Positions 1 through 64,000 of a stretch of 64,000 nucleotides of DNA are shown here, one piece after another. Source of the stretch: Escherichia coli. GTDB taxonomy: Bacteria; Pseudomonadota; Gammaproteobacteria; Enterobacterales; Enterobacteriaceae. Made by a program: the position numbers and the translations under genes. A model generated the notes under the pieces. The model was not told the origin of the DNA and searched no databases. It worked only from the letters and a program-made list of their open reading frames with translations. Every line of letters begins with the position of its first letter. Positions within the stretch are counted from its first letter, which is position 1. The stretch is from assembly GCF_044647545.1 (NCBI RefSeq), contig NZ_CP172818.1, one strand, 5' to 3'.

Positions 1-267
1 AAAGCGGTAGGTTTCCGGGAACAGATAGCCGGTATCGGTGAGGATCACTGGAATATCCGGGTGAATCTGATTCACCAGATGCAGGCTCACCGCCGCCTGA
101 ATGCCAAAGCTGGAAGAAAGTACATATTCACCAGGCAGATTATCCAGCGCCCAGGCAACGCGGCCTTCAGCGTCCAGTTTTTCCAGTTCGGCGTTAGTTT
201 CCGCCAGCGCCAGAATGCGATCTACCTTCGGCAGTTCGTTCAGGGCGTTTAGATCGAGTTTGGACAT
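1..267 (-). CDS. cysH: phosphoadenosine phosphosulfate (PAPS) reductase, 3' end beyond window
   Basis: Reverse-strand translation from the ATG at 265-267 gives [32 protein letters not shown]..., recognised as the CysH N-terminus; lies downstream of cysI on the same strand. Confidence 0.9.
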
Positions 268-283
268 AGATTCCTCACTGTTT

Positions 284-323
284 GCCTTGCCTGATGCGAC
301 GCTCACGCGTCTTATTAGGCCTA
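284..323. repeat. REP (repetitive extragenic palindromic) element between cysI and cysH
   Basis: gccttgcctgatgcgacgctcacgcgtcttattaggcctac matches the REP consensus (GCCTGATGCGACGCT...CGTCTTATCAGGCCTAC). Confidence 0.7.
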
Positions 324-340
324 CAAGACCGGGCTGATGG

Positions 341-2053
341 TTAATCCCATAAATCGCGCGCCGGATCGAGCACCGGGCGAATGATGCCCGCACGCACCGT
401 AAAGTCGCCGAAGCCTTCACCCGCTTCGCGCTCTTTCGCCCAGCGCCCTATCAGTTCATCAAGCGACGCCAGGATTTCCGGCTCGGTGATGTTTTCTTTA
501 TACATCCGTGGGATACGTGTCCCAATGCGGTTGCCGCCAAGATGCAGGTTGTAGCGACCCGGCGCTTTCCCCACCAGGCCCACTTCCGCCAGCATCGCGC
601 GACCACAACCGTTCGGGCAGCCTGTTACACGCATCACGATATGCTCATCGCTGACACCATGTTTCGCCATTAAATTATCGATGTTGTCGATAAAAGACGG
701 CAGGAAACGCTCCGCTTCCGCCATCGCCAGCGGGCAAGTCGGGAATGACACGCAGGCCATTGAGTTTTCACGCTGCGGCGTGACGGCATTCATTAACCCG
801 CTTTCTTTGGCGATCTTCTCGATCTTCGCTTTCTCGCTTTCCGGCACGCCGGCGATGATCAGATTCTGGTTCGCCGTAATGCGGAAATCACCTTTGTGGA
901 TCTTCGCGATCTCCAGCAGGCCAGTTTTCAGCGGACGCCCCGGATAATCAAGGATGCGACCATTTTCGATAAATAGCGTCAGGTGCCAGTTATCATCAAT
1001 GCCCTTAACCCAACCAATACGATCGCCGCGTCCGGTGAACTCATACGGACGGATCGGTTCAAATTTGATCCCCGCGCGACGCTCCACTTCCGCTTTAAAC
1101 GTCTCAACCCCCACGCGCTCCAGCGTGTATTTGGTTTTGGCATTTTTACGATCGGTTCGGTTACCCCAGTCACGCTGAGTTGTCACGACGGCTTCCGCCA
1201 CCGCCAGCGTATGCTCCAGCGGCAGATAGCCAAACTCACTCGCCGTGCGGGCGTAGGTTTTCTTGTTGCCGTGTTCGATAGAAAGCCCACCCCCCACCAG
1301 CAGGTTAAAGCCCACCAGCTTGCCGTTTTCGGCGATTGCCACGAAGTTCATGTCGTTGGCATGCAGATCGATATCGTTCTGCGGCGGGATCACTACCGTG
1401 GTTTTGAATTTACGCGGCAAATAAGTCTGACCGAGGATCGGTTCTTCATCGGTGGTGGCGACTTTTTCCTGATCGAGCCAGATCTCCGCATACGCGCGGG
1501 TACGCGGCAGCAGATGTTCAGATATTTTCTTAGCCCATTCATAGGCTTCCGCGTGCAGCTGCGACTCGTAAGGGTTCGAGGTGCAGAGTACGTTACGGTT
1601 CATGTCGTTAGCAGTCGCCAGCGCATCAAGACCGACCGAGTGCAGCATCTGGTGCACCGGTTTGACGTTCTTTTTCAGAATGCCGTGGAACTGAAACGTC
1701 TGGCGGTTGGTCAGGCGAATGCTGCCATAGATGGTGTTTTCACCGGCAAATTTATCGATCGCCTGCCACTGTTTGGTGGTAATCACCCCACCCGGCAGAC
1801 GACAGCGCAACAGCATCGCGTGGCGCGGCTCCAGCTTCTGTTCAGCACGTTCGGCGCGGATGTCGCGGTCATCCTGCTGATACATGCCGTGGAAGCGGAT
1901 CAGCAGGAAGTTGTCGCCCTTAAAGCCGCCGGTCAGACCGTCGTTTAAATCTTCCGCAATGGTGCCGCGCAGGTAGTTGCTTTCAAGCTTCATGCGCTCG
2001 GCGTCTGTCAGTTTTCCTTCGACCACTAAAGGCCCTGGATGTTTTTCGCTCAT
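341..2053 (-). CDS. cysI: sulfite reductase hemoprotein beta subunit
   Basis: 570-aa ORF; sequence recognised as CysI; stop overlaps the cysJ stop/start junction. Confidence 0.95.
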
Positions 2054-3852
2054 TAGTAGACATCTCGCTGATAACGGCGCTCTACGCGCAGCTCACTTAA
2101 AAATTCATCCGCCGCTTCGGTGTCCATGCCACCAAATTCGGCAATCACTTCCAGAAGTGCCTGTTCAACGTCTTTCGCCATGCGATTAGCGTCGCCGCAG
2201 ACATAAATGTGGGCACCGTCATTGATCCAGCGCCACAGCTCTGCGCCCTGTTCGCGCAGTTTGTCTTGTACATAAACTTTTTCTTTTTGGTCGCGCGACC
2301 AGGCAAGATCGATACGCGTCAGCACGCCCTCTTTGACGTAGCGCTGCCATTCCACCTGGTAGAGGAAATCTTCCGTAAAGTGCGGGTTGCCAAAGAACAA
2401 CCAGTTTTTCCCCGGCGCTTCGTCGGCGGCGCGTTGCTGCATAAAGGCGCGGAACGGCGCGATGCCGGTGCCTGGGCCAATCATAATGACCGGCGTTTCC
2501 GGGTTCGCCGGCAGACGGAAGTTGTCGTTGTGCTCGATAAAGACGCGAACTTCGCCCTCCTCTTCGACACGGTCAGCCAGGAAGCTGGATGCACCGCCCG
2601 CGCGAGCACGGCCTTCGATGTCATAACGCACCACACCCACGGTCACGTGGACTTCGCTTTCCACTTCCGCCTGCGAAGAGGCGATAGAGTAAAGACGCGG
2701 CGTCAGTGGACGTAACAGGCCAACCAGCGCTTCTGCATCCAGCTGTGCTGGCGCGAAACGCACCATATCAACAATCGGCGTGGTGGCCGCATAGTGCTGC
2801 AACTTCGCTTTATCGCCCACTAACGGCAGCAAGGATTCGCTGCGCGTCAAGGTGGCGTAATTCTCAACGATGTTGGCCGTGTTGACGGTCAGTTCAAAAT
2901 GCCACTGTAGCGCCTCATTCAGCGGCAGGGTTTTGCCCTCAACGGTGACAGGTTCATCACCTTTCAGCCACAGCAGTTCGACAAGTTCTTTCACCAGTGC
3001 CGGATCGTTCTGATACCAGACGCCCAGCGCGTCACCCGGCTGGTAACGCAGGCCCGAGTCACCTAAGTCAATTTCGATATGGCGAACGTCTTTTTCAGAG
3101 TTACGCCCGGTAATTTTCTGGTTAACAGAGAGGCTCGCCACCAGCGGCGCGTCTTTGCTGTACGGGCTGGTGTGGATTTCATTTACCGCGCCAGTAGCGA
3201 CGGATTGCGAAGGTGCCGCGACAGGCGCACGCGATTTAAGCGCATCAACCACGCGGGCGCGCCACTCGCTGGCAGCGGCCTGATATTCAACGTCGGCATC
3301 GACACGGTCGAGCAGGCGTTCACCGCCCTGTTCCGCCAGCTTGCTGTCAAAATCTTTCCCGGACTGGCAGAAAAATTCATAAGAGCTATCGCCGAGGCTA
3401 AACACGGCAAATGCGGTGTTTTCCAGCTTCGGCGCTTTTTTGGAGAACAGGAACTTATGCAGCGCGACGGCTTCTTCCGGCGGTTCCCCTTCCCCTTGCG
3501 TTGACGTCACCACGATGAGCAGTTTTTCGCTGGCGATTTGTTTGAATTTATAGTCGCCCGCGTTCACCAGCTTAACGTTCAGTTTTGCCGCCAATAAATC
3601 ATCGCGTAATGCTTCAGCAACCCGGCGCGCATTGCCGGTTTGCGAGGCGGAGATAATAGTTATACCCGGCATTTCTGCGGCGGGCGCTGGCGTCGCTGCA
3701 AGCGCAGCAGGCTGCTGGTTGAGCACGCCCCAGAAATAGCCAGAAACCCAGGCAAGCTGGGTAGGAGTTAAATCGGTCGTGGCCGCCTGAAGGCGTGCCA
3801 GTTGCTCCGGGTTCAACGGAAGCAACGCGGAAGGTGGGACCTGTGTCGTCAT
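2053..3852 (-). CDS. cysJ: sulfite reductase flavoprotein alpha subunit
   Basis: 599-aa ORF with flavodoxin-like and FAD/NADPH-binding regions; immediately upstream of cysI on the same strand. Confidence 0.95.
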
Positions 3853-4167
3853 GCGTCGTTATGTTCCAGTAAGCAAAGCTGTTTCTGCGCCCTGTCAGCG
3901 CCCATAAAACAGAAGAGAAGGTAAGGTTAACGGGGTGAACGGTGTGGATTAAAGACGGGATAGCGATAACTAATAACCAAATCGACTAACCTGTTTTAGC
4001 AATAGTCTTTAACAACAAAATAGATTAACCAACCCAATGAAAAACAAATGAATATTGCCCATCAATAAGATAAATCAGCGATTTTGCGCAACAAAGTCGT
4101 TTTAGATAATGCGAAAAAACAGCCTTTCCGGTACTCTACGGCGGTTTTATCGTCATGTAGAGAAATT

Positions 4168-4533
4168 ATGATGTCCACCACGTTATTTAAAGATTTCACC
4201 TTCGAAGCCGCTCACCGCTTGCCGCACGTCCCACAAGGGCATAAATGTGGTCGCCTGCACGGGCATTCCTTTATGGTGCGACTGGAAATTACCGGGGAAG
4301 TCGATCCGCATACGGGCTGGATTATCGATTTCGCTGAACTGAAAGCGGCGTTTAAGCCAACCTACGAGCGCCTCGATCACCATTATCTCAATGATATTCC
4401 AGGTCTGGAAAACCCAACCAGCGAGGTTTTAGCAAAATGGATTTGGGATCAGGTTAAACCGGTTGTTCCGCTGTTAAGTGCGGTTATGGTGAAAGAAACC
4501 TGCACCGCAGGTTGCATCTATCGCGGCGAATGA
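4168..4533 (+). CDS. queD: 6-carboxy-5,6,7,8-tetrahydropterin synthase
   Basis: ORF track 4084-4533; the known protein begins [18 protein letters not shown] at the ATG at 4168 (121 aa); the CxxxHGH motif is present. Confidence 0.85.
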
Positions 4534-4610
4534 TAAGAGTGTGTCGGCGGTCAATTTCCCTTAAGTAACGCTATGTTAGGGTGTTGTGTTCTGGATATTT
4601 GGGGCATGAC

Positions 4611-5882
4611 ATGGAAGACGACTGCGACATTATTATTATTGGTGCCGGTATTGCAGGCACCGCTTGCGCGTTACGCTGCGCGCGAGCGGGTTTATCCGTT
4701 TTGTTACTGGAACGCGCTGAAATCCCCGGCAGCAAAAATCTTTCCGGCGGGCGTTTATATACCCAGGCGCTCGCGGAACTCCTCCCACAATTTCATCTGA
4801 CCGCGCCTCTTGAACGACGCATCACTCACGAAAGCCTTTCCCTGTTAACGCCGGATGGCGCAACGACGTTTTCCAGCTTACAGCCCGGCGGTGAATCCTG
4901 GAGTGTATTACGTGCACGGTTCGATCCGTGGCTGGTTGCCGAAGCCGAAAAAGAAGGTGTCGAATGCATCCCCGGTGCGACGGTGGATGCGTTGTATGAA
5001 GAAAACGGCAGGGTGTGTGGTGTCATTTGTGGTGACGATATTCTCCGCGCCTGTTATGTGGTGCTGGCAGAAGGTGCCAACAGCGTCCTGGCTGAACGTC
5101 ACGGGTTAGTGACTCGTCCTGCTGGCGAAGCGATGGCGTTGGGGATCAAAGAAGTGCTGTCGCTGGAAACATCCGCTATTGAAGAACGTTTTCATCTGGA
5201 GAATAACGAAGGCGCAGCGTTGCTGTTCAGCGGCGGGATCTGTGATGACTTACCCGGCGGCGCATTTCTTTATACTAATCAACAAACGCTCTCGTTAGGG
5301 ATTGTTTGCCCGCTCTCTTCCCTTACGCAAAGTCGTGTTCCGGCAAGCGAGCTGCTGGCTCGCTTTAAAACGCATCCGGCAGTGCGCCCGCTTATCAAAA
5401 ACACGGAATCACTGGAGTATGGTGCGCATCTGGTGCCAGAAGGTGGCTTGCACAGTATGCCGGTGCAATACGCCGGTAACGGCTGGCTGCTGCTGGGCGA
5501 TGCGTTGCGCAGTTGCGTCAATACCGGAATTTCCGTGCGCGGCATGGATATGGCGCTAACTGGCGCGCAGGCGGCGGCACAAACGCTGATAAGCGCCTGC
5601 CAGCACCGCGAGCCGCAAAATCTGTTTGCGCTTTATCATCACAACGTAGAGCGCAGCCTGCTGTGGGATGTTCTACAACGTTATCAGCATGTTCCGGCGC
5701 TTTTGCAACGCCCTGGCTGGTATCGGGCGTGGCCTGCGTTAATGCAGGATATTTCCCGCGATTTATGGGATCAGGGTGATAAACCTGTTCCACCGCTGCG
5801 CCAGTTATTCTGGCGTCATTTACGTCGTCACGGCCTGTGGCATCTGGCGGGCGATGTTATCAGGAGTCTGCGATGTCTGTAG
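4611..5882 (+). CDS. ygcN: FAD-dependent oxidoreductase, FixC-like electron-transfer flavoprotein-quinone oxidoreductase
   Basis: ORF track 4581-5882 (alternative start); ATG at 4611 gives MEDDCDIIIIGAGIAGTACA with a Rossmann GxGxxG FAD-binding N-terminus. Confidence 0.85.
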   Translation: MEDDCDIIIIGAGIAGTACALRCARAGLSVLLLERAEIPGSKNLSGGRLYTQALAELLPQFHLTAPLERRITHESLSLLTPDGATTFSSLQPGGESWSVLRARFDPWLVAEAEKEGVECIPGATVDALYEENGRVCGVICGDDILRACYVVLAEGANSVLAERHGLVTRPAGEAMALGIKEVLSLETSAIEERFHLENNEGAALLFSGGICDDLPGGAFLYTNQQTLSLGIVCPLSSLTQSRVPASELLARFKTHPAVRPLIKNTESLEYGAHLVPEGGLHSMPVQYAGNGWLLLGDALRSCVNTGISVRGMDMALTGAQAAAQTLISACQHREPQNLFALYHHNVERSLLWDVLQRYQHVPALLQRPGWYRAWPALMQDISRDLWDQGDKPVPPLRQLFWRHLRRHGLWHLAGDVIRSLRCL

Positions 5883-6133
5883 CCCGTAATCTCTGGCGCG
5901 TTGCCGATGCGCCGCACATTGTTCCGGCTGACTCCGTTGAGCGTCAGACGGTACAATGGTTGATTAACGCTTGTCCGGCTGGTCTTTTTTCGCTCACACC
6001 AGAAGGTGACTTACGTATTGACTATCGCAGTTGCCTGGAGTGTGGCACCTGCCGTTTGCTGTGCGACGAAAAAACACTACAACAGTGGCGCTATCCACCT
6101 TCCGGATTCGGCATCACCTACCGTTTTGGATAA
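5873..6133 (+). CDS. ygcO: ferredoxin-like protein (FixX-like)
   Basis: ATG at 5873 gives MSVARNLWRV...CLECGTCRLLCDE with a cysteine cluster; overlaps the ygcN 3' end as in fixCX pairs. Confidence 0.8.
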   Translation: MSVARNLWRVADAPHIVPADSVERQTVQWLINACPAGLFSLTPEGDLRIDYRSCLECGTCRLLCDEKTLQQWRYPPSGFGITYRFG

Positions 6134-6149
6134 ATAATAAGGATAATTT

Positions 6150-6725
6150 ATGCCCCTCTTACACCTGCTCCGCCAGAATCCGGTGATTGCTGCCGTTAAA
6201 GATAATGCCAGCCTGCAACTGGCAATCGACTCTGAATGCCAGTTTATTTCCGTGTTGTACGGCAATATCTGCACCATCAGTCATATCGTCAAAAAGATTA
6301 AAAGTGCCGGGAAATATGCCTTTATTCATGTCGATTTGCTGGAAGGCGCATCGAACAAAGAAGTGGTGATTCAGTTTCTGAAACTGGTGACCGAGGCGGA
6401 CGGCATTATCAGCACGAAAGCATCGATGCTGAAAGCAGCAAGAGCGGAAGGTTTTTTCTGTATTCATCGCCTGTTTATTGTTGATTCGATTTCGTTTCAC
6501 AACATTGATAAGCAAGTTGCGCAATCGAATCCGGATTGTATTGAGATCCTGCCTGGCTGTATGCCCAAAGTGCTGGGCTGGGTGACGGAGAAAATCCGCC
6601 AACCGCTGATTGCTGGCGGGCTGGTGTGCGATGAAGAAGATGCGCGTAATGCGATTAACGCAGGTGTCGTGGCGCTTTCCACCACGAATACCGGGGTCTG
6701 GACGCTAGCGAAAAAATTGCTTTGA
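6150..6725 (+). CDS. ygcP: GlpP-like glycerol-3-phosphate-responsive antiterminator family protein
   Basis: 191-aa ORF; protein recognised as YgcP (GlpP family). Confidence 0.8.
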   Translation: MPLLHLLRQNPVIAAVKDNASLQLAIDSECQFISVLYGNICTISHIVKKIKSAGKYAFIHVDLLEGASNKEVVIQFLKLVTEADGIISTKASMLKAARAEGFFCIHRLFIVDSISFHNIDKQVAQSNPDCIEILPGCMPKVLGWVTEKIRQPLIAGGLVCDEEDARNAINAGVVALSTTNTGVWTLAKKLL

Positions 6726-6764
6726 CGGGATAATCGTAACGAATTGAATTTGTGTGATTTGTAG

Positions 6765-6830
6765 GCTGTACGCCACATCGGACATTCAGCGCCTGATGCG
6801 ACGCTTGACGCGTCTTATCAGGCCTACAAG
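6765..6830. repeat. REP element between ygcP and ygcQ
   Basis: gcctgatgcgacgcttgacgcgtcttatcaggcctac at 6791-6827 is a near-perfect REP consensus. Confidence 0.75.
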
Positions 6831-6871
6831 TCCCCAGGCCAGAACCGTAGGCAGGATCATCCAGCAACACG

Positions 6872-7732
6872 TTATTGGCAATCTGCGTGAATGTTTGTCA
6901 CCATTGCCTCCAGCACCACTTTCCAGTCATCAACCACGCCAACATCTGCCTGTGAAAATACCGCTGCGCTGGCGTCATGATTAATCGCCACCACAAACTT
7001 GCTATTGCATACGCCCGCCATTAACGCTGCTGCGCCAGAAGCGCCAACAACAATACACACCTCAGGTGCCAGCAGATGTCCGGAAATACCAATCACTTTT
7101 TCAGCATCAACGCCACCGTTCATCACTCGCGCCCGACTGTAGCCCACTTCGGCTCCCAGCTTTTCTGCCAGCATAGCGATTTCCTGGTTATCTGCCTCTC
7201 CGCCCTGCCCCACCACCAGCACCCGTCTGGCTTCAGCTAATGGGTCGCGGGTAACATTTTTCAGGTTTTCTAGGCTAACCAGCCAGTCGGGAAGCGCGCC
7301 GGGGACAATGTTCAGTTGCTGCATCCCAGAGGGCAACGTGGCGTTTTTATCTGCTCCCGCCTGACGCGCCAGCGAAAGGCATAGCGGGCGTTTGTCTGTT
7401 TGCAGCGTCGCCGTCAACGCATTTCCCCAGTGGGATTTGCGCACGCTTACGGTTGGAATATCTAACGAAGTCACCTGGCAGATGCTTGCACCATGTAAAC
7501 GCCAGGCCAGCCGGGTCGACAGTTCATCGCCAAACGTTCCCGGCGGAAAGAGAACAACGTCCGCAGGCGTTCGCTGCCACTGTTCCACCAACGCATCCAG
7601 CACCTGTTCCGCCACTACGGGCTGAGGTTCAATCTGCCAGTGCGCCAGGGTACAACCGCTGAAATCCTGCGCCGCCAGCCAGCTCGCTATTGCGGCATTC
7701 TCCTGATTTATTGTCACAATTGCGATATTCAT
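6872..7732 (-). CDS. ygcQ: electron transfer flavoprotein alpha subunit-like (FixB-like)
   Basis: ORF track 6872-7765; likely start at MNIAIVTINQENAAIASWL (286 aa). Confidence 0.8.
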   Translation of the reverse strand: MNIAIVTINQENAAIASWLAAQDFSGCTLAHWQIEPQPVVAEQVLDALVEQWQRTPADVVLFPPGTFGDELSTRLAWRLHGASICQVTSLDIPTVSVRKSHWGNALTATLQTDKRPLCLSLARQAGADKNATLPSGMQQLNIVPGALPDWLVSLENLKNVTRDPLAEARRVLVVGQGGEADNQEIAMLAEKLGAEVGYSRARVMNGGVDAEKVIGISGHLLAPEVCIVVGASGAAALMAGVCNSKFVVAINHDASAAVFSQADVGVVDDWKVVLEAMVTNIHADCQ

Positions 7733-8508
7733 GGCTGCATCCTTTGGCGTAAATAGTTCTGCCATAGCTTTTGCGCTTTTTCTGCTACCGTTTGCCCATC
7801 AATCAGCGTCGCTCCGCGTCGTTGCTCTGCTCTTGCCAGATGCAGACACTGCATCGCTGGCAATTCGACAGCAACAGTTTTACGGATAATTGCTGCTTTC
7901 CCCGCAGCCATTCGCTGGCGCATTCCCGGTACTGGCAAGGCCACTTCACCACACTGGCGCACGGCAATCACCGCAGGCAAGCGAACCCGGCAACAGCGCA
8001 GCCCGTTTTCAGTACGCTGTTCAAGGGTGATAAACGGCGCGTCGAGAGTAAAACGCTCCACCTGGGTGAAGCAGGGCCAGCCCAGCATTTCCGCCAGCAA
8101 AAATGGCGTTTGCCCATTCTGCCCTTCGCTGCTTTGGCAGCCGGTAATGATCAGATCCAGCGGATTCTGACGCTGCCATTCGGCAATATGGCGAGCGACA
8201 AATTCCGGCGCAAAGCGCAGATCTGCCACCGTCTCCAGCAATACAGCGTCCTCAAACCCAAGAGCCATGAGATAGCGCAGCCAGTGCAACGCCCGTTCAT
8301 CCCCCATGCTCAACGCGGTTAAAGACATCGGCGTACCGTTTTTTCTCTGCGCCAACAGCAGCGCGGCGGCAGCCTGTTCATCAGCACCGAGTAAACTTCG
8401 CAGTAGCGAAACATCTGGTCCAATATTACCCTGAGCCGCCGCCTGCCACTCTTTTTCCGCCAGCATTCCGGCATCCGGTTCGGCTTTAAACGCTAACAGA
8501 ATGTTCAT
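7729..8508 (-). CDS. ygcR: electron transfer flavoprotein beta subunit-like (FixA-like)
   Basis: ORF track 7729-8514; begins MNILLAFKAEPDAGM; overlaps the ygcQ start. Confidence 0.8.
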   Translation of the reverse strand: MNILLAFKAEPDAGMLAEKEWQAAAQGNIGPDVSLLRSLLGADEQAAAALLLAQRKNGTPMSLTALSMGDERALHWLRYLMALGFEDAVLLETVADLRFAPEFVARHIAEWQRQNPLDLIITGCQSSEGQNGQTPFLLAEMLGWPCFTQVERFTLDAPFITLEQRTENGLRCCRVRLPAVIAVRQCGEVALPVPGMRQRMAAGKAAIIRKTVAVELPAMQCLHLARAEQRRGATLIDGQTVAEKAQKLWQNYLRQRMQP

Positions 8509-9823
8509 TCGCACCTCCTACATTTCCCGCCGCCACCAGCGGGAGTGCTTTGGTTTCTGGTGCCCATAGCCAGGTCACAACAAAACCAACCAACAACACT
8601 GCCGCCAGGAGCAATAAGGTGGCTTGCATTCCCCACTGCGCCAGCACCCACGGCAGCAGGCCAGTACTTACCGCCGCCCCCAACCGACTCATGGCGGTGG
8701 CAAAACCGACGCCCAGCGAGCGAATGTCAGTAGGAAAACTTTCCGCAGGCAAAATGCCCACCAGATTACTGACTGCCGAAATGGTGGTGCTGAAGAGAAC
8801 AAAAAGCAGCAGCGTTAATGAACTGCCGGAAGGCAAACAGGCCATCACTACCAGCGTTGCCGCCAGCAGCAAAAAACTTCCCAGCAAAAACTTGCGATGT
8901 GCCAGCAGGTGCGTCAGAACTAATCCCAGCAGCGCGCCCACAATTAACAACGCATTAAGCATCAGGCTGGCGGTCAGCGCATCCTCCAGACCAATAGTCT
9001 GGGCGATGGTCGGCAGCCAGGTATAAATCACAAACCATGGGATTACGAGGCAGACAAAGAAGACGCTGTTAAACGCCGTGCGTCGCCAGTAGCGCGAAGA
9101 AAACAAGGTTTTGATGTGTTTATGGGTCGCCGCTGCCACTTCATCGCCCAGTAAAACATGTGGCCCCAAATAGCGATGCACAATAGCGTGAGCTTCAGCA
9201 AAACGTCCCTGGCGCAGTAGCCAGCGTGGCGATTCCGGCGTGCCCCAACGTAGCAGCGTAATCAGCAAGGCTGGTAACGCCGCTGATGCCAGCAGCCAGC
9301 GCCAGGCCTCCGGGTTTTCGGAAATAAAGTGATGTCCGGCAATACTTGCCAACACATAGCCTACGGTCCACACCACGCTGAATGCGCCCAGTAAAATACC
9401 GCGATGGCGGCGCGGGGAAAATTCAGCCAGCAAGGTGTGACCGACTGAGTAATCGCCTCCCAGACCAATGCCGATCAAAATGCGCAGCCCAATAAGATGC
9501 TCTGGCGTGGTGGCAAAAAATTGCAAGAACGAAGCGAGCGTAATCAGCAAAAAGCTGAAGGTGAAGATTTTTTGCCGACCAATATGGTCGGAGATCCATC
9601 CAAGAACCAGGCTGCCAAGAAACAAACCAAGGAGTGCTGAGCCGCCAATCATTCCCGCCATAAACGGCGTCAGTTGCATGGCTGGAGTAAGCTGAATAAT
9701 GGCGTAACCAATGACGCCGAGGACATAACCGTCGGTCAGGTGCGCACCGAAAGTGAGCGCAGCAATGCGGCAGTGAAAACGGTTAAGTGGTAAATCATCC
9801 ATTCGCACCGGTGAAGTGTTCAT
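8486..9823 (-). CDS. ygcS: MFS transporter (sugar-porter-like)
   Basis: ORF track 8486-9913; likely start at MNTSPVRMDDLPLNRF (ATG at 9823; the long form is an alternative); multiple hydrophobic TM segments. Confidence 0.8.
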   Translation of the reverse strand: MNTSPVRMDDLPLNRFHCRIAALTFGAHLTDGYVLGVIGYAIIQLTPAMQLTPFMAGMIGGSALLGLFLGSLVLGWISDHIGRQKIFTFSFLLITLASFLQFFATTPEHLIGLRILIGIGLGGDYSVGHTLLAEFSPRRHRGILLGAFSVVWTVGYVLASIAGHHFISENPEAWRWLLASAALPALLITLLRWGTPESPRWLLRQGRFAEAHAIVHRYLGPHVLLGDEVAAATHKHIKTLFSSRYWRRTAFNSVFFVCLVIPWFVIYTWLPTIAQTIGLEDALTASLMLNALLIVGALLGLVLTHLLAHRKFLLGSFLLLAATLVVMACLPSGSSLTLLLFVLFSTTISAVSNLVGILPAESFPTDIRSLGVGFATAMSRLGAAVSTGLLPWVLAQWGMQATLLLLAAVLLVGFVVTWLWAPETKALPLVAAGNVGGANEHSVSV

Positions 9824-9916
9824 CTTTACCCCTTCATTGTCCGGTAATAAGAACGGCTTCTCGCCTGAGAAGCCGAAAAGGCAACGCCCCGTCATCGCGG
9901 AACGCTGCCTCACACA

Positions 9917-11371
9917 TTATTTTTCAATCGGATAGATAGTACCCGTATTCATAATGCCGTTAGGATCGAACTGTTTTTTCAGCCCTTCCAGCAACGTCCA
10001 CGCGCTGCCGTGTTCCAGTTTGCTCCAGTGAACGCGATGTTTACCAATACCGTGGTGGTGCACCATCGAACCGCCGAGACGAATGGTTTCTTCGCAGATG
10101 ATTTTGTTGAGCGGATTGTGGTACTTGTCGATTTCCTCTTCCGGCTTACAGTCAACGACGTTGTAGTCGTAGACGAAGTACATGTTGGTACCGTTCTGAT
10201 AGCTATGAGAGGAGTGACCGCCCAGCATGGTGATGTCGTCGGCGTGCGGGAACTCGGTACGAATACGGTTAATAACGCTTTCGTAGATTTCGTGGATGCA
10301 GCTCCAGCAGCCGGACACTTCGGTGGTAAAGCCCATGTTGCCGGTTTTGAGGATCTGCACACGTTCAGCGGCCACTTTATCCGGCCCCCAGTTCAGGTGA
10401 TTAAACCAGGTTTCGATCAGCTTGCTGTCCACGCGCTGGCATTGCGGGTAACGTGCCACGATTTCAGCAATCCCTTCGCCCGTCGCCTTCGCAATGCGAG
10501 GGTTACCTTCAGCCATAAAGATCAGCACGCATTTACCATCGGCAAAATGGGTGAAGTGTTGGGTGCCATCTTCAACGTCATATAAACGAGCGATCGACGG
10601 ACGATACCCTTCCACCATGATTTCACGCAGGATGTTGAAGCCGGTTTTCATATCTTCCAGGATATAGCCGTAGAAGAGGTTGTTTTCCGGGGTGAATTTA
10701 AAGATTTTCACTGTTACTTCAGTGATATAGCACAGTGCACCTTCGTTGCCGATGATGATGTGACGAATGTCCGGGCCAGCCGCGCGGCGTGGCACGTTTT
10801 TAATACGTGTGACGGTACCATCTGCCAGTACCGCTTCCAGACCAACGACCATATCTTCGATTGCGCCGTAGAGTGTGGAGAACTGCCCGATACTGCGGGT
10901 TGCTACCAGGCCGCCCATCTGCGCCAGCGGTTTTGATTGCGGTGAATGCCCCGTGGTGTAACCTTTTTCACGCAACGCGTTTTCCAGCACCTCCAGCGGA
11001 ACGCCACATTGCGCCGTGGCCTGCATATTCTCAATATCAATATTAATGATTTGATTCATGGCAGAGCCGTCGAGCACCACCGAGTTTTCCACAACGGTTT
11101 CCAGCCCGCCTTCAGTGGCGGAAGCACCGGTACGCGGCACACCGTTAATTTTGTGCGCATTCATAAAATTCAGCACACGGGACACTTGTTCTGTGGAACC
11201 GAGTTTTACGACCGCTGCCGGAATCGGCAAAGTATAAATGCCATGAATATCCGGAAATTTGCGAAAACGGTCAATACTGTTTTTCTTTAATACTGTTTCA
11301 TCGGTAATTACGCGATCTGCACCAACAATTTCCTTTAGCTGGTCGACAATCGCTGCGCGAGATAAAGACAT
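9917..11371 (-). CDS. ygcU: FAD-linked oxidase (GlcD / alkyl-DHAP-synthase-like)
   Basis: 484-aa ORF; FAD-binding PCMH-type N-terminal region; recognised as YgcU. Confidence 0.85.
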   Translation of the reverse strand: MSLSRAAIVDQLKEIVGADRVITDETVLKKNSIDRFRKFPDIHGIYTLPIPAAVVKLGSTEQVSRVLNFMNAHKINGVPRTGASATEGGLETVVENSVVLDGSAMNQIINIDIENMQATAQCGVPLEVLENALREKGYTTGHSPQSKPLAQMGGLVATRSIGQFSTLYGAIEDMVVGLEAVLADGTVTRIKNVPRRAAGPDIRHIIIGNEGALCYITEVTVKIFKFTPENNLFYGYILEDMKTGFNILREIMVEGYRPSIARLYDVEDGTQHFTHFADGKCVLIFMAEGNPRIAKATGEGIAEIVARYPQCQRVDSKLIETWFNHLNWGPDKVAAERVQILKTGNMGFTTEVSGCWSCIHEIYESVINRIRTEFPHADDITMLGGHSSHSYQNGTNMYFVYDYNVVDCKPEEEIDKYHNPLNKIICEETIRLGGSMVHHHGIGKHRVHWSKLEHGSAWTLLEGLKKQFDPNGIMNTGTIYPIEK

Positions 11372-11440
11372 AGTAATTCCTTCCTGATAATAAAAATGGA
11401 ATAATCATTAATAAGAGAAAACAGAAACCACCGTTATGGA

Positions 11441-12226
11441 TTAGCGCACTAAATAACCGCCATCGACCACTAATAAATGCCCGTTAACATAATTTGAAGC
11501 CGGACTTGCGAGGAAGACGGCTGCGCCCATTAAATCCTGTGTATCGCCCCAACGGTTTGCCGGAATATGATCAAGAACGCGCTGATTAGTTTCAGGATTA
11601 CTGCGTGTCGCCAGCGTAATATCTGTTGCATAATAACCTGGAGCAATACCATTTACCTGAATATTATATTGACCTAGTTCATCACAATAAGCTTTGGTGA
11701 ATCCAGCAAGAGCATGTTTAGTTGCAGAATATGCAGGTGACCATTGTCCACCTAAGTAAGAGAACAATGAACAGATATTAATAATTTTACCGCTTTTCTG
11801 CGGGATCATAATTTTTGCCGCTTCGTAGCTTAACTCGAATGCGGCGGTCAGGTTCACATCAATCATCGGGTCCCAGTCGGCACGACCGAAGTCCAGCACC
11901 TTATTCAGCTTACAAATACCGGCATTGTTAACCAGAATATCTACGGTACCGAAGCGCTCACAGCAGGCAGCGATAATCTTCTGCGGCGCGCCTTCTGCGG
12001 TGATATCCACCTGCATAAAATCAACTTCGACACCCTGTTTTTCAATCATTTCCTTTGTTTCGCCGTTATCTTTGACGAAGCTAGGGATAAAGACATTTGC
12101 GCCAGCTTTGGCCAACGCCATGGCAAATGCCTGGCCTAAACCGCTATTCCCGCCGGTAACAATTGCTGTTTTACCTTTCAGGGAGAAAAAATCCATTGAG
12201 AACGCATTGAGAGATTCGATTGACAT
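11441..12226 (-). CDS. ygcW: short-chain dehydrogenase/reductase (SDR)
   Basis: ORF track 11441-12301; likely start MSIESLNAF...; TGGNSGLG cofactor motif and Y..K catalytic pair. Confidence 0.85.
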   Translation of the reverse strand: MSIESLNAFSMDFFSLKGKTAIVTGGNSGLGQAFAMALAKAGANVFIPSFVKDNGETKEMIEKQGVEVDFMQVDITAEGAPQKIIAACCERFGTVDILVNNAGICKLNKVLDFGRADWDPMIDVNLTAAFELSYEAAKIMIPQKSGKIINICSLFSYLGGQWSPAYSATKHALAGFTKAYCDELGQYNIQVNGIAPGYYATDITLATRSNPETNQRVLDHIPANRWGDTQDLMGAAVFLASPASNYVNGHLLVVDGGYLVR

Positions 12227-12544
12227 AGTTAGCTCCAATTTCCGTAAGGCAAAAAAAAAGAAAGGTAACTTCCCCCGCGAGAGGGAAGTTACCTTTCTCA
12301 TTATCTCTGGTAACTGGAGATAATTTTTAGCATAAGGGCATAAGCGCTAATGTGATCGTAATCACAGTGTGATATTCGTATTATCAAATAATTTTAAAAA
12401 GCAGAAGCGTGACTACTCTCACACAACACCACTGCTTTCCATGTTATTTCTTATTGCAATTACTAGAGACCTGAGAAAAGTAATCCACCTGAAAGGGCGG
12501 CTTACTTTTCTCTTTTTTTTGTCTATTACAAATGGGAATACGAT

Positions 12545-13822
12545 ATGCAACACAACTCATATCGCCGTTGGATAACCCTCGCGATAATTAGTTTTAGCGG
12601 CGGCGTTAGTTTCGACCTGGCTTATTTACGTTATATTTATCAAATTCCCATGGCGAAATTTATGGGATTCAGCAATACCGAGATAGGTTTAATAATGAGT
12701 ACCTTTGGTATTGCAGCTATTATTCTTTATGCGCCCAGTGGCGTTATTGCCGATAAATTCTCACATCGCAAAATGATTACTTCCGCGATGATCATTACCG
12801 GATTACTGGGTCTGTTAATGGCAACTTATCCACCGCTGTGGGTAATGCTCTGTATTCAGGTCGCCTTTGCGATAACGACGATTTTAATGCTGTGGTCGGT
12901 GTCGATTAAAGCCGCATCGTTGCTGGGCGATCATAGCGAGCAAGGGAAAATTATGGGCTGGATGGAAGGGCTGCGCGGCGTCGGTGTAATGTCGCTGGCG
13001 GTGTTTACCATGTGGGTCTTTTCTCGCTTTGCACCGGATGACAGCGCCAGCCTGAAAACGGTCATTATCATCTATAGTGTGGTTTACATCTTGTTGGGGA
13101 TTCTGTGCTGGTTTTTTGTTAGCGATAACAACAACCTGCGCAGTGCCAATAACGAAGAAAAACAATCATTCCAGCTTAGCGACATCCTGGCTGTTTTGCG
13201 CATCAGCACCACCTGGTATTGCAGCATGGTGATTTTTGGCGTCTTCACCATCTACGCCATTCTGAGTTACTCCACCAACTATCTCACCGAAATGTACGGC
13301 ATGTCGCTGGTGGCGGCGAGCTACATGGGGATTGTGATCAACAAAATATTCCGCGCGCTGTGTGGTCCACTTGGCGGCATTATCACCACCTACAGTAAAG
13401 TGAAATCCCCTACCCGCGTAATTCAAATCCTTTCCATCATCGGCCTGCTGGCACTGACTGCCCTGCTTGTTACCAACTCTAACCCGCAATCGGTCGCTAT
13501 GGGGATTGGCCTGATTTTACTACTGGGATTCACCTGCTACGCCTCACGTGGACTGTACTGGGCCTGCCCCGGCGAAGCGAGAACACCGTCTTACATTATG
13601 GGCACCACGGTAGGTATTTGTTCGGTGATTGGATTCCTGCCGGATGTCTTCGTTTACCCGATTATCGGCCACTGGCAAGACACCCTGCCCGCTGCAGAAG
13701 CCTACCGCAACATGTGGCTAATGGGCATGGCCGCGCTTGCCATGGTGATCATCTTTACCTTTTTGCTGTTCCAAAAAATTCGTACTGCTGATAGCGCCCC
13801 CGCAATGGCTAGCAGCAAGTAA
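12545..13822 (+). CDS. yqcE: MFS transporter
   Basis: 425-aa ORF, very hydrophobic with about 12 predicted TM segments. Confidence 0.85.
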   Translation: MQHNSYRRWITLAIISFSGGVSFDLAYLRYIYQIPMAKFMGFSNTEIGLIMSTFGIAAIILYAPSGVIADKFSHRKMITSAMIITGLLGLLMATYPPLWVMLCIQVAFAITTILMLWSVSIKAASLLGDHSEQGKIMGWMEGLRGVGVMSLAVFTMWVFSRFAPDDSASLKTVIIIYSVVYILLGILCWFFVSDNNNLRSANNEEKQSFQLSDILAVLRISTTWYCSMVIFGVFTIYAILSYSTNYLTEMYGMSLVAASYMGIVINKIFRALCGPLGGIITTYSKVKSPTRVIQILSIIGLLALTALLVTNSNPQSVAMGIGLILLLGFTCYASRGLYWACPGEARTPSYIMGTTVGICSVIGFLPDVFVYPIIGHWQDTLPAAEAYRNMWLMGMAALAMVIIFTFLLFQKIRTADSAPAMASSK

Positions 13823-13848
13823 GCCAGGAAAATTACAGGAGAAAAATC

Positions 13849-15327
13849 ATGTCGAAAAAATACATCATAGGGATTGATGGCGGAAGTCAGAGCACAAAAG
13901 TGGTGATGTACGATCTGGAAGGTAATGTGGTTTGCGAAGGCAAAGGCTTATTGCAGCCGATGCACACGCCAGATGCCGATACCGCAGAACATCCTGACGA
14001 CGATTTATGGGCATCATTATGTTTTGCCGGTCACGATTTGATGAGTCAGTTTGCCGGAAATAAAGAAGATATTGTCGGTATTGGTCTGGGATCCATCCGT
14101 TGCTGCCGTGCGTTATTGAAAGCCGATGGCACGCCAGCTGCGCCGTTGATTAGCTGGCAGGATGCACGCGTTACACGCCCTTACGAACATACGAATCCTG
14201 ACGTGGCATATGTCACCTCTTTTTCAGGTTATCTGACGCATCGCTTAACCGGCGAGTTTAAAGACAATATCGCCAACTATTTTGGTCAGTGGCCGGTGGA
14301 TTATAAGACCTGGGCATGGAGTGAAGATGCCGCAGTCATGGAGAAGTTTAATATCCCCCGTCATATGCTGTTTGATGTGCAAATGCCGGGCACTGTTCTT
14401 GGGCATATCACTCCTCAAGCCGCGCTGGCGACACATTTCCCAGCTGGGCTGCCGGTTGTTTGTACCACCAGTGATAAACCGGTAGAAGCTCTGGGAGCCG
14501 GATTACTGGATGATGAAACGGCGGTGATTTCTCTTGGCACCTACATCGCGCTGATGATGAACGGTAAAGCACTGCCGAAAGATCCGGTGGCGTACTGGCC
14601 GATTATGTCTTCTATTCCGCAAACATTGCTGTATGAAGGTTACGGTATTCGCAAAGGCATGTGGACGGTGAGCTGGCTGCGCGACATGTTAGGCGAGTCG
14701 TTAATTCAGGATGCCAAAGCACAGGATCTTTCACCGGAAGATTTGCTCAACAAAAAAGCGTCTTGTGTGCCGCCTGGCTGTAATGGTCTGATGACGGTGC
14801 TGGACTGGCTGACCAATCCGTGGGAACCATACAAACGCGGGATTATGATCGGCTTTGATTCCAGCATGGATTACGCATGGATATATCGTTCGATACTGGA
14901 AAGCGTGGCGCTGACGCTGAAGAACAATTACGACAATATGTGTAATGAAATGAATCACTTTGCAAAGCATGTGATCATTACTGGCGGCGGTTCGAACAGC
15001 GATCTGTTTATGCAGATTTTTGCCGACGTGTTCAACCTTCCGGCACGCCGTAACGCCATTAATGGTTGTGCAAGTCTGGGGGCAGCGATCAATACGGCGG
15101 TAGGTCTGGGGCTATACCCGGATTACGCAACGGCTGTCGACAAAATGGTTCGCGTGAAAGATATCTTTATGCCTGTTGAGAGCAACGCCAAACGCTACGA
15201 CGCGATGAATAAAGGCATTTTCAAAGACCTAACCAAGCACACTGATGTGATCCTGAAAAAATCGTATGAAGTGATGCATGGTGAGCTGGGGAATGAAGAT
15301 TCGATCCAGAGCTGGTCGAATGCGTAA
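13849..15327 (+). CDS. ygcE: FGGY-family carbohydrate kinase
   Basis: 492-aa ORF; N-terminal IGIDGGSQSTKVV sugar-kinase motif. Confidence 0.85.
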   Translation: MSKKYIIGIDGGSQSTKVVMYDLEGNVVCEGKGLLQPMHTPDADTAEHPDDDLWASLCFAGHDLMSQFAGNKEDIVGIGLGSIRCCRALLKADGTPAAPLISWQDARVTRPYEHTNPDVAYVTSFSGYLTHRLTGEFKDNIANYFGQWPVDYKTWAWSEDAAVMEKFNIPRHMLFDVQMPGTVLGHITPQAALATHFPAGLPVVCTTSDKPVEALGAGLLDDETAVISLGTYIALMMNGKALPKDPVAYWPIMSSIPQTLLYEGYGIRKGMWTVSWLRDMLGESLIQDAKAQDLSPEDLLNKKASCVPPGCNGLMTVLDWLTNPWEPYKRGIMIGFDSSMDYAWIYRSILESVALTLKNNYDNMCNEMNHFAKHVIITGGGSNSDLFMQIFADVFNLPARRNAINGCASLGAAINTAVGLGLYPDYATAVDKMVRVKDIFMPVESNAKRYDAMNKGIFKDLTKHTDVILKKSYEVMHGELGNEDSIQSWSNA

Positions 15328-15373
15328 GTGAGGAAGACCGGGCGGGAAACTGCCCGGCCTGAACATACCTGAA

Positions 15374-15510
15374 TGGTTATCCCCGCTGACGCGGGGAACA
15401 TAAGTTCGACAACTTAAAAAATGATAACAAGTCCGGTTTATCCCCGCTGATGCAGGGAACATAATAAAAACTTTAACTAGTTCGTTTATCCCTGTTGTTA
15501 CAAGGAATAT
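15374..15510 (-). CRISPR. Decayed CRISPR remnant: three degenerate type I-E repeats
   Basis: tggttatccccgctgacgcggggaacat (15374-15401), cggtttatccccgctgatgcagggaacat (15434-15462) and tcgtttatccctgttgttacaaggaatat (15482-15510) are mutated copies of the downstream repeat. Confidence 0.7.
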
Positions 15511-15964
15511 TAACTACACTCGATGTCTTTAGAATAAAAGACAATACGAATCGCACTTTATCAATTTTCACTTAAAGTATGAACTGGATATCTTTATTCA
15601 TAAGAACTATTCATCAACAGCGTATAGAGGCGGTTATGTAAAACCACTCATTAGCCTCAAAACAAAGACAAACTTCCAGATTTATTACTTAATCAATGAA
15701 TAACAAGCTTAAAAAATACACTGTTATTCTAAAGAAAAAATTAACAGGCATTAATTAATATTAAAAAAAATAATATATTAAAATTTCTTAACGGTTTAAG
15801 GATTATACAAATAACACTTTGATTAAATTTGATTTTTTGTATCGATAATTGTGAACTTATCTGGCATGGAGAACTATTTTGAACATGAGGTGTTATGTGG
15901 ATATGTTGCTTATTACAAGTACAGCTAATATAAAAACTTGAGAAAGAGATAACGGGTTATATGG
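15511..15964. other. AT-rich non-coding spacer between the CRISPR remnant and the intact array (possible fossil leader)
   Basis: No credible ORFs; strongly AT-rich; sits on the leader side of the degenerate repeats by analogy with the intact array. Confidence 0.4.
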
Positions 15965-16367
15965 TGGTTCATCCCCGCTGGCGCGGGGAACACGTCTTTT
16001 TGACCGGCCGGTAAATCGTCTGCCTGCGGTTTATCCCCGCTGGCGCGGGGAACACAAACCATTCTCGCAATCAAGGACTATTCCTAGACGGTTTATCCCC
16101 GCTGGCGCGGGGAACACGGTCGCAGGGAATACAAAGCCGTGCATCCTGCTCGGTTTATCCCCGCTGGCGCGGGGAACACTGGCTCTGCAACAGCAGCACT
16201 ATGACCCCGTCGGTTTATCCCCGCTGGCGCGGGGAACACGAAAAGCTTATGATCGTTAATGCCGCAAACACCGGTTTATCCCCGCTGGCGCGGGGAACAC
16301 ATTACACCTATGTGCGAGCGCCCGGTTTTTGCCGCTAGCGGTTTATCCCCGCTGGCGCGGGGAACAC
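15965..16367 (-). CRISPR. Type I-E CRISPR array, 7 repeats and 6 spacers, no adjacent cas genes
   Basis: Repeat cggtttatccccgctggcgcggggaacac (29 bp) at 16027, 16089, 16151, 16211, 16272 and 16339, plus a degenerate terminal copy at about 15965; spacers 31-38 bp; orientation inferred from the AT-rich leader on the high-coordinate side. Confidence 0.95.
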
Positions 16368-16600
16368 TCTAAACATAACCTATTATTAATTAATGATTTT
16401 TTAAGCCAGTCACAATCTACCAACTTTATAGTATCACACAAACAACACATCCATTATGTTAAAGAGCACTTAATCCATTGATTAAAAAGGTAAATATTTA
16501 AAATAACTCTATACAAACTAAAATCTACCAAACTTTACCGCAATAATTTTCACTCCAGCGAAAAATTAACGCCACAGAATTTGTAGAGAATGATAATGAT
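16368..16600 (-). promoter_or_regulatory. Putative CRISPR leader (AT-rich, promoter-containing)
   Basis: AT-rich ORF-free stretch directly abutting the best-conserved repeat; the degenerate repeat lies at the opposite end of the array. Confidence 0.6.
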
Positions 16601-16706
16601 TAGTTCAGGATGGGCAAGATGGATGAGTTTTCAGAGGCGACAAACAATATAAATGAGTAGAAGTCTTTACAGGTTCCACCCATTTATAACGCTTATAAAT
16701 GTTTAA

Positions 16707-17378
16707 TCAGGCAATATTTAGATATTTATGTGTTTGCATCGACAAACGCCAATTACGCGCAATGCAGGTTTCAATGCACAAACGTGTGGCATCATCCTTT
16801 TGGCTAATCGGCTGCAGTGCAATGACTCGCGGTTTATCATCGGTCAGCGTTGCCAGTAGTTCATCCAGTGCTTCAATATCACGTACGCGCCCCACTGGAT
16901 GCTTGATTTCGTTGGCTCGCTCCAGTGCCTGTGACAACACTTCATAGCCGCCGCGCATGTTCAACTTTGGTGATACGGTAACCCAGGTATTCGGTGTGCA
17001 GCGTACCTCATGAGTACCACTGGTTTCGATCTGGCAGCTAAAACCGTTCTTTTCGAGCAGATCAGTCAGTGGCAGCAAATCATGAATGCAAGGCTCACCA
17101 CCCGTAATCACCACATGCCGTGCGGTGTATCCCTGGCGACCAATGACAGCCAGCAAATCTTCACTGCTCGCAGCCCCCCACTTATCACTCTCTTTGGTCT
17201 TCGCCAGAATGCTGAAAAGGGAGACTTCCCGATCCTCAAGCTTTTCCCAGGTGTGTTTGGTGTCGCACCAGGCACAGCCAACCGGGCATCCCTGTAAACG
17301 AATAAAAATGGCGGGGACGCCGGTAAAGTAACCCTCACCTTGCAGGGTCTGGAACATCTCGTTAATCGGGTACTGCAT
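16707..17378 (-). CDS. queE: 7-carboxy-7-deazaguanine synthase (radical SAM)
   Basis: 223-aa ORF; CxxxCxxC-like radical-SAM motif (QGCPVGCAWCDTKH) near the N-terminus. Confidence 0.9.
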   Translation of the reverse strand: MQYPINEMFQTLQGEGYFTGVPAIFIRLQGCPVGCAWCDTKHTWEKLEDREVSLFSILAKTKESDKWGAASSEDLLAVIGRQGYTARHVVITGGEPCIHDLLPLTDLLEKNGFSCQIETSGTHEVRCTPNTWVTVSPKLNMRGGYEVLSQALERANEIKHPVGRVRDIEALDELLATLTDDKPRVIALQPISQKDDATRLCIETCIARNWRLSMQTHKYLNIA

Positions 17379-17671
17379 AGCATTCTCTGTGAAGTGGATA
17401 ATTGTTAATTATTGCAGATCCTGCCACAACAATCATGTCTTATTAACATTCTGTTACAGGCAGGTTTAAAGAAAAATGAGAAACAGATCGTTAATAATAA
17501 AAGGAAGTAACGTATTATGTCAGAAATAAATAAAGTAAAGGGATTTAATCATGTCAAAAACATTCACCGAAATTATACTTATTTTTTCTGTGTTCGTTTT
17601 TAATTATAACGAATCTCAAATTACCGGTGCCGCCGTCAATTTATTTATCCAGCTTTAATGGGACATTTATA

Positions 17672-18544
17672 ATGCGCTATTTCATACTAATATTCACATT
17701 CGTGTGTTCCTTTGTTGCAGCCCAACCAACTATTGTCCCACAATTACAGCAACAAGTTACGGATCTTACGAGTAGCTTAAACTCACAAGAAAAGAAAGAA
17801 CTGACGCGGAAGTTAGAATCTATTTTCAATAATACCCAAGTACAAATTGCTGTATTAATTATTCCCACAACCAAAGACGAGACAATTGAACAATATGCTA
17901 CAAGGGTTTTTAACAATTGGCGTTTAGGAGATGCCAAACGCAATGATGGGATACTGATCATTGTTGCCTGGTCGGATCGCACTGTCCGCATCCAGGTAGG
18001 TTATGGGCTGGAAGAAAAGGTAACCGATGCTCTGGCTGGAGATATCATCCGTAGCAACATGATACCCGCATTTAAACAACAAAAATTAGCTAAGGGATTA
18101 GAGTTAGCTATAATCGCTTTGAATAACCAACTCACTTCACAACACCAATATTCGGCTAATCCTTCAGAAAGTGAATCAGCGTCTTCCAGCGATTATTACT
18201 ACTTTGCTATTTTTTGGGTATTTGCAGTGATGTTCTTCCCTTTCTGGTTTTTTCATCAAGGCAGTAATTTTTGTCGCGCATGTAAAAGCAGTGTCTGTAT
18301 TTCAGCAATCTATCTTTTAGATTTATTCCTGTTCTCCGATAAAACTTTTTCCATTGCTGTATTTTTCTTCTTTTTTACTTTCACCACCATTATGGTCTTT
18401 ACCTGTTTATGTGTACTTCAGAAAAAAGCATCTGGTAGAAGTTATCATTCAGACAACAGCGGTTCCGGTGGCGGCTCAAGTGGCGGCGGATTTAGCGGCG
18501 GGGGCGGTTCTTCTGGCGGTGGCGGCGCGTCCGGTCGCTGGTAA
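17672..18544 (+). CDS. ygcG: TPM-domain membrane protein with glycine-rich C-terminal tail
   Basis: ORF track 17627-18544; probable start MRYFILIF (signal-like); hydrophobic segments; C-terminal [28 protein letters not shown]. Confidence 0.8.
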
Positions 18545-18552
18545 CTCAACCA

Positions 18553-18585
18553 TAAAAAATGCCAGCCCGAAGGCTGGCATTTTTA
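18553..18585. terminator. Bidirectional rho-independent terminator shared by convergent ygcG and eno
   Basis: aaaaaat-gccagcc-cgaa-ggctggc-attttt: a GC stem flanked by an A-run and a T-run. Confidence 0.8.
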
Positions 18586-18603
18586 AATCAGATAAAGTCA
18601 GAC

Positions 18604-19917
<1,314 letters not shown>

Positions 19918-19988
19918 TCACTAGTTAAACTGAAACTCCAGACAAACAACGCGTACCCAGGGTACGCGTTGCCGTTCTAACTTTTTTC

Positions 19989-21641
<1,653 letters not shown>

Positions 21642-21853
21642 TTAGGTTGAAAAGACGATGGAATAACCAGGACGGGAAAGCAGTATACCCGAACATGACC
21701 TGTGCCACAAACTTTCATTATCCCTCCTCTTCGCCAGCGCACTATTGAAATCAGGAGTGAGAAAATAGCCCCTTTGGGGTAAATGTTTTTGACGCAAATC
21801 AAGCGCTTGTCATTTAAAAAATGACACAAATGGCGCTTGACCGCGTAATTCCC

Positions 21854-22645
21854 TTAGAGATCAATTTCCTGCCGTTTTACCTGTTGCCAGACTTCTTCCA
21901 TTGTTTCGAGGTCAACACCTGTCATTTCCAGTCCACGCGCGGCAACAATACGCTCCACTTCGCGAAAACGACGCTCGAATTTTTCGTTCGCTTTTTGCAA
22001 TGCGATTTCCGCTTTTGTCCCTAAATGACGAGCCAGATTGACCGTGGCAAACAGCAGGTCACCCATTTCCTCCTCCAGTTTAGCCTGGTCGACAACAGCC
22101 TGCTGCGCCTCGTACATCACCTCGTCGATCTCTTCGTAGACTTTATCGACTACCGGACCAAGCGTCGTCCAGTCGAAGCCAACGTTGGCGCAACGTTTCT
22201 GGATTTTTTGCGCACGCATTAAAGCCGGTAAACTACGAGGAATATCATCCAGCGCCGAATGCTGTGCTTTCTGCGCGCGTTCTTCGGTTTTGATTTGCTC
22301 CCAACGGGCGAGCACTTCACTACTGTTTTCGGCAGAACTGTCAGCAAAAACATGCGGATGGCGACGCTCTAATTTATCGCTAATAGCAGCGCAAATATCA
22401 TTAAAGTCAAAGCGCCCTTCTTCCTGAGCCATTTGTGCGTAAAACACCACCTGGAACAGCAGATCGCCCAGTTCACCGCGCAGATCGTCAAAATCTTCAC
22501 GGGCGATGGCGTCCAGCACCTCGTAGGTTTCTTCAAGGGTGTAAGGCGCAATGGTGGCAAATGTCTGCTCTTTATCCCACGGGCAGCCGTTTTCCGGATC
22601 GCGCAGGCGCTGCATAATAGTGAGCAAACGGTCGATTTGATTCAT
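21854..22645 (-). CDS. mazG: nucleoside triphosphate pyrophosphohydrolase
   Basis: 263-aa ORF recognised as MazG; directly downstream of mazF. Confidence 0.93.
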   Translation of the reverse strand: MNQIDRLLTIMQRLRDPENGCPWDKEQTFATIAPYTLEETYEVLDAIAREDFDDLRGELGDLLFQVVFYAQMAQEEGRFDFNDICAAISDKLERRHPHVFADSSAENSSEVLARWEQIKTEERAQKAQHSALDDIPRSLPALMRAQKIQKRCANVGFDWTTLGPVVDKVYEEIDEVMYEAQQAVVDQAKLEEEMGDLLFATVNLARHLGTKAEIALQKANEKFERRFREVERIVAARGLEMTGVDLETMEEVWQQVKRQEIDL

Positions 22646-22716
22646 TGAATTGTCCTGAAAATTGCGGGTCTGTCAGGTGGAAACCTGTGACCAGAATAGA
22701 AGTGAGTTAGTAACAC

Positions 22717-23052
22717 CTACCCAATCAGCACGTTAATTTTGGCTTTAATGAGTTGTAATTCCTCTGGGGCAACTGTTCCTTTCTTCGTTGCTCCTCTTGC
22801 CCGCCAGGCGATACTTTTTACCTGATCAGCTAACGCTACGCCATCACGTTCCTGACCGGATAGAACAACTTCGAACGGATATCCTTTTGATTGCGTTGTA
22901 CAAGGAACACACAGACACATACCTGTTTTGTTGTTGTACATGAACGGACTCAGGACAACAGCCGGACGATGTCCGGCTTGCTCGCTACCTTTTGTCGGGT
23001 CAAAATCAACCCAAATCAGATCGCCCGTATCGGGTACGTATCGGCTTACCAT
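22717..23052 (-). CDS. mazF: mRNA interferase toxin MazF (ACA-specific endoribonuclease)
   Basis: 111-aa ORF beginning [36 protein letters not shown]; PemK/MazF fold. Confidence 0.95.
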   Translation of the reverse strand: MVSRYVPDTGDLIWVDFDPTKGSEQAGHRPAVVLSPFMYNNKTGMCLCVPCTTQSKGYPFEVVLSGQERDGVALADQVKSIAWRARGATKKGTVAPEELQLIKAKINVLIG

Positions 23053-23300
23053 TACCAGACTTCCTTATCTTTCGGCTCCCCCCAGTCGATATTCTCGTGG
23101 AGGTTTTCCGGCGTGATGTCGTTGACCAGTTCAGCAAGCGTAAATACGGGCTCTTTACGCACTGGCTCAATAATTAATTTTCCATCCACCAGGTCAATCT
23201 TCACTTCATCATCAATATTCAGATTGAGCGCCTGCATTAACGTAGCCGGGATCCGCACTGCAGGAGAATTTCCCCAACGCTTTACGCTACTGTGGATCAT
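23052..23300 (-). CDS. mazE: antitoxin MazE
   Basis: 82-aa ORF beginning [27 protein letters not shown] (AbrB/SpoVT-like); shares its stop position with the mazF start. Confidence 0.95.
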
Positions 23301-23317
23301 AACCCTTTCCTCAAACC

Positions 23318-23366
23318 GCTATCATATGTAGATACAGTATATATCAATCTACATTGTAGATACGAA
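23318..23366 (-). promoter_or_regulatory. mazEF promoter/operator region with palindromic repeats
   Basis: tgtagatac occurs twice around an AT-rich core immediately upstream of mazE; the known autoregulatory palindrome lies here. Confidence 0.5.
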
Positions 23367-23377
23367 CAAGTTTCGGC

Positions 23378-25612
23378 CTAACTCCCGTGCAACCGACGCG
23401 CGTCGATAACATCCGGCACCTGGTTGAGTTTACCCAGCACGCGGCCCAGCACTTGCAGGTTGTAAATCTCAATGGTCATGTCGATGGTCGCCAGTTGCTG
23501 TTTGGTGTCGCTACGGCTGGCAACGCCAAGTACGTTCACCTTCTCGTTGGCGAGAATGGTCGTGATATCACGTAACAACCCACTACGATCATTAGCCACC
23601 ACGCGGACCACCAGCGAATATCCGGCGGAGTAGCTCTCGCCCCATACCGCGTCAACAATGCGTTCTGGCGCATGGGAGCGCAGTTCCGCCAGTTGTTCGC
23701 AATCGGCGCGGTGTACTGAAATACCGCGTCCCTGGGTAATGAAGCCGACAATCTCATCTCCAGGAATCGGCTGGCAGCAGCGCGCGATGTGGTGCATCAG
23801 GTTACCGACCCCTTCTACCACCACACGACCGTTATCTTTACTGCGGTTTTGCGGCGTGTAGCTTTTTTGCTGAAGCTGTTTCAGCGCGGCGGCATCCTGC
23901 TCTTCGGCACTCGGCTTATTAAATTGCGATTGCAGGAAGTTCACCATCTGATTGAGACGGATATCCCCGCCACCAATTGCCGCCAGCAACTCGTCGACAT
24001 CATTGAAGTTGTAACGCGGCAGCAGATGTTTTTCTGCTTCTTTCAGGCTGATCCCCAGATGTTCCAGCTCGTCGTCAAGGATTTGCCGCCCAGCCAGAAT
24101 GTTTTTGTCACGGTCCTGTTTACGGAACCAGGCGTGAATTTTCGAACGCCCACGGCTGGTTGTGACGTAACCGAGATTTGGGTTTAACCAGTCACGGCTG
24201 GGGTTCGGCTGTTTCTGGGTGATAATTTCAATCTGGTCGCCCATCTGCAGCTGGTAGGTGAACGGCACAATGCGCCCGCCAATTTTTGCCCCGATGCAGC
24301 GGTGTCCGACATCACTGTGGATGTGGTAAGCGAAGTCCAGCGGTGTTGATCCCGCAGGCAAATCAACGACATCACCTTTCGGCGTAAAGACGTACACCCG
24401 GTCGTCAAAGACCTGGCTGCGTACTTCGTCGAGCATTTCGCCGGAATCAGCCATCTCTTCCTGCCACGCAATCAGTTTACGCAGCCAGGCAATTCGGTCT
24501 TCATGTCCCGAACGTGCGCCGCCAGCTGCCGCGCCCTCTTTATATTTCCAGTGCGCAGCAACACCCAACTCTGCATCTTCATGCATCTGTTTGGTGCGGA
24601 TTTGGATCTCAACGGTTTTGCCACCCGGCCCCAGAACCACGGTATGAATAGACTGATAACCGTTTGGTTTCGGGTTAGCGACGTAATCGTCGAACTCATC
24701 CGGCAGGTGGCGATAGTGAGTGTGCACTATCCCCAGTGCGGCATAACAATCCTGTAAACGCTCGGCGACAATACGTACCGCACGCACATCAAACAGCTCA
24801 TCGAAGGCGAGGTTCTTTTTCTGCATTTTGCGCCAGATGCTGTAGATGTGTTTCGGTCGACCATACACTTCAGCTTTAACGCCTTCAGCTTTCATCTCAG
24901 CGCGCAGATGGCCGACAAACTCTTCGATATAGTGTTCGCGGTCGAGACGGCGTTCATGCAGCAGTTTTGCGATGCGTTTGTATTCGGTCGGGTGGAGATA
25001 ACGGAAGCAGTAATCTTCCAGCTCCCATTTCAGTTGCCCAATCCCAAGACGGTTCGCCAACGGCGCGTAGATATTGGTGCACTCTTTTGCCGCCAGTACG
25101 CGTTCATCTTCCGGCGCGTCTTTTACTTCGCGCAGATGAGCAATACGCTCTGCCAGTTTGATGACCACGCAGCGGAAATCATCGACCATCGCCAATAACA
25201 TCCGGCGAACGTTATCGACCTGTTCGGAGGAAACAGAATCGGTATGCGTCGCTTTCAGCTGGCGGATCGCCGCCATATCACGCACGCCGTGAATAAGGTT
25301 AACGACCGACTTACCGACGCTCTCACGCAGCACATCTTCGCTGACTACGTTGGCATCCGCCAGAGGGAACAGCAGCGCCGCCCGCAGCGTGTCAATGTCC
25401 ATACTTAATGTCGAGAGGATCTCCACCATCTCAACACCACGCCACAATAACAGACTGGCATCCGGATGCCCCTGCGTCTGTTGCAGACAATATGCCCAGG
25501 TTTCGGCTAAGCACTCACACGACTTCTGGCTGGTAATACCCAGACTTGCGATCCATTTTTCCGGATCAAATTCACCAGCCTTATTGATATGTGCACTTCT
25601 TACCGCAACCAT
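23378..25612 (-). CDS. relA: (p)ppGpp synthetase I
   Basis: 744-aa ORF; recognised RelA sequence with HD-like, synthetase, TGS and ACT regions. Confidence 0.97.
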   Translation of the reverse strand: MVAVRSAHINKAGEFDPEKWIASLGITSQKSCECLAETWAYCLQQTQGHPDASLLLWRGVEMVEILSTLSMDIDTLRAALLFPLADANVVSEDVLRESVGKSVVNLIHGVRDMAAIRQLKATHTDSVSSEQVDNVRRMLLAMVDDFRCVVIKLAERIAHLREVKDAPEDERVLAAKECTNIYAPLANRLGIGQLKWELEDYCFRYLHPTEYKRIAKLLHERRLDREHYIEEFVGHLRAEMKAEGVKAEVYGRPKHIYSIWRKMQKKNLAFDELFDVRAVRIVAERLQDCYAALGIVHTHYRHLPDEFDDYVANPKPNGYQSIHTVVLGPGGKTVEIQIRTKQMHEDAELGVAAHWKYKEGAAAGGARSGHEDRIAWLRKLIAWQEEMADSGEMLDEVRSQVFDDRVYVFTPKGDVVDLPAGSTPLDFAYHIHSDVGHRCIGAKIGGRIVPFTYQLQMGDQIEIITQKQPNPSRDWLNPNLGYVTTSRGRSKIHAWFRKQDRDKNILAGRQILDDELEHLGISLKEAEKHLLPRYNFNDVDELLAAIGGGDIRLNQMVNFLQSQFNKPSAEEQDAAALKQLQQKSYTPQNRSKDNGRVVVEGVGNLMHHIARCCQPIPGDEIVGFITQGRGISVHRADCEQLAELRSHAPERIVDAVWGESYSAGYSLVVRVVANDRSGLLRDITTILANEKVNVLGVASRSDTKQQLATIDMTIEIYNLQVLGRVLGKLNQVPDVIDARRLHGS

Positions 25613-25659
25613 CGTCCTCTCCTTTAGGGACCAGACCTGCCGAAATCGGCAAATCGCAA

Positions 25660-26961
25660 CTATTTAACGCGCGAGAAAAGTACCATCGATTCCAGATGTC
25701 CCGTGTGTGGGAACATATCCAGCATCGCCAGTCGCGCAATGGTATATCCTGCTTTTAATAACGCTTCGCTATCCCGAGCCAGCGTTGCAGGGTTACAGGA
25801 TACATAAACTATACGAATAGGTTCCAGTTTTATAATTTGCTGCATAACACCTGCGGCACCTGCTCGCGCCGGGTCCAACAACACTTTATCGAAGCCGTTT
25901 TTCGCCCACGGCTGCTTTGTGACATCTTCTTCAAGATTTTCGTGATAAAACGTCACATTGTGTAAGCCATTAAGACGCGCATTCTGCTGGCCTTTTTCAA
26001 CCAGCGCCGGAACGCCTTCTACACCGACCACACTGGCAGCTTGTGTCGCCAATGGCAGTGTAAAGTTGCCCATACCGCAGAACAGATCCAGTACGCGATC
26101 TTCAGGTTGCACATCCAGCCATTCCAACGCACGCGCTACCATTTTTTGGTTCACACCCGCATTGACCTGAATAAAATCGCGCGGGCTAAAAGTTAAGCGC
26201 AACCCATTTGAGTCATACCAGGGCATCTCACCAGAGACGGTTTCGAGTATCTCACTATCGGGGGCGAGATACAGATCCAGTCCTTCAGAATGCGAAAAGC
26301 ATTCCAGTTTTTCGCGATCTGCCGAACTTAGCGGTGCGGTATGGCGCAAAATCATTAGCGTGCCGCTGGTTGCCTGTACCAGTTCAACATGACCAAGATG
26401 GCGCATAGCTTGTAAGCTGCCCAGGCATGCCCTGACTTTGGGCAGCAATGCTTCAAGTTGGGGCACTAAAATGGGGCATTGTTTAACGTCGACAATGTCA
26501 CTGGAGCCCGCTTTGCGAAACCCCATCTGAAGTTGCTGTGTTTTCGGTAAGTAGTTCAGACTTAAACGCGCGCGACGGCGATAGCCCCAGGGAACATCGG
26601 CGATCACTTCAGAGACTTCGTGTTTCATTAATCGGGCGAGTGCCGCACTTTTGCTTCGCTGCTGTAAATCCACACTGGCGTGTTGTTGCTGACAGCCGCC
26701 GCATACGCCAAAATGAGGACAGCGTGGCGTTTCGCGTTCCGGACTATCGCTTAACCGGCGTACGACTTTAGCGCGGGCATACTGTTTTTTATCTTCAGTA
26801 ACAGTAACTTCCGCGTTTTCCTGCGGCAATAATCCGGGGATAAATAATGTTTTGCCGTTATGTCGCGCCACACCCTGACCAAAAGAGTCGAGGTCGTTGA
26901 CTGAAACGGTTATGATCTGACGCGTCGTCGTGCGTCGTTTTGCAGAGTAGAATTGCGCCAT
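25660..26961 (-). CDS. rlmD: 23S rRNA (uracil1939-C5)-methyltransferase
   Basis: 433-aa ORF; TRAM N-terminus, Cys cluster ([11 protein letters not shown]), SAM-dependent methyltransferase C-terminus. Confidence 0.92.
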
Positions 26962-27017
26962 TGGCGAGACTTTCTCAATTTAACAGTGTGACCTTAATTG
27001 TCCCATAACGGAACTCC

Positions 27018-29774
27018 ATGACCAACTACAGCCTGCGCGCACGCATGATGATTCTGATCCTGGCACCGACCGTCCTTATTGGTTTATTGCTGAGTATCTT
27101 TTTCGTCGTGCATCGCTATAACGACTTGCAGCGTCAACTGGAAGATGCCGGTGCCAGCATTATTGAGCCGCTTGCAGTTTCTACTGAATATGGCATGAGT
27201 CTGCAAAATCGCGAATCTATCGGTCAGTTAATAAGCGTACTGCATCGTCGCCATTCCGATATTGTTCGCGCGATTTCGGTTTATGATGAAAATAACCGAC
27301 TCTTTGTCACCTCCAATTTTCATCTTGATCCCTCATCAATGCAGCTCGGCAGCAACGTGCCGTTTCCTCGCCAGCTCACTGTCACTCGTGACGGCGATAT
27401 TATGATCCTCCGCACGCCGATTATTTCTGAGAGTTACTCCCCCGACGAATCGCCCAGTAGCGATGCCAAAAATAGTCAAAATATGTTGGGATATATTGCG
27501 CTGGAGCTGGATCTTAAATCGGTTCGCTTGCAGCAATATAAAGAGATCTTTATTTCCAGCGTGATGATGCTGTTTTGTATCGGTATTGCGCTTATTTTTG
27601 GCTGGCGCTTAATGCGCGATGTAACCGGTCCGATTCGCAACATGGTGAATACCGTCGACCGCATCCGTCGCGGGCAACTCGACAGCCGGGTGGAAGGATT
27701 TATGCTTGGTGAGCTGGATATGCTGAAAAACGGTATCAACTCGATGGCAATGTCGCTGGCGGCTTATCACGAAGAGATGCAACACAATATCGACCAGGCG
27801 ACGTCCGATCTGCGTGAGACGCTGGAGCAAATGGAGATTCAGAACGTTGAGTTGGATCTGGCGAAAAAGCGCGCCCAGGAAGCGGCGCGTATTAAATCCG
27901 AGTTTCTGGCAAATATGTCACACGAGCTGCGTACACCACTGAATGGTGTTATTGGCTTTACCCGCCTGACGCTGAAAACAGAATTAACACCAACGCAGCG
28001 CGATCACCTGAATACGATTGAACGTTCGGCAAATAATTTGCTGGCAATTATTAATGATGTTCTCGACTTCTCGAAACTGGAAGCAGGTAAGCTGATTCTG
28101 GAAAGTATTCCATTCCCACTACGCAGCACGCTGGATGAAGTCGTTACCCTGCTGGCACATTCTTCTCACGATAAAGGGCTGGAACTGACGCTCAATATTA
28201 AAAGCGACGTGCCTGATAACGTGATCGGCGACCCACTACGATTACAGCAAATCATCACTAACCTGGTGGGGAATGCAATTAAATTCACCGAGAATGGCAA
28301 CATTGATATTCTGGTAGAAAAACGTGCGCTGAGTAATACCAAAGTGCAAATTGAAGTGCAGATTCGGGATACCGGCATTGGTATTCCTGAACGCGATCAA
28401 TCGCGCTTATTCCAGGCCTTCAGACAGGCTGATGCCAGTATTTCCCGCCGTCATGGTGGCACCGGGCTGGGGCTGGTGATTACACAAAAACTGGTTAATG
28501 AAATGGGCGGCGATATTTCGTTCCATAGCCAGCCGAATCGCGGTTCAACTTTCTGGTTCCACATTAATCTCGATCTGAACCCGAACATTATTATCGAAGG
28601 GCCATCCACCCAGTGCCTCGCCGGCAAGCGCCTGGCCTATGTCGAACCAAACTCCGCAGCAGCGCAATGCACGCTGGATATTTTAAGTGAAACGCCGCTG
28701 GAAGTGGTTTATAGCCCAACGTTCTCTGCGCTGCCTCCCGCGCATTACGACATGATGTTGTTAGGCATCGCGGTGACCTTCCGCGAGCCGCTAACAATGC
28801 AACATGAGCGATTAGCGAAAGCAGTATCGATGACCGATTTTCTGATGCTGGCACTTCCTTGCCATGCACAAGTCAATGCTGAAAAACTTAAGCAAGATGG
28901 TATCGGCGCGTGTCTGCTGAAACCATTAACACCTACGCGCCTGTTACCTGCCCTGACGGAATTTTGTCATCACAAACAAAACACGCTTTTGCCTGTAACC
29001 GATGAAAGTAAGCTGGCAATGACAGTCATGGCGGTTGATGACAACCCCGCTAACCTGAAACTTATCGGCGCATTGCTGGAAGATATGGTGCAACATGTGG
29101 AACTTTGCGATAGCGGGCATCAGGCGGTTGAACGGGCGAAACAGATGCCGTTCGATTTGATCTTAATGGATATTCAAATGCCGGACATGGACGGCATTCG
29201 GGCCTGCGAACTCATCCACCAGCTCCCCCATCAGCAACAAACGCCGGTTATCGCGGTAACGGCGCATGCAATGGCCGGGCAAAAAGAGAAGCTGCTTGGC
29301 GCAGGGATGAGCGATTATCTGGCGAAACCGATTGAAGAAGAGCGATTGCATAATTTGTTGTTGCGCTATAAGCCTGGCAGCGGTATTTCCTCTCGCGTCG
29401 TGACGCCCGAAGTCAACGAAATTGTGGTGAACCCGAATGCGACCCTCGACTGGCAACTGGCACTACGCCAGGCAGCAGGAAAAACCGATTTAGCGCGCGA
29501 TATGCTGCAAATGTTACTCGATTTCCTGCCTGAAGTTCGCAACAAAGTTGAGGAACAGCTGGTTGGAGAAAACCCGGAAGGCCTGGTTGATTTGATTCAT
29601 AAACTGCATGGCAGTTGCGGCTATAGCGGTGTGCCGCGTATGAAGAATCTCTGCCAACTGATCGAACAACAGCTACGTAGCGGTACTAAAGAAGAAGATT
29701 TGGAGCCGGAGCTGCTGGAACTGTTGGACGAGATGGATAATGTAGCGCGCGAAGCCAGCAAAATTCTCGGGTAA
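27018..29774 (+). CDS. barA: hybrid sensor histidine kinase BarA
   Basis: 918-aa ORF; two N-terminal TM segments, HAMP, H-box (SHELRTPLN), receiver domain, C-terminal HPt. Confidence 0.96.
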
Positions 29775-29848
29775 CGGACGTCTTGTCGAGTAGCAATCGG
29801 CTTTTTATGAAGCTGGTTTCAGACTGGTGACAAAGTGCCTGTGTTTAT

Positions 29849-29882
29849 GCCGGATGCGGCGTTAACGCCTTATCCTGCCTAC
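29849..29882. repeat. REP element downstream of barA
   Basis: gccggatgcggcgttaacgccttatcctgcctac matches the REP consensus. Confidence 0.7.
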
Positions 29883-30004
29883 AAAATCAATTAAATTCAA
29901 TGAATTAAAAAGTATGTTGGCCTGATACGTAGCGCAACAGGCAATTTTGCGTTTGGCATCAGTCTCAAACCGGCTCCTGACAGAGCCGGTTTTTGTTTTC
30001 AGTC

Positions 30005-31345
30005 TTAACGCACCATGCACGGGCGCTTGTTATCAAACGTCCAGCCAGGAATCAGGTACTGCATTCCCATCGCATCGTCACGCGCGCCAAGCCCGTGTTT
30101 CTGATACAGCTCGTGGGCTTTCATCACCTGATCCATATCGATTTCTACGCCCAATCCTGGTTTTTGCGGCACCTGTACCAGCCCGCCTTTGATCTCAAAC
30201 GGTTCTTTGGTCAGACGCTGATTGCCTTCCTGCCAGATCCAGTGCGTATCAATAGCAGTAATTTTACCCGGTGCAGCAGCGGCTACATGGGTAAACATCG
30301 CCAGGGAAATATCGAAGTGGTTGTTAGAGTGTGAACCCCAGGTCAGGCCAAATTCATGGCACATTTGCGCCACACGTACCGAACCTTGCATCGTCCAGAA
30401 ATGCGGATCCGCCAGCGGGATATCAACGGATTGCAGGGAGAGCGTATGGCCCATCTGCCGCCAGTCGGTGGCGATCATATTGGTTGCGGTCGGCAGGCCA
30501 GTCGCGCGACGGAACTCTGCCATCACTTCACGCCCGGAGAAACCTTGCTCCGCACCACACGGATCTTCTGCATAAGCCAGCGAACCTTTCAGGTATTTAC
30601 CAATTTTAATCGCTTCGTTCAGCGACCAGGCACCGTTAGGATCGAGGGTAATACGCGCCTGTGGGAAGCGTTGCGCCAGTGCCACAATAGATTCTGCTTC
30701 TTCTTCCCCGGCCAGTACACCGCCCTTCAGTTTGAAATCGTTGAAGCCATATTTTTCATATGCCGCTTCCGCCAGGCGCACCACCGCATCCGGCGTCATC
30801 GCTTCTTCGTGACGCAGGCGATACCAGTCACATTGATCATCCGGCTGGCTTTGATACGGCAGCGGTGTGGCTTTGCGATTACCGACGAAGAACAGATAAC
30901 CGAGCATTTCGACTTCGCTACGCTGTTGACCATCGCCCAGCAGCGATGCCACGTTAACCCCCAGATGCTGCCCCAGCAGATCCAGCATTGCCGCTTCTAT
31001 CCCGGTAACCACATGAATAGTGGTCCGCAGGTCAAATGTCTGCAAACCGCGCCCGCCGGCATCACGATCGGCAAATGTATTACGCACCAGCGTCAGAACG
31101 TTTTTGTATTCACCCAGCGTTTTACCCACCACCAGCGGAATCGCATCTTCCAGCGTTTTACGGATTTTCTCGCCGCCGGGAATTTCCCCTACCCCAGTGT
31201 GACCAGAATTATCTTTGATAATCACAATATTACGCGTGAAGAACGGTGCGTGTGCACCACTCAGATTCATCAGCATACTGTCATGGCCCGCCACCGGGAT
31301 GACCTGCATTTCAGTAACAACAGGCGTCGTAAATTGAGAACTCAT
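30005..31345 (-). CDS. gudD: glucarate dehydratase
   Basis: ORF track 30005-31369; known start [24 protein letters not shown] (446 aa); enolase-superfamily. Confidence 0.92.
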
Positions 31346-31365
31346 ATTTATGTCCTTTTTCAAAA

Positions 31366-32706
31366 TCAATGACGGCCGAAAACGGGACGTTTACGGTCAA
31401 AGGTCCAGCCGGGGATCAGGTACTGCATCGGGCCCGCGTCGTTACGCGCACCGCCAGGCAGACGTTTATAGGCCTCATGCGCCTTTTGTACCTGCTCCCA
31501 GTCCAGTTCCACGCCCAGACCGGGCGCATCAGGAACGGCAATTTTTCCATTTTTAATCTCCAGCGGATTTTTGGTCAGGCGACAATCGCCCTCCTGCCAA
31601 ATCCAGTGGGTATCGATAGCGGTAGGATTACCCGGTGCCGCCGCGCCCACATGGGTAAACATCGCCAGAGAGATATCAAAGTGGTTATTGGAATGGCAGC
31701 CCCAGGTCAGCCCCCAGTCGTCGCAAAGCTGCGCTACGCGGACTGCACCGGAAAGCGTCCAGAAGTGCGGGTCGGCAAGTGGAATATCTACCGCATTGAG
31801 CATCACCGCATGGCCCATTTCGCGCCAGTTGGTGGCGATCATATTAGTCGCGACGGGCAAGCCGGTCGCCCGCCGAAATTCCGCCATCACTTCACGTCCG
31901 GAGAAACCCTGTTCTGCGCCACACGGATCTTCGGCATAGGTGAGAACATCATTCAGCCCTTTGCACAGAGAAATAGCTTCATCAAGCAGCCATGCTCCGT
32001 TGGGATCAACGGTAATCCGCGCATCCGGGAAGCGTTTCTTCAATGCACGAACAGTGTCGATTTCTTGCTCGCCAGGTAACACTCCGCCCTTAAGTTTGAA
32101 ATCTTTAAAGCCATAGCGATCCTGTGAAGCTTCCGCCAGACGCACAACGGCTTCGCTGTTCATCGCTTTCTGATGCCGCAATTGATACCACTCATGGTTG
32201 CCCGGAGTATTTTCCAGATAAGGAAGATCGGTTTTGGTCCGATCACCGATATAAAACAGATAACCGAGGACGGTAATAGCATCGCGTTGCTTGCCTGGCC
32301 CTAACAGTTCGCAGACCGGAACATTCAGCGCCTGACCTAGCAGGTCAAGCAAGGCGGCTTCCAGCGCCGCCACGGCATTAACGCGCAATTCAAAAGTCCA
32401 GGCACCTTTGCCGAAGGTATCAAAATCGGCTGCCTGATTACCTTTATGCACCTGCTGAACCACTTTATTCAGTCGTGCGATCTCCTGGCCCAACACCATC
32501 GGAATAGCCTCGACCAGTGTTTGATAAATCACCTCTCCGCCCGGCGCTTCACCAATGCCGGTATGCCCGGCGTTATCGGTGAGTACCACAATATTGCGGG
32601 TGAAATATGCGTTATGTGCACCACCAATATTAAGCAACATGCTGTCATGTCCGGCGACCGGAATGACTTTCATATCAGTAATAACAGGACTGGATTGTGT
32701 CGTCAT
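31366..32706 (-). CDS. gudX: glucarate dehydratase-related protein (paralog of GudD)
   Basis: 446-aa ORF beginning [23 protein letters not shown]; colinear with gudD over its whole length. Confidence 0.92.
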
Positions 32707-32707
32707 C

Positions 32708-34060
32708 TTATTGCCCCGCGACAGGTTTCAGCTCAATACGCTTGATATCGCCCACCAGCACCAGGTAGCTGAGTACCGCGATTAAGGCATGAACACCAAC
32801 ATAAATCAGCGCCCCATTAAAGGAGCCAGTCGTGCCAACGATATAACCAATTGCGATTGGCGTGACGATGCCAGAAATGTTACCGAACATGTTGAACAGG
32901 CCACCGGAAAGACCGCTGATCTCTTTTGGCGCGGTATCTGCCATTACTGCCCAACCCAGCGCCCCGATGCCCTTACCGAAGAAGGCCAGCGCCATAAAGC
33001 CGATGATCATCCACTCAACGTTGACGTAGTTGCAGAACACCATCACCATCGACAGCAACATGCCCATTACGATCGGTGTTTTACGCGCAATGTTCAGCGA
33101 TCCCGTGCGGCGCATCAGCCAGTCGGAAATAATCCCACCCAGCACACCGCCGATAAAACCGCAAACCGCCGGAACGGAAGCCACAAAGCCCGCTTTCAGA
33201 ATCGACATCCCGCGTGCCTGCACCAGATAAACCGGGAACCAGGTAATAAAGAAGTAAGTCAGGGCGTTGATACAGTACTGACCGATATAAACGCCGATCA
33301 TCATCCGTGACCCGAGCAGCTGTTTGATCTGCCCCCACTTCACGCTGAACGGTACTTTAACTTTGGTGTTTTGCTGATCCATATTGATCAGCGCGCCACC
33401 CGCCGCGATGTACTCCAGCTCTTTCTGATTTACACCCGGATGTTGATTTGGCTCGTGGATGACTTTCAACCAGATAAAGCTGATGACAATGCCCAGACCG
33501 CCCATAAAGAAGAAGACGTGTGACCAGCCCACTTCATGCGTCAGCCAGCCCATAATCGGCGCGAAGATCACCGTTGCGAAGTATTGAGCGGAGTTAAAAA
33601 TCGACACCGCCGTTCCCCTTTCCTGCGCCGGAAACCAGGCCGCTACAATGCGACTGTTACCGGGGAAAGATGGCGCTTCAGCAAGCCCGACCAGGAAGCG
33701 CAGCGTAAACAGGGCAACGATAATGCCGAATCCACTAAAAATATCGACGAAGCCTTGCAGCAAGGTAAACATCGACCAGATAAAGATCGACCAGAAGTAG
33801 ACGCGTTTTGAACCAAAACGATCCAGCAACCAACCACCAGGGATCTGCCCGATAACATAAGCCCATGAGAAAGCAGAGAACACATAGCCCATTCCCACAG
33901 GATCAAGGCCGATATCTTTGGCCATTTCCGAACCGGCGATAGAGAGCGTAGCGCGGTCGCCGTAGTTGAAGGATGTGACGATAAACAACATCACCACTAT
34001 CCAGTAACGAGCATTCGTGCGTTTTTCCACACTGCTCGCAGCCTGACTTAAAGAACTCAT
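32708..34060 (-). CDS. gudP: glucarate/galactarate MFS transporter
   Basis: 450-aa hydrophobic ORF; first gene of the gudPXD operon. Confidence 0.9.
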
Positions 34061-34494
34061 TGTTGCACTCCTGAAAATTCGCGTTAGCCACGCTCACTCT
34101 GGACTGCGACATCGCCAGGAAATCAGAGGTGACGTAGGGTGTTTTTTGCCGTTTTTATAGGTCGTTCGCCGAATGCGGCGCGTGTTTATATCTGGCAATA
34201 GCAGTATAAAAAGCGCGCCATAGCGGCTCACCGTGCAACAACACAACATTAATGCGTTCAATGAGGCCCGATTTTGGCATTAGCCCTGGACGGTGGAATC
34301 CACTTCACGGAAATGAAAACAAGAACAAGAAAGGAAGGGTTAAAACGAAGAAATAAAGAAGAGTATGAAATGGATCGCTTGACTCCAGGCAAACGCCAGT
34401 AAAAATCCGCACTATGAAGCAGTTTTTACTGGCATTTGCCTGAAAAGATTCGATTCAGCACTGCTAAAACGGCATTTACCGCTCGCTGAACATA

Positions 34495-34944
34495 TCAGGA
34501 CAACAGCGTGCCCCAATGTTCGACCCACGGATTTGATTCCGTTTCCGGTTCCGGGTTCTCACTGGCGTCAATCAACAGCATTTCTCCCACCCGCTGAGCG
34601 CTCTGTTCCTGCAACAAGGTATCGAACTGTTTGCCACCATTGCAGAAATTCACATAACTACTGTCGCCGAGCGCAATCACGCCATAACGCAGATTCGGCT
34701 GGAAGCCCAGGGTATCTTTAATTCCCTGAAAGAGCGGCACAATGCTATCAGGAAGGTCGCCCTGCCCGGTCGTGGACGTAACCACCAGAACATACTTATC
34801 CTGATAGGGCAGCCAGTCGCTTAATTCAGGATCTTCAAATACCGTTGCTTTGTGGCCCTGCGCGGTCAGAATTGCTTCCGCTTCTTCCGCCACTAACAGC
34901 GAATTTCCGTACATAGTGCCGACAAAAATACCAATTTCCGCCAT
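34495..34944 (-). CDS. yqcA: flavodoxin-like protein
   Basis: 149-aa ORF beginning [23 protein letters not shown] with a flavodoxin fold. Confidence 0.85.
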
Positions 34945-34961
34945 ACCGTTTTCTCCCTGGA

Positions 34962-35744
34962 TTAGGAACTTATCTCTCCATCCTGACCCGATGGCGCACT
35001 GAACTCAACCCTTTCATTTTCAGGAAGCAGACCCCGCCAGCCAAATTGTGATAACGCCTGCATCCAGGTGTCGTCCAGGCCCGCGTGAATAGTCAGCGGC
35101 TCGCCAGTAAAAGGATGCGTCAATGACAACTGACTGGCATGCAGCATTAACCGCTGAAGGCCAAAATGTTCAGCACCGCTGCGATTCTGGCGTAAATCAC
35201 CATGTTTGCTGTCGCCAATAATCGGGTGGCGCAAATGGGCAAGATGGCGACGGAGCTGGTGCTTACGTCCGGTTTTCGGCTCCAGTTCCACCAGGCCGTA
35301 GCGCGTGGTCGGGTAACGTCCGGTCGCTACCGGCATTTCTACGGTCGCCAGACCGCGATAATGCGTCACTGCTGGCTGCGGGCCTTTATCTTCGCGGGCA
35401 AATTTATCAGCGATTTTGTCCAGTTCTTCCACCAGTGGATAATCCAGCACCGCTTCTTCCATCAACCAGCCGCGCACAATCGCATGGTAACGTTTCTGGA
35501 TTTGGTGCTGTTCAAACTGTTGTGCCAGCAGCCGTCCGGCCTCGCTGGATAATCCCATCAACAACACACCAGAAGTGGGTCGGTCCAGACGATGAGCAGT
35601 AAACACATGCTGGCCTATCTGGTCACGCACGGTTTGCATGACCACTACTTTCTCGTCGCGATCCAGCCAGCTGCGGTGAACCAGCCAGCCGGAGGGTTTA
35701 TTTACCGCAACCAGCCATTCATCCTGATAGAGTATTTCCAGCAT
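34962..35744 (-). CDS. truC: tRNA pseudouridine(65) synthase
   Basis: 260-aa ORF; RluA-family motif [12 protein letters not shown]. Confidence 0.9.
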
Positions 35745-36073
35745 TAGCTCGCATCATCCGCAAAAAGAGCATCCAGTTTTTCCAGCTCAGCCAGAATAAG
35801 CGCGCGTTGCGGGTGGTCCGTCGCCAGCGCCATTTCATAATAGGGTGCAACGGCAAAAGCGCCCGGTAACGGCTGGTTGTTATCTAACAAATCATGCATT
35901 CGCGGGATCAGCACCCACTGCAACCACTCCAGTGGTTCCATGGTGTCCATAAAGAACGGTTGGGTACTGTTAAATTGATGCGGCTGGGGTTTATCGTTGC
36001 GCCAGTGCTGATGTTCACGCAGTAACGCTTCAAGCGCCTGCAACTGGAGACGAACGCGGTCATGAGTGGTCAT
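35744..36073 (-). CDS. yqcC: DUF446-family protein
   Basis: 109-aa ORF whose stop overlaps the truC start. Confidence 0.8.
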   Translation of the reverse strand: MTTHDRVRLQLQALEALLREHQHWRNDKPQPHQFNSTQPFFMDTMEPLEWLQWVLIPRMHDLLDNNQPLPGAFAVAPYYEMALATDHPQRALILAELEKLDALFADDAS

Positions 36074-36118
36074 AAAGCAACCTCAATAAGAAAAACTGCC
36101 GCGAAGGATAGCAGGAAT

Positions 36119-36483
36119 AAAAAAAGGGAGCACTGTATTCACAGTGCTCCCGGTTCGTTTCGCAGCATTCCAGCTACTTTTGTTGCTCCCTGCTCATCCT
36201 TGACAACTTTTCCTCTGGCCTTGCGGCCAATCGTTCATCCTGAACTATTGCTTCCTGCTCACACCACCCCGATGTGATACTTCATCCTGAAGTGTCCCTG
36301 GCCTTCCTGACCCACCGAATCATCCTGACCGGTTCTCATTCTCCATCCTGGAGGTGTCCTTTAACGCGTCCTGCGTCATCCTCTTCGCTTCATCCAGAAG
36401 CCTTTCCCTGAAACACCATCCTGGTGTGTCCTTCAGAAGTGTCATCATCCTGATGTTCACTTCGTTGTCTGACTCCCTGTCGA
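36119..36483 (-). ncRNA. csrB: CsrB small RNA (CsrA-sequestering)
   Basis: On the + strand, at least 6 perfect CATCCTG (CAGGAUG in the transcript) plus several variant GGA motifs within about 360 nt; terminator gggagcactgtgaatacagtgctccc + U-run at the 3' end (36119-36151). Confidence 0.9.
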
Positions 36484-36694
36484 CGAAGATAGAATCGTCT
36501 TTTTCGCGAAGTCTTACAAGGCGCTTACAGACAATGCCTTAAGGAAAATTTCATATGAAAGTTAAGAATTGACAAGCAATATATTGATTTTAAATGAAAA
36601 TAACGATTCTTATCTTTTTAAGTATTCGCTTATTTCCTGGCGATCTCCTACAGAGTCTGTAAGAGATCTCTCACAACAAGATGGGGTATTTGGA

Positions 36695-37240
36695 TTACAG
36701 AAGAGGCTTAAGTTGATTAAGGAATTCCGCAAGATTTGAGGCTAAATGCGTCCGTTTGCGTGTTCCCAGCGTCTCTTTGCACACTTCACCGGAGAGATTA
36801 CACACCGAGATGACCTCTAACTCTTCTTCCAGCGTCGCGATAAATAGCGTGGGCGGCAGTTTTAGCCTTTTCTGAGTCACCAGATGACCAATCAGATTTT
36901 CCTGCACCCGACGGAAGTCGTCTTCACTCCAGGTTTGCAGCAATGTCAGTTTGATATCGCCAAACTGCGCGTGCATATCCCCGGCAAACTGAGTCGTATA
37001 AAAGGTATGAATTGTGGGTTGTATCACAATATCAAAAGCACGTTCAACCGCGTTTACATTTTGTTCCCCGGTAAACGGCTGGGGTTGCCAGTATACGGCG
37101 TCTTCGGTGGTTGAAATAATGCACGGTGAAGGAACACCGTACAGTTCCTCACTCAACGGCCAGCTTTTATGCTCTTCATGCCACGCATCGCAGTAGCGTG
37201 CAGTAAAATCTTTCAGGGCTTGTGCGGTCAAATCGTCCAC
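36695..37240 (-). CDS. syd: SecY-interacting protein Syd
   Basis: 181-aa ORF recognised as Syd. Confidence 0.88.
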
Positions 37241-37307
37241 TAATTTCTCTCTTCACTTAAACCAGATACACTTGTCGTTTAGTTTATCTGGTTTATGACG
37301 GTGAAAC

Positions 37308-38156
37308 ATGTCTTCTTATGCAAACCATCAGGCACTTGCGGGCCTGACTCTTGGAAAATCAACCGATTACCGGGATACCTATGACGCCAGCCTACTGCAA
37401 GGCGTTCCGCGTAGTCTGAATCGCGATCCGCTGGGTCTGAAAGCGGATAACCTGCCTTTTCACGGTACGGATATCTGGACGCTGTATGAACTTTCCTGGC
37501 TGAATGCGAAAGGTTTGCCGCAGGTCGCCGTCGGTCACGTTGAACTTGATTACACCAGCGCAAATCTGATTGAGTCGAAGAGTTTTAAGCTCTATCTCAA
37601 CAGTTTTAACCAGACGCGTTTTAATAACTGGGATGAGGTGCGCCAGACGCTGGAGCGCGACTTAAGCACTTGCGCTCAGGGTAAGGTTAGCGTGGCGTTA
37701 TATCGTCTTGATGAACTGGAAGGCCAACCGATAGGTCATTTCAATGGCACTTGCATTGATGACCAGGATATCACTATCGATAACTATGAATTCACTACTG
37801 ACTATCTGGAGAATGCCACCAGTGGCGAAAAAGTAGTAGAAGAGACGCTCGTCAGCCACCTGCTGAAATCAAACTGCCTGATCACCCATCAACCAGATTG
37901 GGGATCGATCCAAATTCAGTATCGTGGACGCCAAATTGACAGAGAAAAACTGCTGCGTTACCTGGTCTCTTTCCGTCATCACAACGAGTTCCACGAACAG
38001 TGCGTGGAACGCATCTTTAATGACCTGTTACGCTTCTGCCAGCCAGAAAAATTGAGCGTTTACGCACGTTATACCCGTCGTGGCGGTCTGGACATTAACC
38101 CGTGGCGCAGTAATAACGATTTTGTCCCATCGACCACAAGACTGGTTCGTCAATAA
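37308..38156 (+). CDS. queF: NADPH-dependent 7-cyano-7-deazaguanine reductase
   Basis: 282-aa ORF; two-domain (type II) QueF. Confidence 0.9.
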
Positions 38157-38267
38157 ATTTTTTCTCAATTTTGCGTGCTGGATTCACGCAGAAGGTTGTG
38201 AAAGGTCATCAGGCAGGGCTATTGTAATCAAAGGGAATGACGATATTCGTCCCATAAGGAGTTTTTC

Positions 38268-39632
38268 TTGATTACACATATTAGCCCGCTTGGCTCCATG
38301 GATATGTTGTCGCAGCTGGAAGTGGATATGCTTAAACGCACCGCCAGCAGCGACCTCTATCAACTGTTTCGCAACTGTTCACTTGCCGTACTGAACTCCG
38401 GTAGTTTGACCGATAACAGCAAAGAATTGCTGTCTCGTTTTGAAAATTTCGATATTAACGTCCTGCGCCGTGAACGCGGCGTAAAGCTGGAACTGATTAA
38501 TCCCCCGGAAGAGGCTTTTGTCGATGGGCGAATTATTCGCGCTTTGCAGGCCAACTTGTTCGCGGTTCTGCGTGACATTCTCTTCGTTTACGGGCAAATC
38601 CATAACACCGTTCGTTTTCCCAATCTGAATCTCGACAACTCCGTCCACATCACTAACCTGGTCTTTTCCATCTTGCGTAACGCTCGCGCGCTGCATGTTG
38701 GTGAAGCGCCAAATATGGTGGTCTGCTGGGGCGGGCACTCAATTAACGAAAACGAGTATTTGTATGCCCGTCGCGTCGGGAATCAGCTGGGCCTGCGTGA
38801 GCTGAATATCTGCACCGGCTGTGGTCCGGGAGCGATGGAAGCGCCGATGAAAGGTGCTGCGGTCGGACACGCGCAGCAGCGTTACAAAGACAGTCGCTTT
38901 ATTGGTATGACAGAGCCGTCGATTATCGCCGCTGAACCGCCTAACCCGCTGGTCAACGAATTGATCATCATGCCAGATATCGAAAAACGTCTGGAAGCGT
39001 TTGTCCGTATCGCTCACGGTATCATTATCTTCCCTGGCGGTGTGGGTACAGCAGAAGAGTTGCTGTATTTGCTGGGAATTTTAATGAACCCGGCCAACAA
39101 AGATCAGGTTTTACCATTGATCCTCACCGGCCCGAAAGAGAGCGCCGACTACTTCCGCGTACTGGACGAGTTTGTCGTGCATACGCTGGGTGAAAACGCG
39201 CGCCGCCATTACCGCATCATCATTGATGACGCCGCTGAAGTCGCTCGTCAGATGAAAAAATCGATGCCGCTGGTGAAAGAAAATCGCCGCGACACAGGCG
39301 ATGCCTACAGCTTTAACTGGTCAATGCGCATTGCGCCAGATTTGCAAATGCCGTTTGAGCCGTCTCACGAGAATATGGCTAATCTGAAGCTTTACCCGGA
39401 TCAACCCGTTGAAGTGCTGGCTGCCGACCTGCGCCGTGCGTTCTCCGGTATTGTGGCGGGTAACGTAAAAGAAGTCGGTATTCGCGCCATTGAAGAGTTT
39501 GGTCCTTATAAAATCAACGGCGATAAAGAGATTATGCGTCGTATGGATGACCTGCTACAGGGTTTTGTTGCCCAGCATCGTATGAAGTTGCCAGGCTCAG
39601 CCTACATCCCTTGCTACGAAATCTGCACGTAA
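38268..39632 (+). CDS. ppnN: pyrimidine/purine nucleotide 5'-monophosphate nucleosidase (LOG-like)
   Basis: 454-aa ORF that starts at a TTG codon (ttg att aca cat...); LOG/TIGR00730-like core (PGGxGTxEE). Confidence 0.88.
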
Positions 39633-40187
39633 TCTCCCTCCCCCGGTGACGTTTGTTGCCGGGTTTTCTCGTTTTTGGTCACATACCCATCAATTTATTT
39701 CATTTGTTATATGAATGTTTCTTACCCCCCTCACGCGATAAATATCATTACAGTTAATATGTCATACAATTTATGTTGTAACGCAAACGTTTCCCTATTT
39801 TCATAAACCACATTTTATCGCTATGAAAAAGAAATTATCGCCATGATTAACTAAAAGTATTGATTTTTTCAGTTCAACCTACATATATTGCGCGCCCCGG
39901 AAGAAGTCAGATGTCGTTTAATGGGCAAATATTGCCCTTAAATTCTCTTTTACTTTTGATTTACAGAGTAAAGCGTTGGGATAATCTATCTTCCAAGTAG
40001 ATTATTGTATTTGGGATCAAGATCACTGATAGATACATAACTTGTGTGTATCTTTCCGCCCTCAAATTATTACGGCGGTAAATGATTAAGCCATCGCCGA
40101 TAGACAGATTTCATTTTTACGGTCAGGCACCTTCCCGGGCTGAACTGGCTAAAAGCTGAATTATTTGCATTCCTCCAGGAGAAATAG

Positions 40188-41477
40188 ATGGAAACGACTC
40201 AAACCAGCACGATTGCGTCGAAAGACTCTCGTAGTGCCTGGCGCAAGACAGACACCATGTGGATGCTGGGCCTTTACGGCACGGCAATCGGCGCGGGCGT
40301 GCTGTTCCTGCCAATCAACGCCGGTGTTGGCGGTATGATCCCGCTGATCATCATGGCTATCCTTGCGTTCCCGATGACATTTTTTGCTCACCGCGGCCTG
40401 ACTCGCTTCGTACTGTCTGGTAAAAACCCAGGCGAAGACATCACCGAGGTTGTAGAAGAACACTTTGGTATTGGCGCAGGTAAACTGATTACCCTGCTCT
40501 ACTTCTTCGCTATCTACCCGATCCTGCTGGTTTATAGCGTGGCAATCACCAATACAGTTGAAAGCTTCATGTCTCACCAGCTGGGTATGACACCACCGCC
40601 GCGTGCGATTCTGTCGCTGATCCTGATCGTGGGTATGATGACCATCGTTCGCTTCGGTGAGCAGATGATCGTTAAAGCGATGAGTATTCTGGTATTCCCG
40701 TTTGTTGGCGTACTGATGCTGCTGGCTCTGTACCTGATCCCGCAGTGGAACGGCGCAGCACTGGAAACGCTGTCTCTGGACACTGCATCTGCAACCGGAA
40801 ACGGTCTGTGGATGACCCTGTGGCTGGCAATTCCGGTAATGGTGTTCTCGTTCAACCACTCTCCGATCATCTCTTCTTTCGCCGTTGCGAAGCGTGAAGA
40901 GTACGGCGATATGGCAGAACAGAAATGCTCGAAGATCCTGGCATTCGCACACATCATGATGGTGCTGACCGTAATGTTCTTCGTATTCAGCTGCGTACTG
41001 AGCCTGACTCCGGCAGACCTGGCTGCGGCTAAAGAGCAGAACATCTCGATTCTGTCTTACCTGGCTAACCACTTTAACGCACCGGTTATCGCGTGGATGG
41101 CTCCGATTATCGCGATTATCGCTATCACCAAATCCTTCCTCGGCCACTACCTGGGCGCACGTGAAGGCTTCAACGGTATGGTGATTAAATCTCTGCGTGG
41201 TAAAGGTAAGTCTATCGAAATCAACAAGCTGAACCGTATCACTGCGCTGTTCATGCTGGTAACGACCTGGATTGTTGCCACCCTGAACCCGAGCATCCTG
41301 GGTATGATTGAAACCCTGGGCGGCCCAATCATCGCGATGATCCTGTTCCTGATGCCGATGTACGCAATTCAGAAAGTACCGGCAATGCGTAAGTACAGCG
41401 GTCACATCAGCAACGTATTCGTTGTCGTGATGGGTCTGATTGCAATCTCCGCAATCTTCTACTCTCTGTTCAGCTAA
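40188..41477 (+). CDS. sdaC: serine:H+ symporter
   Basis: 429-aa hydrophobic ORF beginning [31 protein letters not shown]. Confidence 0.95.
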
Positions 41478-41534
41478 GTCCTTTCGCGCCGCTTTCGGGC
41501 GGCGCTTCCTCCGTTTTAACGCGATGTATTTCCT

Positions 41535-42902
41535 ATGATTAGCGTATTCGATATTTTCAAAATCGGCATTGGCCCTTCCAGTTCTCATACCGTTGGACCA
41601 ATGAAAGCGGGTAAACAATTTACCGACGATCTGATTGCCCGTAACCTGCTTAAAGACGTGACCCGCGTGGTGGTTGACGTGTACGGCTCGCTCTCTCTGA
41701 CCGGTAAAGGCCACCACACAGATATCGCCATAATTATGGGTCTGGCGGGTAACCTGCCGGATACCGTGGATATCGATTCCATCCCTGGTTTTATTCAGGA
41801 TGTGAATACTCATGGTCGCCTGATGCTGGCAAACGGTCAGCATGAAGTGGAGTTCCCGGTTGATCAGTGCATGAACTTCCATGCCGACAACCTTTCTCTG
41901 CATGAAAACGGTATGCGCATTACCGCACTGGCGGGCGATAAAGTCGTTTACAGCCAGACTTACTACTCTATTGGCGGTGGCTTTATCGTTGATGAAGAGC
42001 ATTTTGGTCAGCAGGATAGCGCACCGGTTGAAGTTCCTTATCCGTACAGTTCAGCAGCCGATCTGCAAAAACATTGTCAGGAAACCGGGCTGTCACTCTC
42101 TGGCCTGATGATGAAAAACGAGCTGGCACTGCACAGCAAAGAAGAGCTGGAACAGCACCTGGCGAACGTCTGGGAAGTCATGCGTGGCGGTATTGAGCGC
42201 GGTATTTCCACCGAAGGCGTGTTGCCTGGCAAACTGCGCGTTCCACGCCGTGCTGCGGCACTACGCCGGATGCTGGTCAGCCAGGATAAAACCACCACTG
42301 ACCCGATGGCGGTTGTTGACTGGATCAACATGTTTGCACTGGCAGTGAACGAAGAGAATGCTGCTGGCGGTCGTGTGGTGACTGCGCCGACTAACGGTGC
42401 GTGCGGGATTATTCCGGCCGTGCTGGCGTACTACGACAAGTTTATCCGCGAAGTGAACGCTAACTCACTGGCTCGTTACCTGCTGGTAGCCAGCGCCATT
42501 GGTTCTCTTTATAAGATGAACGCGTCGATTTCTGGTGCCGAAGTCGGCTGCCAGGGTGAAGTCGGCGTGGCGTGCTCAATGGCGGCAGCTGGTCTGGCAG
42601 AACTGTTAGGCGCAAGCCCGGCGCAGGTATGCATCGCGGCGGAAATCGCCATGGAGCACAACCTCGGTCTGACGTGTGACCCGGTTGCCGGACAGGTCCA
42701 GGTACCGTGCATCGAGCGTAACGCCATTGCGGCAGTAAAAGCGGTGAACGCCGCGCGTATGGCGCTGCGCCGTACCAGCGAGCCGCGCGTCTGCCTCGAT
42801 AAAGTTATCGAGACCATGTACGAAACAGGTAAAGATATGAACGCCAAGTACCGCGAAACCTCTCGCGGCGGCCTGGCAATGAAGATCGTTGCCTGCGATT
42901 AA
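41535..42902 (+). CDS. sdaB: L-serine dehydratase 2
   Basis: 455-aa ORF beginning MISVFDIFKIGIGPSSSHTVGPM (Fe-S L-serine dehydratase). Confidence 0.95.
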   Translation: MISVFDIFKIGIGPSSSHTVGPMKAGKQFTDDLIARNLLKDVTRVVVDVYGSLSLTGKGHHTDIAIIMGLAGNLPDTVDIDSIPGFIQDVNTHGRLMLANGQHEVEFPVDQCMNFHADNLSLHENGMRITALAGDKVVYSQTYYSIGGGFIVDEEHFGQQDSAPVEVPYPYSSAADLQKHCQETGLSLSGLMMKNELALHSKEELEQHLANVWEVMRGGIERGISTEGVLPGKLRVPRRAAALRRMLVSQDKTTTDPMAVVDWINMFALAVNEENAAGGRVVTAPTNGACGIIPAVLAYYDKFIREVNANSLARYLLVASAIGSLYKMNASISGAEVGCQGEVGVACSMAAAGLAELLGASPAQVCIAAEIAMEHNLGLTCDPVAGQVQVPCIERNAIAAVKAVNAARMALRRTSEPRVCLDKVIETMYETGKDMNAKYRETSRGGLAMKIVACD

Positions 42903-43769
<867 letters not shown>

Positions 43770-43775
43770 CGGCGT

Positions 43776-43858
43776 GCCGGATGCAAACGATTATCAACAC
43801 ATTGAATTTAATGCACTTATATGCCGGATAAGACACGGCTAGCGTCGCATCCGGCATT
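43776..43858. repeat. REP-like inverted repeats between xni and fucO
   Basis: tgccggatgcaaacg ... atgccggataagacacggctagcgtcgcatccggca: paired palindromic units typical of REP/BIME. Confidence 0.6.
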
Positions 43859-43873
43859 ATCACATCAGCGCAT

Positions 43874-45022
43874 TTACCAGGCGGTATGGTAAAGCTCTAC
43901 AATATCCTCAAGCGTTGCTTCACGCGGGTTGCCACCGGTACAAACATCATCCAGTGCCGCCTGCGCCAGTGCCGGAATGTCTTCCTTGCGTACACCAACA
44001 TCACGTAAATGTGGCGGAATACCGACATCACGGTTGAGAGCAAACACCGCTTCAACAGCGGCATTACGCGCCTCTTCCAGGCTCATACCTTCCACTTTCA
44101 CGCCCATAACGCGCGCGATATCGCGGTACTTCTCACCGGTAAAGTCAGCGTTATAGCGCATGACATGCGGTAACAGGATGGCGTTCGCAACACCGTGTGG
44201 CGTGTTGTAAAACGCGCCCAGTGGATGCGCCATACCATGCACCAACCCTAACCCAACATTCGAGAAGCCCATACCCGCAACATACTGCCCGAGCGCCATT
44301 TCTTCTCCGGCATCCTTATCACCAGCAACCGATCCTCGCAGCGCCCCAGCAATGATTTCAATCGCTTTAATGTGCAGTGCATCGGTTAGCGCCCACGCGC
44401 CACGGGTAATATACCCCTCAATAGCATGAGTGAGCGCATCGACACCCGTCGCAGCTTTCAGCGCTGGAGGCATACCATCCATCATGTCAGCGTCAATAAA
44501 CGCCACCTGCGGGATATCATGCGGATCAACGCAAACAAACTTGCGCCGTTTTTCTTCGTCAGTGATCACGTAGTTAATGGTCACTTCTGCCGCAGTGCCT
44601 GCTGTGGTGGGGATTGCCAGAATCGGTACACTAGGTTTATTGGTCGGGGAAAGCCCTTCCAGGCTACGCACATCGGCAAACTCCGGGTTGTTGCTGATAA
44701 TGCCAATCGCTTTACAAGTATCCTGTGGAGAACCACCACCAATAGCGATCAGGTAATCCGCGCCGCTATTCTGGAATACATCGAGCCCTTCTTTGACGAC
44801 AGTAATTGTTGGGTTGGGCACGACGCCGTCGTAAATCGCCCATGCCAGTCCTGCCGCATCCATCTTATCGGTCACTTTCGCCACCACGCCGCATTGCACC
44901 AGCGTTTTATCGGTGACGATCAGCGCCTTCTGATAACCACGGCGTTTCACCTCATCGGTTAAAGCCCCAACAGCCCCCCGACCAAACCATGCCGTTTCGT
45001 TCAGAATCATTCTGTTAGCCAT
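43874..45022 (-). CDS. fucO: L-1,2-propanediol oxidoreductase (lactaldehyde reductase)
   Basis: ORF track 43874-45025; MANRMILNETAWFGRGAVGAL...; iron-containing alcohol dehydrogenase. Confidence 0.95.
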   Translation of the reverse strand: MANRMILNETAWFGRGAVGALTDEVKRRGYQKALIVTDKTLVQCGVVAKVTDKMDAAGLAWAIYDGVVPNPTITVVKEGLDVFQNSGADYLIAIGGGSPQDTCKAIGIISNNPEFADVRSLEGLSPTNKPSVPILAIPTTAGTAAEVTINYVITDEEKRRKFVCVDPHDIPQVAFIDADMMDGMPPALKAATGVDALTHAIEGYITRGAWALTDALHIKAIEIIAGALRGSVAGDKDAGEEMALGQYVAGMGFSNVGLGLVHGMAHPLGAFYNTPHGVANAILLPHVMRYNADFTGEKYRDIARVMGVKVEGMSLEEARNAAVEAVFALNRDVGIPPHLRDVGVRKEDIPALAQAALDDVCTGGNPREATLEDIVELYHTAW

Positions 45023-45049
45023 CATCCTTCTCCTTGTTGCTTTACGAAA

Positions 45050-45697
45050 TTACTCTTCAATCCGTAACCCGTAGGTTTTGAATTTCTCCAGCACTACGGC
45101 AATCTCTTCATCGCTCAGCACTGGCACCGGGTCCGTAATCGCCAGGGTCGTCAGGTAAAGTTGTGCCAGCACTTCAACTTCATGCGCCAGCCATAACGCT
45201 TTCTCCAGATTCGCCTCACAAGCGATAAGCCCATGATGTTGTAACAAAGTTGCCTTACGATTTTTGAGAGCCAGCGCAACATGTTCAGAAAGTTCGCGTG
45301 TTCCAAAGGTCGCATAAGGCGCGCAAGGAATAGAATTACCGCCAGCCGCCGCAATCATGTAGTGAATCGCGGGGATCGGTCGGTTAAGAATGGAAACTGC
45401 CGTACAATGAACGGCATGATTGTGAACAACCGCGTTGGCATCCGGTCTGCTTTGATAGGCCGCCATATGGAAACGCCACTCGCTTGAGGGGAGTTTTCCT
45501 TCCTCATGTTTGCCGTTGCCATCAATAAAGACAATATGCGACTCCGTCAGTTTTTCATATGGAATACCTGTAGGCGTAATCAGCATCCCATCCTGATAAC
45601 GTACACTGACGTTACCCGCTGTCCCCTGGTTCAGCCCCAGGCAAGTCATTTCCAGGCAAGTGTCAATAATCTGACGAGCAAGTTTATTTCGTTCCAT
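45050..45697 (-). CDS. fucA: L-fuculose-phosphate aldolase
   Basis: 215-aa ORF beginning MERNKLARQIIDTCLEMTRLGLNQGTAGNVS (class II aldolase). Confidence 0.95.
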   Translation of the reverse strand: MERNKLARQIIDTCLEMTCLGLNQGTAGNVSVRYQDGMLITPTGIPYEKLTESHIVFIDGNGKHEEGKLPSSEWRFHMAAYQSRPDANAVVHNHAVHCTAVSILNRPIPAIHYMIAAAGGNSIPCAPYATFGTRELSEHVALALKNRKATLLQHHGLIACEANLEKALWLAHEVEVLAQLYLTTLAITDPVPVLSDEEIAVVLEKFKTYGLRIEE

Positions 45698-46243
45698 TAG
45701 CTACCTCTCTCTGATTCAAAACAGGGCAATAATGTTGTTCCTTTCACACTATTGAATTAGCCGTTTAATTACTCACCATATTCTTCCTGATTAACCAGAA
45801 AGAAATTCACAAGCTTATATTTTGTGACCTGGTTCAACTAATCACAGTAAATAACTGCAATTTCTCTTTTTATAACCCCATTAAAAATGACCGCTCTTAA
45901 AAATATTTATCAAAACGGTCATTTTTCTACTCCTCCCTGCCAGGAATGCCCGTTTTCGGCACAAACAATTAATACGGTCATCTGGTTTGTGTTTTTTATG
46001 ATTTATTTTCTGAAACGGGCATGAAATTTCGATTATTAAAGTGATGGTAGTCACATAAAGTCACCTTCCGGCTAATAAGTGTGACCGCCGTCATATTACA
46101 GAGCGTTTTTTATTTGAAAATGAATCCATGAGTTCATTTCAGACAGGCAAATATTCACTGATATGAAGCCCGAACTCGCTGGTTTTGCACTTTTGAAAAC
46201 ATAACCGATTACGTGCTTAAGCTTCTGAACCTAAGAGGATGCT
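45698..46243. promoter_or_regulatory. Divergent fucAO / fucPIKUR control region
   Basis: 546-bp AT-rich intergenic region between divergently oriented operons; individual CRP/FucR sites not resolved by eye. Confidence 0.5.
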
Positions 46244-47560
46244 ATGGGAAACACATCAATACAAACGCAGAGTTACCGTGCGGTAGATAAAGATGCAGGG
46301 CAAAGCAGAAGTTACATTATTCCATTTGCACTGCTGTGCTCACTGTTTTTTCTTTGGGCGGTAGCCAATAACCTTAACGACATTTTATTGCCTCAATTCC
46401 AGCAGGCTTTTACGCTGACAAATTTCCAGGCTGGCCTGATCCAATCGGCCTTTTACTTTGGTTATTTCATTATCCCAATCCCTGCCGGGATATTGATGAA
46501 AAAACTCAGTTATAAAGCAGGGATTATTACCGGATTGTTTTTATATGCCTTCGGCGCTGCATTATTCTGGCCCGCCGCAGAAATAATGAACTACACATTG
46601 TTTTTAGTTGGCCTATTTATTATTGCAGCCGGATTAGGTTGTCTGGAAACTGCCGCAAACCCTTTTGTTACGGTATTAGGGCCGGAAAGCAGTGGTCACT
46701 TCCGCTTAAATCTTGCGCAAACATTTAACTCATTTGGCGCAATTATCGCGGTTGTCTTTGGGCAAAGTCTTATTTTGTCTAACGTGCCACATCAATCGCA
46801 AGACGTTCTCGATAAAATGTCTCCAGAGCAATTGAGTGCGTATAAACACAGCCTGGTATTATCGGTACAGACACCTTATATGATCATCGTGGCTATCGTG
46901 TTACTGGTCGCCCTGCTGATCATGCTGACGAAATTCCCGGCATTGCAGAGTGATAATCACAGTGACGCCAAACAAGGATCGTTCTCCGCATCGCTTTCTC
47001 GCCTGGCGCGTATTCGCCACTGGCGCTGGGCAGTATTAGCGCAATTCTGCTACGTCGGCGCGCAAACGGCCTGCTGGAGCTATTTGATTCGCTACGCTGT
47101 AGAAGAAATTCCAGGTATGACCGCAGGCTTTGCCGCTAACTATTTAACCGGAACCATGGTGTGCTTCTTTATTGGTCGTTTCACCGGTACCTGGCTCATC
47201 AGTCGCTTCGCACCACACAAAGTCCTGGCAGCCTACGCATTAATCGCTATGGCACTGTGCCTGATCTCAGCCTTCGCTGGCGGTCATGTGGGCTTAATAG
47301 CCCTGACTTTATGCAGCGCCTTTATGTCGATTCAGTACCCAACAATCTTCTCGCTGGGCATTAAGAATCTCGGCCAGGACACCAAATACGGTTCGTCCTT
47401 CATCGTTATGACCATTATTGGCGGCGGTATTGTCACTCCGGTCATGGGTTTTGTCAGTGACGCTGCGGGCAACATCCCCACAGCTGAACTGATCCCCGCA
47501 CTCTGCTTCGCAGTCATCTTTATCTTTGCCCGTTTCCGTTCTCAAACGGCAACTAACTGA
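46244..47560 (+). CDS. fucP: L-fucose:H+ symporter
   Basis: 438-aa MFS ORF beginning MGNTSIQTQSYRAVDKDAGQSRSYIIPFALLCSLFFLWA. Confidence 0.95.
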   Translation: MGNTSIQTQSYRAVDKDAGQSRSYIIPFALLCSLFFLWAVANNLNDILLPQFQQAFTLTNFQAGLIQSAFYFGYFIIPIPAGILMKKLSYKAGIITGLFLYAFGAALFWPAAEIMNYTLFLVGLFIIAAGLGCLETAANPFVTVLGPESSGHFRLNLAQTFNSFGAIIAVVFGQSLILSNVPHQSQDVLDKMSPEQLSAYKHSLVLSVQTPYMIIVAIVLLVALLIMLTKFPALQSDNHSDAKQGSFSASLSRLARIRHWRWAVLAQFCYVGAQTACWSYLIRYAVEEIPGMTAGFAANYLTGTMVCFFIGRFTGTWLISRFAPHKVLAAYALIAMALCLISAFAGGHVGLIALTLCSAFMSIQYPTIFSLGIKNLGQDTKYGSSFIVMTIIGGGIVTPVMGFVSDAAGNIPTAELIPALCFAVIFIFARFRSQTATN

Positions 47561-47592
47561 ACATATTTTCCGAATAAAGTGAGGAATCTGTA

Positions 47593-49368
47593 ATGAAAAA
47601 AATCAGCTTACCGAAAATTGGTATCCGCCCGGTTATTGACGGTCGTCGCATGGGTGTTCGTGAGTCGCTTGAAGAACAAACAATGAATATGGCGAAAGCC
47701 ACGGCCGCACTGCTGACCGAGAAACTGCGCCATGCCTGTGGAGCTGCCGTCGAGTGTGTCATTTCCGATACCTGTATCGCGGGTATGGCTGAAGCCGCTG
47801 CTTGCGAAGAAAAATTCAGCAGTCAGAATGTAGGCCTCACCATTACGGTAACCCCTTGCTGGTGCTATGGCAGTGAAACCATCGACATGGATCCAACCCG
47901 CCCGAAAGCCATTTGGGGCTTTAACGGCACCGAACGTCCCGGCGCTGTTTACCTGGCAGCGGCTCTGGCAGCTCACAGCCAGAAAGGCATCCCGGCATTC
48001 TCCATTTACGGTCATGACGTTCAGGATGCCGATGACACATCGATTCCTGCTGATGTTGAAGAAAAACTGCTGCGCTTTGCCCGCGCCGGTTTGGCCGTCG
48101 CCAGCATGAAAGGTAAAAGCTATCTGTCGCTGGGCGGCGTTTCGATGGGTATCGCCGGTTCTATTGTTGATCACAACTTCTTTGAATCCTGGCTGGGAAT
48201 GAAAGTCCAGGCGGTGGATATGACCGAACTGCGTCGCCGTATCGATCAGAAGATTTACGACGAAGCCGAACTGGAAATGGCGCTGGCCTGGGCTGATAAA
48301 AACTTCCGCTATGGCGAAGATGAAAATAACAAACAGTATCAACGCAATGCCGAGCAAAGCCGCGCAGTTCTGCGCGAAAGTTTACTGATGGCAATGTGTA
48401 TCCGCGACATGATGCAAGGCAACAGCAAACTGGCCGATATTGGTCGCGTGGAAGAATCACTTGGCTACAACGCCATCGCTGCGGGCTTCCAGGGACAACG
48501 CCACTGGACCGATCAATATCCCAATGGTGACACCGCCGAAGCGCTCCTCAACAGTTCATTTGACTGGAATGGCGTGCGCGAACCCTTTGTCGTGGCGACC
48601 GAAAACGACAGTCTTAACGGCGTGGCAATGCTAATGGGTCACCAACTCACCGGCACCGCTCAGGTATTTGCCGATGTGCGTACCTACTGGTCACCAGAAG
48701 CAATTGAGCGTGTAACGGGGCATAAACTCGATGGACTGGCAGAACACGGCATCATCCATTTGATCAACTCCGGTTCTGCTGCGCTGGACGGTTCCTGTAA
48801 ACAACGCGACAGCGAAGGTAACCCGACGATGAAGCCACACTGGGAAATCTCTCAGCAAGAGGCTGACGCTTGCCTCGCCGCTACCGAATGGTGCCCGGCG
48901 ATCCACGAATACTTCCGTGGCGGCGGTTACTCTTCCCGCTTCCTTACCGAAGGCGGCGTCCCGTTCACCATGACTCGTGTCAACATCATCAAAGGCCTGG
49001 GACCGGTACTGCAAATCGCGGAAGGCTGGAGCGTGGAATTGCCGAAGGATGTGCATGACATCCTCAACAAACGCACCAACTCAACCTGGCCAACCACCTG
49101 GTTTGCACCGCGCCTCACCGGTAAAGGGCCGTTTACGGATGTGTACTCGGTAATGGCGAACTGGGGCGCTAACCACGGGGTTCTGACCATCGGCCACGTT
49201 GGCGCAGACTTTATCACTCTTGCCTCCATGCTGCGTATCCCGGTATGTATGCACAACGTTGAAGAGACCAAAGTGTATCGTCCTTCTGCCTGGGCCGCGC
49301 ACGGCATGGATATTGAAGGCCAGGATTACCGCGCTTGCCAGAACTACGGCCCGTTGTACAAGCGTTAA
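47593..49368 (+). CDS. fucI: L-fucose isomerase
   Basis: 591-aa ORF beginning [30 protein letters not shown]. Confidence 0.96.
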
Positions 49369-49446
49369 TACATGACTCCCTGATGTGATGCCCGGTCGCT
49401 CCGGCTACCGGGCCTGAACAAGCAAGAGTGGTTAGCCGGATAAGCA

Positions 49447-50895
49447 ATGTTATCCGGCTATATTGCAGGAGCGATTATGAAACAAGAAGTTATCCTGGTA
49501 CTCGACTGTGGCGCGACCAATGTCAGGGCCATCGCGGTTAATCGGCAGGGAAAAATTGTTGCCCGCGCCTCAACGCCTAATGCCAGCGATATCGCGATGG
49601 AAAACAACACCTGGCACCAGTGGTCTTTAGACGCCATTTTGCAACGCTTTGCTGATTGCTGTCGGCAAATCAATAGTGAACTGACTGATTGCCACATCCG
49701 CGGTATCGCCGTCACCACCTTTGGTGTGGATGGCGCTCTGGTAGATAAGCAAGGCAATCTGCTCTATCCGATCATTAGCTGGAAATGTCCGCGAACAGCA
49801 GCGGTAATGGACAATATTGAACGGTTGATCTCCGCACAGCAGTTGCAGGCTATTTCTGGCGTCGGAGCCTTTAGTTTCAATACGTTATATAAGTTGGTGT
49901 GGTTGAAAGAAAATCATCCACAACTGCTGGAACGCGCGCACGCCTGGCTCTTTATTTCGTCGCTGATTAACCACCGTTTAACCGGCGAATTCACTACTGA
50001 TATTACGATGGCCGGAACCAGCCAGATGCTGGATATCCAGCAACGCGATTTCAGTCCGCAAATTTTACAAGCCACCGGTATTCCACGCCGACTCTTCCCT
50101 CGTCTGGTGGAAGCGGGTGAACAGATTGGTACGCTACAGAACAGCGCCGCAGCAATGCTCGGCTTATCCGTTGGCATACCGGTGATTTCCGCAGGTCACG
50201 ATACCCAGTTCGCTCTTTTTGGCGCTGGTGCCGAACAAAATGAACCCGTGCTCTCTTCCGGTACATGGGAAATTTTAATGGTCCGCAGCGCCCAGGTTGA
50301 TACTTCGCTGTTAAGTCAGTACGCCGGTTCCACCTGCGAACTGGATAGCCAGGCAGGGTTGTATAACCCAGGTATGCAATGGCTGGCATCCGGCGTGCTG
50401 GAATGGGTGAGAAAACTGTTCTGGACGGCTGAAACTCCCTGGCAAATGTTGATTGAAGAAGCTCGTCTGATCGCACCTGGCGCGGATGGTGTGAAAATGC
50501 AGTGTGATTTATTGTCGTGTCAGAACGCTGGCTGGCAAGGAGTGACGCTTAATACCACGCGGGGGCATTTCTATCGCGCGGCGCTGGAAGGGTTAACTGC
50601 GCAATTACAGCGCAATCTACAGATGCTGGAAAAAATCGGGCACTTTAAAGCCTCTGAATTATTGTTAGTCGGCGGAGGAAGTCGCAACACATTGTGGAAT
50701 CAGATTAAAGCCAATATGCTTGATATTCCGGTAAAAGTTCTCGACGACGCCGAAACGACCGTCGCAGGAGCTGCGCTGTTCGGTTGGTATGGCGTAGGGG
50801 AATTTAACAGCCCGGAAGAAGCCCGCGCGCAGATTCATTATCAGTACCGTTATTTCTACCCGCAAACTGAACCTGAATTTATAGAGGAAGTGTGA
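49447..50895 (+). CDS. fucK: L-fuculokinase
   Basis: 482-aa ORF (alternative internal start [21 protein letters not shown] at 49477); FGGY kinase. Confidence 0.92.
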
Positions 50896-50896
50896 A

Positions 50897-51319
50897 ATGC
50901 TGAAAACAATTTCGCCGTTAATTTCTCCCGAACTATTGAAAGTGCTGGCAGAGATGGGGCATGGAGATGAAATTATTTTTTCCGATGCTCACTTTCCCGC
51001 CCATTCGATGGGACCGCAGGTGATCCGCGCTGATGGCCTGTTGGTGAGTGACTTGCTCCAGGCGATTATCCCGTTATTTGAACTGGACAGTTATGCACCG
51101 CCGCTGGTGATGATGGCGGCGGTAGAAGGTGACACTCTCGATCCTGAAGTAGAACGACGTTATCGTAATGCGCTTTCACTACAAGCCCCCTGTCCTGACA
51201 TCATCCGCATCAATCGTTTTGCGTTTTATGAACGGGCGCAAAAAGCCTTTGCGATCGTTATCACAGGCGAACGAGCGAAGTACGGGAATATTCTTTTAAA
51301 AAAAGGGGTAACACCGTAA
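50897..51319 (+). CDS. fucU: L-fucose mutarotase
   Basis: 140-aa ORF (RbsD/FucU family). Confidence 0.92.
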
Positions 51320-51376
51320 TCTCATACCGGTACGCCCGCATGACGCGGGCGGTTATCGAATGATGGGGTGAAAAAT

Positions 51377-52108
51377 ATGAAAGCGGCACGCCAGCAAGCG
51401 ATAGTCGACCTGCTGCTGAACCATACCAGCCTGACCACGGAAGCTCTCTCTGAACAGCTAAAGGTCAGTAAAGAAACCATTCGTCGCGATCTCAATGAAT
51501 TACAGACGCAGGGTAAAATTCTGCGCAATCATGGACGCGCTAAATATATCCACCGTCAAAATCAAGACAGTGGCGATCCCTTTCACATCCGGTTGAAAAG
51601 CCATTATGCGCATAAAGCAGATATCGCGCGCGAGGCGCTCGCGTGGATTGAAGAAGGGATGGTAATAGCATTAGACGCCAGTTCAACCTGCTGGTATCTG
51701 GCACGCCAGTTGCCTGACATCAACATCCAGGTCTTCACCAATAGCCATCCGATTTGCCATGAACTCGGTAAACGTGAACGCATTCAACTGATCAGTTCCG
51801 GCGGCACACTTGAGCGCAAATATGGTTGTTACGTCAATCCCTCGCTGATTTCCCAGCTTAAATCGCTGGAAATCGATCTGTTTATTTTTTCTTGTGAAGG
51901 GATCGATAGCAGCGGCGCACTGTGGGACTCCAATGCCATCAACGCTGATTACAAATCAATGCTATTAAAACGCGCCGCACAATCGTTGTTATTGATTGAT
52001 AAAAGTAAATTTAATCGTTCAGGGGAAGCCCGCATCGGGCATCTGGATGAGGTCACGCACATTATTTCTGATGAGCGCCAGGTTGCAACTTCTTTGGTAA
52101 CAGCCTGA
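51377..52108 (+). CDS. fucR: DeoR-family activator of the fuc regulon
   Basis: ORF track 51368-52108; MKAARQQAIVDLLLNHTSLTTEALSEQL with an N-terminal HTH (243 aa). Confidence 0.92.
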   Translation: MKAARQQAIVDLLLNHTSLTTEALSEQLKVSKETIRRDLNELQTQGKILRNHGRAKYIHRQNQDSGDPFHIRLKSHYAHKADIAREALAWIEEGMVIALDASSTCWYLARQLPDINIQVFTNSHPICHELGKRERIQLISSGGTLERKYGCYVNPSLISQLKSLEIDLFIFSCEGIDSSGALWDSNAINADYKSMLLKRAAQSLLLIDKSKFNRSGEARIGHLDEVTHIISDERQVATSLVTA

Positions 52109-52151
52109 CGGAAAGGGTAGCAGGCCGGAGACGACGCCCCGGCCTTGCCTG

Positions 52152-53252
52152 TTATCGCTCGTCGCGACGACCACCCACCGCAGCCCAGATACGGCGGACG
52201 TGCACCGTCACTTCTTCGCGATCGTGATACAACTGCCGCGCCTGGATCTGAGCATTTATGCCATGTTCATCAAGCTGTGCCTGAATATACGCCAGATTGT
52301 GTGACACTTCTTCGTAGCGTTTTTTCATCGGCAGTTTGAGGTTGAAAATGCTTTCACGGCACCAGCCATTAACCAGCCACTGCGCCATCAATGCCGCAAC
52401 TTTCGCCGGTTTTTCAACCATATCGCATACCATCCAGGAGATATTGCTGCGTGTCGGACGGAATTTGAAACCGTCTTCCCGCAGCCACGTCACCTGTCCG
52501 GTATCCATCAGACTTTGCGCCATCGGGCCGTTGTCGACGGAATAAACCCACATGTTGCGCTTCACCAGTTGGTAGGTCCAGCCGCCTGGGCAAGCGCCCA
52601 AATCCACCGCCCACATCCCGTTCGCCAGGCGTTCATCCCACTCATCCGCGGGAATAAACACATGAAATGCCTCTTCCAGTTTGAGCGTGGAACGACTCGG
52701 CGCATCTGCCGGAAATTTCAGGCGCGGAATGCCCATATAGAACGGCGAATTATTGTTGCTGTATGAGTAACCGGTATAGCAACAGCCTGGTGCAATAAAG
52801 AATACATGCACAACCGGACGCTTCGGCGTTTCATAGTTCGCCAGCACCCCCGCATCACGCAAGGCAGCGCGTAGCGGCACGGTGAATTTACGGCAGAATT
52901 TCAGCAACTCTTTGCTTTCGTTGGTATCGGCAACTTCAACACGCAGTTCACCGCCCTTCTCTACTACGCCCTGTAACATACCGACAATGGGGGTAATACG
53001 ATCTTCAGGCGGCAAATGCTGCAGGAGTTCCCCCACCACAAACCACTGGCGGGCAAAAATTAATGAACTGAACGGCAGCTCACGGATTAACTTATCGCCA
53101 TCATCAGGTTGATAACATTCATAAATGACATAACCCGCATTCTCTTTCACGCGGGCAAAACCGAAAATTTCCCGCTGACCGGCTTTATCGGTAATTTCTG
53201 CGGCGCACTCTTTTTCAAAGCCCGGACGGCACAGCAATACAACCTTATTCAT
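52152..53252 (-). CDS. rlmM: 23S rRNA 2'-O-ribose C2498 methyltransferase
   Basis: 366-aa ORF beginning [25 protein letters not shown]. Confidence 0.9.
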
Positions 53253-53640
53253 GACTTACGCCCTTGCGCTTTAAACGGATAGCACCAACTAACATTAACG
53301 CCCAGCCCGCAAGGAAGCTCACGCCGCCAACCGGTGTGACAAACGCCCACAAACGCAGATGGGACAGCGCCAGGCAATAAAGGCTGCCGCTGAACAGCAC
53401 CGTGCCTAACGCGAGGAAAACGCTACTCCAGTAAAACCAGATACTGATGCGACGCTGCATTGCCACCGCCAGACCTAAGATCGCCAGCGTGTGGAACGCC
53501 TGGTATTCGAGACCGGTCTGGATCCAGCCCATCTCAACGGCCCCCATGGTTTTACTTAACACATGCGCGCCAAAAGCGCCCAGAGCCACAAAAATGAAGC
53601 CGCTAATGGCGGCGAAAATCAGCATAAAACGGCTGGTCAT
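53245..53640 (-). CDS. ygdD: DUF423 inner-membrane protein
   Basis: 131-aa hydrophobic ORF; overlaps the rlmM start by 8 bp. Confidence 0.85.
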
Positions 53641-53658
53641 GGTCGTACCCTACGTAAA

Positions 53659-54576
53659 TTATTGTTCATAACGAAAGCGGAATTTTTCTTGTTCAGCAGC
53701 GGCTTTCGCCAGGATCCATTGACGAAAGGCGGCTATTTTACCCAGTTCTGCCTGGCTGTCATGACAAACCAGATAAAAAGCGTTTTTACTGACCAGAACA
53801 TCATTAAACGGGCAAACAAGACGTCCGGCTTCAATTTCAGATTGCGCCATCACGTTATTTGCCAGCGCCACTCCCTGCCCGTGGATAGCCGCTTGCAGCA
53901 CCATGGCGCTATGGCTAAAAATTGGCCCTTGCTGAACGTTGATATGATTTAACCCCAACTGTCGGGTATATGTCTGCCAGTCACGGCGTGACGCATCATG
54001 TAATAACGTATGTTTAGCCAGATCTTCCGGGGTCTTCAAGGGTTTTTCGCCAGTCAGCAGTAGCGGCGAACACACCGGCAATAAATATTCGGCGTACAGT
54101 TTTTCCACCCGTAGCCCCGGCCAGTTGCCACGACCATAAAATATCGCCACATCAACATCATCCGCCAGCTTATCTTCCTGACGATCAACCGCCTGGATTC
54201 GAACGTCAATTCCCGGATAAGCTGAATTAAAGCTGGAAAGTCGCGGAACCAACCAATGAATGGCGAAACTGGGGAGTAAACTGACCGTCAACGCCCCCTT
54301 GGCGCTACGGGCCTGGAGTTTACGCGTCGCTTCGGTTAATTGCGAAAATATCTCTTTGATATCGAGGAAATAGCTTTGCCCTTCCTCGGTCAGCAGGAGT
54401 GAACGATTACGGCGGCGGAACAGTTTTAGCCCCAAAAAATCCTCAAGAGACTTGATTTGATGACTTACTGCGGCCTGGGTCACAAAAAGCTCTTCTGCTG
54501 CGCGAGTGAAACTTAAATGGCGTGCTGCGGCATCAAAAACTCGTAAGGCATTTAGCGGTGGTAATCGTTTAGACAT
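53659..54576 (-). CDS. gcvA: LysR-family regulator of the glycine cleavage system
   Basis: 305-aa ORF; N-terminal LysR HTH (MSKRLPPLNALRVFDAAARHLSFTRAAEELFVTQAAVSHQI). Confidence 0.95.
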   Translation of the reverse strand: MSKRLPPLNALRVFDAAARHLSFTRAAEELFVTQAAVSHQIKSLEDFLGLKLFRRRNRSLLLTEEGQSYFLDIKEIFSQLTEATRKLQARSAKGALTVSLLPSFAIHWLVPRLSSFNSAYPGIDVRIQAVDRQEDKLADDVDVAIFYGRGNWPGLRVEKLYAEYLLPVCSPLLLTGEKPLKTPEDLAKHTLLHDASRRDWQTYTRQLGLNHINVQQGPIFSHSAMVLQAAIHGQGVALANNVMAQSEIEAGRLVCPFNDVLVSKNAFYLVCHDSQAELGKIAAFRQWILAKAAAEQEKFRFRYEQ

Positions 54577-54704
54577 GGCTTTTAAACTTTGATGTTAAAT
54601 GAATTTAACAATTAGATCACACTGTGTAACCTATTAGTTTTTTTAATCTGAGCCATTATAAATTGTCCGTTGAGCTTCTACCAGCAAATACCTATAGTGG
54701 CGGC

Positions 54705-54910
54705 ACTTCCTGAGCCGGAACGAAAAGTTTTATCGGAATGCGTGTTCTGGTGAACTTTTGGCTTACGGTTGTGATGTTGTGTTGTTGTGTTTGCAATTGG
54801 TCTGCGATTCAGACCATGGTAGCAAAGCTACCTTTTTTCACTTCCTGTACATTTACCCTGTCTGTCCATAGTGATTAATGTAGCACCGCCTAATTGCGGT
54901 GCTTTTTTTT
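54705..54910 (+). ncRNA. gcvB: GcvB small RNA
   Basis: acttcctgagccggaacgaaaag...; GU-rich seed gttgtgatgttgtgttgttgtgtttgc; terminator gcaccgcctaattgcggtgc + T8; divergent from gcvA. Confidence 0.92.
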
Positions 54911-54926
54911 ACCTTGCGATCGCGAA

Positions 54927-55154
54927 TTACTGATCCAGTTCGACCATCTCTTTCACGTCAGTACGGTTGATCTGCTGTTTGTTGCCATTAGCGTCTTTAT
55001 ACGAAATCATACCGGTATCGTTATCAGTCTGTGGTTTGCCGTCAGAGACGATGGTACGTCCGTCATTGGTGTGCATCACATAGTTCGAACCGGAACAGGC
55101 GCTCAGGGCAAAAGTCAGCATACAGGCAGAAATAATTGCGGCAGTCTTTTTCAT
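54927..55154 (-). CDS. ygdI: DUF903 lipoprotein
   Basis: 75-aa ORF with lipobox (LSAC) after a signal peptide. Confidence 0.85.
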
Positions 55155-55345
55155 CATCTTCTCCTTAAAGCGATTAATAAATCTTAATAGTATTGATTAA
55201 CAGGCTAAAATTAACGCCTAACACTATTCAGCATATGTTACTGACGCGGCTTCGCCAGGATATCCAGATAATTCTGATGGTTAGCACTCTCCTTGTATCA
55301 AAGTGAATTTTGCGTCACGATCGGTGCATCAAGCCGAGGAGTACC

Positions 55346-56551
55346 ATGAACGTTTTTAATCCCGCGCAGTTTCGCGCCCAGTTTCCCGCGCTACAGGATG
55401 CGGGCGTCTATCTCGACAGCGCCGCGACCGCGCTTAAACCTGAAGCCGTGGTTGAAGCCACCCGACAGTTTTATAGCCTGAGCGCCGGAAACGTCCATCG
55501 CAGCCAGTTTGCCGAAGCCCAACGCCTGACCGCGCGTTACGAAGCTGCGCGGGAAAAAGTGGCACAATTACTGAATGCACCGGATGACAAAAATATCGTC
55601 TGGACGCGCGGCACCACTGAATCCATCAACATGGTGGCACAATGCTATGCGCGTCCGCGTCTGCAACCGGGCGATGAGATTATTGTCAGCGTGGCAGAAC
55701 ACCACGCTAACCTCGTCCCCTGGCTGATGGTCGCCCAACAAACGGGAGCCCAAGTGGTGAAATTGCCGCTTAATGCGCAGCGATTGCCGGATGTCGATTT
55801 GTTGCCAGAACTGATCACACCTCGTAGTCGAATTCTTGCTCTGGGACAAATGTCGAACGTCACTGGCGGTTGCCCGGATCTGGCGCAAGCGATTACCTTT
55901 GCTCATTCAGCCGGGATGGTGGTGATGGTTGATGGTGCTCAGGGGGCGGTGCATTTCCCTGCGGATGTTCAGCAACTGGATATCGATTTCTATGCTTTCT
56001 CTGGTCACAAACTGTATGGCCCGACAGGCATCGGCGTGCTGTATGGCAAATCAGAACTGCTGGAAGCGATGTCACCCTGGCTGGGTGGCGGCAAAATGAT
56101 TCACGAAGTGAGTTTTGACGGCTTCACGACTCAATCTGCGCCGTGGAAACTGGAAGCCGGAACGCCAAATGTCGCTGGTGTTATAGGATTAAGCGCGGCG
56201 CTGGAATGGCTGGCAGATTACGATATCAACCAGGCCGAAAGCTGGAGCCGTAGCTTAGCAACGCTGGCGGAAGATGCGCTGGCAAAACGTCCTGGCTTCC
56301 GCTCATTTCGCTGCCAGGATTCCAGCCTGCTGGCCTTTGATTTTGCTGGAGTTCATCACAGCGATATGGTGACACTGCTGGCGGAGTACGGTATTGCCCT
56401 GCGCGCCGGGCAGCATTGCGCTCAGCCGCTACTGGCAGAATTAGGCGTAACCGGCACACTGCGCGCCTCTTTTGCGCCATATAATACAAAGAGTGATGTG
56501 GATGCGCTGGTGAATGCCGTTGACCGCGCGCTGGAATTATTGGTGGATTAA
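55346..56551 (+). CDS. csdA: cysteine sulfinate desulfinase / cysteine desulfurase
   Basis: ORF track 55310-56551; [16 protein letters not shown]...; PLP-dependent class V aminotransferase. Confidence 0.93.
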
Positions 56552-56994
56552 TGACGAACCCGCAATTCGCCGGACATCCGTTCGGCACAACCGTAACCGC
56601 AGAAACGTTACGCAATACCTTCGCACCGTTGACGCAATGGGAAGATAAATATCGCCAGTTGATCATGCTGGGGAAACAGCTTCCGGCTTTGCCAGACGAG
56701 TTAAAAGCGCAGGCTAAAGAGATTGCCGGATGCGAAAACCGCGTCTGGCTGGGATATACCGTGGCTGAAAACGGTAAAATGCACTTCTTTGGCGACAGCG
56801 AAGGGCGCATTGTGCGCGGCCTGCTGGCGGTGTTGTTGACTGCCGTTGAGGGCAAAACCGCCGCCGAATTGCAGGCACAGTCGCCGCTGGCATTGTTTGA
56901 TGAGCTGGGATTGCGTGCGCAACTTAGCGCCTCACGCAGCCAGGGGTTGAATGCGTTAAGCGAGGCGATTATCGCTGCGGCGAAGCAGGTTTAA
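56551..56994 (+). CDS. csdE: sulfur acceptor protein (SufE-like)
   Basis: 147-aa ORF; start overlaps the csdA stop. Confidence 0.9.
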
Positions 56995-57044
56995 GCACAG
57001 AACCGGGTCGGAAAGGACGTTTGCGTCGCATCCGACCTGATTGT

Positions 57045-57851
57045 TTACCCCTGACGCGCCGCTTTCGCCATCATCTTCTTCAGCGCATGAGAAACCGCAA
57101 CAAAACCAAAGGTGGCGGTCACCATCGTCGCGGCACCAAATCCAGATGCACAATCCATCCGCTTTGGCCCTTCCGCCGTAGCTTTCATTGCACAGACCGT
57201 GCCATCTGACTGCGGGTACACCAATGCTTCGGTAGAGAACACGCAATCCACGCCGAGCTTACCTTTACTGTTTTTCACTATGCCAAAATCGCTTTTCAGG
57301 CGCTCACGCAACTTCGCCGCCAGCGGGTCCTGAATCGTTTTCGCCAGATCGGTAACCTGAATCTGCGTCGGGTCAATCTGCCCACCCGCGCCACCGGTTG
57401 TGACCAGTGGGATTTTATTGCGCCGACAATAAGCAATCAGCGCCGCTTTGGGCCGTACACTATCAATGGCATCAATCACGTACGAATAACCCACGCTCAT
57501 ATACTGCGCTACGTTATCCGGCGTCACGAAATCATCCACCACCGTTACACGGCACTCCGGGTTAATCTGGCGAATACGCTCCGCCATAACTTCCGCTTTT
57601 GCCAGCCCAACGTTATCGCGCAGGGCATGAATTTGCCGATTGGTATTGGTGACGCACACATCATCCATATCGATAAGCGTGATTGAGCCAATCCCCGTGC
57701 GCGCCAGCGCTTCCGCCGCCCAGGAACCGACACCACCGATACCAACCACACAAATATGCGCGTCAGCAAACAGTTGCAATGCTTTTTCACCATACAGACG
57801 CGCTGTGCCACCAAAACGCTGACGCCATGCATCACTAATTACCACAGACAT
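57045..57851 (-). CDS. tcdA: tRNA threonylcarbamoyladenosine dehydratase (E1-like)
   Basis: 268-aa ORF with ThiF/MoeB-like GxGxxG (VVGIGGVGSWAAEALARTGIG). Confidence 0.9.
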   Translation of the reverse strand: MSVVISDAWRQRFGGTARLYGEKALQLFADAHICVVGIGGVGSWAAEALARTGIGSITLIDMDDVCVTNTNRQIHALRDNVGLAKAEVMAERIRQINPECRVTVVDDFVTPDNVAQYMSVGYSYVIDAIDSVRPKAALIAYCRRNKIPLVTTGGAGGQIDPTQIQVTDLAKTIQDPLAAKLRERLKSDFGIVKNSKGKLGVDCVFSTEALVYPQSDGTVCAMKATAEGPKRMDCASGFGAATMVTATFGFVAVSHALKKMMAKAARQG

Positions 57852-57926
57852 AGCACCTCAGAATTAAAAAGGGCGAGGTTTCCCTCACCCTGTCGTATCC
57901 GTCAAAACGGTATACAGAATAACACA

Positions 57927-59024
57927 TCAGCCGCTAAAGACGTTACCTGCGCCCGGGGCGGTTTTCAGCACCCAAACACGTCCATAGTGGTTGTACCAAC
58001 CTGCGCGGTGTCCGGCTTCCGGCCCGATACCTTGATAAATATCGAAGTGTTGGCCTTTGATTGCACCACCGACATCCAACGCCACCATCAGCCGTAGTTC
58101 GTACTGACCGTTAAATTTGCCGTTATTATCCAGCAGCGGCACTTCTGCCAGTAAGGTTGTACCAGGCGGGATAATGGAACGATCGGACGCAACTGAAGCG
58201 CGACCAACCAGCGGCACCGCACTTGCCCCTTTCACCGGAGCAAAAGATTGCGGTTTAAAGAAGACGAAAGACGGGTTCTGTTCCAGCAGCTCGCGAACCT
58301 CGGCTTCACTGTGTGTTTCACCCCAGTGACGAATCGCCTGCATCGACATATCTTCTTTTTTCACTTCGCCACGGTCGATCAGCACCTTACCAATGCTGCG
58401 ATAGGCATGACCGTTTTTCCCTGCATAGCTGAAAAAGTTAAGCGGACTGCCATCACCAAAGTCGATATACCCACTACCCTGCACATCCATAATGAAGTTA
58501 TCCATCAGAGAGTTGCTGTAAGCGAGGATGTATTTATCGCTCAATGCCCCCGCGTAGATCTCCGCACGAGACGGCAGACGACCACGTTTTGGCGGCATAC
58601 GGTAAATCGGATACTGAAACTCGCCCTGGCGGGTATGGCGCGCCTGAATTACTGGCGTGTAATAACCGGTAAACTGCACGTTACCATAGTTGTCGGCACC
58701 TTCCATCTGCCAGGCATCAATGCCGAACTGGCGCATATTGCGGGTATCACCGCCTGCGCGCAGCCACTCTTGCACCGCGTTATAAACATTACTCTGGTTG
58801 CCATACAGACGCGGTGACGAATTACGGATATGGTTAATTTGCTCGGCAAAATCACCGGCGTTAATCGGCGCGCCAACGGCATCTGGCTGGTTCACCAGAG
58901 AGAAAGGCTGGGTAAATTTCCCGTCTTTATATTGCTGTCCGCGATCGGTTGGTTTGGAAGAGCAGGCGGCAAGCATTGCCACAACCGTGCCCATAAGAAG
59001 GTACTTTACCCAACGTCCTTTCAT
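57927..59024 (-). CDS. mltA: membrane-bound lytic murein transglycosylase A
   Basis: ORF track extends to 59306, but the real protein starts MKGRWVKYLLMGTVVAMLAACSS (lipoprotein signal) at 59024 (365 aa). Confidence 0.92.
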   Translation of the reverse strand: MKGRWVKYLLMGTVVAMLAACSSKPTDRGQQYKDGKFTQPFSLVNQPDAVGAPINAGDFAEQINHIRNSSPRLYGNQSNVYNAVQEWLRAGGDTRNMRQFGIDAWQMEGADNYGNVQFTGYYTPVIQARHTRQGEFQYPIYRMPPKRGRLPSRAEIYAGALSDKYILAYSNSLMDNFIMDVQGSGYIDFGDGSPLNFFSYAGKNGHAYRSIGKVLIDRGEVKKEDMSMQAIRHWGETHSEAEVRELLEQNPSFVFFKPQSFAPVKGASAVPLVGRASVASDRSIIPPGTTLLAEVPLLDNNGKFNGQYELRLMVALDVGGAIKGQHFDIYQGIGPEAGHRAGWYNHYGRVWVLKTAPGAGNVFSG

Positions 59025-59232
59025 TGTTCTCTTCTTCAGGTTAAAAAATAAGGCGCAACGAAGATAACAAACCGCCGCGTTTAATGAAATGAGCAGCCTC
59101 TCCCTGACGCAAATTTTGCACAAAAACCAGGCTTTAGTGATTTGTTTTTGCTCAAAATCATACCAAATCCGTGATCTGGGTAAAAAAAAGGTTGCATGAA
59201 AACGCGAGCGGAGTATAGTGCGCATCCACGGA

Positions 59233-59309
<77 letters not shown>

Positions 59310-59342
59310 ATTAAAATTTGATGAAGTAAAGCAGTACGGTGA

Positions 59343-59419
<77 letters not shown>

Positions 59420-59452
59420 ATCAAAATTTAATGAAGTAAAGTAGTACGGTGA

Positions 59453-59529
<77 letters not shown>

Positions 59530-62500
59530 ATTATCTGAATACCCAAGTTTTCACAATCGTTTTTTTTATTTAAATCTTTCCTGAATCACAAAGTTTTTTA
59601 TCTCCCTTCCTCGAATAATCAATTACACTAAATTATCCCTTTCTGTATACTCAATCCCCGATATCCTTGTAATGATATTTTCATTACATCTAAATTCCCA
59701 ACGTTCAACTAAACACATCCACCCCAAAACATTTCTTCTTCAATCACCTAATAAACCCCTCATCCACAACTCCCCCCATTGATGATCAACACATCCATCA
59801 TCACAAATATTTATACTAATAAATCTCCACTCAAAAAAACAAAAAACAATGATGAATCGACTCATAAAATATCTTCAATTATACAAATGAATCCACTTTT
59901 CACAACTAATCTTTTTTCAAAACTAAAACTCAACATCAAAACAATAACCTTCCCATTTTTCCAATATCGTACCAACACAATACGTTTACCTTTAACCCAC
60001 CATCACTCACCCATACCATTTTCATCCATGATACACCGATATTTTCATCCCGAAATAATCCAATGATAAATTCCCAACCATTTGAATTAATCCCAACCAT
60101 TATTACAATAATACTATTCCTCCACGAAATCAATATTTCTATCCCCTCCCGAATCTCGATATTATTTTCACACCAACACAATAACTTCCCCTATAACAAT
60201 CTTCCCAACCCAAATAATCTCTAATCATATTCTATTTAACAATCCCACATTATTCTTAATAATAAATTAAAATTATTCTCTCTACAACCCAAAACACTCT
60301 AAAACACTACCAAACATTTTTATACACACTCACTTCAAAAACCACCCCAAAAATACTTACTGTATTTATATTTTAAATTATGAATTTCTTTAACCATCAC
60401 CCCTGATGATAAACCGAAACACACATAAATTTTTTCAATTCAAATCAACCCACCCATCACCAACAACCAAACAACATCCACACATATCTAAACTAAATTA
60501 TCCCCTCACTTTACGATTTCAACAATAAATCACAACTTACCAACATATATACTAAAAAATCAAATAATTACCCATTTTTTTCAACACATTCCCAATTTCC
60601 CTCTCACACTTTTGAAATAAAATAACAACATCTCTTCCCACATCCAATCCTGTACCCTCCTACCTAACAAAAAACGAATCCTACTCAAAATCCGATTTTC
60701 CAATAAACCGACTTACCAACACCAATAAAAACAACTTTTCCCTACAAATTTATACTTTAATTAAAACGAATCAAAATATCAATAACTCTCTACTTAATTC
60801 TTACATAAAATTTTAATAATATATCTTATTCATTTTTATTCTCCCTGATTAATATTTTTAATTACACTCACAAACCGTAACCCCATATATAATTTTTCTC
60901 ACCCACCATTCAAGAATACCCTCCCCCTCCGTTCCATAACATCCCCCCATAACCATTTCCTTCATGAATTAACACTTAAAATTCATCAAAAGATAACCAA
61001 TACAAACAATCTACCAAAAAAACAACATCACTCCTACATCAATTCAATATTTTATTCAATACTAATTGAATTAACAATATTCTTTAATGATTTACATCCC
61101 AATCTAACAATAAACAATTATATTCATACTATGGATTTACAAAACTATACGATATCTTCTAACTTATGATTAAAATTACTCATTAAATCATAAGATCTTA
61201 TCAAATTAAATTCATATCATTATACTACTACTTTTTCTTTTTTTATTTTAACCGATGTAACTACTCATTAAAAACAAAATCACTATGATTTCATCTAACA
61301 TAACAAATTATCCTTAACCACATTTTATATTCTTCTTCCACCAACTTCCTCGTTATGAGATTACATAATAACACCATCTCTTTTATCTTAAACAAATCCC
61401 ATTATACTACCCCCCTCATTTTTTATAATCAAAACTTCAAATATTCCCTATTTTTTACATCAAAAACATTAAACATTAAAAACAAATATTATCACACGAT
61501 CAATAATCTATTCTTTTCAATAATACATCACATCTATATTATCCATTCATTTTATCTTTTATATTTTATAAACCATTTACTACCATTCAATATTCACATT
61601 CAAACAGTACCTAAAATCTTTCCAAGTTTTCTTAATCCCTACACACTTCTTATCAAATCCATATCTAAATAAAATGTAATACATCTTTTACACCAAATCT
61701 CCCCAAAATCCCATTTACAATATTTCCTTCAAACAGTATTAAAAACATCCATCACATATCCATTATTATCCATATCCACCAACATGACTTTATACCGATA
61801 ATATTTATATTTTATCAATTTAATATAATTCCCCACTCTTTTTATTCTCCTCAATCAACCCATATCGATTTTAAACTAAAGATACCAATTATCCAGATTT
61901 AATATTCTCTTTACCACAATCCTTAACATCTCTCTCTTCACTCTATTTATCAACGTATATCCCTATACTATCCTCATACTTCACTACAATACTCTTCACC
62001 ACTCATCAGTTAAATTTAAAATACAACAACACAAAGTAATAAATAAAAAATACCACTTCGACACACACCTATTCAACTTTCTTCCACCAAACCCAAACTA
62101 ATAAATTGAATCAACCCATAAATCCCATCTTCACCCCATAACAAACACGAATCCATTCATAAATCATAAACAAACACATACTACAAATAAAAAAAATCCA
62201 ACTCCTACCCCCAATAATGATTAACACCCCAAATAACAATCTTTATACTTTTCTTTTACATACATCGATACACCACCCACCACCAACATACTAATCATCA
62301 TTTCTTTCCATTTTCCCCCAAACCACAATACCATTCTCTACACCCATAAAATCATCCATAATACTCTCCCCCAATCACACCTAAACCGACGTAAACAAAA
62401 ATCACCAGATTTTAACCAAAAAACTCACTCCAACTCATAAAAAATAACCGAACAACCGAATATATCATCCAATGACATGAAAATTAAAAACCCAATAAAA

Positions 62501-63641
62501 GAATGATCAACCAAACCATCATCACAATCATTAATAACACAACCTATAAAAACTAATATCTAACTAAATTAACGTCTTTTTAACACCATAATAACCCACA
62601 ACAATTCCTCTAAACCTTATTTAACTGATCCCAAATATTTATCGACATTTACACACCAATAATCTCTTTTAAATAAAATTCTCCCAGACACCCATAAAAC
62701 AATAAAGAAAAACATATTTATCCTCTTTTTTTTAATAACCAAGAATTTACCAAACAAACATAATAACAAACAAACAAACCAAAACAATAAACAATATTTT
62801 TATTATGAAACCAAAATAATTAATCCATATCATCATCTAAACATCCACCTACATCACACATACAACAACAAGAAATAAACCTCATCTAAAAAAAATCCAC
62901 TTTCTTTTATTTCATATAAATTTATATATAAAATTAATACTACGAATAAAATATATTTTCTCTAAATACATATTTAAAACAACAATACTCAATTTATGAA
63001 TTAAAATTCTTTCTCAAAAATCATAATCACAATATTCTTTTTTTTATACATAAAACAAAAAAAATAATCATCATAACTTAAATTAAATAATCTCACTTAT
63101 AAAACCGATAACTTTATTTTTTAATAATAAAAAGCATAACAATGAATTCAATTATTTAAAACAAATAAAATTCATCAAATTAAACTAAATTATAATAACA
63201 CAATATTTACAATTTATCAAAAAAAATTATTATTTTACCAAAAAATAAAACAAAAAACAAAAATTTAATTTTTCAAATACACAAACAACAACAAAACAAC
63301 AAATACATAATAATATAACGGGTGTTTTTTTGTTTCTTGTCTCCCATAAAAGAGCCAGCCATCTCAGACGACATTCCATATTTTTTTTTAACCACCCACC
63401 CAGAAATATAACCTCTCCATTCACACTTACACAATTATTTCATACTTATATCAATACTCCCAAAAAAAACAACACTCAAATAATAATACTCAAACAATAA
63501 CATACAAAATAACAACAAACAAACGAATTTTTAATTAAAAACTTTATTTTCAACGACATTCAAAATCCACATCATCACAAAACATCTAATATTCATAAAT
63601 TTATCTATCAACGAAATATAAATTCATAATAAATAAAAACA
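59530..63641. other. ~4.1 kb compositionally anomalous, non-coding block (G-depleted on + strand), identity unknown
   Basis: Sampled 60-nt lines contain 0-4 G against roughly equal A, C and T; almost no ORFs on either strand; starts the base after the metV CCA and ends the base before the amiC stop codon. Confidence 0.9.
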
Positions 63642-64000
63642 TTATCCCCTTCTCGCCAGCGTCGCCCCATCGGCAAAATACGCTTTAATTCCCGCAAGAA
63701 TAGACTCCGCAACTTCCTGCTGGAAAGTCGCCGTTTTCAGTTTACGCTCTTCCTCAACGTTACTGATAAACGCCGTTTCGACCAGAATGGAGGGAATATC
63801 TGGTGCCTTTAGTACGGCAAACCCAGCCTGTTCAACTTGATTTTTATGCAGCTTGTTGATTTTACCGAGCTTATTCAGCACCGCTTTACCAAACTTAAGG
63901 CTGTCGGCAATGGTCAGCGACTGCACCATATCGAACATAGTGTGGTCGACATAGCGGTCACCGCTTTTGCTTACGCCACCAATCAAGTCCGAGGCGTTCT
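63642..64000 (-). CDS. amiC: N-acetylmuramoyl-L-alanine amidase, C-terminal part (5' end beyond window)
   Basis: Reverse-strand translation ...[52 protein letters not shown] (Amidase_3 C-terminus); position after metV matches amiC synteny. Confidence 0.85.

Follow-up and report, generated by a model that had tools for sequence, protein, structure and literature searches.

The csrB locus

The window, as we call the whole 64,000-nucleotide stretch of Escherichia coli DNA that was analysed, carries on its minus strand the gene for the small RNA CsrB, with syd as its upstream and yqcC as its downstream neighbour, and on its plus strand the gene for the hybrid sensor kinase BarA (Table 1). An Rfam scan of the whole window places CsrB (RF00018) at 36475-36116 on the minus strand, with the match running from position 1 to position 356 of the 356-position model at 382.9 bits (gathering threshold 71; E = 2.2e-111) and with no flagged non-canonical pairs. 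The annotated csrB of K-12 MG1655 (b4408, an ncRNA at NC_000913.3 2924156-2924524, minus strand) has the same 369-nt length and is identical to the sequence here at 367 of 369 positions (99.5%). Further, syd upstream, yqcC downstream and the +1 context are common to both genes, as are the UvrY inverted repeat, the auxiliary element, the -35/-10 and the terminator. The +1 was set at 36484, where the K-12 annotation of the gene begins (GTCGACAGGG). The flanks are tight, with the start of yqcC 42 bp beyond the csrB 3′ end and the syd stop codon 20 bp from the UvrY box.

Table 1. Features of the csrB locus and of barA, in window coordinates; positions with a minus sign under Remarks are relative to the csrB +1
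Feature	Position	Strand	Remarks
barA, 918-aa hybrid sensor kinase	27018..29774	+	convergent with csrB
yqcC	35744..36073	-	downstream neighbour of csrB; annotation in identical and K-12 loci
csrB gene, 369-nt CsrB sRNA	36116..36484	-	+1 = 36484, 3′ end = 36116; Rfam RF00018 and identity to K-12 b4408
Intrinsic terminator	36116..36151	-	hairpin 36151-36126 and U7 tail; also the Rfam consensus 3′ hairpin
Array of 22 GGA (CsrA-binding type)	36150..36478	-	six perfect CAGGAUG, three CAGGA[A/C]G and 13 other GGA
Putative -10 hexamer GATTCT	36491..36496	-	-12..-7
Putative -35 hexamer TTGTAA	36514..36519	-	-35..-30; 17-bp spacer to -10
IHF consensus match AATCAATATATTG (WATCAANNNNTTR), perfect	36577..36589	-	-105..-93
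Auxiliary UvrY-like element TGTAGGAGA	36644..36652	-	-168..-160; conserved as TGTRRGAGATCGCC in orthologues
UvrY~P site, 18-nt inverted repeat TGTGAGAGATCTCTTACA	36658..36675	.	-191..-174, centre -183/-182; also found as palindrome
syd	36695..37240	-	upstream neighbour of csrB; NF003439, 286.7 bits, and locus annotation

Judged by its sequence, the segment 36116-36484 (minus strand) is the chromosomal csrB of E. coli, the orthologue of K-12 b4408 and a member of the CsrB/RsmB family, and it has all those defining features of the family that can be tested in sequence. With the rest of the family in RF00018 (Salmonella csrB, and rsmB of Pectobacterium/Erwinia) it shares hairpins with GGA in their loops and a terminal terminator, and there is no difference at the level of the family; about 35 enterobacterial csrB orthologues share its architecture as well as the UvrY box upstream. 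None of this carries much weight as a discovery. The csrB gene, its GGA hairpins, its UvrY/IHF-dependent promoter and BarA are already known components of the textbook Csr system, and the parts found here are well studied. A modest practical point is that an earlier reading of the raw sequence alone (hereafter the sequence-only reading) could name both the sRNA gene and its regulatory box correctly. The covariance-model check that it had proposed yields the full-length CsrB match above, and the annotated K-12 gene agrees with its identification. Its span of 36119-36483 was nearly right, with the ends off by 3 nt at the 3′ side and 1 nt at the 5′ side, and the strand, of which it said nothing, is minus.

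The assignment of barA had been exact to the base. Residues 1-917 of its product align with positions 1-917 of the 920-position NCBIfam equivalog NF008318 at 1623.9 bits (cutoff 890), and in a genome that is identical across the csrB locus the RefSeq annotation has barA at this very place.

barA and csrB as neighbours

The barA stop codon and the csrB 3′ end are 6,341 bp apart, which bears out the earlier estimate of about 6 kb, and the genes in between are gudD-gudX-gudP followed by yqcA-truC-yqcC. Does such closeness have a functional meaning, through selected linkage or an effect in cis, or is it no more than gene order handed down? To this end barA loci with 10-kb flanks were sampled at one genome per species, with csrB being located by nhmmer and Rfam, and a locus was taken as informative where the flank reached far enough to include the csrB position. 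In 33 of 33 informative Enterobacteriaceae loci csrB has yqcC and syd on either side and converges with barA, beyond whose stop it is found at 1.67-8.95 kb. The genera with this arrangement include Escherichia, Citrobacter, Enterobacter, Pseudocitrobacter, Pluralibacter, Kosakonia and Kluyvera, and further Pseudescherichia, Shimwellia, Mangrovibacter, Cedecea, Siccibacter and Superficieibacter. Pantoea stewartii has the same arrangement, at 9.46 kb, which extends the neighbourhood from the sampled Enterobacteriaceae to a single genome of the Erwiniaceae. In five loci from Erwinia, Pantoea and Mixta the 10-kb flank ended at yqcA or yqcC, and csrB may lie just beyond. In the loci of Yersinia, Rahnella, Rouxiella, Edwardsiella and Moritella the same nhmmer and Rfam searches located no csrB in the 10-kb flanks of barA.

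The main determinant of the distance is the presence of the gud operon. The gudP-gudX-gudD operon, at 30005-34060 in the window, is missing in E. albertii (L004), isolate RIT691 (L023), Pluralibacter gergoviae and several others, and in E. albertii and RIT691 csrB is only 1.7 kb from barA.

Those inclined to see function in the proximity can point to its constancy, a convergent pair at 1.67-9.46 kb in every one of the 33 informative Enterobacteriaceae loci and in P. stewartii, and to its persistence through changes in the DNA between the two genes, where the gud operon, among other genes, may be there or missing. Were linkage selected, sensor and main output would be inherited together, for example. 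Yet the block rlmD-barA...yqcA-truC-yqcC-csrB-syd-queF is collinear across these genomes, for which ordinary vertical synteny suffices, and since no csrB came up within 10 kb of barA in the five genera from Yersinia to Moritella, the circuit does not require them to be close. The signal, moreover, runs through UvrY, a diffusible regulator whose gene is absent from the window and from all the barA loci (in a tblastn search of both with K-12 UvrY the only match was the receiver domain of BarA, a weak one at 28.6% identity), and csrC, the second target of UvrY, is unlinked. With the second target unlinked and the signal passing through a diffusible regulator, we see in the proximity of barA and csrB a gene order that Enterobacteriaceae and Erwiniaceae have inherited, and nothing that the function of the circuit demands; a meaning beyond gene order we consider distinctly improbable. 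Titles and abstracts yielded no specific earlier description of barA-csrB synteny, with the caveat that coverage of the literature was incomplete and that this is not proof of novelty.

The GGA array and its presentation

The six perfect CAGGATG motifs, all on the minus strand, are at 36236-42, 36283-89, 36321-27, 36344-50, 36417-23 and 36446-52. The earlier count, of at least six perfect and several imperfect motifs, stands, with the perfect ones being exactly six and the total of GGA given in Table 1. On both strands of the 64-kb window CAGGATG occurs 24 times, against 6.5 ± 2.6 expected from dinucleotide shuffles, and a quarter of these copies sit in csrB, which is 0.6% of the sequence. Of all segments of 369 nt, on whichever strand of the window, csrB has the highest density of GGA (the minus-strand mean is 5.2, sd 2.6).

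It might be objected that a segment so rich in purines (122 G and 114 A among its 369 nt) will be rich in GGA as a by-product of its composition, mononucleotide shuffles alone giving 12.3 ± 2.8, or that it is a short protein-coding gene, five small ORFs of 26-71 aa overlapping csrB, and in neither case an RNA decoy. The 22 observed, however, are 3.5 sd above the segment's own shuffles, of which the sole exceedance among 2,000 was the maximum of 23, and the two strands differ sharply, the RNA strand having 22 and its complement 2. As for the overlapping ORFs, they are short, and three of the five run antisense to csrB. What is seen in the fold and across orthologues, described next, likewise fits RNA structure and not codons, and we give the objection almost no credence.

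The minimum free energy of the segment is -119.9 kcal/mol (z = -4.3 against shuffles), and in that predicted fold 17 of the 22 GGA are fully unpaired and hairpin loops contain nine of the 22. By the partition function a GGA has on average a probability of 0.81 of being unpaired, and other trinucleotides one of 0.41 (Mann-Whitney p = 8e-8). The Rfam consensus has 11 hairpins with a loop GGA, all 11 of which the sequence here forms, and the GGA outside those loops are mostly in linkers between hairpins, with one in the terminator stem and one in a hairpin stem. The sequence-only reading had asked for GGA to be sought in predicted loops, and it is there that many of them fall, 11 by the Rfam consensus. 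Of the two observations that it had named as speaking against csrB, absence of a CsrB match in Rfam and GGA lying outside loops, neither was made when both were looked for.

Comparative support comes from 30 csrB sequences of 29 Enterobacteriaceae genomes folded with RNAalifold. Among the 61 pairs so predicted 25 have at least one compensatory double change, which supports the positions of the loops, and the GGA in the loops vary little or not at all across the 30 sequences, a pattern of RNA structure and not one of codons. Nor does variation in length among orthologues suggest a conserved reading frame, arising as it does from whole hairpin units and small indels. Among genera csrB ranges from 316 to 418 nt with 20-28 GGA, E. 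coli with its 22 GGA being near the low end. Longer forms are found in Pseudocitrobacter (L012 20248-20666, about 410-418 nt) and, at about 386 nt, in Enterobacter ENT03 and Pseudescherichia (L011 15644-16029; L026 20130-20516), where the alignment has an extra GTTTAYGGATGAAC hairpin unit. From these alignments CsrB RNA seems to grow by duplication of single GGA hairpins. One GGA-dense stretch in Edwardsiella (L037:7939-8288, 20 GGA) was considered and set aside, being by Rfam not CsrB and probably coding sequence.

The csrB promoter

The 18-nt inverted repeat TGTGAGAGATCTCTTACA upstream of csrB matches the site footprinted with DNase I by Zere et al. 2015 (PMC4682653) exactly, both in its sequence and in where it lies. 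In that study phosphorylated UvrY protects the repeat, which is also at the centre of the strongest genomic UvrY ChIP-exo peak, that of csrB, with binding in vivo requiring BarA. The same authors report an auxiliary UvrY-like element, TGTAGGAGA, which follows the inverted repeat at a distance of 5 bp downstream, and a need for IHF in optimal csrB activation; they place a putative IHF site between two regions of UvrY crosslinking, and the IHF consensus match of Table 1 is between these too. The sequence-only reading had expected the UvrY box within a ‘150-bp region’ at 36484-36694. That region is actually 211 bp with the +1 as its first base, and while it does enclose the box, the box, at about -183, is outside a literal 150 bp.

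In an alignment of about 35 orthologous csrB upstream regions, TGTRAG-N6-CTYACA is present at about -190 in 30 of 35, in 24 as the identical 18-mer, with diverged flanks. The ATCAA-N4-TTR core of the IHF site is kept in most orthologues, as is CTTGTAAGAC of the -35 region, and GATTCTAT of the -10 region is conserved across the set. Together with the auxiliary element these are conserved islands amid diverged upstream sequence, and it is as such a constellation (inverted repeat, auxiliary half-site, IHF core and -35/-10) that the promoter has been conserved across enterobacterial genera. A strict scan of 36050-36750 for the sigma-70 consensus turned up no promoter; since the csrB hexamers fall below the sigma-70 threshold, the putative -35 and -10 of Table 1 were assigned from position relative to the K-12 +1 and from conservation. 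A weak core promoter, as these hexamers suggest, is as expected of a promoter dependent on an activator.

Additional TGTAAG half-sites, on the minus strand, are at 36513-36518 (-34) and 36524-36529 (-45), and of the 16 copies of TGTAAG in the window three are within the 211-bp upstream region. In the orthologue alignment the -45 copy is confined to Escherichia and Citrobacter, and the -34 copy, which overlaps the -35 hexamer, is conserved in most Enterobacteriaceae. Could the latter be a promoter-proximal UvrY contact behind the downstream ChIP-exo signal, at -56..+25? The idea is weakened both by that overlap and by csrC, whose promoter also shows downstream UvrY crosslinking (PMC4682653), whereas no TGTAAG was found near the -35 of the K-12 csrC promoter. 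A plain conserved -35 explains the data at least as well and we have dropped the half-sites as the cause of the crosslink, a contact there being, quite separately, as much of a long shot as selection having kept barA and csrB linked.

Terminator and alleles

The strong terminator that had been claimed for the 3′ end is there. Its predicted hairpin has an 11-bp stem with seven G-C pairs and a 4-nt loop followed by TTTTTTT, the U7 of the RNA, and the stem is conserved in orthologues with compensatory changes.

Within the gene the window differs from K-12 by two substitutions only, at 36433 (+52) and 36135 (+350). The first, C in K-12 and A here, turns GCAGGAC into GAAGGAC and retains the GGA; AAGGAC is found there in the window and E. 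albertii, and CAGGAC in K-12 and most genera. The second is in the terminator stem, with the G of K-12 giving a G-U wobble and the A of the window an A-U pair. That base is A in 28 of the 30 aligned csrB sequences and G in the two copies of a metagenome-assembled genome considered below. Since A is present in the window and in 27 of the 29 other aligned sequences, the K-12 allele looks to be the derived one.

Upstream, four substitutions relative to K-12 are clustered at 36571-36583 (-100..-88), within or just downstream of the IHF consensus, WATCAANNNNTTR, and neither allele has lost the match to it. A third E. coli, L003, diverges further at -100..-88, and for this reason the AT-rich spacer there is taken to vary within E. 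coli.

csrC and the rest of the clan

E. coli has a second CsrA-sequestering sRNA, CsrC (Rfam RF00084), with the same mechanism and activator as CsrB. The csrC of K-12 is shorter than csrB, 246 nt, and is at the unlinked yihA-yihI locus. Its upstream UvrY site begins with TGTGAGA, as given in PMC4682653, in an inverted repeat weaker than that of csrB, and, unlike csrB, it has no IHF dependence (PMC4682653). Since all members of the CsrB/RsmB clan share GGA-loop hairpins and an upstream box of the UvrY/GacA type (general knowledge; PMC4682653), the segment might be thought to be csrC or an RNA of the RsmX/Y/Z type, but Rfam clan competition retains CsrB with 382.9 bits over the full 356-position model, the 99.5% identity to b4408 and the same flanking genes contradict csrC, and K-12 csrC is elsewhere, of another length and behind a different inverted repeat, which together leave the notion with practically nothing in its favour. 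The segment is accordingly treated as csrB in what follows.

Proposed working of the circuit

According to PMC4682653 and what is generally known of the Csr system, BarA autophosphorylates and hands the phosphoryl group to UvrY. Phosphorylated UvrY together with IHF activates csrB, and CsrB binds many CsrA dimers, thereby relieving the control that CsrA exerts on its mRNA targets. CsrA promotes uvrY expression, and through it csrB transcription, which closes a feedback loop. As general background, the turnover of CsrB depends on CsrD and RNase E.

The overall account, of a minus-strand csrB activated by UvrY and IHF, whose RNA titrates CsrA and whose sensor kinase BarA is encoded 6.3 kb away, is one of which we are as good as certain, and nothing of weight speaks against it. 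Applied to the window it would run as follows. BarA would phosphorylate UvrY, encoded elsewhere in the genome, and UvrY~P would bind the 18-nt inverted repeat centred at -183/-182, with IHF predicted to bind between that repeat and the promoter. The weak activator-dependent promoter would then drive transcription of csrB from the minus strand, and the intrinsic terminator would stop the transcript ahead of yqcC. The 369-nt RNA would be a string of short hairpins with about 20 GGA displayed in loops and in single-stranded linkers; these, as probable high-affinity sites for CsrA dimers, would enable CsrB to titrate CsrA off its mRNA targets. For the binding and sequestration of CsrA dimers by this particular RNA we infer from its near-identity to the experimentally characterised K-12 RNA and from the literature in PMC4682653.

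Occurrence, annotation and variants

An 801-bp query centred on csrB has matches in 5425 of 5426 complete E. coli genomes, with 100% identity in many, syd and yqcC flanking the match in these. For the 369-nt gene by itself the identity is 99% or more in 5176 genomes, and in the remaining 249 it is between 95% and 99%. Only one of the 5,426 is without a csrB match, and two have less than 80% coverage.

Annotation has not kept pace. In all 35 of the 35 E. coli RefSeq records listed, the csrB match is without a feature of its own, the entry being ‘none’ or only syd/yqcC, and among the records compared the ncRNA feature csrB is carried by K-12 MG1655 only. A core regulatory RNA thus appears to go unannotated in RefSeq (PGAP) genomes of E. 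coli, an annotation gap and not an absence.

A natural disruption of csrB is present in E. coli MARGA_3 (L074, NZ_CM170101.1, 1815-3278), where a transposase of the IS3 family is immediately 5′ of a csrB remnant next to yqcC, of which only nt 92-369 align; the MARGA_3 record also has a second place that matches csrB. Plasmid-borne csrB was considered on account of four PLSDB records (NZ_CP141089.1, NZ_CP134663.1, NZ_OL790696.1 and NZ_LN868944.1) and rejected. The records with csrB there are of 4.8-4.9 Mb (E. coli) and 0.73 Mb (Salmonella), and by their size we take them to be mislabelled chromosomal sequence. Such mislabelling may explain the single ‘plasmid’ place of csrB in the E. coli genome set.

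Duplication of the whole gene is seen in the metagenome-assembled genome mentioned above, of an uncultured member of the Enterobacteriaceae (L029), which has two tandem csrB copies at 15983-16343 and 16670-17029, both on the minus strand, between yqcC and syd. With Rfam scores of 251 and 256 bits, the copies share 99% identity over the stretch between about -36 and the 3′ end, and the regions upstream have diverged, each with its own inverted repeat of the UvrY type. Duplication of csrB in Vibrio has been described (PMC6262261).

Other RNAs

The searches that located csrB brought up several other RNAs. In Edwardsiella ictaluri (L037) Rfam finds the rncO leader at 16362-16542 on the minus strand (136 bits), and in E. 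albertii (L004) the sRNA ES036 at 6242-6284 on the plus strand (44.9 bits). The window itself has a full-length GcvB sRNA at 54705-54910 on the plus strand (RF00022, 199 bits against a threshold of 42), presumably adjoining gcvA as expected in E. coli. Also on the plus strand, at 59233-59529, are three tandem tRNA-Met (CAT) genes with 110-bp spacing and equal Rfam scores, which resemble the metZ-metW-metV cluster of initiator tRNAs.

Follow-up and report, generated by a model that had tools for sequence, protein, structure and literature searches.

What occupies the long stretch of DNA between ppnN and sdaC in Escherichia coli? In the 64,000-nucleotide stretch analyzed here (hereafter the window), the genes surrounding this locus are arranged in the order queF-ppnN-sdaC-sdaB. 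According to the list of open reading frames (ORFs), ppnN (also referred to as ygdH; plus strand, 38268–39632, stop codon included) is separated from the ATG of sdaC (plus strand, 40188) by positions 39633–40187. A preliminary description made from the sequence had singled out this gap as AT-rich, lacking any ORF and long for a promoter region, and had suggested that it could carry a long 5′ untranslated region (UTR) or a small RNA.

The ppnN–sdaC gap is long, conserved and non-coding

The length given in the preliminary description, about 555 bp, proved exact, and the gap is indeed AT-rich (GC 0.33–0.41 in round figures), with a GC content per 200-bp segment of 0.325–0.41, compared with ~0.47–0.58 in the flanking genes. 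It is also unusually long, as had been noted, ranking second among ~36 gaps between genes within the 40 kb around it. The yqcC–syd gap (621 bp), which contains CsrB, is the only longer one; the gcvA–ygdI gap (350 bp) contains GcvB, and the divergent fucA/fucP control region, at 546 bp, is comparable in length. As other long gaps do harbour small RNAs, CsrB and GcvB, suspecting a hidden element between ppnN and sdaC was reasonable.

In the RefSeq annotations of K-12 and of FDAARGOS_497, the latter 100% identical to the window over the ppnN–sdaC region, the same genes flank the gap and the gap itself contains no feature. The gap region is carried by 5425 of 5426 complete E. coli genomes and is core E. 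coli sequence. Scanning species-representative genomes yielded 80 SdaC-encoding loci, 76 of them with ppnN immediately upstream, and the set used for comparison consisted of 77 Enterobacteriaceae sequences aligned with MAFFT. Across these 77 Enterobacteriaceae with ppnN–sdaC synteny, the gap measures 436–648 bp, which, together with its near-universal presence in E. coli, argues that its length is no accident of one strain.

The earlier statement that the gap holds no ORF is right for practical purposes. ORFs of 25–46 amino acids can be called mechanically, yet none is conserved among the 77 taxa, in which near-stop-free stretches extend over at most 26 codons and 3-base periodicity across the gap is absent. 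For the upstream ORF (uORF) at 40082–40159 (25 codons), only 9% of taxa retain the G of its ATG (40082); we discarded this uORF along with the remaining small ORFs for lack of conservation.

The ppnN transcript ends at the start of the gap, followed by two YieP sites

Immediately downstream of ppnN, the terminator-like scan identified a GC-rich hairpin (39642–39663) followed by the U-tract TTTTCTCGTT, together forming the ppnN terminator (plus strand, 39642–39668). Term-seq data place a “primary” ygdH 3′ end at K-12 position 2927709/10, where bicyclomycin increases read-through (Adams 2021). In the window/K-12 alignment this position corresponds to ~39668, just past the hairpin and U-tract, so that the element displays the GC-rich hairpin, the U-tract and the mapped 3′ end of an intrinsic terminator.

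Further downstream, an orphan protein-occupancy peak upstream of sdaC has been described, for which YieP was identified by pulldown-MS, EMSA and a ChIP-exo motif (Freddolino 2021). Scrambling both YieP sites caused a drop of sdaCp-lacZ expression similar to that caused by yieP deletion, and YieP is an activator (Freddolino 2021). Site 1, ATTTGTTATATGAAT, which we located in the window by its published sequence (39702–39716), is poorly conserved beyond Escherichia, and site 2, ATATGTCATACAATT (39757–39771), lies below the IPOD-HR and ChIP-exo peak (Freddolino 2021).

A 335-bp block of invariant length precedes and enters the predicted leader

Length variation among the 77 taxa is confined to the ppnN-proximal ~170 bp, which are indel-rich and hardly alignable, and to the 3′ half of the leader. 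Between the two lies a length-invariant control block of 335 bp (39777–40112), in which no indel occurs in any of the 77 taxa. The gap fraction in the MAFFT alignment is 0.00–0.01 from ~39803 to ~40110, and ungapped sequences anchored on the CRP box give the same conserved islands. Identity within the indel-free block is often modest, the best-conserved stretch being 39995–40061. Within Escherichia, 70 of 108 variable positions fall in the first 200 bp of the gap, and a ATGGTAGCCTTCGCGCC block that is conserved in other genera is replaced by the perfect hairpin GGGCAAATATTGCCC (39923–37).

The block contains a site resembling the Lrp consensus, CAGAGTAAAGCGTTG (39964–39978), which matches 9 of the 15 positions of YAGHAWATTWTDCTR, the sequence that we take to be the Lrp consensus; the corresponding match is 10–11 of 15 in Salmonella and Enterobacter. 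Lrp ChIP enrichment upstream of sdaC has been reported, and EcoCyc annotates an Lrp site ~200 bp downstream of the YieP peak (Freddolino 2021). The Lrp-like site at 39964–78 fits the place of this annotated site.

Near the upstream border of the block, we found a candidate PurR operator, recognized by sequence only, in the form of the palindrome ACGCAAACGTTTCCCT (39781–39796), which differs at 2 positions from ACGCAAACGTTTGCGT, presumably the PurR operator consensus. It is the sole match in the 64-kb window, against an analytic expectation of 0.03 per window. At up to 4 mismatches, the box is present in 49/77 taxa, always 231–234 bp upstream of the CRP box. None of the papers searched links PurR with sdaC or ygdH, and the box could also serve another protein of the LacI family.

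The conserved CRP site suggests a class II promoter close to sdaC

sdaC is induced by cAMP, its promoter has been described as Crp-regulated, and CRP ChIP-seq in enterotoxigenic E. coli (ETEC) revealed a peak at sdaC with the predicted site AGTGATCTTGATCTCA. This sequence is the reverse complement of positions 40012–27 save for one base (40014, G in the window and A in K-12). The CRP site TGGGATCAAGATCACT (40012–40027, centre 40019.5) is therefore marked by both the ChIP-seq peak and conservation, with the box TGnGATC..GATCACT present in 77/77 taxa. The CRP-consensus pattern alone shows no enrichment in the window (26 matches versus 26 expected). A second, weaker CRP-like site, TGATAGATACATAACT (40027–40042), is listed below the same ETEC ChIP-seq peak; it is poorly conserved in Klebsiella-type sequences and its centre would fall at −26.5 relative to the predicted start, which makes an activating role improbable.

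Conservation points to a proximal core promoter (plus strand, 40026–40054) composed of CTGATA (40026–31), a 17-bp spacer and TATCTT (40049–54). Within the 335-bp block, TATCTT is the sole TAnnnT hexamer kept in 77/77 taxa, and even its diverged versions, TACATT in Kluyvera and TATCGT in Pseudescherichia, keep T1, A2 and T6. The −35-like CTGATA, which scores 4/6, overlaps the CRP box; the proximal promoter thus combines a recognizable TAnnnT −10 element with a weak −35 element. TGTATC follows the start of the CRP box at an invariant 35 bp in 77/77 taxa, and in all of them the CRP centre precedes the first −10 base by 29.5 bp, which, relative to a predicted start, is the class II spacing. As a class II position is defined in the literature by CRP centred at −41.5, this spacing predicts a class II arrangement in which transcription of sdaC would start near 40061 (K-12 ~2928102).

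The region of the predicted +1 reads CCCU, and pyrimidine starts are less common, which counts against a start near 40061. We also considered an alternative proximal promoter with the −10 element AATTAT (40065–70), for which the CRP-like boxes would fall at ~−57.5 and −42.5, and rejected it as the main promoter. AATTAT is less conserved (.A...T in 65/77 taxa, mean score 5.6/12), and a start set by it would remove the 5′ arm of the covarying hairpin A described below, lending mild support to the start near 40061.

A distal promoter-like element is restricted to few lineages

The best sigma70 match within the gap, scoring 9/12 in the promoter scan, lies further upstream (plus strand, 39860–39889) and consists of TTGATT-18-TATATT with a GC-rich discriminator. 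Its −10 element TATATT occupies 39884–89, and the implied start at ~39896–39901 would generate a leader of ~290 nt. Two experimental papers take this element as “the” sdaC promoter, one of them being Frendorf 2024, where it is treated as PsdaC. In addition, two independent cya-suppressor insertions between ygdH and sdaC, +A (K-12 2927924) and +ATT (2927928), increase expression; both map inside or adjoining the TATATT hexamer in the window/K-12 alignment. The authors who use the name PsdaC state that the sdaC promoter lacks experimental verification and that its annotated transcription start site (TSS) is computational.

The main sdaC transcript of wild-type E. coli might accordingly begin at this distal promoter (~39896–39901) and carry a ~290-nt 5′ UTR, in which case the CRP site and the conserved islands would act inside transcribed DNA or RNA. 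We consider this rather unlikely. Besides being the best sigma70 match in the gap and the target of the expression-raising insertions, the distal element has the YieP activator sites upstream of it, sdaC expression is 20-fold higher in glucose-rich medium, and the resulting 304-nt RNA folds somewhat better than shuffled sequences (z = −1.85, 5/100), a borderline result. However, a start at the distal element places the CRP site at ~+120, from where CRP could not activate that promoter, and the distal −10 (.A...T) is found in 21/77 taxa only, whereas the proximal −10 and the CRP box are universal. The up-mutations, moreover, were selected in a cAMP-less strain in which a CRP-dependent promoter is dead, and they may therefore have strengthened a weak or cryptic promoter. 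Finally, 39897–40060 carries no signal of compensatory change, the test windows at 39900 and 39940 being flat and the inverted repeat at 39983–40003 giving a weak result (80/5000).

The narrow distribution of the distal −10 and the position of CRP at ~+120 of the distal start together indicate that the CRP-dependent promoter would be the proximal one, and it is improbable that the published PsdaC and the CRP-dependent promoter are the same element. A universally conserved, putative class II promoter 165 bp downstream of the distal element would bring the promoter map into agreement with the site found by CRP ChIP. The distal promoter-like element, which occurs mainly in Escherichia and Salmonella, may then represent a lineage-restricted promoter, possibly one that depends on YieP. 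Expression of sdaC is highest in glucose-rich medium (20-fold; Freddolino 2021), conditions under which the least CRP activity is expected, so that in E. coli some promoter independent of CRP must contribute. A YieP-dependent distal promoter would explain this high expression, and in the absence of cAMP the distal element would be the obvious target for up-mutations. We thus infer two promoters for sdaC, a proximal CRP-dependent one and a distal, lineage-restricted one.

The sdaC leader contains covarying hairpins and the ArcZ pairing site

The distance from TGTATC to the ATG is 136–146 nt in most taxa and 119–123 nt in the Klebsiella group, and in E. coli this spacing gives a predicted sdaC 5′ UTR of ~127 nt (plus strand, 40061–40187). 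The proposal of a long 5′ UTR in the preliminary description is borne out in part. A leader certainly exists, as the published ArcZ pairing and the compensatory changes in its hairpin demonstrate; however, its best-supported length is ~127 nt and not ~500 nt, or ~290 nt if the distal element (39860–39889) is active in the wild type. A TSS immediately upstream of sdaC, which had been named as the outcome contradicting a long leader, does not agree with our prediction, in which transcription starts more than 100 nt upstream.

In the minimum free energy (MFE) fold of the E. coli leader, hairpin A (plus strand, 40073–40099) begins 12 nt past the predicted start and pairs CGGCGGU (40073–79) with AUCGCCG (40093–99) in a 7-bp stem closed by a 13-nt A/U-rich loop, which is AAAAAUUAUAAAAAA-like in other genera. 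The hairpin is present in nearly all of 52 non-redundant representative leaders with differing stem sequences, such as CGGCG/CGCCG, GUUGG/CCAAC, UUGCGG/CCGCAA, UUACAG/CUGUAA and ACGGGC/GCCCGU, among others. We assessed pairing by an alignment-free test, in which each 5′ arm is paired with the 3′ arm of the same leader and with those of other taxa, and the resulting duplex energies are compared. For hairpin A, cognate arms reach −8.09 kcal/mol and non-cognate arms −5.99 kcal/mol, a difference attained in 0/5000 permutations (shared ancestry uncorrected), and the result is unchanged on 50 unique haplotypes.

A second hairpin, hairpin B (plus strand, 40105–40167; E. coli MFE fold), is longer and irregular and lies just 5′ of the ribosome-binding site. 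Its arms are GUCAGG/CCUGAC in Salmonella, Citrobacter, Enterobacter and Kosakonia, with the compensatory variants GCCAGU/ACUGGC and AGUCGG/CCGACU, and the cognate energy (−6.88 versus −4.28 kcal/mol for non-cognate arms) was again matched in 0/5000 permutations with shared ancestry uncorrected. Hairpin B has been deleted from the leaders of the Klebsiella, Yokenella and Trabulsiella groups, and its E. coli version is weak. No cognate-pairing effect appeared in six control windows with matching geometry. The stability of the 142-nt E. coli leader is no better than that of shuffled sequences (z = +0.48), and RNAalifold on a MAFFT alignment of the 52 leaders found nothing but a helix of 3 bp at the ribosome-binding site, missing the hairpins because their stems slide relative to the conserved loop. 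Structure and conservation analysis, which the preliminary description had recommended, thus yielded leader hairpins with compensatory changes, while the overall stability is ordinary and the RNAalifold output nearly empty.

At the 3′ end of the leader, the ArcZ pairing site CCAGGAGAAAUA (plus strand, 40175–40186), defined by the literature and by complementarity, overlaps the Shine-Dalgarno GGAG (40178–81). ArcZ has been reported to pair at −13 to −2 of sdaC and to repress sdaC in both Salmonella and E. coli. Read directly, ArcZ GAUUUCCCUGG forms 10 pairs with the target CCAGGAGAAAU (40175–85), with one bulge, and TTCCTCCAGGAGA is nearly invariant across taxa. RNAduplex energies for ArcZ and the leader are no better than those for shuffled targets and are dominated by unrealistic long interior loops; being uninformative, they leave the pairing to rest on the literature. 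The distal face of Hfq binds A-rich ARN motifs. The reading that we favour is that hairpin A would provide an ARN-type Hfq platform for ArcZ action, a stabilizer of the 5′ end, or both.

It is very unlikely that the leader instead acts as a riboswitch or attenuator, or encodes a leader peptide (uORF 40082–40159), that senses serine. Its hairpins are conserved with compensatory changes, many genera have a U-run after hairpin B, just before the ribosome-binding site, and a 25-amino-acid ORF is present in E. coli, all of which speak in its favour. However, the leader matches no Rfam family and Term-seq detects no 3′ end in it in E. coli; only 9% of taxa retain the G of the uORF start codon, which lies in the loop of hairpin A; hairpin B, divergent in E. 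coli, is missing through deletion from whole genera; and no alternative (antiterminator) pairing was identified. A broad literature search found no paper on an sdaC leader, uORF or riboswitch.

The gap shows no sign of a separate small RNA gene

The suggestion that the gap may carry a small RNA found no support. An Rfam search that detects both CsrB and GcvB elsewhere in the window gives no match in 38000–42000, even with the threshold relaxed to E≤10. The only Term-seq 3′ end in K-12 2927700–2928299 is that of the ppnN terminator, with none in 2927711–2928228, and a terminator scan of the gap likewise called only the ppnN hairpin. One could still envisage an independent small RNA transcribed from the distal promoter and ending at the hairpin GGGCAAAUAUUGCCC (39923–37) or at the inverted repeat 39983–40003, since other long gaps of the window contain CsrB and GcvB and since these terminator-like hairpins, followed by U-rich sequence, lie 30–110 nt downstream of the distal promoter. 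We regard this as highly improbable. In addition to the Rfam and Term-seq results, neither hairpin was called by the terminator scan and the distal promoter is missing from most taxa. The 39923–37 hairpin is Escherichia-specific, with unrelated conserved sequence at this place in other genera, and the inverted repeat pairs weakly in the cognate test (80/5000), so that we set it aside as an RNA hairpin or terminator. A separate small RNA gene in the gap is therefore unlikely.

Least credible of all is the view that the length merely reflects non-functional AT-rich spacer (e.g., H-NS-bound filler) with a simple promoter beside sdaC, which agrees with the poor conservation, indels and AT-richness of the ppnN-proximal ~170 bp, yet not with ~400 bp upstream of the ATG that are fixed in length and hold several conserved islands, with regulator sites mapped experimentally, some of them in the variable part, or with the drop in expression upon scrambling of the YieP sites (Freddolino 2021).

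Discussion

Collectively, these observations make it probable that the ppnN–sdaC gap is the control region of sdaCB, which serves serine uptake and deamination, plus the end of the ppnN transcript. Regulatory sequence acting at the level of DNA (YieP, Lrp, CRP and promoter elements) and the ppnN terminator account for most of its length. From 5′ to 3′, the proposed order comprises the ppnN terminator; a variable AT-rich spacer with, in E. coli, two YieP sites; the 335-bp block, which would contain the PurR-like box, the distal sigma70-like promoter, one or more Lrp sites, the CRP site and the proximal promoter; and the ~127-nt leader. In this model, CRP-cAMP bound at −41.5 would overlap the weak −35 element and recruit RNA polymerase to TATCTT, so that transcription would start near 40061. 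The leader would present a hairpin with an A-rich loop first, then a further hairpin ahead of the ribosome-binding site and, last, the Shine-Dalgarno region, where the Hfq-dependent small RNA ArcZ would pair and thereby block translation.

Much of this is already known, namely the terminator 3′ end, the binding and effect of YieP, the occupancy by Lrp and CRP, repression by ArcZ, and the up-mutations in the distal −10. To this, sequence comparison now adds a predicted start site in a putative class II geometry, the leader hairpin A, the PurR-like box and the block of fixed length. These additions are modest refinements, and the region is ordinary if elaborate, with its main components published. 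To our knowledge, an indel-free 335-bp stretch with a PurR-type box 232 bp from the CRP box has not been described for sdaC or for promoters of the tdcABC/dadAX type. Tentatively, and with less than even confidence, we propose a joint reading in which the PurR-type operator belongs to a phased or looped complex of Lrp, CRP and a LacI-family protein, and hairpin A is an Hfq or ribosome platform or a stability element. In that reading, the 232-bp spacing (~22 helical turns) within an indel-free 335-bp stretch would imply such a phased or looped complex. If true, the nucleoprotein complex would couple purine status to serine catabolism, and hairpin A would serve ArcZ-dependent control.

SdaC and SdaB set the rate of serine removal in E. 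coli, and this rate has consequences for growth yield, for lysis when glucose runs out and for colonisation of the gut. For genome scans the lesson is a negative one, as a terminator, a multi-regulator promoter and a leader explain the gap and no new RNA gene is needed. The PurR-like box, the fixed-length architecture and the covarying hairpin are testable additions to a well-studied operon.

A comparison with known systems shows both similarities and differences. Like the CsrB and GcvB loci, the ppnN–sdaC gap is long and flanked by unrelated genes; unlike them, it has no Rfam match, no terminator 3′ end of its own and no conserved promoter–terminator pair. The ArcZ targets tpx and STM3216 share with sdaC the pairing of the small RNA across the Shine-Dalgarno region and an A-rich element upstream. 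In sdaC, the A-rich tract is located in the loop of a covariation-supported hairpin ~90 nt upstream of the pairing site, where a role in Hfq binding would be plausible.

PurR operators of the purine regulon are 16-bp palindromes around a central CG. In E. coli, the PurR-like box resembles them at 14 of 16 positions, among them the central CG and the left half ACGCAAAC, which is the better conserved of the two, and its variants in other genera also resemble known PurR operators. However, it lies ~270 bp upstream of the predicted start and ~110 bp upstream of the distal start, which is not a classical position for repression.

galP1 and pmelR are textbook class II CRP promoters. The predicted proximal promoter of sdaC resembles the class in the spacing between the CRP centre and the −10 element, its weak −35 element, and its CRP occupancy together with cAMP induction. 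galP1 has a correctly placed extended −10 TG, whereas the proximal promoter of sdaC has none. It further differs from these examples in being embedded in a much more extensive region under several regulators, 165 bp downstream of a promoter-like element that is independent of CRP. In this respect, it resembles the amino-acid catabolic control regions that are under CRP and Lrp, such as those of tdcABC and dadAX. Like them, sdaC has a long AT-rich upstream region that combines carbon status (CRP) with amino-acid status (Lrp), with YieP as a further activator.

An indel-free block in the ppnN–sdaC gap

Within the 555-bp gap between ppnN and sdaC (39633-40187), a non-coding block of 335 bp (39777-40112) carries zero indels across 77 Enterobacteriaceae sharing the ppnN–sdaC synteny, though its sequence identity is only modest, and all differences in gap length among these taxa are confined to the parts outside it. 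One possible cause of this fixed length is protein phasing on the DNA. Downstream of the YieP sites and upstream of the distal promoter lies a predicted PurR-operator-like palindrome (39781-39796); in the cross-taxon comparison it is kept in 49 of the 77 taxa, with a fixed distance of 231-234 bp to the CRP box (40012-40027). A literature search for a link between the PurR-like box and sdaC found none. Escherichia carries a perfect hairpin, GGGCAAATATTGCCC, at 39919-39937, followed by T-rich sequence; at this position, other genera carry an unrelated conserved block, ATGGTAGCCTTCGCGCC.

Among the 5426 complete E. coli genomes searched, one (NZ_CP195448.1) matches only 61% of the gap, another has no gap match at all, and one copy of the gap sequence resides on a plasmid. 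It is possible that rare strains have undergone an insertion or rearrangement in the ppnN–sdaC gap.

Other regulatory elements and transcript ends

Rfam matches place CsrB on the minus strand in the yqcC–syd gap (36116-36475) and GcvB on the plus strand in the gcvA–ygdI gap (54705-54910); the PGAP table for FDAARGOS_497, the identical genome, lists neither of them. The window also holds a perfect CRP consensus, TGTGATCGTAATCACA (12351-12366), and a near-perfect one, TGCGATCGTTATCACA (51250-51265); the ETEC ChIP-seq data list these CRP sites under ygcW/yqcE and fucU/fucR. In the downstream serine operon, Term-seq (Adams 2021) mapped one 3' end to the sdaC–sdaB spacer (K-12 2929551; spacer at window 41478-41534), 25 nt upstream of sdaB, and two within the sdaC ORF, at K-12 2928350, 121 nt into the ORF, and K-12 2928864. 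Internal partial termination or processing of the sdaC–sdaB operon is possible.

GGA motifs in the sdaC leader

Comparison of window 40100-40165 with other loci, including L010, L022 and L006, reveals that, in most genera, the second leader hairpin has a conserved GGA (CAUUGGAUU) in its loop. This loop GGA has been lost from the E. coli version of the hairpin (40105-40167). Besides the loop GGA of most genera, the SD (GGAG, 40178-40181 in E. coli) holds a second GGA, an arrangement that resembles paired CsrA sites.

Follow-up and report, generated by a model that had tools for sequence, protein, structure and literature searches.

The interval between the genes for the LysR-type regulator GcvA and the lipoprotein YgdI raises a simple question, namely, what is encoded there and which of the intergenic bases serve its control. 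The answer can be given to the base. Within the window, by which we mean the whole 64-kb stretch of DNA that was analyzed, it is practically certain that 54705-54910 on the plus strand is the E. coli gcvB gene and that 54577-54704 is the control region that gcvB has in common with the divergent gcvA. The locus is organized as follows.

53659-54576, minus strand: gcvA, LysR-type regulator; a 305-aa ORF that matches NCBIfam NF008352 and is annotated as gcvA in RefSeq E. coli genomes.
54577-54704, no strand assigned: divergent gcvA/gcvB control region, 128 bp, 34% G+C, from the gcvA ATG to the gcvB 5' end.
54705-54910, plus strand: gcvB small regulatory RNA, 206 nt, by RF00022, identity to K-12 b4443, and a fold z-score of -3.6.
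54927-55154, minus strand: ygdI, convergent lipoprotein gene (NF033216, YgdI/YgdR, 113 bits), the downstream neighbor, outside the system.

The preliminary description had placed a GcvB RNA of about 206 nt between gcvA and ygdI, divergent from gcvA, and had let this claim stand or fall with a covariance-model match. When Rfam 15 was run over the entire window at gathering thresholds, the GcvB family (RF00022) matched 54705-54910 on the plus strand, that is, 206 nt, with 199 bits against a gathering threshold of 42 (E = 1.1e-46), and the match covers the model in full, from position 1 to position 204 of 204. The coordinates of that description all hold, and the flanking ORFs are those named in it: the gcvA product scores 512.8 bits against NF008352, 'transcriptional regulator GcvA' (cutoff 288), with residues 1-304 aligned to profile positions 1-304 of 305, in effect, the full length, and GcvA and YgdI, as well as CsdA, all exceed the curated NCBIfam cutoffs. 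The last intergenic base is 54926, and the ygdI ORF ends at 54927 on the minus strand; the RefSeq product of ygdI is 75 aa long and starts at 55154. The ygdI ORF as delimited mechanically (54927-55157, minus strand) begins with two ATG codons (MMKK..., 76 aa), of which RefSeq takes the second.

Other RNAs can also be recognized in the window. The CsrB sRNA (RF00018) is present in full length at 36116-36475 on the minus strand, with 382.9 bits against a gathering threshold of 71, and displays repeated AGGA/GGA hairpin loops and a terminator. Three tandem tRNA-Met genes (anticodon CAT) lie on the plus strand at 59233-59309, 59343-59419, and 59453-59529, with a spacing of 110 bp and about 61.4 bits each; this cluster, 59233-59529, resembles the metZWV initiator-tRNA cluster of E. 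coli.

The comparison with K-12 MG1655 leaves little to interpretation. The K-12 record carries the ncRNA gene gcvB (b4443, "small regulatory RNA GcvB") at 2942696-2942901, between gcvA and ygdI in the same order, and the RNA at 54705-54910 is identical to it in 206 of 206 positions. The two genomes also agree in the spacers (128 bp from the gcvA start to gcvB and 16 bp from gcvB to the ygdI stop codon), in the promoter hexamers, and in both terminators, t1 and t2. Aligned over 54577-54926, they share 348 of 350 bases, and the only two mismatches, T at 54581 (A in K-12) and G at 54624 (A in K-12), both fall in the upstream control region, the former five bases ahead of the ATG of gcvA, the latter at -81 relative to gcvB, outside the putative GcvA sites IR1 and IR2 and outside the -35 and -10 hexamers of gcvB. 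The 54400-55200 segment is identical in at least 10 other complete E. coli genomes, and, of 5426 complete genomes of the species, 5425 contain this 801-bp stretch, 5388 of them with an identity of at least 99% and many without a mismatch; because of this distribution, the window can be assigned to the E. coli chromosome. Among the same 5426 genomes, the segment is unmatched in one, occurs in two places in another, and in one place lies on a plasmid. The gcvB ncRNA feature is missing from the RefSeq PGAP annotation of most strains, which, given that K-12 annotates gcvB, reflects an annotation habit or gap and is not evidence of absence.

The anatomy of the RNA can be traced from the 5' end to the terminator. 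The predicted fold (-62.1 kcal/mol) is far more stable than those of 200 dinucleotide shuffles (-47.1 +/- 4.1 kcal/mol), none of which reached this value, and comprises, in this order, stem-loop 1 (SL1), an open linker, stem-loop 2 (SL2), stem-loop 3 (SL3; nt 114-128), a further hairpin region, and the terminator. The elements of the RNA are these.

54711-54765, plus strand: SL1 (nt 7-61), from the minimum-free-energy and centroid folds and the Rfam consensus structure.
54766-54797, plus strand: R1, the G/U-rich linker (nt 62-93), 84% G+U with only 2 C.
54798-54816, plus strand: SL2 (nt 94-112), from the fold and covariation.
54818-54838 (stem 54818-54832), plus strand: SL3 followed by T6, the internal terminator t1, GGTAGCAAAGCTACC; terminator scan, -6.9 kcal/mol.
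54839-54854, plus strand: R2, CACUUCCUGUACAUUU (nt 135-150), highly conserved in the Rfam consensus.
54852-54878, plus strand: R3, putative third pairing region (nt 148-174), from the coordinates of PMC3536696 transferred to the identical RNA.
54882-54910 (hairpin 54882-54903), plus strand: terminator t2, AGCACCGCCTAATTGCGGTGCT followed by T7; terminator scan and Rfam terminal stem.

SL1 is reported to be one of the two contact sites of the sponge RNA SroC (PMC9299463, PMC4474525). R1, which lies between SL1 and SL2 and is predicted to be largely unpaired in the centroid fold, is the main seed for target mRNAs (PMC9299463, PMC3536696), and its core, TGATGTTGTGTTTGCA, is kept across our alignment, partly through the way in which loci were selected. 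The G/U-richness for which R1 had been singled out is real, but, by itself, not rare: across both strands of the 64-kb window, 310 overlapping 32-nt windows equal or exceed it in G+T content, so that the composition corroborates the identification without being diagnostic. The ground for naming the RNA GcvB is the covariance model together with the identity to K-12, not the composition of R1. R2 (CACUUCCUGU) matches the Rfam consensus exactly and is single-stranded by prediction; this region has a role in the repression of cycA (PMC9299463, PMC3658540). R3 is involved in pairing with phoP and lrp (PMC3536696) and contains the SroC site BS2. The terminator, which had been called strong, indeed has a stem of 8 bp, of which 6 are G-C, closed by a 6-nt loop; it folds at -13.8 kcal/mol and runs into 7 T. 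According to PMC1557403, which cites Urbanowski et al. 2000, termination at t1 gives an RNA of about 130 nt and termination at t2 one of 206 nt, and the two terminators of the window sit where these published sites and product lengths would place them.

Could this stretch of DNA encode something else? An ATG-initiated ORF of 46 aa exists mechanically at 54738-54878 on the plus strand, and Superficieibacter has an equivalent of 43 aa with the same start, so a small protein might be made instead of the RNA function or alongside it, as in dual-function sRNAs. We consider this very improbable: there is no Shine-Dalgarno sequence in the 20 nt that precede the ATG (GAACGAAAAGTTTTATCGGA), the ATG itself is embedded in SL1, and, of 19 homologues, 18 lack the ORF or have a different one, their longest ORFs encoding 7-44 aa from other starts. 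Furthermore, the conservation follows the logic of an RNA structure, with compensatory changes in the stems, and the GcvB RNAs of E. coli are reported not to be translated (PMC1557403). The missing Shine-Dalgarno sequence, the start codon inside SL1, and the non-conservation in 18 of 19 homologues led us to reject the small-protein reading. Even harder to believe is that the interval acts purely in cis, as the region where ygdI transcription terminates or as an extension of the gcvA regulatory region, and produces no transcript of its own, inasmuch as the position of the t2 hairpin, 16 nt past the ygdI stop codon and with A8 before it on the minus strand, which would fit such a role, is outweighed by a complete promoter at the proper distance from the 5' end that the covariance model assigns, by the T-tails of t1 and t2 that are both on the plus strand, by the poor U tract that follows the hairpin on the minus strand (ACATTAATCACT), by the linkage of the RNA to gcvA rather than to ygdI in Pasteurellaceae and other families, and by the experimental detection of the GcvB transcript in E. 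coli and Yersinia (PMC1557403, PMC9299463).

With an independently transcribed regulatory RNA as the preferred reading, the second part of the question, that is, how gcvB and gcvA share the bases between them, comes to the fore. The divergent region had been delimited as 54577-54704 and expected to hold the GcvA sites, and its boundaries turn out to be exact, from the gcvA ATG to the first base of gcvB. The proposed scan for a promoter retrieved a sigma-70 promoter, and the published GcvA repeats map inside the region, where they would be expected to function as binding sites. The control elements are as follows.

54611-54615, no strand assigned: extra ATTAG (CTAAT on the gcvA strand), from a motif search.
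54633-54647, no strand assigned: putative GcvA site IR1, ATTAGTTTTTTTAAT, centered at -65 from the gcvB start, with a 9-of-10 match to the published ATTAG-N5-CTAAT; it also fits the published ATTA-N7-TAAT.
54655-54669, no strand assigned: putative weak GcvA site IR2, ATTATAAATTGTCCG, centered at -43, with the position taken from PMC5002191.
54655-54660, minus strand: candidate gcvA -10, a perfect TATAAT, from a relaxed scan; overlaps IR2.
54670-54698, plus strand: gcvB sigma-70 promoter, with -35 TTGAGC at 54670-54675, a 17-bp spacer, and -10 TATAGT at 54693-54698, from the promoter scan.

The -10 hexamer of gcvB ends 7 nt before the first base of the RNA, and IR2 directly adjoins the -35 hexamer; the block CATTATAA(A/T)TTGTCC at IR2 is kept across Enterobacterales. 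The account of the gcvA-gcvB intergenic region in PMC5002191 reports that GcvA protects 48 bp, that a CTAAT motif and the inverted repeat ATTA-N7-TAAT are important for its binding, that two 15-bp repeats, ATTAG-N5-CTAAT, have their centers at positions -65 and -43 relative to the start of gcvB, and that the gcvA and gcvB promoters overlap. The extra ATTAG is one of two occurrences of ATTAG/CTAAT in the 128 bp, compared to 0.13 expected from the window-wide frequency, and, judging from the motif, it might possibly represent an additional GcvA half-site. The standard promoter scan found no minus-strand gcvA promoter in the control region; the candidate went unlisted because its best -35 is poor (CTGGTA, 3 of 6). 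Nevertheless, the perfect TATAAT that reads from 54660 to 54655 could well be the -10 of gcvA, which would agree with the promoter overlap described in PMC5002191.

A comparative survey places this arrangement in a broader context. The pattern TTGTGTTTGCA-N30-60-CACTTCCTGT, made of the R1 and R2 cores, was scanned in 100,044 species genomes, one per species, and recovered at least 120 loci, with nearly all of the matches listed coming from Enterobacterales and Pasteurellaceae. A tblastn search with the GcvA of the window detected a homologue (46-99% identity) at 103 of these at least 120 loci among the matches listed, and, in all 103, the homologue is divergent from the RNA. Among the same matches, the distance from the GcvA N-terminus to the R1 core is mostly about 160-250 bp, with a range of 110-369 bp and a single value of 491 bp; at the 491-bp locus, the tblastn match to GcvA starts only at residue 95. 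No GcvA homologue was found by tblastn at 17 loci among the matches listed, 14 of which have less than 240 bp of upstream flank; the loci in Paenibacillus (L062) and Flavobacteriales (L080), along with L103, yielded no GcvA by tblastn despite a larger upstream flank. A locus in Borreliella (L059), one of the 14, has neither GcvA within the 183 bp of its upstream flank nor an Rfam GcvB match. These four loci, L059, L062, L080, and L103, are probably chance matches to the 21 specified bases. In contrast, the Rfam GcvB model matched in full length, with 85-188 bits, at 19 of 19 loci chosen for diversity.

The structure of the RNA was examined in a MAFFT alignment of 20 sequences, those of the window and of 19 species of Enterobacterales and Pasteurellaceae. 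The invariance of the R1 and R2 cores in this set, including the first 10 nt of R2, holds by construction because the loci were picked by exact cores; the synteny, the covariation in the stems, and the upstream boxes are independent of this selection. In SL2 and SL3 taken together, 95.9% of the cells in the alignment are paired, and compensatory double changes occur in 9 of 11 pairs, that is, in all 6 counted pairs of SL2 and in 3 of the 5 pairs of SL3. None of 500 shuffles matched SL2 and SL3, and stems shifted in register paired in only 14-38% of the cases. The count is confined to SL2 and SL3, as MAFFT did not bring SL1 and the terminator of Pasteurellaceae into good register with those of Enterobacterales. 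Applied to the same 20-species alignment, RNAalifold retrieved no more than SL2, SL3, and a portion of the terminator; the long-range pairing of R1 with R2 that it suggested in addition is made of invariant columns and is, accordingly, uninformative either way.

The control region shows a comparable regularity. A box resembling ATTAG-N5-NTAAT scores 7-10 of 10 across the 20 species, and its center falls between -63 and -66 in 16 of them, whereas the remaining four, all Pasteurellaceae, have it between -45 and -49. At three of these four loci, L031, L036, and L058, the Rfam alignment extends about 15 nt further in the 5' direction than in the other species, and the box is found at -49; because of these two features, the true 5' end of the RNA at these loci probably lies about 15 nt downstream of the model-derived end, which would bring the box near -65. 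The promoter is similarly constrained: TTGAnn-17-TATAGT ends at -7 in 11 of 12 Enterobacterales, including the window, and, in Plesiomonas, TATAGT ends at -8.

Across Salmonella, Yersinia, and Pasteurellaceae, GcvB appears with the same divergent gcvA, the same R1 and R2 cores, SL2, SL3, and terminator architecture, and a box at about -65, whereas SL1 varies in sequence and length. E. coli and Superficieibacter have a longer R1, with an insertion of 8 nt relative to the Rfam consensus, and the GcvA of Pasteurellaceae is only about 47-54% identical to that of the window. A likeness of another kind links this locus with oxyR-oxyS, where, too, a LysR regulator is divergent from an Hfq-dependent sRNA, which it activates, and represses its own gene via overlapping promoters (PMC5002191). 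The differences are in the effector, oxidation in one case and glycine, via GcvR, at gcvA-gcvB, in the RNAs, which are unrelated, and in the number of inverted repeats, two at gcvA-gcvB and three at oxyR-oxyS (PMC5002191).

The layout of the locus is consistent with the mechanism established for GcvB. It has been reported that GcvA activates gcvB at high glycine and, jointly with GcvR, keeps it repressed under glycine limitation (PMC3658693, PMC3536696), with Lrp as a further repressor of gcvB (PMC3536696), and that GcvA represses its own gene via the gcvA-gcvB intergenic region (PMC5002191). GcvB is Hfq-dependent and represses many mRNAs of amino-acid and peptide transporters and metabolic enzymes, with R3 acting on phoP, lrp, and others (PMC9299463, PMC3536696, PMC3658540), and the pairing of SroC with SL1 and R3 leads to the decay of GcvB by RNase E (PMC4474525, PMC9299463). 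Given that the RNA is identical to that of K-12, we infer that the response to glycine, the roles of GcvA and GcvR, the need for Hfq, and the set of targets, all established in K-12, would apply to this strain as well. In such a scheme, GcvA would bind the ATTAG-N5-NTAAT repeats that immediately precede the -35 hexamer of gcvB and, with abundant glycine, activate the TTGAGC-17-TATAGT promoter, whereas, with scarce glycine, GcvA and GcvR together would repress gcvB; the same binding would overlap the gcvA promoter on the opposite strand and so cause autorepression. Transcription would then stop at t1, for a product of about 130 nt, or run on to t2, for one of 206 nt. Bound to Hfq, the full-length RNA would pair with C/A-rich stretches close to where ribosomes bind on numerous messages that serve the transport and metabolism of amino acids and peptides, oppA, dppA, and cycA among them, with repression as the predicted outcome. 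This pairing would involve mainly the G/U-rich R1, but also R2 and R3, and SroC, in turn, would act as the sponge that destabilizes GcvB.

The locus is, then, already known, its mechanism is established, and it harbors nothing novel. The sole value of the exercise is that of a quality check: the preliminary description recovered, to the base and from raw sequence alone, a known sRNA with its limits and the region that controls it. The two substitutions at 54581 and 54624 might slightly alter the translation or autoregulation of gcvA, which we regard as rather unlikely, and a comparably tentative suggestion concerns t2, which, because it lies 16 nt from the ygdI stop codon, with A8 ahead of it on the minus strand, could also help to end ygdI transcription and so be a bidirectional terminator shared by the two genes. 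On the minus strand, the 54870-54929 segment contains this same hairpin, which may act as a weak bidirectional terminator. If t2 does function in both directions, read-through from either gene would create an antisense overlap, and the expression of ygdI would become coupled to that of gcvB.

What the first reader, a model, noticed from the sequence alone, without database searches (positions are those of the whole stretch)
59530..63641. A 4.1 kb G-depleted, ORF-free block fills the metV-amiC gap
The whole window otherwise looks like ordinary E. coli sequence with balanced composition. From the base after the third tRNA-fMet to the base before the amiC stop codon, the + strand is built almost only from A, C and T; G occurs a few times per 60 nt and almost always as isolated single Gs. 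Neither strand has a credible ORF, and I saw no tandem repeat, CRISPR-like periodicity, tRNA/rRNA structure or terminator. From memory, K-12-type genomes have only a short spacer between metV and amiC. It is therefore an insertion of unknown origin: a foreign or synthetic non-coding cassette, a very unusual natural element, or an assembly or data artefact. A transcript from either strand would be very unusual (G-less from one, C-less from the other) and the asymmetry is strong enough to favour R-loops. This is the feature in the window least explained by known biology.
Basis: partly seen in the sequence, partly recalled or inferred. Interest (0 to 1): 0.9.

Follow-up and report, generated by a model that had tools for sequence, protein, structure and literature searches.

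The report
Corrupted copy of a known island
The strange G-poor, gene-free 4.1 kb block is a common five-gene E. coli sugar-uptake island with about a quarter of its letters (mostly G) dropped and pieces of the K-12-type allele mixed in, so it is almost certainly a data artefact and not a real genetic element.

Summary
Window 59530-63641 has 2.75% G, against 21-28% everywhere else in the window, and has no credible ORF, RNA gene or repeat. It is not unknown DNA. 4,082 of its 4,112 bases form an ordered subsequence of the 5,566-bp metV-amiC island of strain IMT16316; shuffled controls leave about 1,100 bases unexplained. That island (LicT-type antiterminator, MalX-like PTS IIBC, PatB/MalY lyase, KpsF/GutQ-type protein, 2-hydroxyacid dehydrogenase) is intact in 1,689 of 5,426 complete E. 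coli genomes.

The change consists almost entirely of single-base losses: G 89%, T 20%, C 19%, A 2.5%. There are essentially no substitutions, and the losses ignore codon phase and gene borders. The rest of the window (about 59 kb) differs from IMT16316 by one SNP.

The short K-12-type metV-amiC spacer is embedded in the block in collinear pieces, at the positions where an alignment of the two alleles would place them. The window's CRISPR array is likewise a base-by-base blend of K-12-type and IMT16316 spacers.

No mutational process produces this pattern. It is best read as a lossy, template-biased computational merge (consensus calling, polishing or deliberate editing). All five island genes are destroyed in the text. 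Interest is low, and the block is not a real feature.

The parts
59233..59529 (+). metZ-metW-metV: three tandem tRNA-fMet genes (59233-59309, 59343-59419, 59453-59529). Intact, and they form the left border of the block.
   Evidence: ARAGORN; Rfam tRNA at 61.4 bits each; 100% identical to L002.
59530..63641 (-). Degraded copy of the 5,566-bp metV-amiC accessory island, whose genes lie on the - strand. It is an ordered subsequence of the IMT16316-class island, with 89% of G, 20% of T, 19% of C and 2.5% of A missing on the + strand.
   Evidence: 4,082 of 4,112 bases explained; shuffles leave about 1,100 unexplained.
59530..59546 (+). Left junction. The first bases after metV follow the K-12-type short spacer (ATTAT-TGAA.ACCC; 22 of 25 columns counted from 59523) blended with island sequence.
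59586..60323 (-). Remnant of the 2-hydroxyacid/phosphoglycerate dehydrogenase gene: 738 of 948 nt remain and the reading frame is destroyed.
   Evidence: Coordinate map; only fragmentary tblastn matches; family names.
60378..60833 (-). Remnant of the KpsF/GutQ-family SIS-domain gene: 456 of 597 nt remain.
60836..61752 (-). Remnant of the PatB/MalY-family C-S lyase gene: 917 of 1,176 nt remain.
61752..62910 (-). Remnant of the MalX-like PTS IIBC transporter gene: 1,159 of 1,581 nt remain.
62931..63453 (-). Remnant of the LicT/BglG-family PRD antiterminator gene: 523 of 825 nt remain. This is the most heavily thinned part.
63316..63375 (+). Patch of normal composition that keeps its G's. It matches the K-12-type metV-amiC spacer (metV terminator right arm plus T run; 52 of 60 columns) and cannot be derived from the island by deletion. 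It lies where the island shares the 12-mer TGTTTTTTTGTT with that spacer.
63642..64000 (-). 3' end of amiC, with its stop codon at 63642-63644. Intact and 100% identical to L002.

Best explanation
The block does not faithfully represent any DNA molecule. It is the ordinary metV-amiC accessory island of an IMT16316-like E. coli lineage after a lossy, alignment-based computational merge with the island-free K-12-type allele.

Shown: positions where both alleles have a base were kept, G's included, often with the K-12-type base. Positions present only in the island, that is, an insertion relative to a K-12-like template, were individually kept or dropped with a probability that depends on the base (G much more than T or C, and those much more than A), on its neighbours, and slowly on position. 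The same blending with the K-12-type allele happened at the only other kilobase-scale structural difference in the window, the CRISPR array. All SNPs and indels up to 162 bp are rendered correctly in the lineage's own form.

Inferred: the step responsible is most likely a consensus, polishing or reference-guided reconstruction that makes per-column base-versus-gap decisions with a learned or weighted rule. A deliberate in-silico edit or the output of a generative model would look the same.

Consequence: the text contains no functional element here. In the real organism the five island genes are most probably intact.
For: (1) Origin: the block matches the annotated island found at this locus in thousands of genomes. 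4,082 of its 4,112 bases are an ordered subsequence of the IMT16316 island. Shuffled, reversed and reverse-complemented controls leave 1,015-1,161 bases unexplained. More divergent natural island variants leave 102, 197 and 269.
(2) Edit spectrum: G is lost at 890 of 1,003 positions, T at 319, C at 233 and A at 43. At most about 31 block bases could be substitutions or insertions, and there is no G-to-A signal.
(3) No selection and no elapsed time: loss rates are the same at all three codon positions and in genic and intergenic DNA. About 59 kb of flanking sequence differs from IMT16316 by 1 SNP plus the CRISPR locus. Close relatives carry an intact island with 2 SNPs.
(4) Not random thinning: surviving G's are followed by A 78 times (44 +/- 6 expected) and by C twice (34 +/- 5 expected). 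Retention is graded by both neighbours and there is no discrete motif.
(5) Second allele: the K-12-type spacer appears at the left junction and in the 63316-63375 patch, at the alignment-optimal position.
(6) Independent locus: all six CRISPR spacers in the window are mosaics of K-12-type and IMT16316 spacers within the K-12 architecture, and no complete genome has this array.
(7) Smaller indels relative to K-12 (+50 bp, -162 bp) are resolved cleanly.
(8) The sequence is absent from every public collection searched.
(9) Tools exist that make per-position indel-only calls from pileups of homologous genomes, using separate A, T, C and G count features (PMC8011154).
Against: The software or procedure cannot be identified from the sequence. 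I could not reproduce the base hierarchy with any named tool. The strong strand asymmetry (G lost but not C) is not expected from a consensus built on reads of both strands; it needs single-strand evidence, or a rule applied to the text of one strand. The gradient of T and C loss, which peaks within about 1 kb of the spacer-like patch, is unexplained. Raw reads and the source record are not available, so physical non-existence is inferred and not shown. The borders coincide with annotated feature ends, which would also fit a deliberate edit.
Confidence: 0.9

Rival explanations
1. Deliberate in-silico construct or generative-model output. Someone, or a sequence model, rewrote the strain-variable intervals of a natural genome window, for example as a synthetic test case. 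This is a special case of 'not real DNA' and differs from the best explanation only in intent.
For: The damage starts within a few bases of the tRNA end and stops at the amiC stop codon, both annotated feature borders. The flanks are letter-perfect. The sequence is absent from all public collections searched. The graded, context-dependent retention looks like a learned model. Memorised K-12 alleles intrude at two loci.
Against: A simple scripted thinning would not embed the K-12 spacer at the alignment-optimal position, and would not blend CRISPR spacers column by column. The feature borders coincide exactly with the breakpoints between the island and spacer alleles, so they are equally expected from an alignment-based pipeline artefact. 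A left-to-right generator would have to begin the K-12-like stretch (TAACGGGTG) before reaching the sequence that the two alleles share.
Confidence: 0.3
2. Single poor long read or signal-channel dropout. The island was bridged by one single-molecule read in which the weakest base signal (G) was mostly missed and intermediate ones (T, C) increasingly so. The read was never corrected, while the flanks were polished.
For: The base hierarchy A << C ~ T << G and the slow drift of T and C loss along the block resemble an intensity threshold. The strand asymmetry fits a single read. Neighbouring C/T losses are slightly correlated.
Against: Raw single-molecule reads carry several percent substitutions and insertions. 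Outside the patch, the block has about 20 unexplained bases in about 4,050. This reading does not explain the embedded K-12-type spacer or the blended CRISPR spacers. It also does not explain why the damage ends exactly at the allele breakpoints.
Confidence: 0.05
3. Physically real engineered DNA: a synthetic G-poor cassette placed between metV and amiC in a laboratory strain.
For: The borders are sharp and the composition is unnatural.
Against: The block is a stochastic subsequence of the native island and not a designed sequence. It still contains 113 G's and has no promoter, terminator, marker or vector homology. The CRISPR locus is blended too, which no cassette insertion would cause.
Confidence: 0.02
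4. A real natural process: strand-specific hypermutation or decay of a horizontally acquired island, for example deaminase-type editing, error-prone synthesis that skips template C when dGTP is limiting, or a RIP-like genome defence.
For: The extreme strand asymmetry is confined to an accessory island downstream of a tRNA integration hotspot (PMC7545054).
Against: Deaminases give transitions at constant length, whereas here there are about 1,485 single-base deletions and no G-to-A changes. There is essentially zero divergence in 59 kb of flanks. Codon position has no effect. K-12-type sequence that the lineage does not carry at this locus is embedded in the block. The parallel CRISPR blend is not biologically plausible. 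No second example exists in 5,426 genomes or in the contig collections.
Confidence: 0.01

Closest known systems
Intact metV-amiC accessory island of E. coli (e.g. IMT16316 NZ_CP023815.1, CFSAN061771 NZ_CP042896.1, Ecol_881, strain 536): LicT/BglG-type PRD antiterminator, MalX-like PTS IIBC, PatB/MalY C-S lyase, KpsF/GutQ-type SIS protein, 2-hydroxyacid dehydrogenase
   Same: Same chromosomal interval, same orientation and same order of sequence. 99.3% of the block's bases are an ordered subsequence of it, and the flanks are identical.
   Different: The window copy lacks 1,454 nt (26%), mostly G. None of the five ORFs survives. It also contains K-12-type spacer sequence that the island lacks.
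K-12-type short metV-amiC spacer (73 nt; metV terminator plus amiC terminator), present in about 3,350 of 5,426 complete genomes
   Same: Its sequence is recognisable at the left junction and in the patch 63316-63375 (52 of 60 columns, E = 3e-8 against 28 Gb).
   Different: In the window it is split into pieces separated by about 3.8 kb of thinned island sequence. The amiC stop codon is the island type (TAA), not the K-12 type (TGA).
False indel 'corrections' by genome polishers and consensus callers (Racon, Medaka, HELEN, Homopolish; Huang et al. 2021, PMC8011154)
   Same: These tools make per-position base-versus-gap decisions from pileups. Homopolish uses pileups of related RefSeq genomes, edits only indels, and has separate A, T, C and G count features. 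Polishers are documented to introduce thousands of false deletions. The edits here are also almost only indels, are confined to loci where homologs differ structurally, and are biased toward another genome's allele.
   Different: I found no published description of a kilobase-scale, base-selective thinning like this one, and I could not run the tools. Which procedure acted here, if any of these, remains inferred.
Cytosine-deaminase or bisulfite-type strand-specific conversion (APOBEC/AID-like hypermutation, MutaT7-type targeted mutagenesis, fungal RIP); from general knowledge
   Same: All produce strand-asymmetric loss of one base over a defined tract.
   Different: Those processes substitute (C to T, or G to A) and keep the length. 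Here G's are removed, the length shrinks by 26%, and T, C and A are also removed at graded rates.

Membership tests
E. coli metV-amiC PTS/antiterminator accessory island | Located between the third tRNA-fMet gene (metV) and the amiC stop codon | tested here: met
   same flanks (mltA, metZWV, amiC, argA).
E. coli metV-amiC PTS/antiterminator accessory island | Collinear nucleotide homology over the whole interval | tested here: met
   4,082 of 4,112 block bases are an ordered subsequence of the IMT16316 island; controls leave about 1,100 unexplained.
E. coli metV-amiC PTS/antiterminator accessory island | Five intact ORFs on the - strand | tested here: not met
   Longest - strand ORF is 81 aa; only fragmentary tblastn matches; 107-121 stop codons per - strand frame.
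Deaminase/bisulfite-type hypermutated tract | Differences from the parent are G-to-A (C-to-T) transitions at unchanged length | tested here: not met
   890 G positions are deleted; at most 6 extra A's in the whole block; length is 4,112 against 5,566.
Naturally decaying pseudogene cluster | Divergence of the flanks commensurate with divergence of the locus, and a mixed spectrum of substitutions and indels | tested here: not met
   1 SNP in about 59 kb of flank against about 1,485 deletions in 5.6 kb; essentially no substitutions.
Synthetic G-less cassette or vector insert | Designed sequence with no G on one strand and flanked by functional parts; homology to vectors | tested here: not met
   113 G's remain; the sequence derives from the native island; no plasmid or phage match; promoter and terminator scans at chance level.
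CRISPR array, tandem repeat or structured RNA locus | Periodic repeats, or a covariance-model match | tested here: not met
   TRF finds only three about 24-nt low-complexity rows; Rfam finds only the three tRNAs.
Alignment-based consensus, polishing or merge artefact | Damage confined to positions where two alleles differ structurally, with sequence of the second allele embedded at alignment-consistent positions | tested here: met
   The borders equal the island/spacer breakpoints. K-12-type spacer pieces lie at the left junction and at the shared 12-mer. The CRISPR array is blended with the K-12-type array. Smaller indels are clean.
Alignment-based consensus, polishing or merge artefact | Edits indifferent to biology (codon phase, gene borders) | tested here: met
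   Loss rates are equal across codon positions and in genic and intergenic DNA.
Alignment-based consensus, polishing or merge artefact | Raw reads contradict the assembled sequence | not testable with these tools
   The source record and reads are unavailable. The block is absent from the searched collections.

The most novel reading that the evidence does not exclude
The block physically exists in a living E. coli. It would then be the product of an unknown, strand-specific, base-selective 'skipping' process, for example error-prone copying of one strand of a horizontally acquired island that omits most template C's. That would amount to a deletion-based analogue of repeat-induced point mutation that silences an accessory island in one step.
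Probability: 0.01. Interest if true: 0.95.

Novelty: not a real feature. Interest (0 to 1): 0.06.

Why it matters
As biology it does not matter. The locus is a common, annotated sugar-PTS island, and the G-less composition, the absence of ORFs and the supposed R-loop potential are properties of a corrupted text.

It matters as quality control. The window shows a recognisable signature of a chimeric or lossy reconstruction:
- indel-only, base-selective thinning of a lineage-specific insertion
- another genome's allele embedded at alignment-consistent places
- CRISPR spacers blended between two strains

Any downstream analysis of this record would be misled, including gene content, CRISPR typing, island presence or absence, and pseudogene counts. 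The signature could be used to screen other records for the same fault.

Tried and rejected
1. G-to-A hypermutation or bisulfite-like conversion. I aligned in a reduced alphabet with G set equal to A. The alignment broke into 403 blocks with hundreds of small gaps, and explicit counts show deletions, not transitions. Rejected.
2. Pure deletion of G. After stripping G from both sequences, 574 non-G bases are still missing. Rejected as a complete description.
3. Independent base-specific random thinning. Simulations with base-specific and position-specific rates do not reproduce the GA excess (z = +5.5) or the GC deficit (z = -5.7). Rejected as a complete description.
4. Codon-aware or gene-aware editing. 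There is no codon-phase or genic/intergenic effect. Rejected.
5. A discrete motif protecting G. GATC keeps 4 of 15, and retention is graded by the neighbours. Rejected.
6. A different natural island variant as parent, or a natural variant explaining the patch. The 97%, 94% and 92% variants fit progressively worse. Relatives with exact flanks have the ordinary sequence.
7. Partial island variants among homologs as the cause of the T/C gradient. 1,687 of 1,689 island-bearing genomes have the full-length island. Not supported.
8. Tracing the source record. Exact look-up of ten spurious ORFs, an exact 40-mer in genome contigs and metagenome contigs, and plasmid and phage BLAST found nothing.
9. 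A K-12 'leak' at the single SNP (window 7669). This is explained by IMT16316's private nonsense allele in ygcQ, so it is not evidence either way.
10. RNA families, tandem repeats, promoters and terminators in the block. Nothing above chance.
Full report
OBSERVATION. The anomaly is real. From the base after the third tRNA-fMet gene (tRNAs at 59233-59309, 59343-59419 and 59453-59529) to the amiC stop codon (63642-63644), the + strand has 113 G in 4,112 nt (2.75%). Every 4,112-nt window upstream has 20.8-27.6% G. GC skew in 200-nt windows is about -0.55 to -0.96 inside the block and returns to ordinary values within 100-200 nt at each border. The longest ORF on either strand is 105 aa with a low-complexity translation. 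Rfam finds only the three tRNAs. Tandem Repeats Finder reports only the tRNA array and three about 24-nt low-complexity rows. Promoter-like and terminator-like sites are at shuffle expectation. One 60-nt patch of normal composition (63316-63375) interrupts the depletion.

WHAT IT IS DERIVED FROM. BLAST against 5,426 complete E. coli genomes shows that the block is homologous, at a nominal 72% identity, to an annotated island that fills the metV-amiC interval in many strains. In CFSAN061771 (L002), IMT16316 (L004) and Ecol_881 (L005) this interval is 5,566 bp. It carries five genes on the - strand, annotated as phosphoglycerate dehydrogenase, KpsF/GutQ-family isomerase, MalY/PatB-family protein, PTS EIIC and PRD-domain protein. 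NCBIfam places them as a 2-hydroxyacid dehydrogenase, a KpsF/GutQ-type SIS protein, a PatB-family C-S lyase (above cut-off), a MalX-like PTS IIBC and a LicT/BglG-type antiterminator. The intact island is present in 1,689 of 5,426 genomes, and in 1,687 of those it is full-length. metV is a documented integration hotspot (PMC7545054, PMC3032704). The island-free allele, as in the K-12-type strain ER1709, is a 73-nt spacer.

HOW THE BLOCK DIFFERS FROM THE ISLAND. I first tested the obvious idea of G-to-A hypermutation with a reduced-alphabet alignment. It broke into 403 blocks separated by tiny gaps. The length deficit of 1,454 nt suggested deletion instead. A gap-tolerant alignment shows that the block is essentially an ordered subsequence of the island. 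There are 4,121 matched columns including 40 nt of flank and only 31 block bases not found in order in the island. The losses are G at 890 of 1,003 positions (89%), T at 319 (20%), C at 233 (19%) and A at 43 (2.5%).

Because gap-rich alignments are permissive, I ran controls. Against the IMT16316 island, 30 of 4,112 block bases are unexplained. Ten shuffles leave 1,015-1,161 unexplained, the reversed block 1,130 and the reverse complement 1,125. Natural island variants of 97%, 94% and 92% identity leave 102, 197 and 269. The parent is therefore the island of the same lineage as the flanks.

There are 995 deletion runs, of which 710 are single bases. G loss is about 0.9 throughout. T and C loss rises from about 0.1 on the left to 0.45-0.65 around L002 6,500-7,500 and falls again near the right border. 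A loss stays at or below 0.07.

THE PROCESS IS BLIND TO BIOLOGY AND HAD NO TIME TO ACT. Loss rates are the same at codon positions 1, 2 and 3 of the - strand genes (G 0.90/0.90/0.88; T 0.20/0.19/0.19; C 0.18/0.19/0.19) and in genic and intergenic DNA. All five genes are destroyed. tblastn finds only short collinear fragments, and each - strand frame has 107-121 stop codons.

The flanks 59000-59529 and 63642-64000 are letter-identical to L002. The 21.5 kb upstream is 100.0% identical to more than 15 natural isolates that carry the intact island. Across about 59 kb the window differs from IMT16316 by one SNP plus the CRISPR locus. That SNP (7669) is IMT16316's private nonsense allele in ygcQ. 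About 1,485 deletions in 5.6 kb against one SNP in 59 kb cannot be evolutionary decay.

IT IS NOT SIMPLE RANDOM THINNING. Simulated independent thinning with the observed base-specific and position-specific rates predicts that a surviving G is followed by A 44 +/- 6 times and by C 34 +/- 5 times. The observed counts are 78 and 2. Among dinucleotides only GA and GC deviate strongly (z = +5.5 and -5.7). Retention of a G run is graded by both neighbours: C_A 0.44, T_A 0.28, C_T 0.18, A_A 0.10, anything followed by C 0.01. No discrete motif is involved, and GATC keeps 4 of 15. C and T losses are weakly correlated between neighbouring positions (lag-1 r = 0.125). This looks like a statistical or learned decision rule.

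A SECOND ALLELE IS EMBEDDED. The G-retaining patch cannot be derived from the island by deletion; 9 of the 31 unexplained bases lie in it. It matches the K-12-type spacer, TAACGGGTGTTTTTTTGTTTCTGGTCTCCCATAAAAAAGC..., over 52 of 60 columns (BLAST E = 3e-8 against 28 Gb). It sits where the island shares the 12-mer TGTTTTTTTGTT with that spacer, which is where a global alignment of the two alleles would place it. The first bases after metV (ATTATCTGAATACCC) also follow the K-12-type spacer (22 of 25 columns counted from 59523) blended with island sequence. The limits of the damage coincide with the breakpoints between the two alleles. So where both alleles have a base it is kept, G's included, and where only the island has a base it is thinned.

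AN INDEPENDENT LOCUS SHOWS THE SAME MERGE. The only other place where the window departs from IMT16316 is the type I-E CRISPR array next to queE (repeats at 15965-16339). It has 6 spacers of irregular length (33, 33, 33, 31, 32 and 38 nt), none identical to any of IMT16316's 23 spacers, and no complete genome carries the array (best match 91.9%). Three-way alignments show that each spacer is a base-by-base mosaic of the K-12-type spacer at that position (ER1709 has 7 repeats and 6 spacers) and the IMT16316 spacer aligned to it. Bases from neither parent number 0, 9, 1, 1, 1 and 3. Real spacers are acquired whole and do not blend.

Other differences from K-12 are all rendered cleanly in the lineage's own form: about 1,170 SNPs, small indels, a 50-bp insertion at 43783 and a 162-bp deletion at 57883. 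The pattern is that of an IMT16316-like sequence projected onto, or merged with, a K-12-like template, with failure only at the kilobase-scale structural differences.

PROVENANCE. Ten spurious ORFs from the block are absent from a 15-billion-protein collection. A 40-mer from the block is absent from the genome and metagenome contig collections. There is no plasmid or phage match, and no complete RefSeq E. coli genome contains the block. I could not identify the source record.

MECHANISM AND CONFIDENCE.
- Shown: the block is a lossy derivative of a known island plus K-12-type allele sequence, produced by edits that no known mutational process makes and that ignore coding.
- Inferred, about 0.9: it does not exist as DNA.
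- Inferred, about 0.55-0.6: it arose in a consensus, polishing or reference-guided step that makes per-column base-versus-gap calls. Such tools exist. Homopolish builds a pileup of related RefSeq genomes and classifies each position only as deletion, no deletion or insertion of A, T, C or G, using separate A, T, C and G matched-allele counts. Polishers are documented to introduce thousands of false deletions (PMC8011154). This establishes plausibility, not identity. I could not run any tool.
- Deliberate in-silico editing or the output of a sequence model (about 0.3) is indistinguishable from the sequence alone.
- A single low-quality read (about 0.05) fails on the near absence of substitutions and on the K-12 intrusions.
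- Real engineered DNA (about 0.02) and a real natural process (about 0.01) fail on the points above.
- Unexplained: the strand asymmetry (G lost but not C) and the T/C gradient.

VERDICT. The interpretation 'unknown insertion or unusual natural element' is not supported, and the 'assembly or data artefact' option is supported. This is not a real feature, so its biological interest is low. It has some value as a quality-control signature.

Noticed in passing
window 15965-16367: The type I-E CRISPR array next to queE has 7 repeats and 6 spacers of irregular length (31-38 nt). Each spacer is a base-by-base mosaic of the K-12-type spacer at that position and an IMT16316 spacer. No complete E. coli genome carries this array (best match 91.9%). 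This is a second artefactual allele merge, independent of the metV-amiC block.
   Followed up: yes
window 62700-63450 (L002 about 6000-7500): Loss of T and C rises from about 10% to 45-65% within about 1 kb of the K-12-like patch and falls again to under 10% in the last about 90 nt. G loss (about 90%) and A loss (under 7%) stay flat. The cause of this gradient is unexplained.
   Followed up: partly
window 7669: This is the only SNP against IMT16316 outside the two blended loci. The window has G, as K-12 does. IMT16316 has A, which corresponds to the 'internal stop' annotated in its ygcQ pseudogene. The window's source is therefore a close relative with an intact ygcQ.
   Followed up: yes
window 43783 and 57883: Relative to K-12 the window has a 50-bp insertion (43783) and lacks a 162-bp REP-like segment upstream of mltA/metZ (57883). 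Both are rendered exactly as in IMT16316, so medium-sized indels escaped the corruption.
   Followed up: partly
window 59538-59570: The island's own metV-proximal terminator hairpin (GCCGCAAT...ATTGCGG followed by a T run in L002 2052-2083) is disrupted by the base losses, and the K-12-type terminator in the patch lacks its left arm. As written, the tRNA operon has no intact terminator, a further sign that the text is not functional DNA.
   Followed up: partly
window 30033-30830 and 31397-32193: There is reciprocal similarity of about 71% between the adjacent gudX and gudD genes. This is the known paralogous enolase-superfamily pair and is ordinary.
   Followed up: no

Follow-up and report, generated by a model that had tools for sequence, protein, structure and literature searches.

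The short G-containing island near the amiC end of the window, the 64,000-nt stretch of Escherichia coli DNA analysed here, is probably a blend of two natural metV-amiC alleles that arose in a reconstruction step rather than in a cell, a reading to which we give a probability of about 0.8. Judged from sequence comparison, the island would have no function and would be no real biological feature; it is most likely a sequence-reconstruction artefact. This reading can be built up from the G-poor block in which the island lies, from the second template that is visible inside the island, and from a series of functional and technical explanations that can be weighed against it.

The G-poor block and its natural counterpart

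The window closes with the mltA - metZ/metW/metV - amiC region of E. coli, and the features needed to follow the argument are listed below.

59233-59529, + strand: metZ, metW and metV tRNA-Met genes (ARAGORN and Rfam tRNA matches); intact core, left boundary of the block
59530-63639, no strand assigned: the G-poor block, in which a natural islet of 5564 nt is copied with bases thinned out and all five genes destroyed
63316-63356, + strand: the patch, TAACGGGTGTTTTTTTGTTTCTtGTCTCCCATAAAAgAGCC, from the islet-free allele (native metV-amiC spacer nt 15 to about 55)
63318-63331, + strand: part of the metZWV intrinsic terminator, namely its T7 tract and the 3' arm ACGGGTG, with no 5' arm ACACCC upstream
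63357-63378, no strand assigned: right part of the island, AGCCATCTCAGACGACATTCC; islet PRD sequence AGCC[GG]AT[G]CTCAG[GG]AC[C]GACATTCC, in which only G and C (bracketed) are deleted
63379-63639, no strand assigned: remaining thinned islet, with the PRD gene's 5' end and the intergenic stretch between islet and amiC
63642-64000, - strand: amiC 3' end, stop TAA (complement TTA at 63642-63644); intact, with an islet-type junction, right boundary of the block
CFT073 c3405-c3410, - strand: the islet genes, for a phosphoglycerate dehydrogenase, a KpsF/GutQ isomerase, MalY/PatB, a PTS EIIC and a PRD antiterminator

Both flanks of the block are intact and carry lineage-specific sequence. On the left, positions 50000 to 59530 are 100% identical to many RefSeq strains, and the whole of 1-59529, apart from a CRISPR array and an indel at 15763, is identical to the closest relatives compared. 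The array (15997-16337, repeat CGGTTTATCCCCGCTGGCGCGGGGAACAC) has a spacer content unlike that of these relatives, and the difference at 15763 is a single 1-nt indel. On the right, the amiC portion shows zero differences over 356 nt from the loci L004 (strain IMT16316) and L005. Two amiC SNPs, A at 63825 and A at 63939, are shared only by IMT16316 and FDAARGOS_497, with G present in 15 other loci, which shows that the sequence of the right flank is genuine and specific to this lineage. Strains with 100% identical flanks, including IMT16316, FDAARGOS_497, Ecol_881 and others, carry the intact islet directly between metV and amiC. Across the species, about 30% of E. coli have the islet at this position (about 31%, with the native spacer in about 69%).

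Between these flanks, G makes up 113 of 4110 nt (2.7%), with a GC skew of about -0.8 to -1.0; the remaining 59.5 kb has an ordinary composition. The initial annotation had treated the block as an insert, a premise that proved wrong. A BLAST search with the block returned a gapped match of 76.5%, in 1578 genomes, to five - strand genes between metV and amiC. For a global alignment, the islet of IMT16316 (L004 2457-8020, 5564 nt) served as reference, and 4080 of the 4110 block bases (99.3%) form a common subsequence with it, compared with about 3080 in shuffled controls. Compared with the islet, the block has lost 1454 nt in net length. Deletions removed 883-891 of 998 G, 313-321 of 1601 T, 226-230 of 1233 C and 38-42 of 1732 A, which amounts on the + strand to 89% of G, 20% of T, 19% of C and 2% of A, or about 26% of the islet's bases. 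Under any scoring, at most 24 substitutions and at most 6 insertions separate the two sequences, and the open reading frames left in the block are junk of at most 105 aa. A foreign AT-rich insert can be rejected on the colinearity of the block with the natural islet, and a synthetic G-less cassette or three-letter DNA on the 113 G that remain, their dependence on context and the 99.3% islet subsequence. G-to-A hypermutation (APOBEC-like, DddA-like or by a T7-deaminase) and bisulfite-like conversion were also rejected, as the changes are deletions that do not preserve length; only 2-3 G>A substitutions were found against 881-891 G deletions.

The pattern of base loss is blind to biology. Neither codon position nor genic or intergenic location had an effect, and the thinning begins and ends where the accessory islet does. 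G retention varied with context, from 46% in CGA and 27% in TGA to 1% for G before C. Homopolymers are uncompressed, and nanopore-like homopolymer compression was rejected on the long T and A runs that stand at full length. A is kept throughout 62700-63639 (L004 about 6700-8020), which leaves A-rich text before the island. A search for text corruption with the period of a FASTA line (60, 70 or 80) gave no significant signal; a period of 70 reached 6 times the mean power, a noise-level value among about 2800 frequencies. To our knowledge, a profile of 26% deletions with less than 1% substitutions and insertions, all on one strand, matches no raw-read error profile. About 1450 single-base deletions on one strand, without substitutions, confined to the islet and set between undiverged flanks, lead us to conclude that the block is a corrupted rendering of the islet. 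An artefact is also what would be expected of a pattern of this kind where flank-identical relatives carry the islet intact.

No copy of the block was found by BLAST in 5425-5426 complete RefSeq E. coli genomes, and non-exhaustive searches of 664 amiC contigs and, by way of the junk ORFs, of 15 billion proteins found none either. We regard it as very improbable that the strain actually carries the G-poor interval, whether through a novel G-excising, strand-specific process or as a synthesised or model-designed allele, with the island as a recombination patch that kept the T-tract half of a terminator. If the block were real DNA, which the evidence strongly opposes, it would imply an unprecedented mutational or design process.

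Two probable templates in the island

A return to ordinary G content for about 60 nt at 63310-63375 had been noticed in the initial annotation, and the coordinates are right, with the G cluster proper at 63320-63370. These 51 nt hold 11 G (21.6%), close to the 24.4% of the normal part of the window, compared with 2.5% in the rest of the block. The sliding-window count proposed as a way to refute the island was run and places it beyond the variation of the block: the next-best 51-nt window holds 5 G, and at least 11 G in one window occurred with a frequency of 1e-4 in 20,000 permutations of the block's G positions. A binomial estimate corrected for all windows gives 5e-4. The described fall in G after the island, up to the amiC stop, is equally borne out, with four sparse G right of 63370 (63403, 63525, 63555 and 63613). 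The second-richest G cluster lies at 62450-62509, with 6 G in 60 nt that are mostly in TGA or CGA contexts; except for one inserted G at 62450, it carries no sign of a second template.

Within the island, a left and a right part can be told apart. The left part, the patch, is a 41-mer, TAACGGGTGTTTTTTTGTTTCTTGTCTCCCATAAAAGAGCC, in a G-poor interval that contains TAACGGGTGTTTTTTTGTTTCTTGTCTCCCAT. Positions 63316-63351 are identical to the native spacer at 35 of 36 positions (97%), and over 52 columns (63316-63367) the identity is 90.4%; the match occurs in 3353 genomes (E 2e-8), always at the metV-amiC locus and in none exactly. The comparison with the native metV-amiC spacer that had been suggested thus returns a clear match. 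An example of this spacer is the 73-nt sequence of BL21(DE3) (NC_012971.2 2785964-2786036), which fills the metV-amiC gap in strains that lack the islet. The local alignment score of the patch is 41 against the spacer and 31 against the islet segment, where the intact PRD gene carries AAAGTTTGTTTTTTTGTTCATTTCTGACAT. Patch and islet differ by about 10 changes that are not deletions, as read from the sequences side by side. For 63317-63347 the count is about 8 from every islet allele examined and one from the native spacer. The sole mismatch to the spacer within 63316-63351 is T at 63338, where the islet also has T.

The islet-free spacer is of the type CTGGTC/AAAAAAGCGCC; CTTGTC and AAAAGAGCC, as they stand in the window, occur in no natural spacer examined. 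Natural spacers (loci L009, L010, L012 and L017) are themselves polymorphic at the site of 63337-63339, reading CTGGTC, CTGCTC or CTACTC. In L012, the native spacer stands beside amiC even though T6SS genes lie on that amiC side.

The right part of the island (63357-63378) can be derived in full from the islet by deleting G and C. The three G kept there, at 63358, 63367 and 63370, all coincide with G of the native spacer. Over the whole island, 10 of its 11 G can be paired, in the same order, with G of spacer nt 15-65, a stretch that has 11, so that G survives at places where it also stands in the islet-free allele.

It could be argued that the island is simply a stretch of islet in which the thinning spared G by fluctuation or better quality, with no second template involved. 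The derivation of 63357-63378 from the islet fits this idea, as do the high C and T fidelity just after the island and the existence of an islet allele (SCU-124) with AAAAGATCC, which could account for the G at 63352. For the left part it is refuted. As aligned, 30 bases of the block cannot be explained by deletion from the islet; 9 of them fall inside 63319-63354, and so do 5 of the 6 non-islet G (63321, 63322, 63339, 63352 and 63354); outside the island there are only 21 non-islet bases in about 4070 nt. Taken with the roughly 8 non-deletion differences in 63317-63347, this leaves chance sparing with very little probability. Among the islet alleles of 1689 islet-bearing genomes, none contains the patch (best 95.3%), and no islet allele with ACGGGTGTTTTTTTGTTTCTTGTCTCCC was found in the same set. 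A natural chimera of the spacer and a truncated PRD gene was rejected as well, since a reconstructed, undegraded chimera used as a query found no genome that spans the junction.

The location of the patch is informative. Within the intact islet, the native spacer finds its best match at L004 7592-7628, the site of the patch, with a score of 19; the runner-up scores 13, and across 200 shuffles the mean was 12.1 and the maximum 17. By our own count from the alignment, spacer and islet are about 74% identical there over one 40-nt stretch. Both alleles share the strings TATAA, GTTTTTTTGTT and CATAAAA at this site, and the patch switches at TATAA on the left and at CATAAAA on the right. Reference coordinates run through the island from about 7595 to about 7636 with no jump or overlap. 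Counted from the printed sequences, the patch exceeds the segment of roughly 40 nt in whose place it stands by one base, so the PRD reading frame would shift. At the other end of the block, 59530-59547 (ATTATCTGAATACCCAAG) is compatible with the thinned junction of the islet as well as with nt 1-19 of the native spacer (ATTATTGAACACCCTAACG). The A at 59539 is the only base at the block start that the islet cannot supply, and it is present in the spacer; the fit of these first 18 nt to the spacer is imperfect. They may be a second, weaker blend of both alleles.

Three parts of the blend can be read directly from the sequence. The interval is islet text that has lost about 26% of + strand bases in the order G >> T ~ C >> A with no regard to coding. 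About 41 nt follow the islet-free spacer unthinned, taking in the terminator 3' arm, the T-tract and the next 20 nt or so. To the right of the patch, the text returns to the islet in register, keeping those G that the spacer also has. We infer a process guided by the islet-free allele that merged both templates wherever they could be aligned and rendered the accessory islet from a very poor single-strand source. Such a guide might have been a learned prior, or the reference, homologue or majority sequence behind a guided assembly, consensus or polishing step. Patch position, G correspondence and the coincidence of boundaries would all be accounted for if spacer bases were placed at the aligner's best match and the insertion kept the poor state of its source. 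Some observations stand against this account, among them the error profile without a raw-read counterpart and the imperfect fit of the first 18 nt of the block to the spacer. A simple reference-guided model predicts the last 20 nt or so of the spacer (GCGCCTTTTTATCA) beside amiC, but the junction is islet-type (CATTA joined to TCCCC). The similarity of about 74% at the patch site is also modest. Furthermore, the merging of two templates leaves the G-specificity and the near absence of substitutions unaccounted for.

Candidate functions and alternative origins

Of the earlier suggestions, that of a surviving native fragment was right about the sequence, which is that of the native spacer with 1 mismatch in 36 nt, and wrong about its history. 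The patch is not an in-place survivor, because natural islet-bearing strains have no spacer remnant and the patch lies 3.79 kb from metV. As a member of the native spacer class, it has the high identity (nt 15 to about 66 only) and lacks occupancy of the whole metV-amiC interval, both junctions being islet-type.

The suggestion of a functional motif found no support. In the native spacer, the hairpin ACACCCuaaCGGGUGU and the U-run after it form the metZWV terminator, a second hairpin faces amiC, and the two fold with z-scores of -4.5 and -4.2. The island keeps the T7 run at 63325-63331 directly after ACGGGTG. Upstream of it stands AATAATATA instead of GAACACCCTA, so that only one hairpin arm is present, and the half-terminator lies 3.79 kb downstream of the end of metV (59529), compared with a native distance of about 11-14 nt. 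The proposed RNA folding of both strands gave nothing beyond shuffles for 63290-63390 (z -0.04 on the + strand, -0.54 on the - strand). No + strand terminator was found at the island by consensus scan, and no Rfam family matched there. A functional terminator or structured RNA was rejected on the lack of a fold, of an Rfam match and of the 5' arm. On the - strand, 63358-63372 shows a terminator-like pattern, GTCGTCTGAGATGGC followed by TGGCTCTTTT, which is a consensus match only. Three such sites occur in 4.8 kb against an expected 1.0, and the fold does not surpass that of shuffled sequences. An att-type direct repeat was likewise rejected: the island sequence occurs once in the window, with no direct-repeat partner near metV, and the natural islet has no integrase.

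The island could also be taken as real DNA, a spacer patch brought by recombination or gene conversion with DNA of an islet-free strain into a decayed or engineered islet, the patch then being a remnant of a terminator or insulator that survived or still functions. Its switch points do lie in short matches shared by both alleles, as homology-dependent exchange would give. In addition, every query from the window, even from regions with the essential genes pyrG and eno, matches 5425 of 5426 RefSeq genomes, which suggests that the missing one is the source and that the window comes from a real deposited genome. However, no known mutational process fits about 1450 one-strand deletions between flanks of zero divergence, and the loss ignores codons. 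An islet-bearing genome has no spacer copy with which to recombine, and the homology amounts to only about 40 nt at about 74%. The hairpin is incomplete and unfolded, and both natural terminators after metV, the spacer type and the islet type, are destroyed in the window. Hardly any probability can be given to this explanation. As it stands, the piece is incapable of any action, being half a hairpin 3.8 kb from its tRNA operon and inside five destroyed genes.

A seam between two pieces had been suggested too, and this idea held in part. C and T retention is about 0.9 near metV, falls steadily over 5 kb to 0.41 just before the island, and jumps to 0.89 over the 100 reference nt that follow it, then runs at 0.62, 0.60 and finally 0.92 in the last 85 nt beside amiC. 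In the 150 reference nt before the island 26 of 76 C and T are retained, against 67 of 82 in the 150 after it (Fisher P 1e-9). The change in fidelity and the two switch points speak for a seam, but islet colinearity runs unbroken through the island, so that two unrelated pieces were not joined here. The sequence could consist of a metV-side piece that degrades with distance and a last piece of about 320 nt up to amiC, joined by way of an islet-free reference, and the reference-like text of the patch would suit such a joint. Against it are the lack of a coordinate jump or overlap, a G loss of about 90% on either side, and a fidelity towards amiC that is not monotonic. We hold a seam of this kind to be possible, if doubtful, and it is a sub-variant of the two-allele blend rather than an alternative to it.

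Somewhat less probable still is that block and island were written by a generative or neural model, such as a genome language model, a neural basecaller or a polisher. A model of this kind would render common sequence well and rare sequence badly, drift towards A-rich text and find its anchor again on a motif that it has often seen. Fidelity does track allele frequency, with the core (in 100% of genomes) perfect, the spacer of about 69% of strains nearly so and the islet of about 31% degraded, and it drifts and is then reset at the island. However, the lineage SNPs in amiC lie beyond what a model could infer, so the block would at least have been spliced between real flanks; a pure left-to-right model continuation is disfavoured on the same SNPs. 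Strict colinearity over 5.5 kb by deletion only is also not the failure mode described for such models.

Significance and comparison with known systems

Having no biological significance, the island is of value for quality control. In an otherwise perfect window, annotation would present the 4.1-kb interval as 'novel' DNA, AT-rich and without genes, although it is a known islet in corrupted form, and the island is a clue to the origin of the corruption in that a second, islet-free template appears to have taken part. Should the window stem from a deposited 'complete' genome, that record would have to be corrected at this locus. Composition scans would keep flagging foreign DNA here.

Two technical systems can be compared with the preferred reading, a reconstruction step that blended two alleles. 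In long generations, Evo 2 shows low-complexity collapse (bioRxiv 10.64898/2026.01.17.700093). The progressive compositional drift towards low complexity is similar, a resemblance only, whereas the window is colinear with a real template and has real, lineage-specific flanks. Nanopore repeat-calling errors at telomeres are strand-specific, systematic basecalling errors (PMC9414165). They too are technical, strand-specific, dependent on base and context, and unrelated to biology. They differ in being substitutions in tandem repeats, seen in reads, whereas the window has deletions in unique sequence of a finished consensus, which are limited to an accessory islet and come with a patch from the other allele.

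The natural counterparts are the two alleles themselves. With the native spacer, the patch shares the ACGGGTG arm, the T7 tract and GTTTCT.GTCTCCCATAAAA. It differs in having only nt 15 to about 55 (70) of the 73, without the 5' arm ACACCC and the second hairpin, and in its position, which is 3.79 kb away from metV and 285 nt short of amiC, whereas the spacer fills the gap. The islet genes c3405-c3410 have been described as 'PTS system, maltose/glucose specific' in PAI-CFT073-metV (PMC2831201). The islet forms the amiC-proximal end of PAI-CFT073-metV and can also stand alone between metV and amiC, as in IMT16316; its PRD gene is of the BglG/SacY antiterminator type. The block is colinear with this islet throughout, also in 63357-63639 and immediately to the left of the island, and differs from it in the deletion of about 26% of bases, the destruction of all five genes and the 41-nt patch in place of about 40 nt of the PRD gene.
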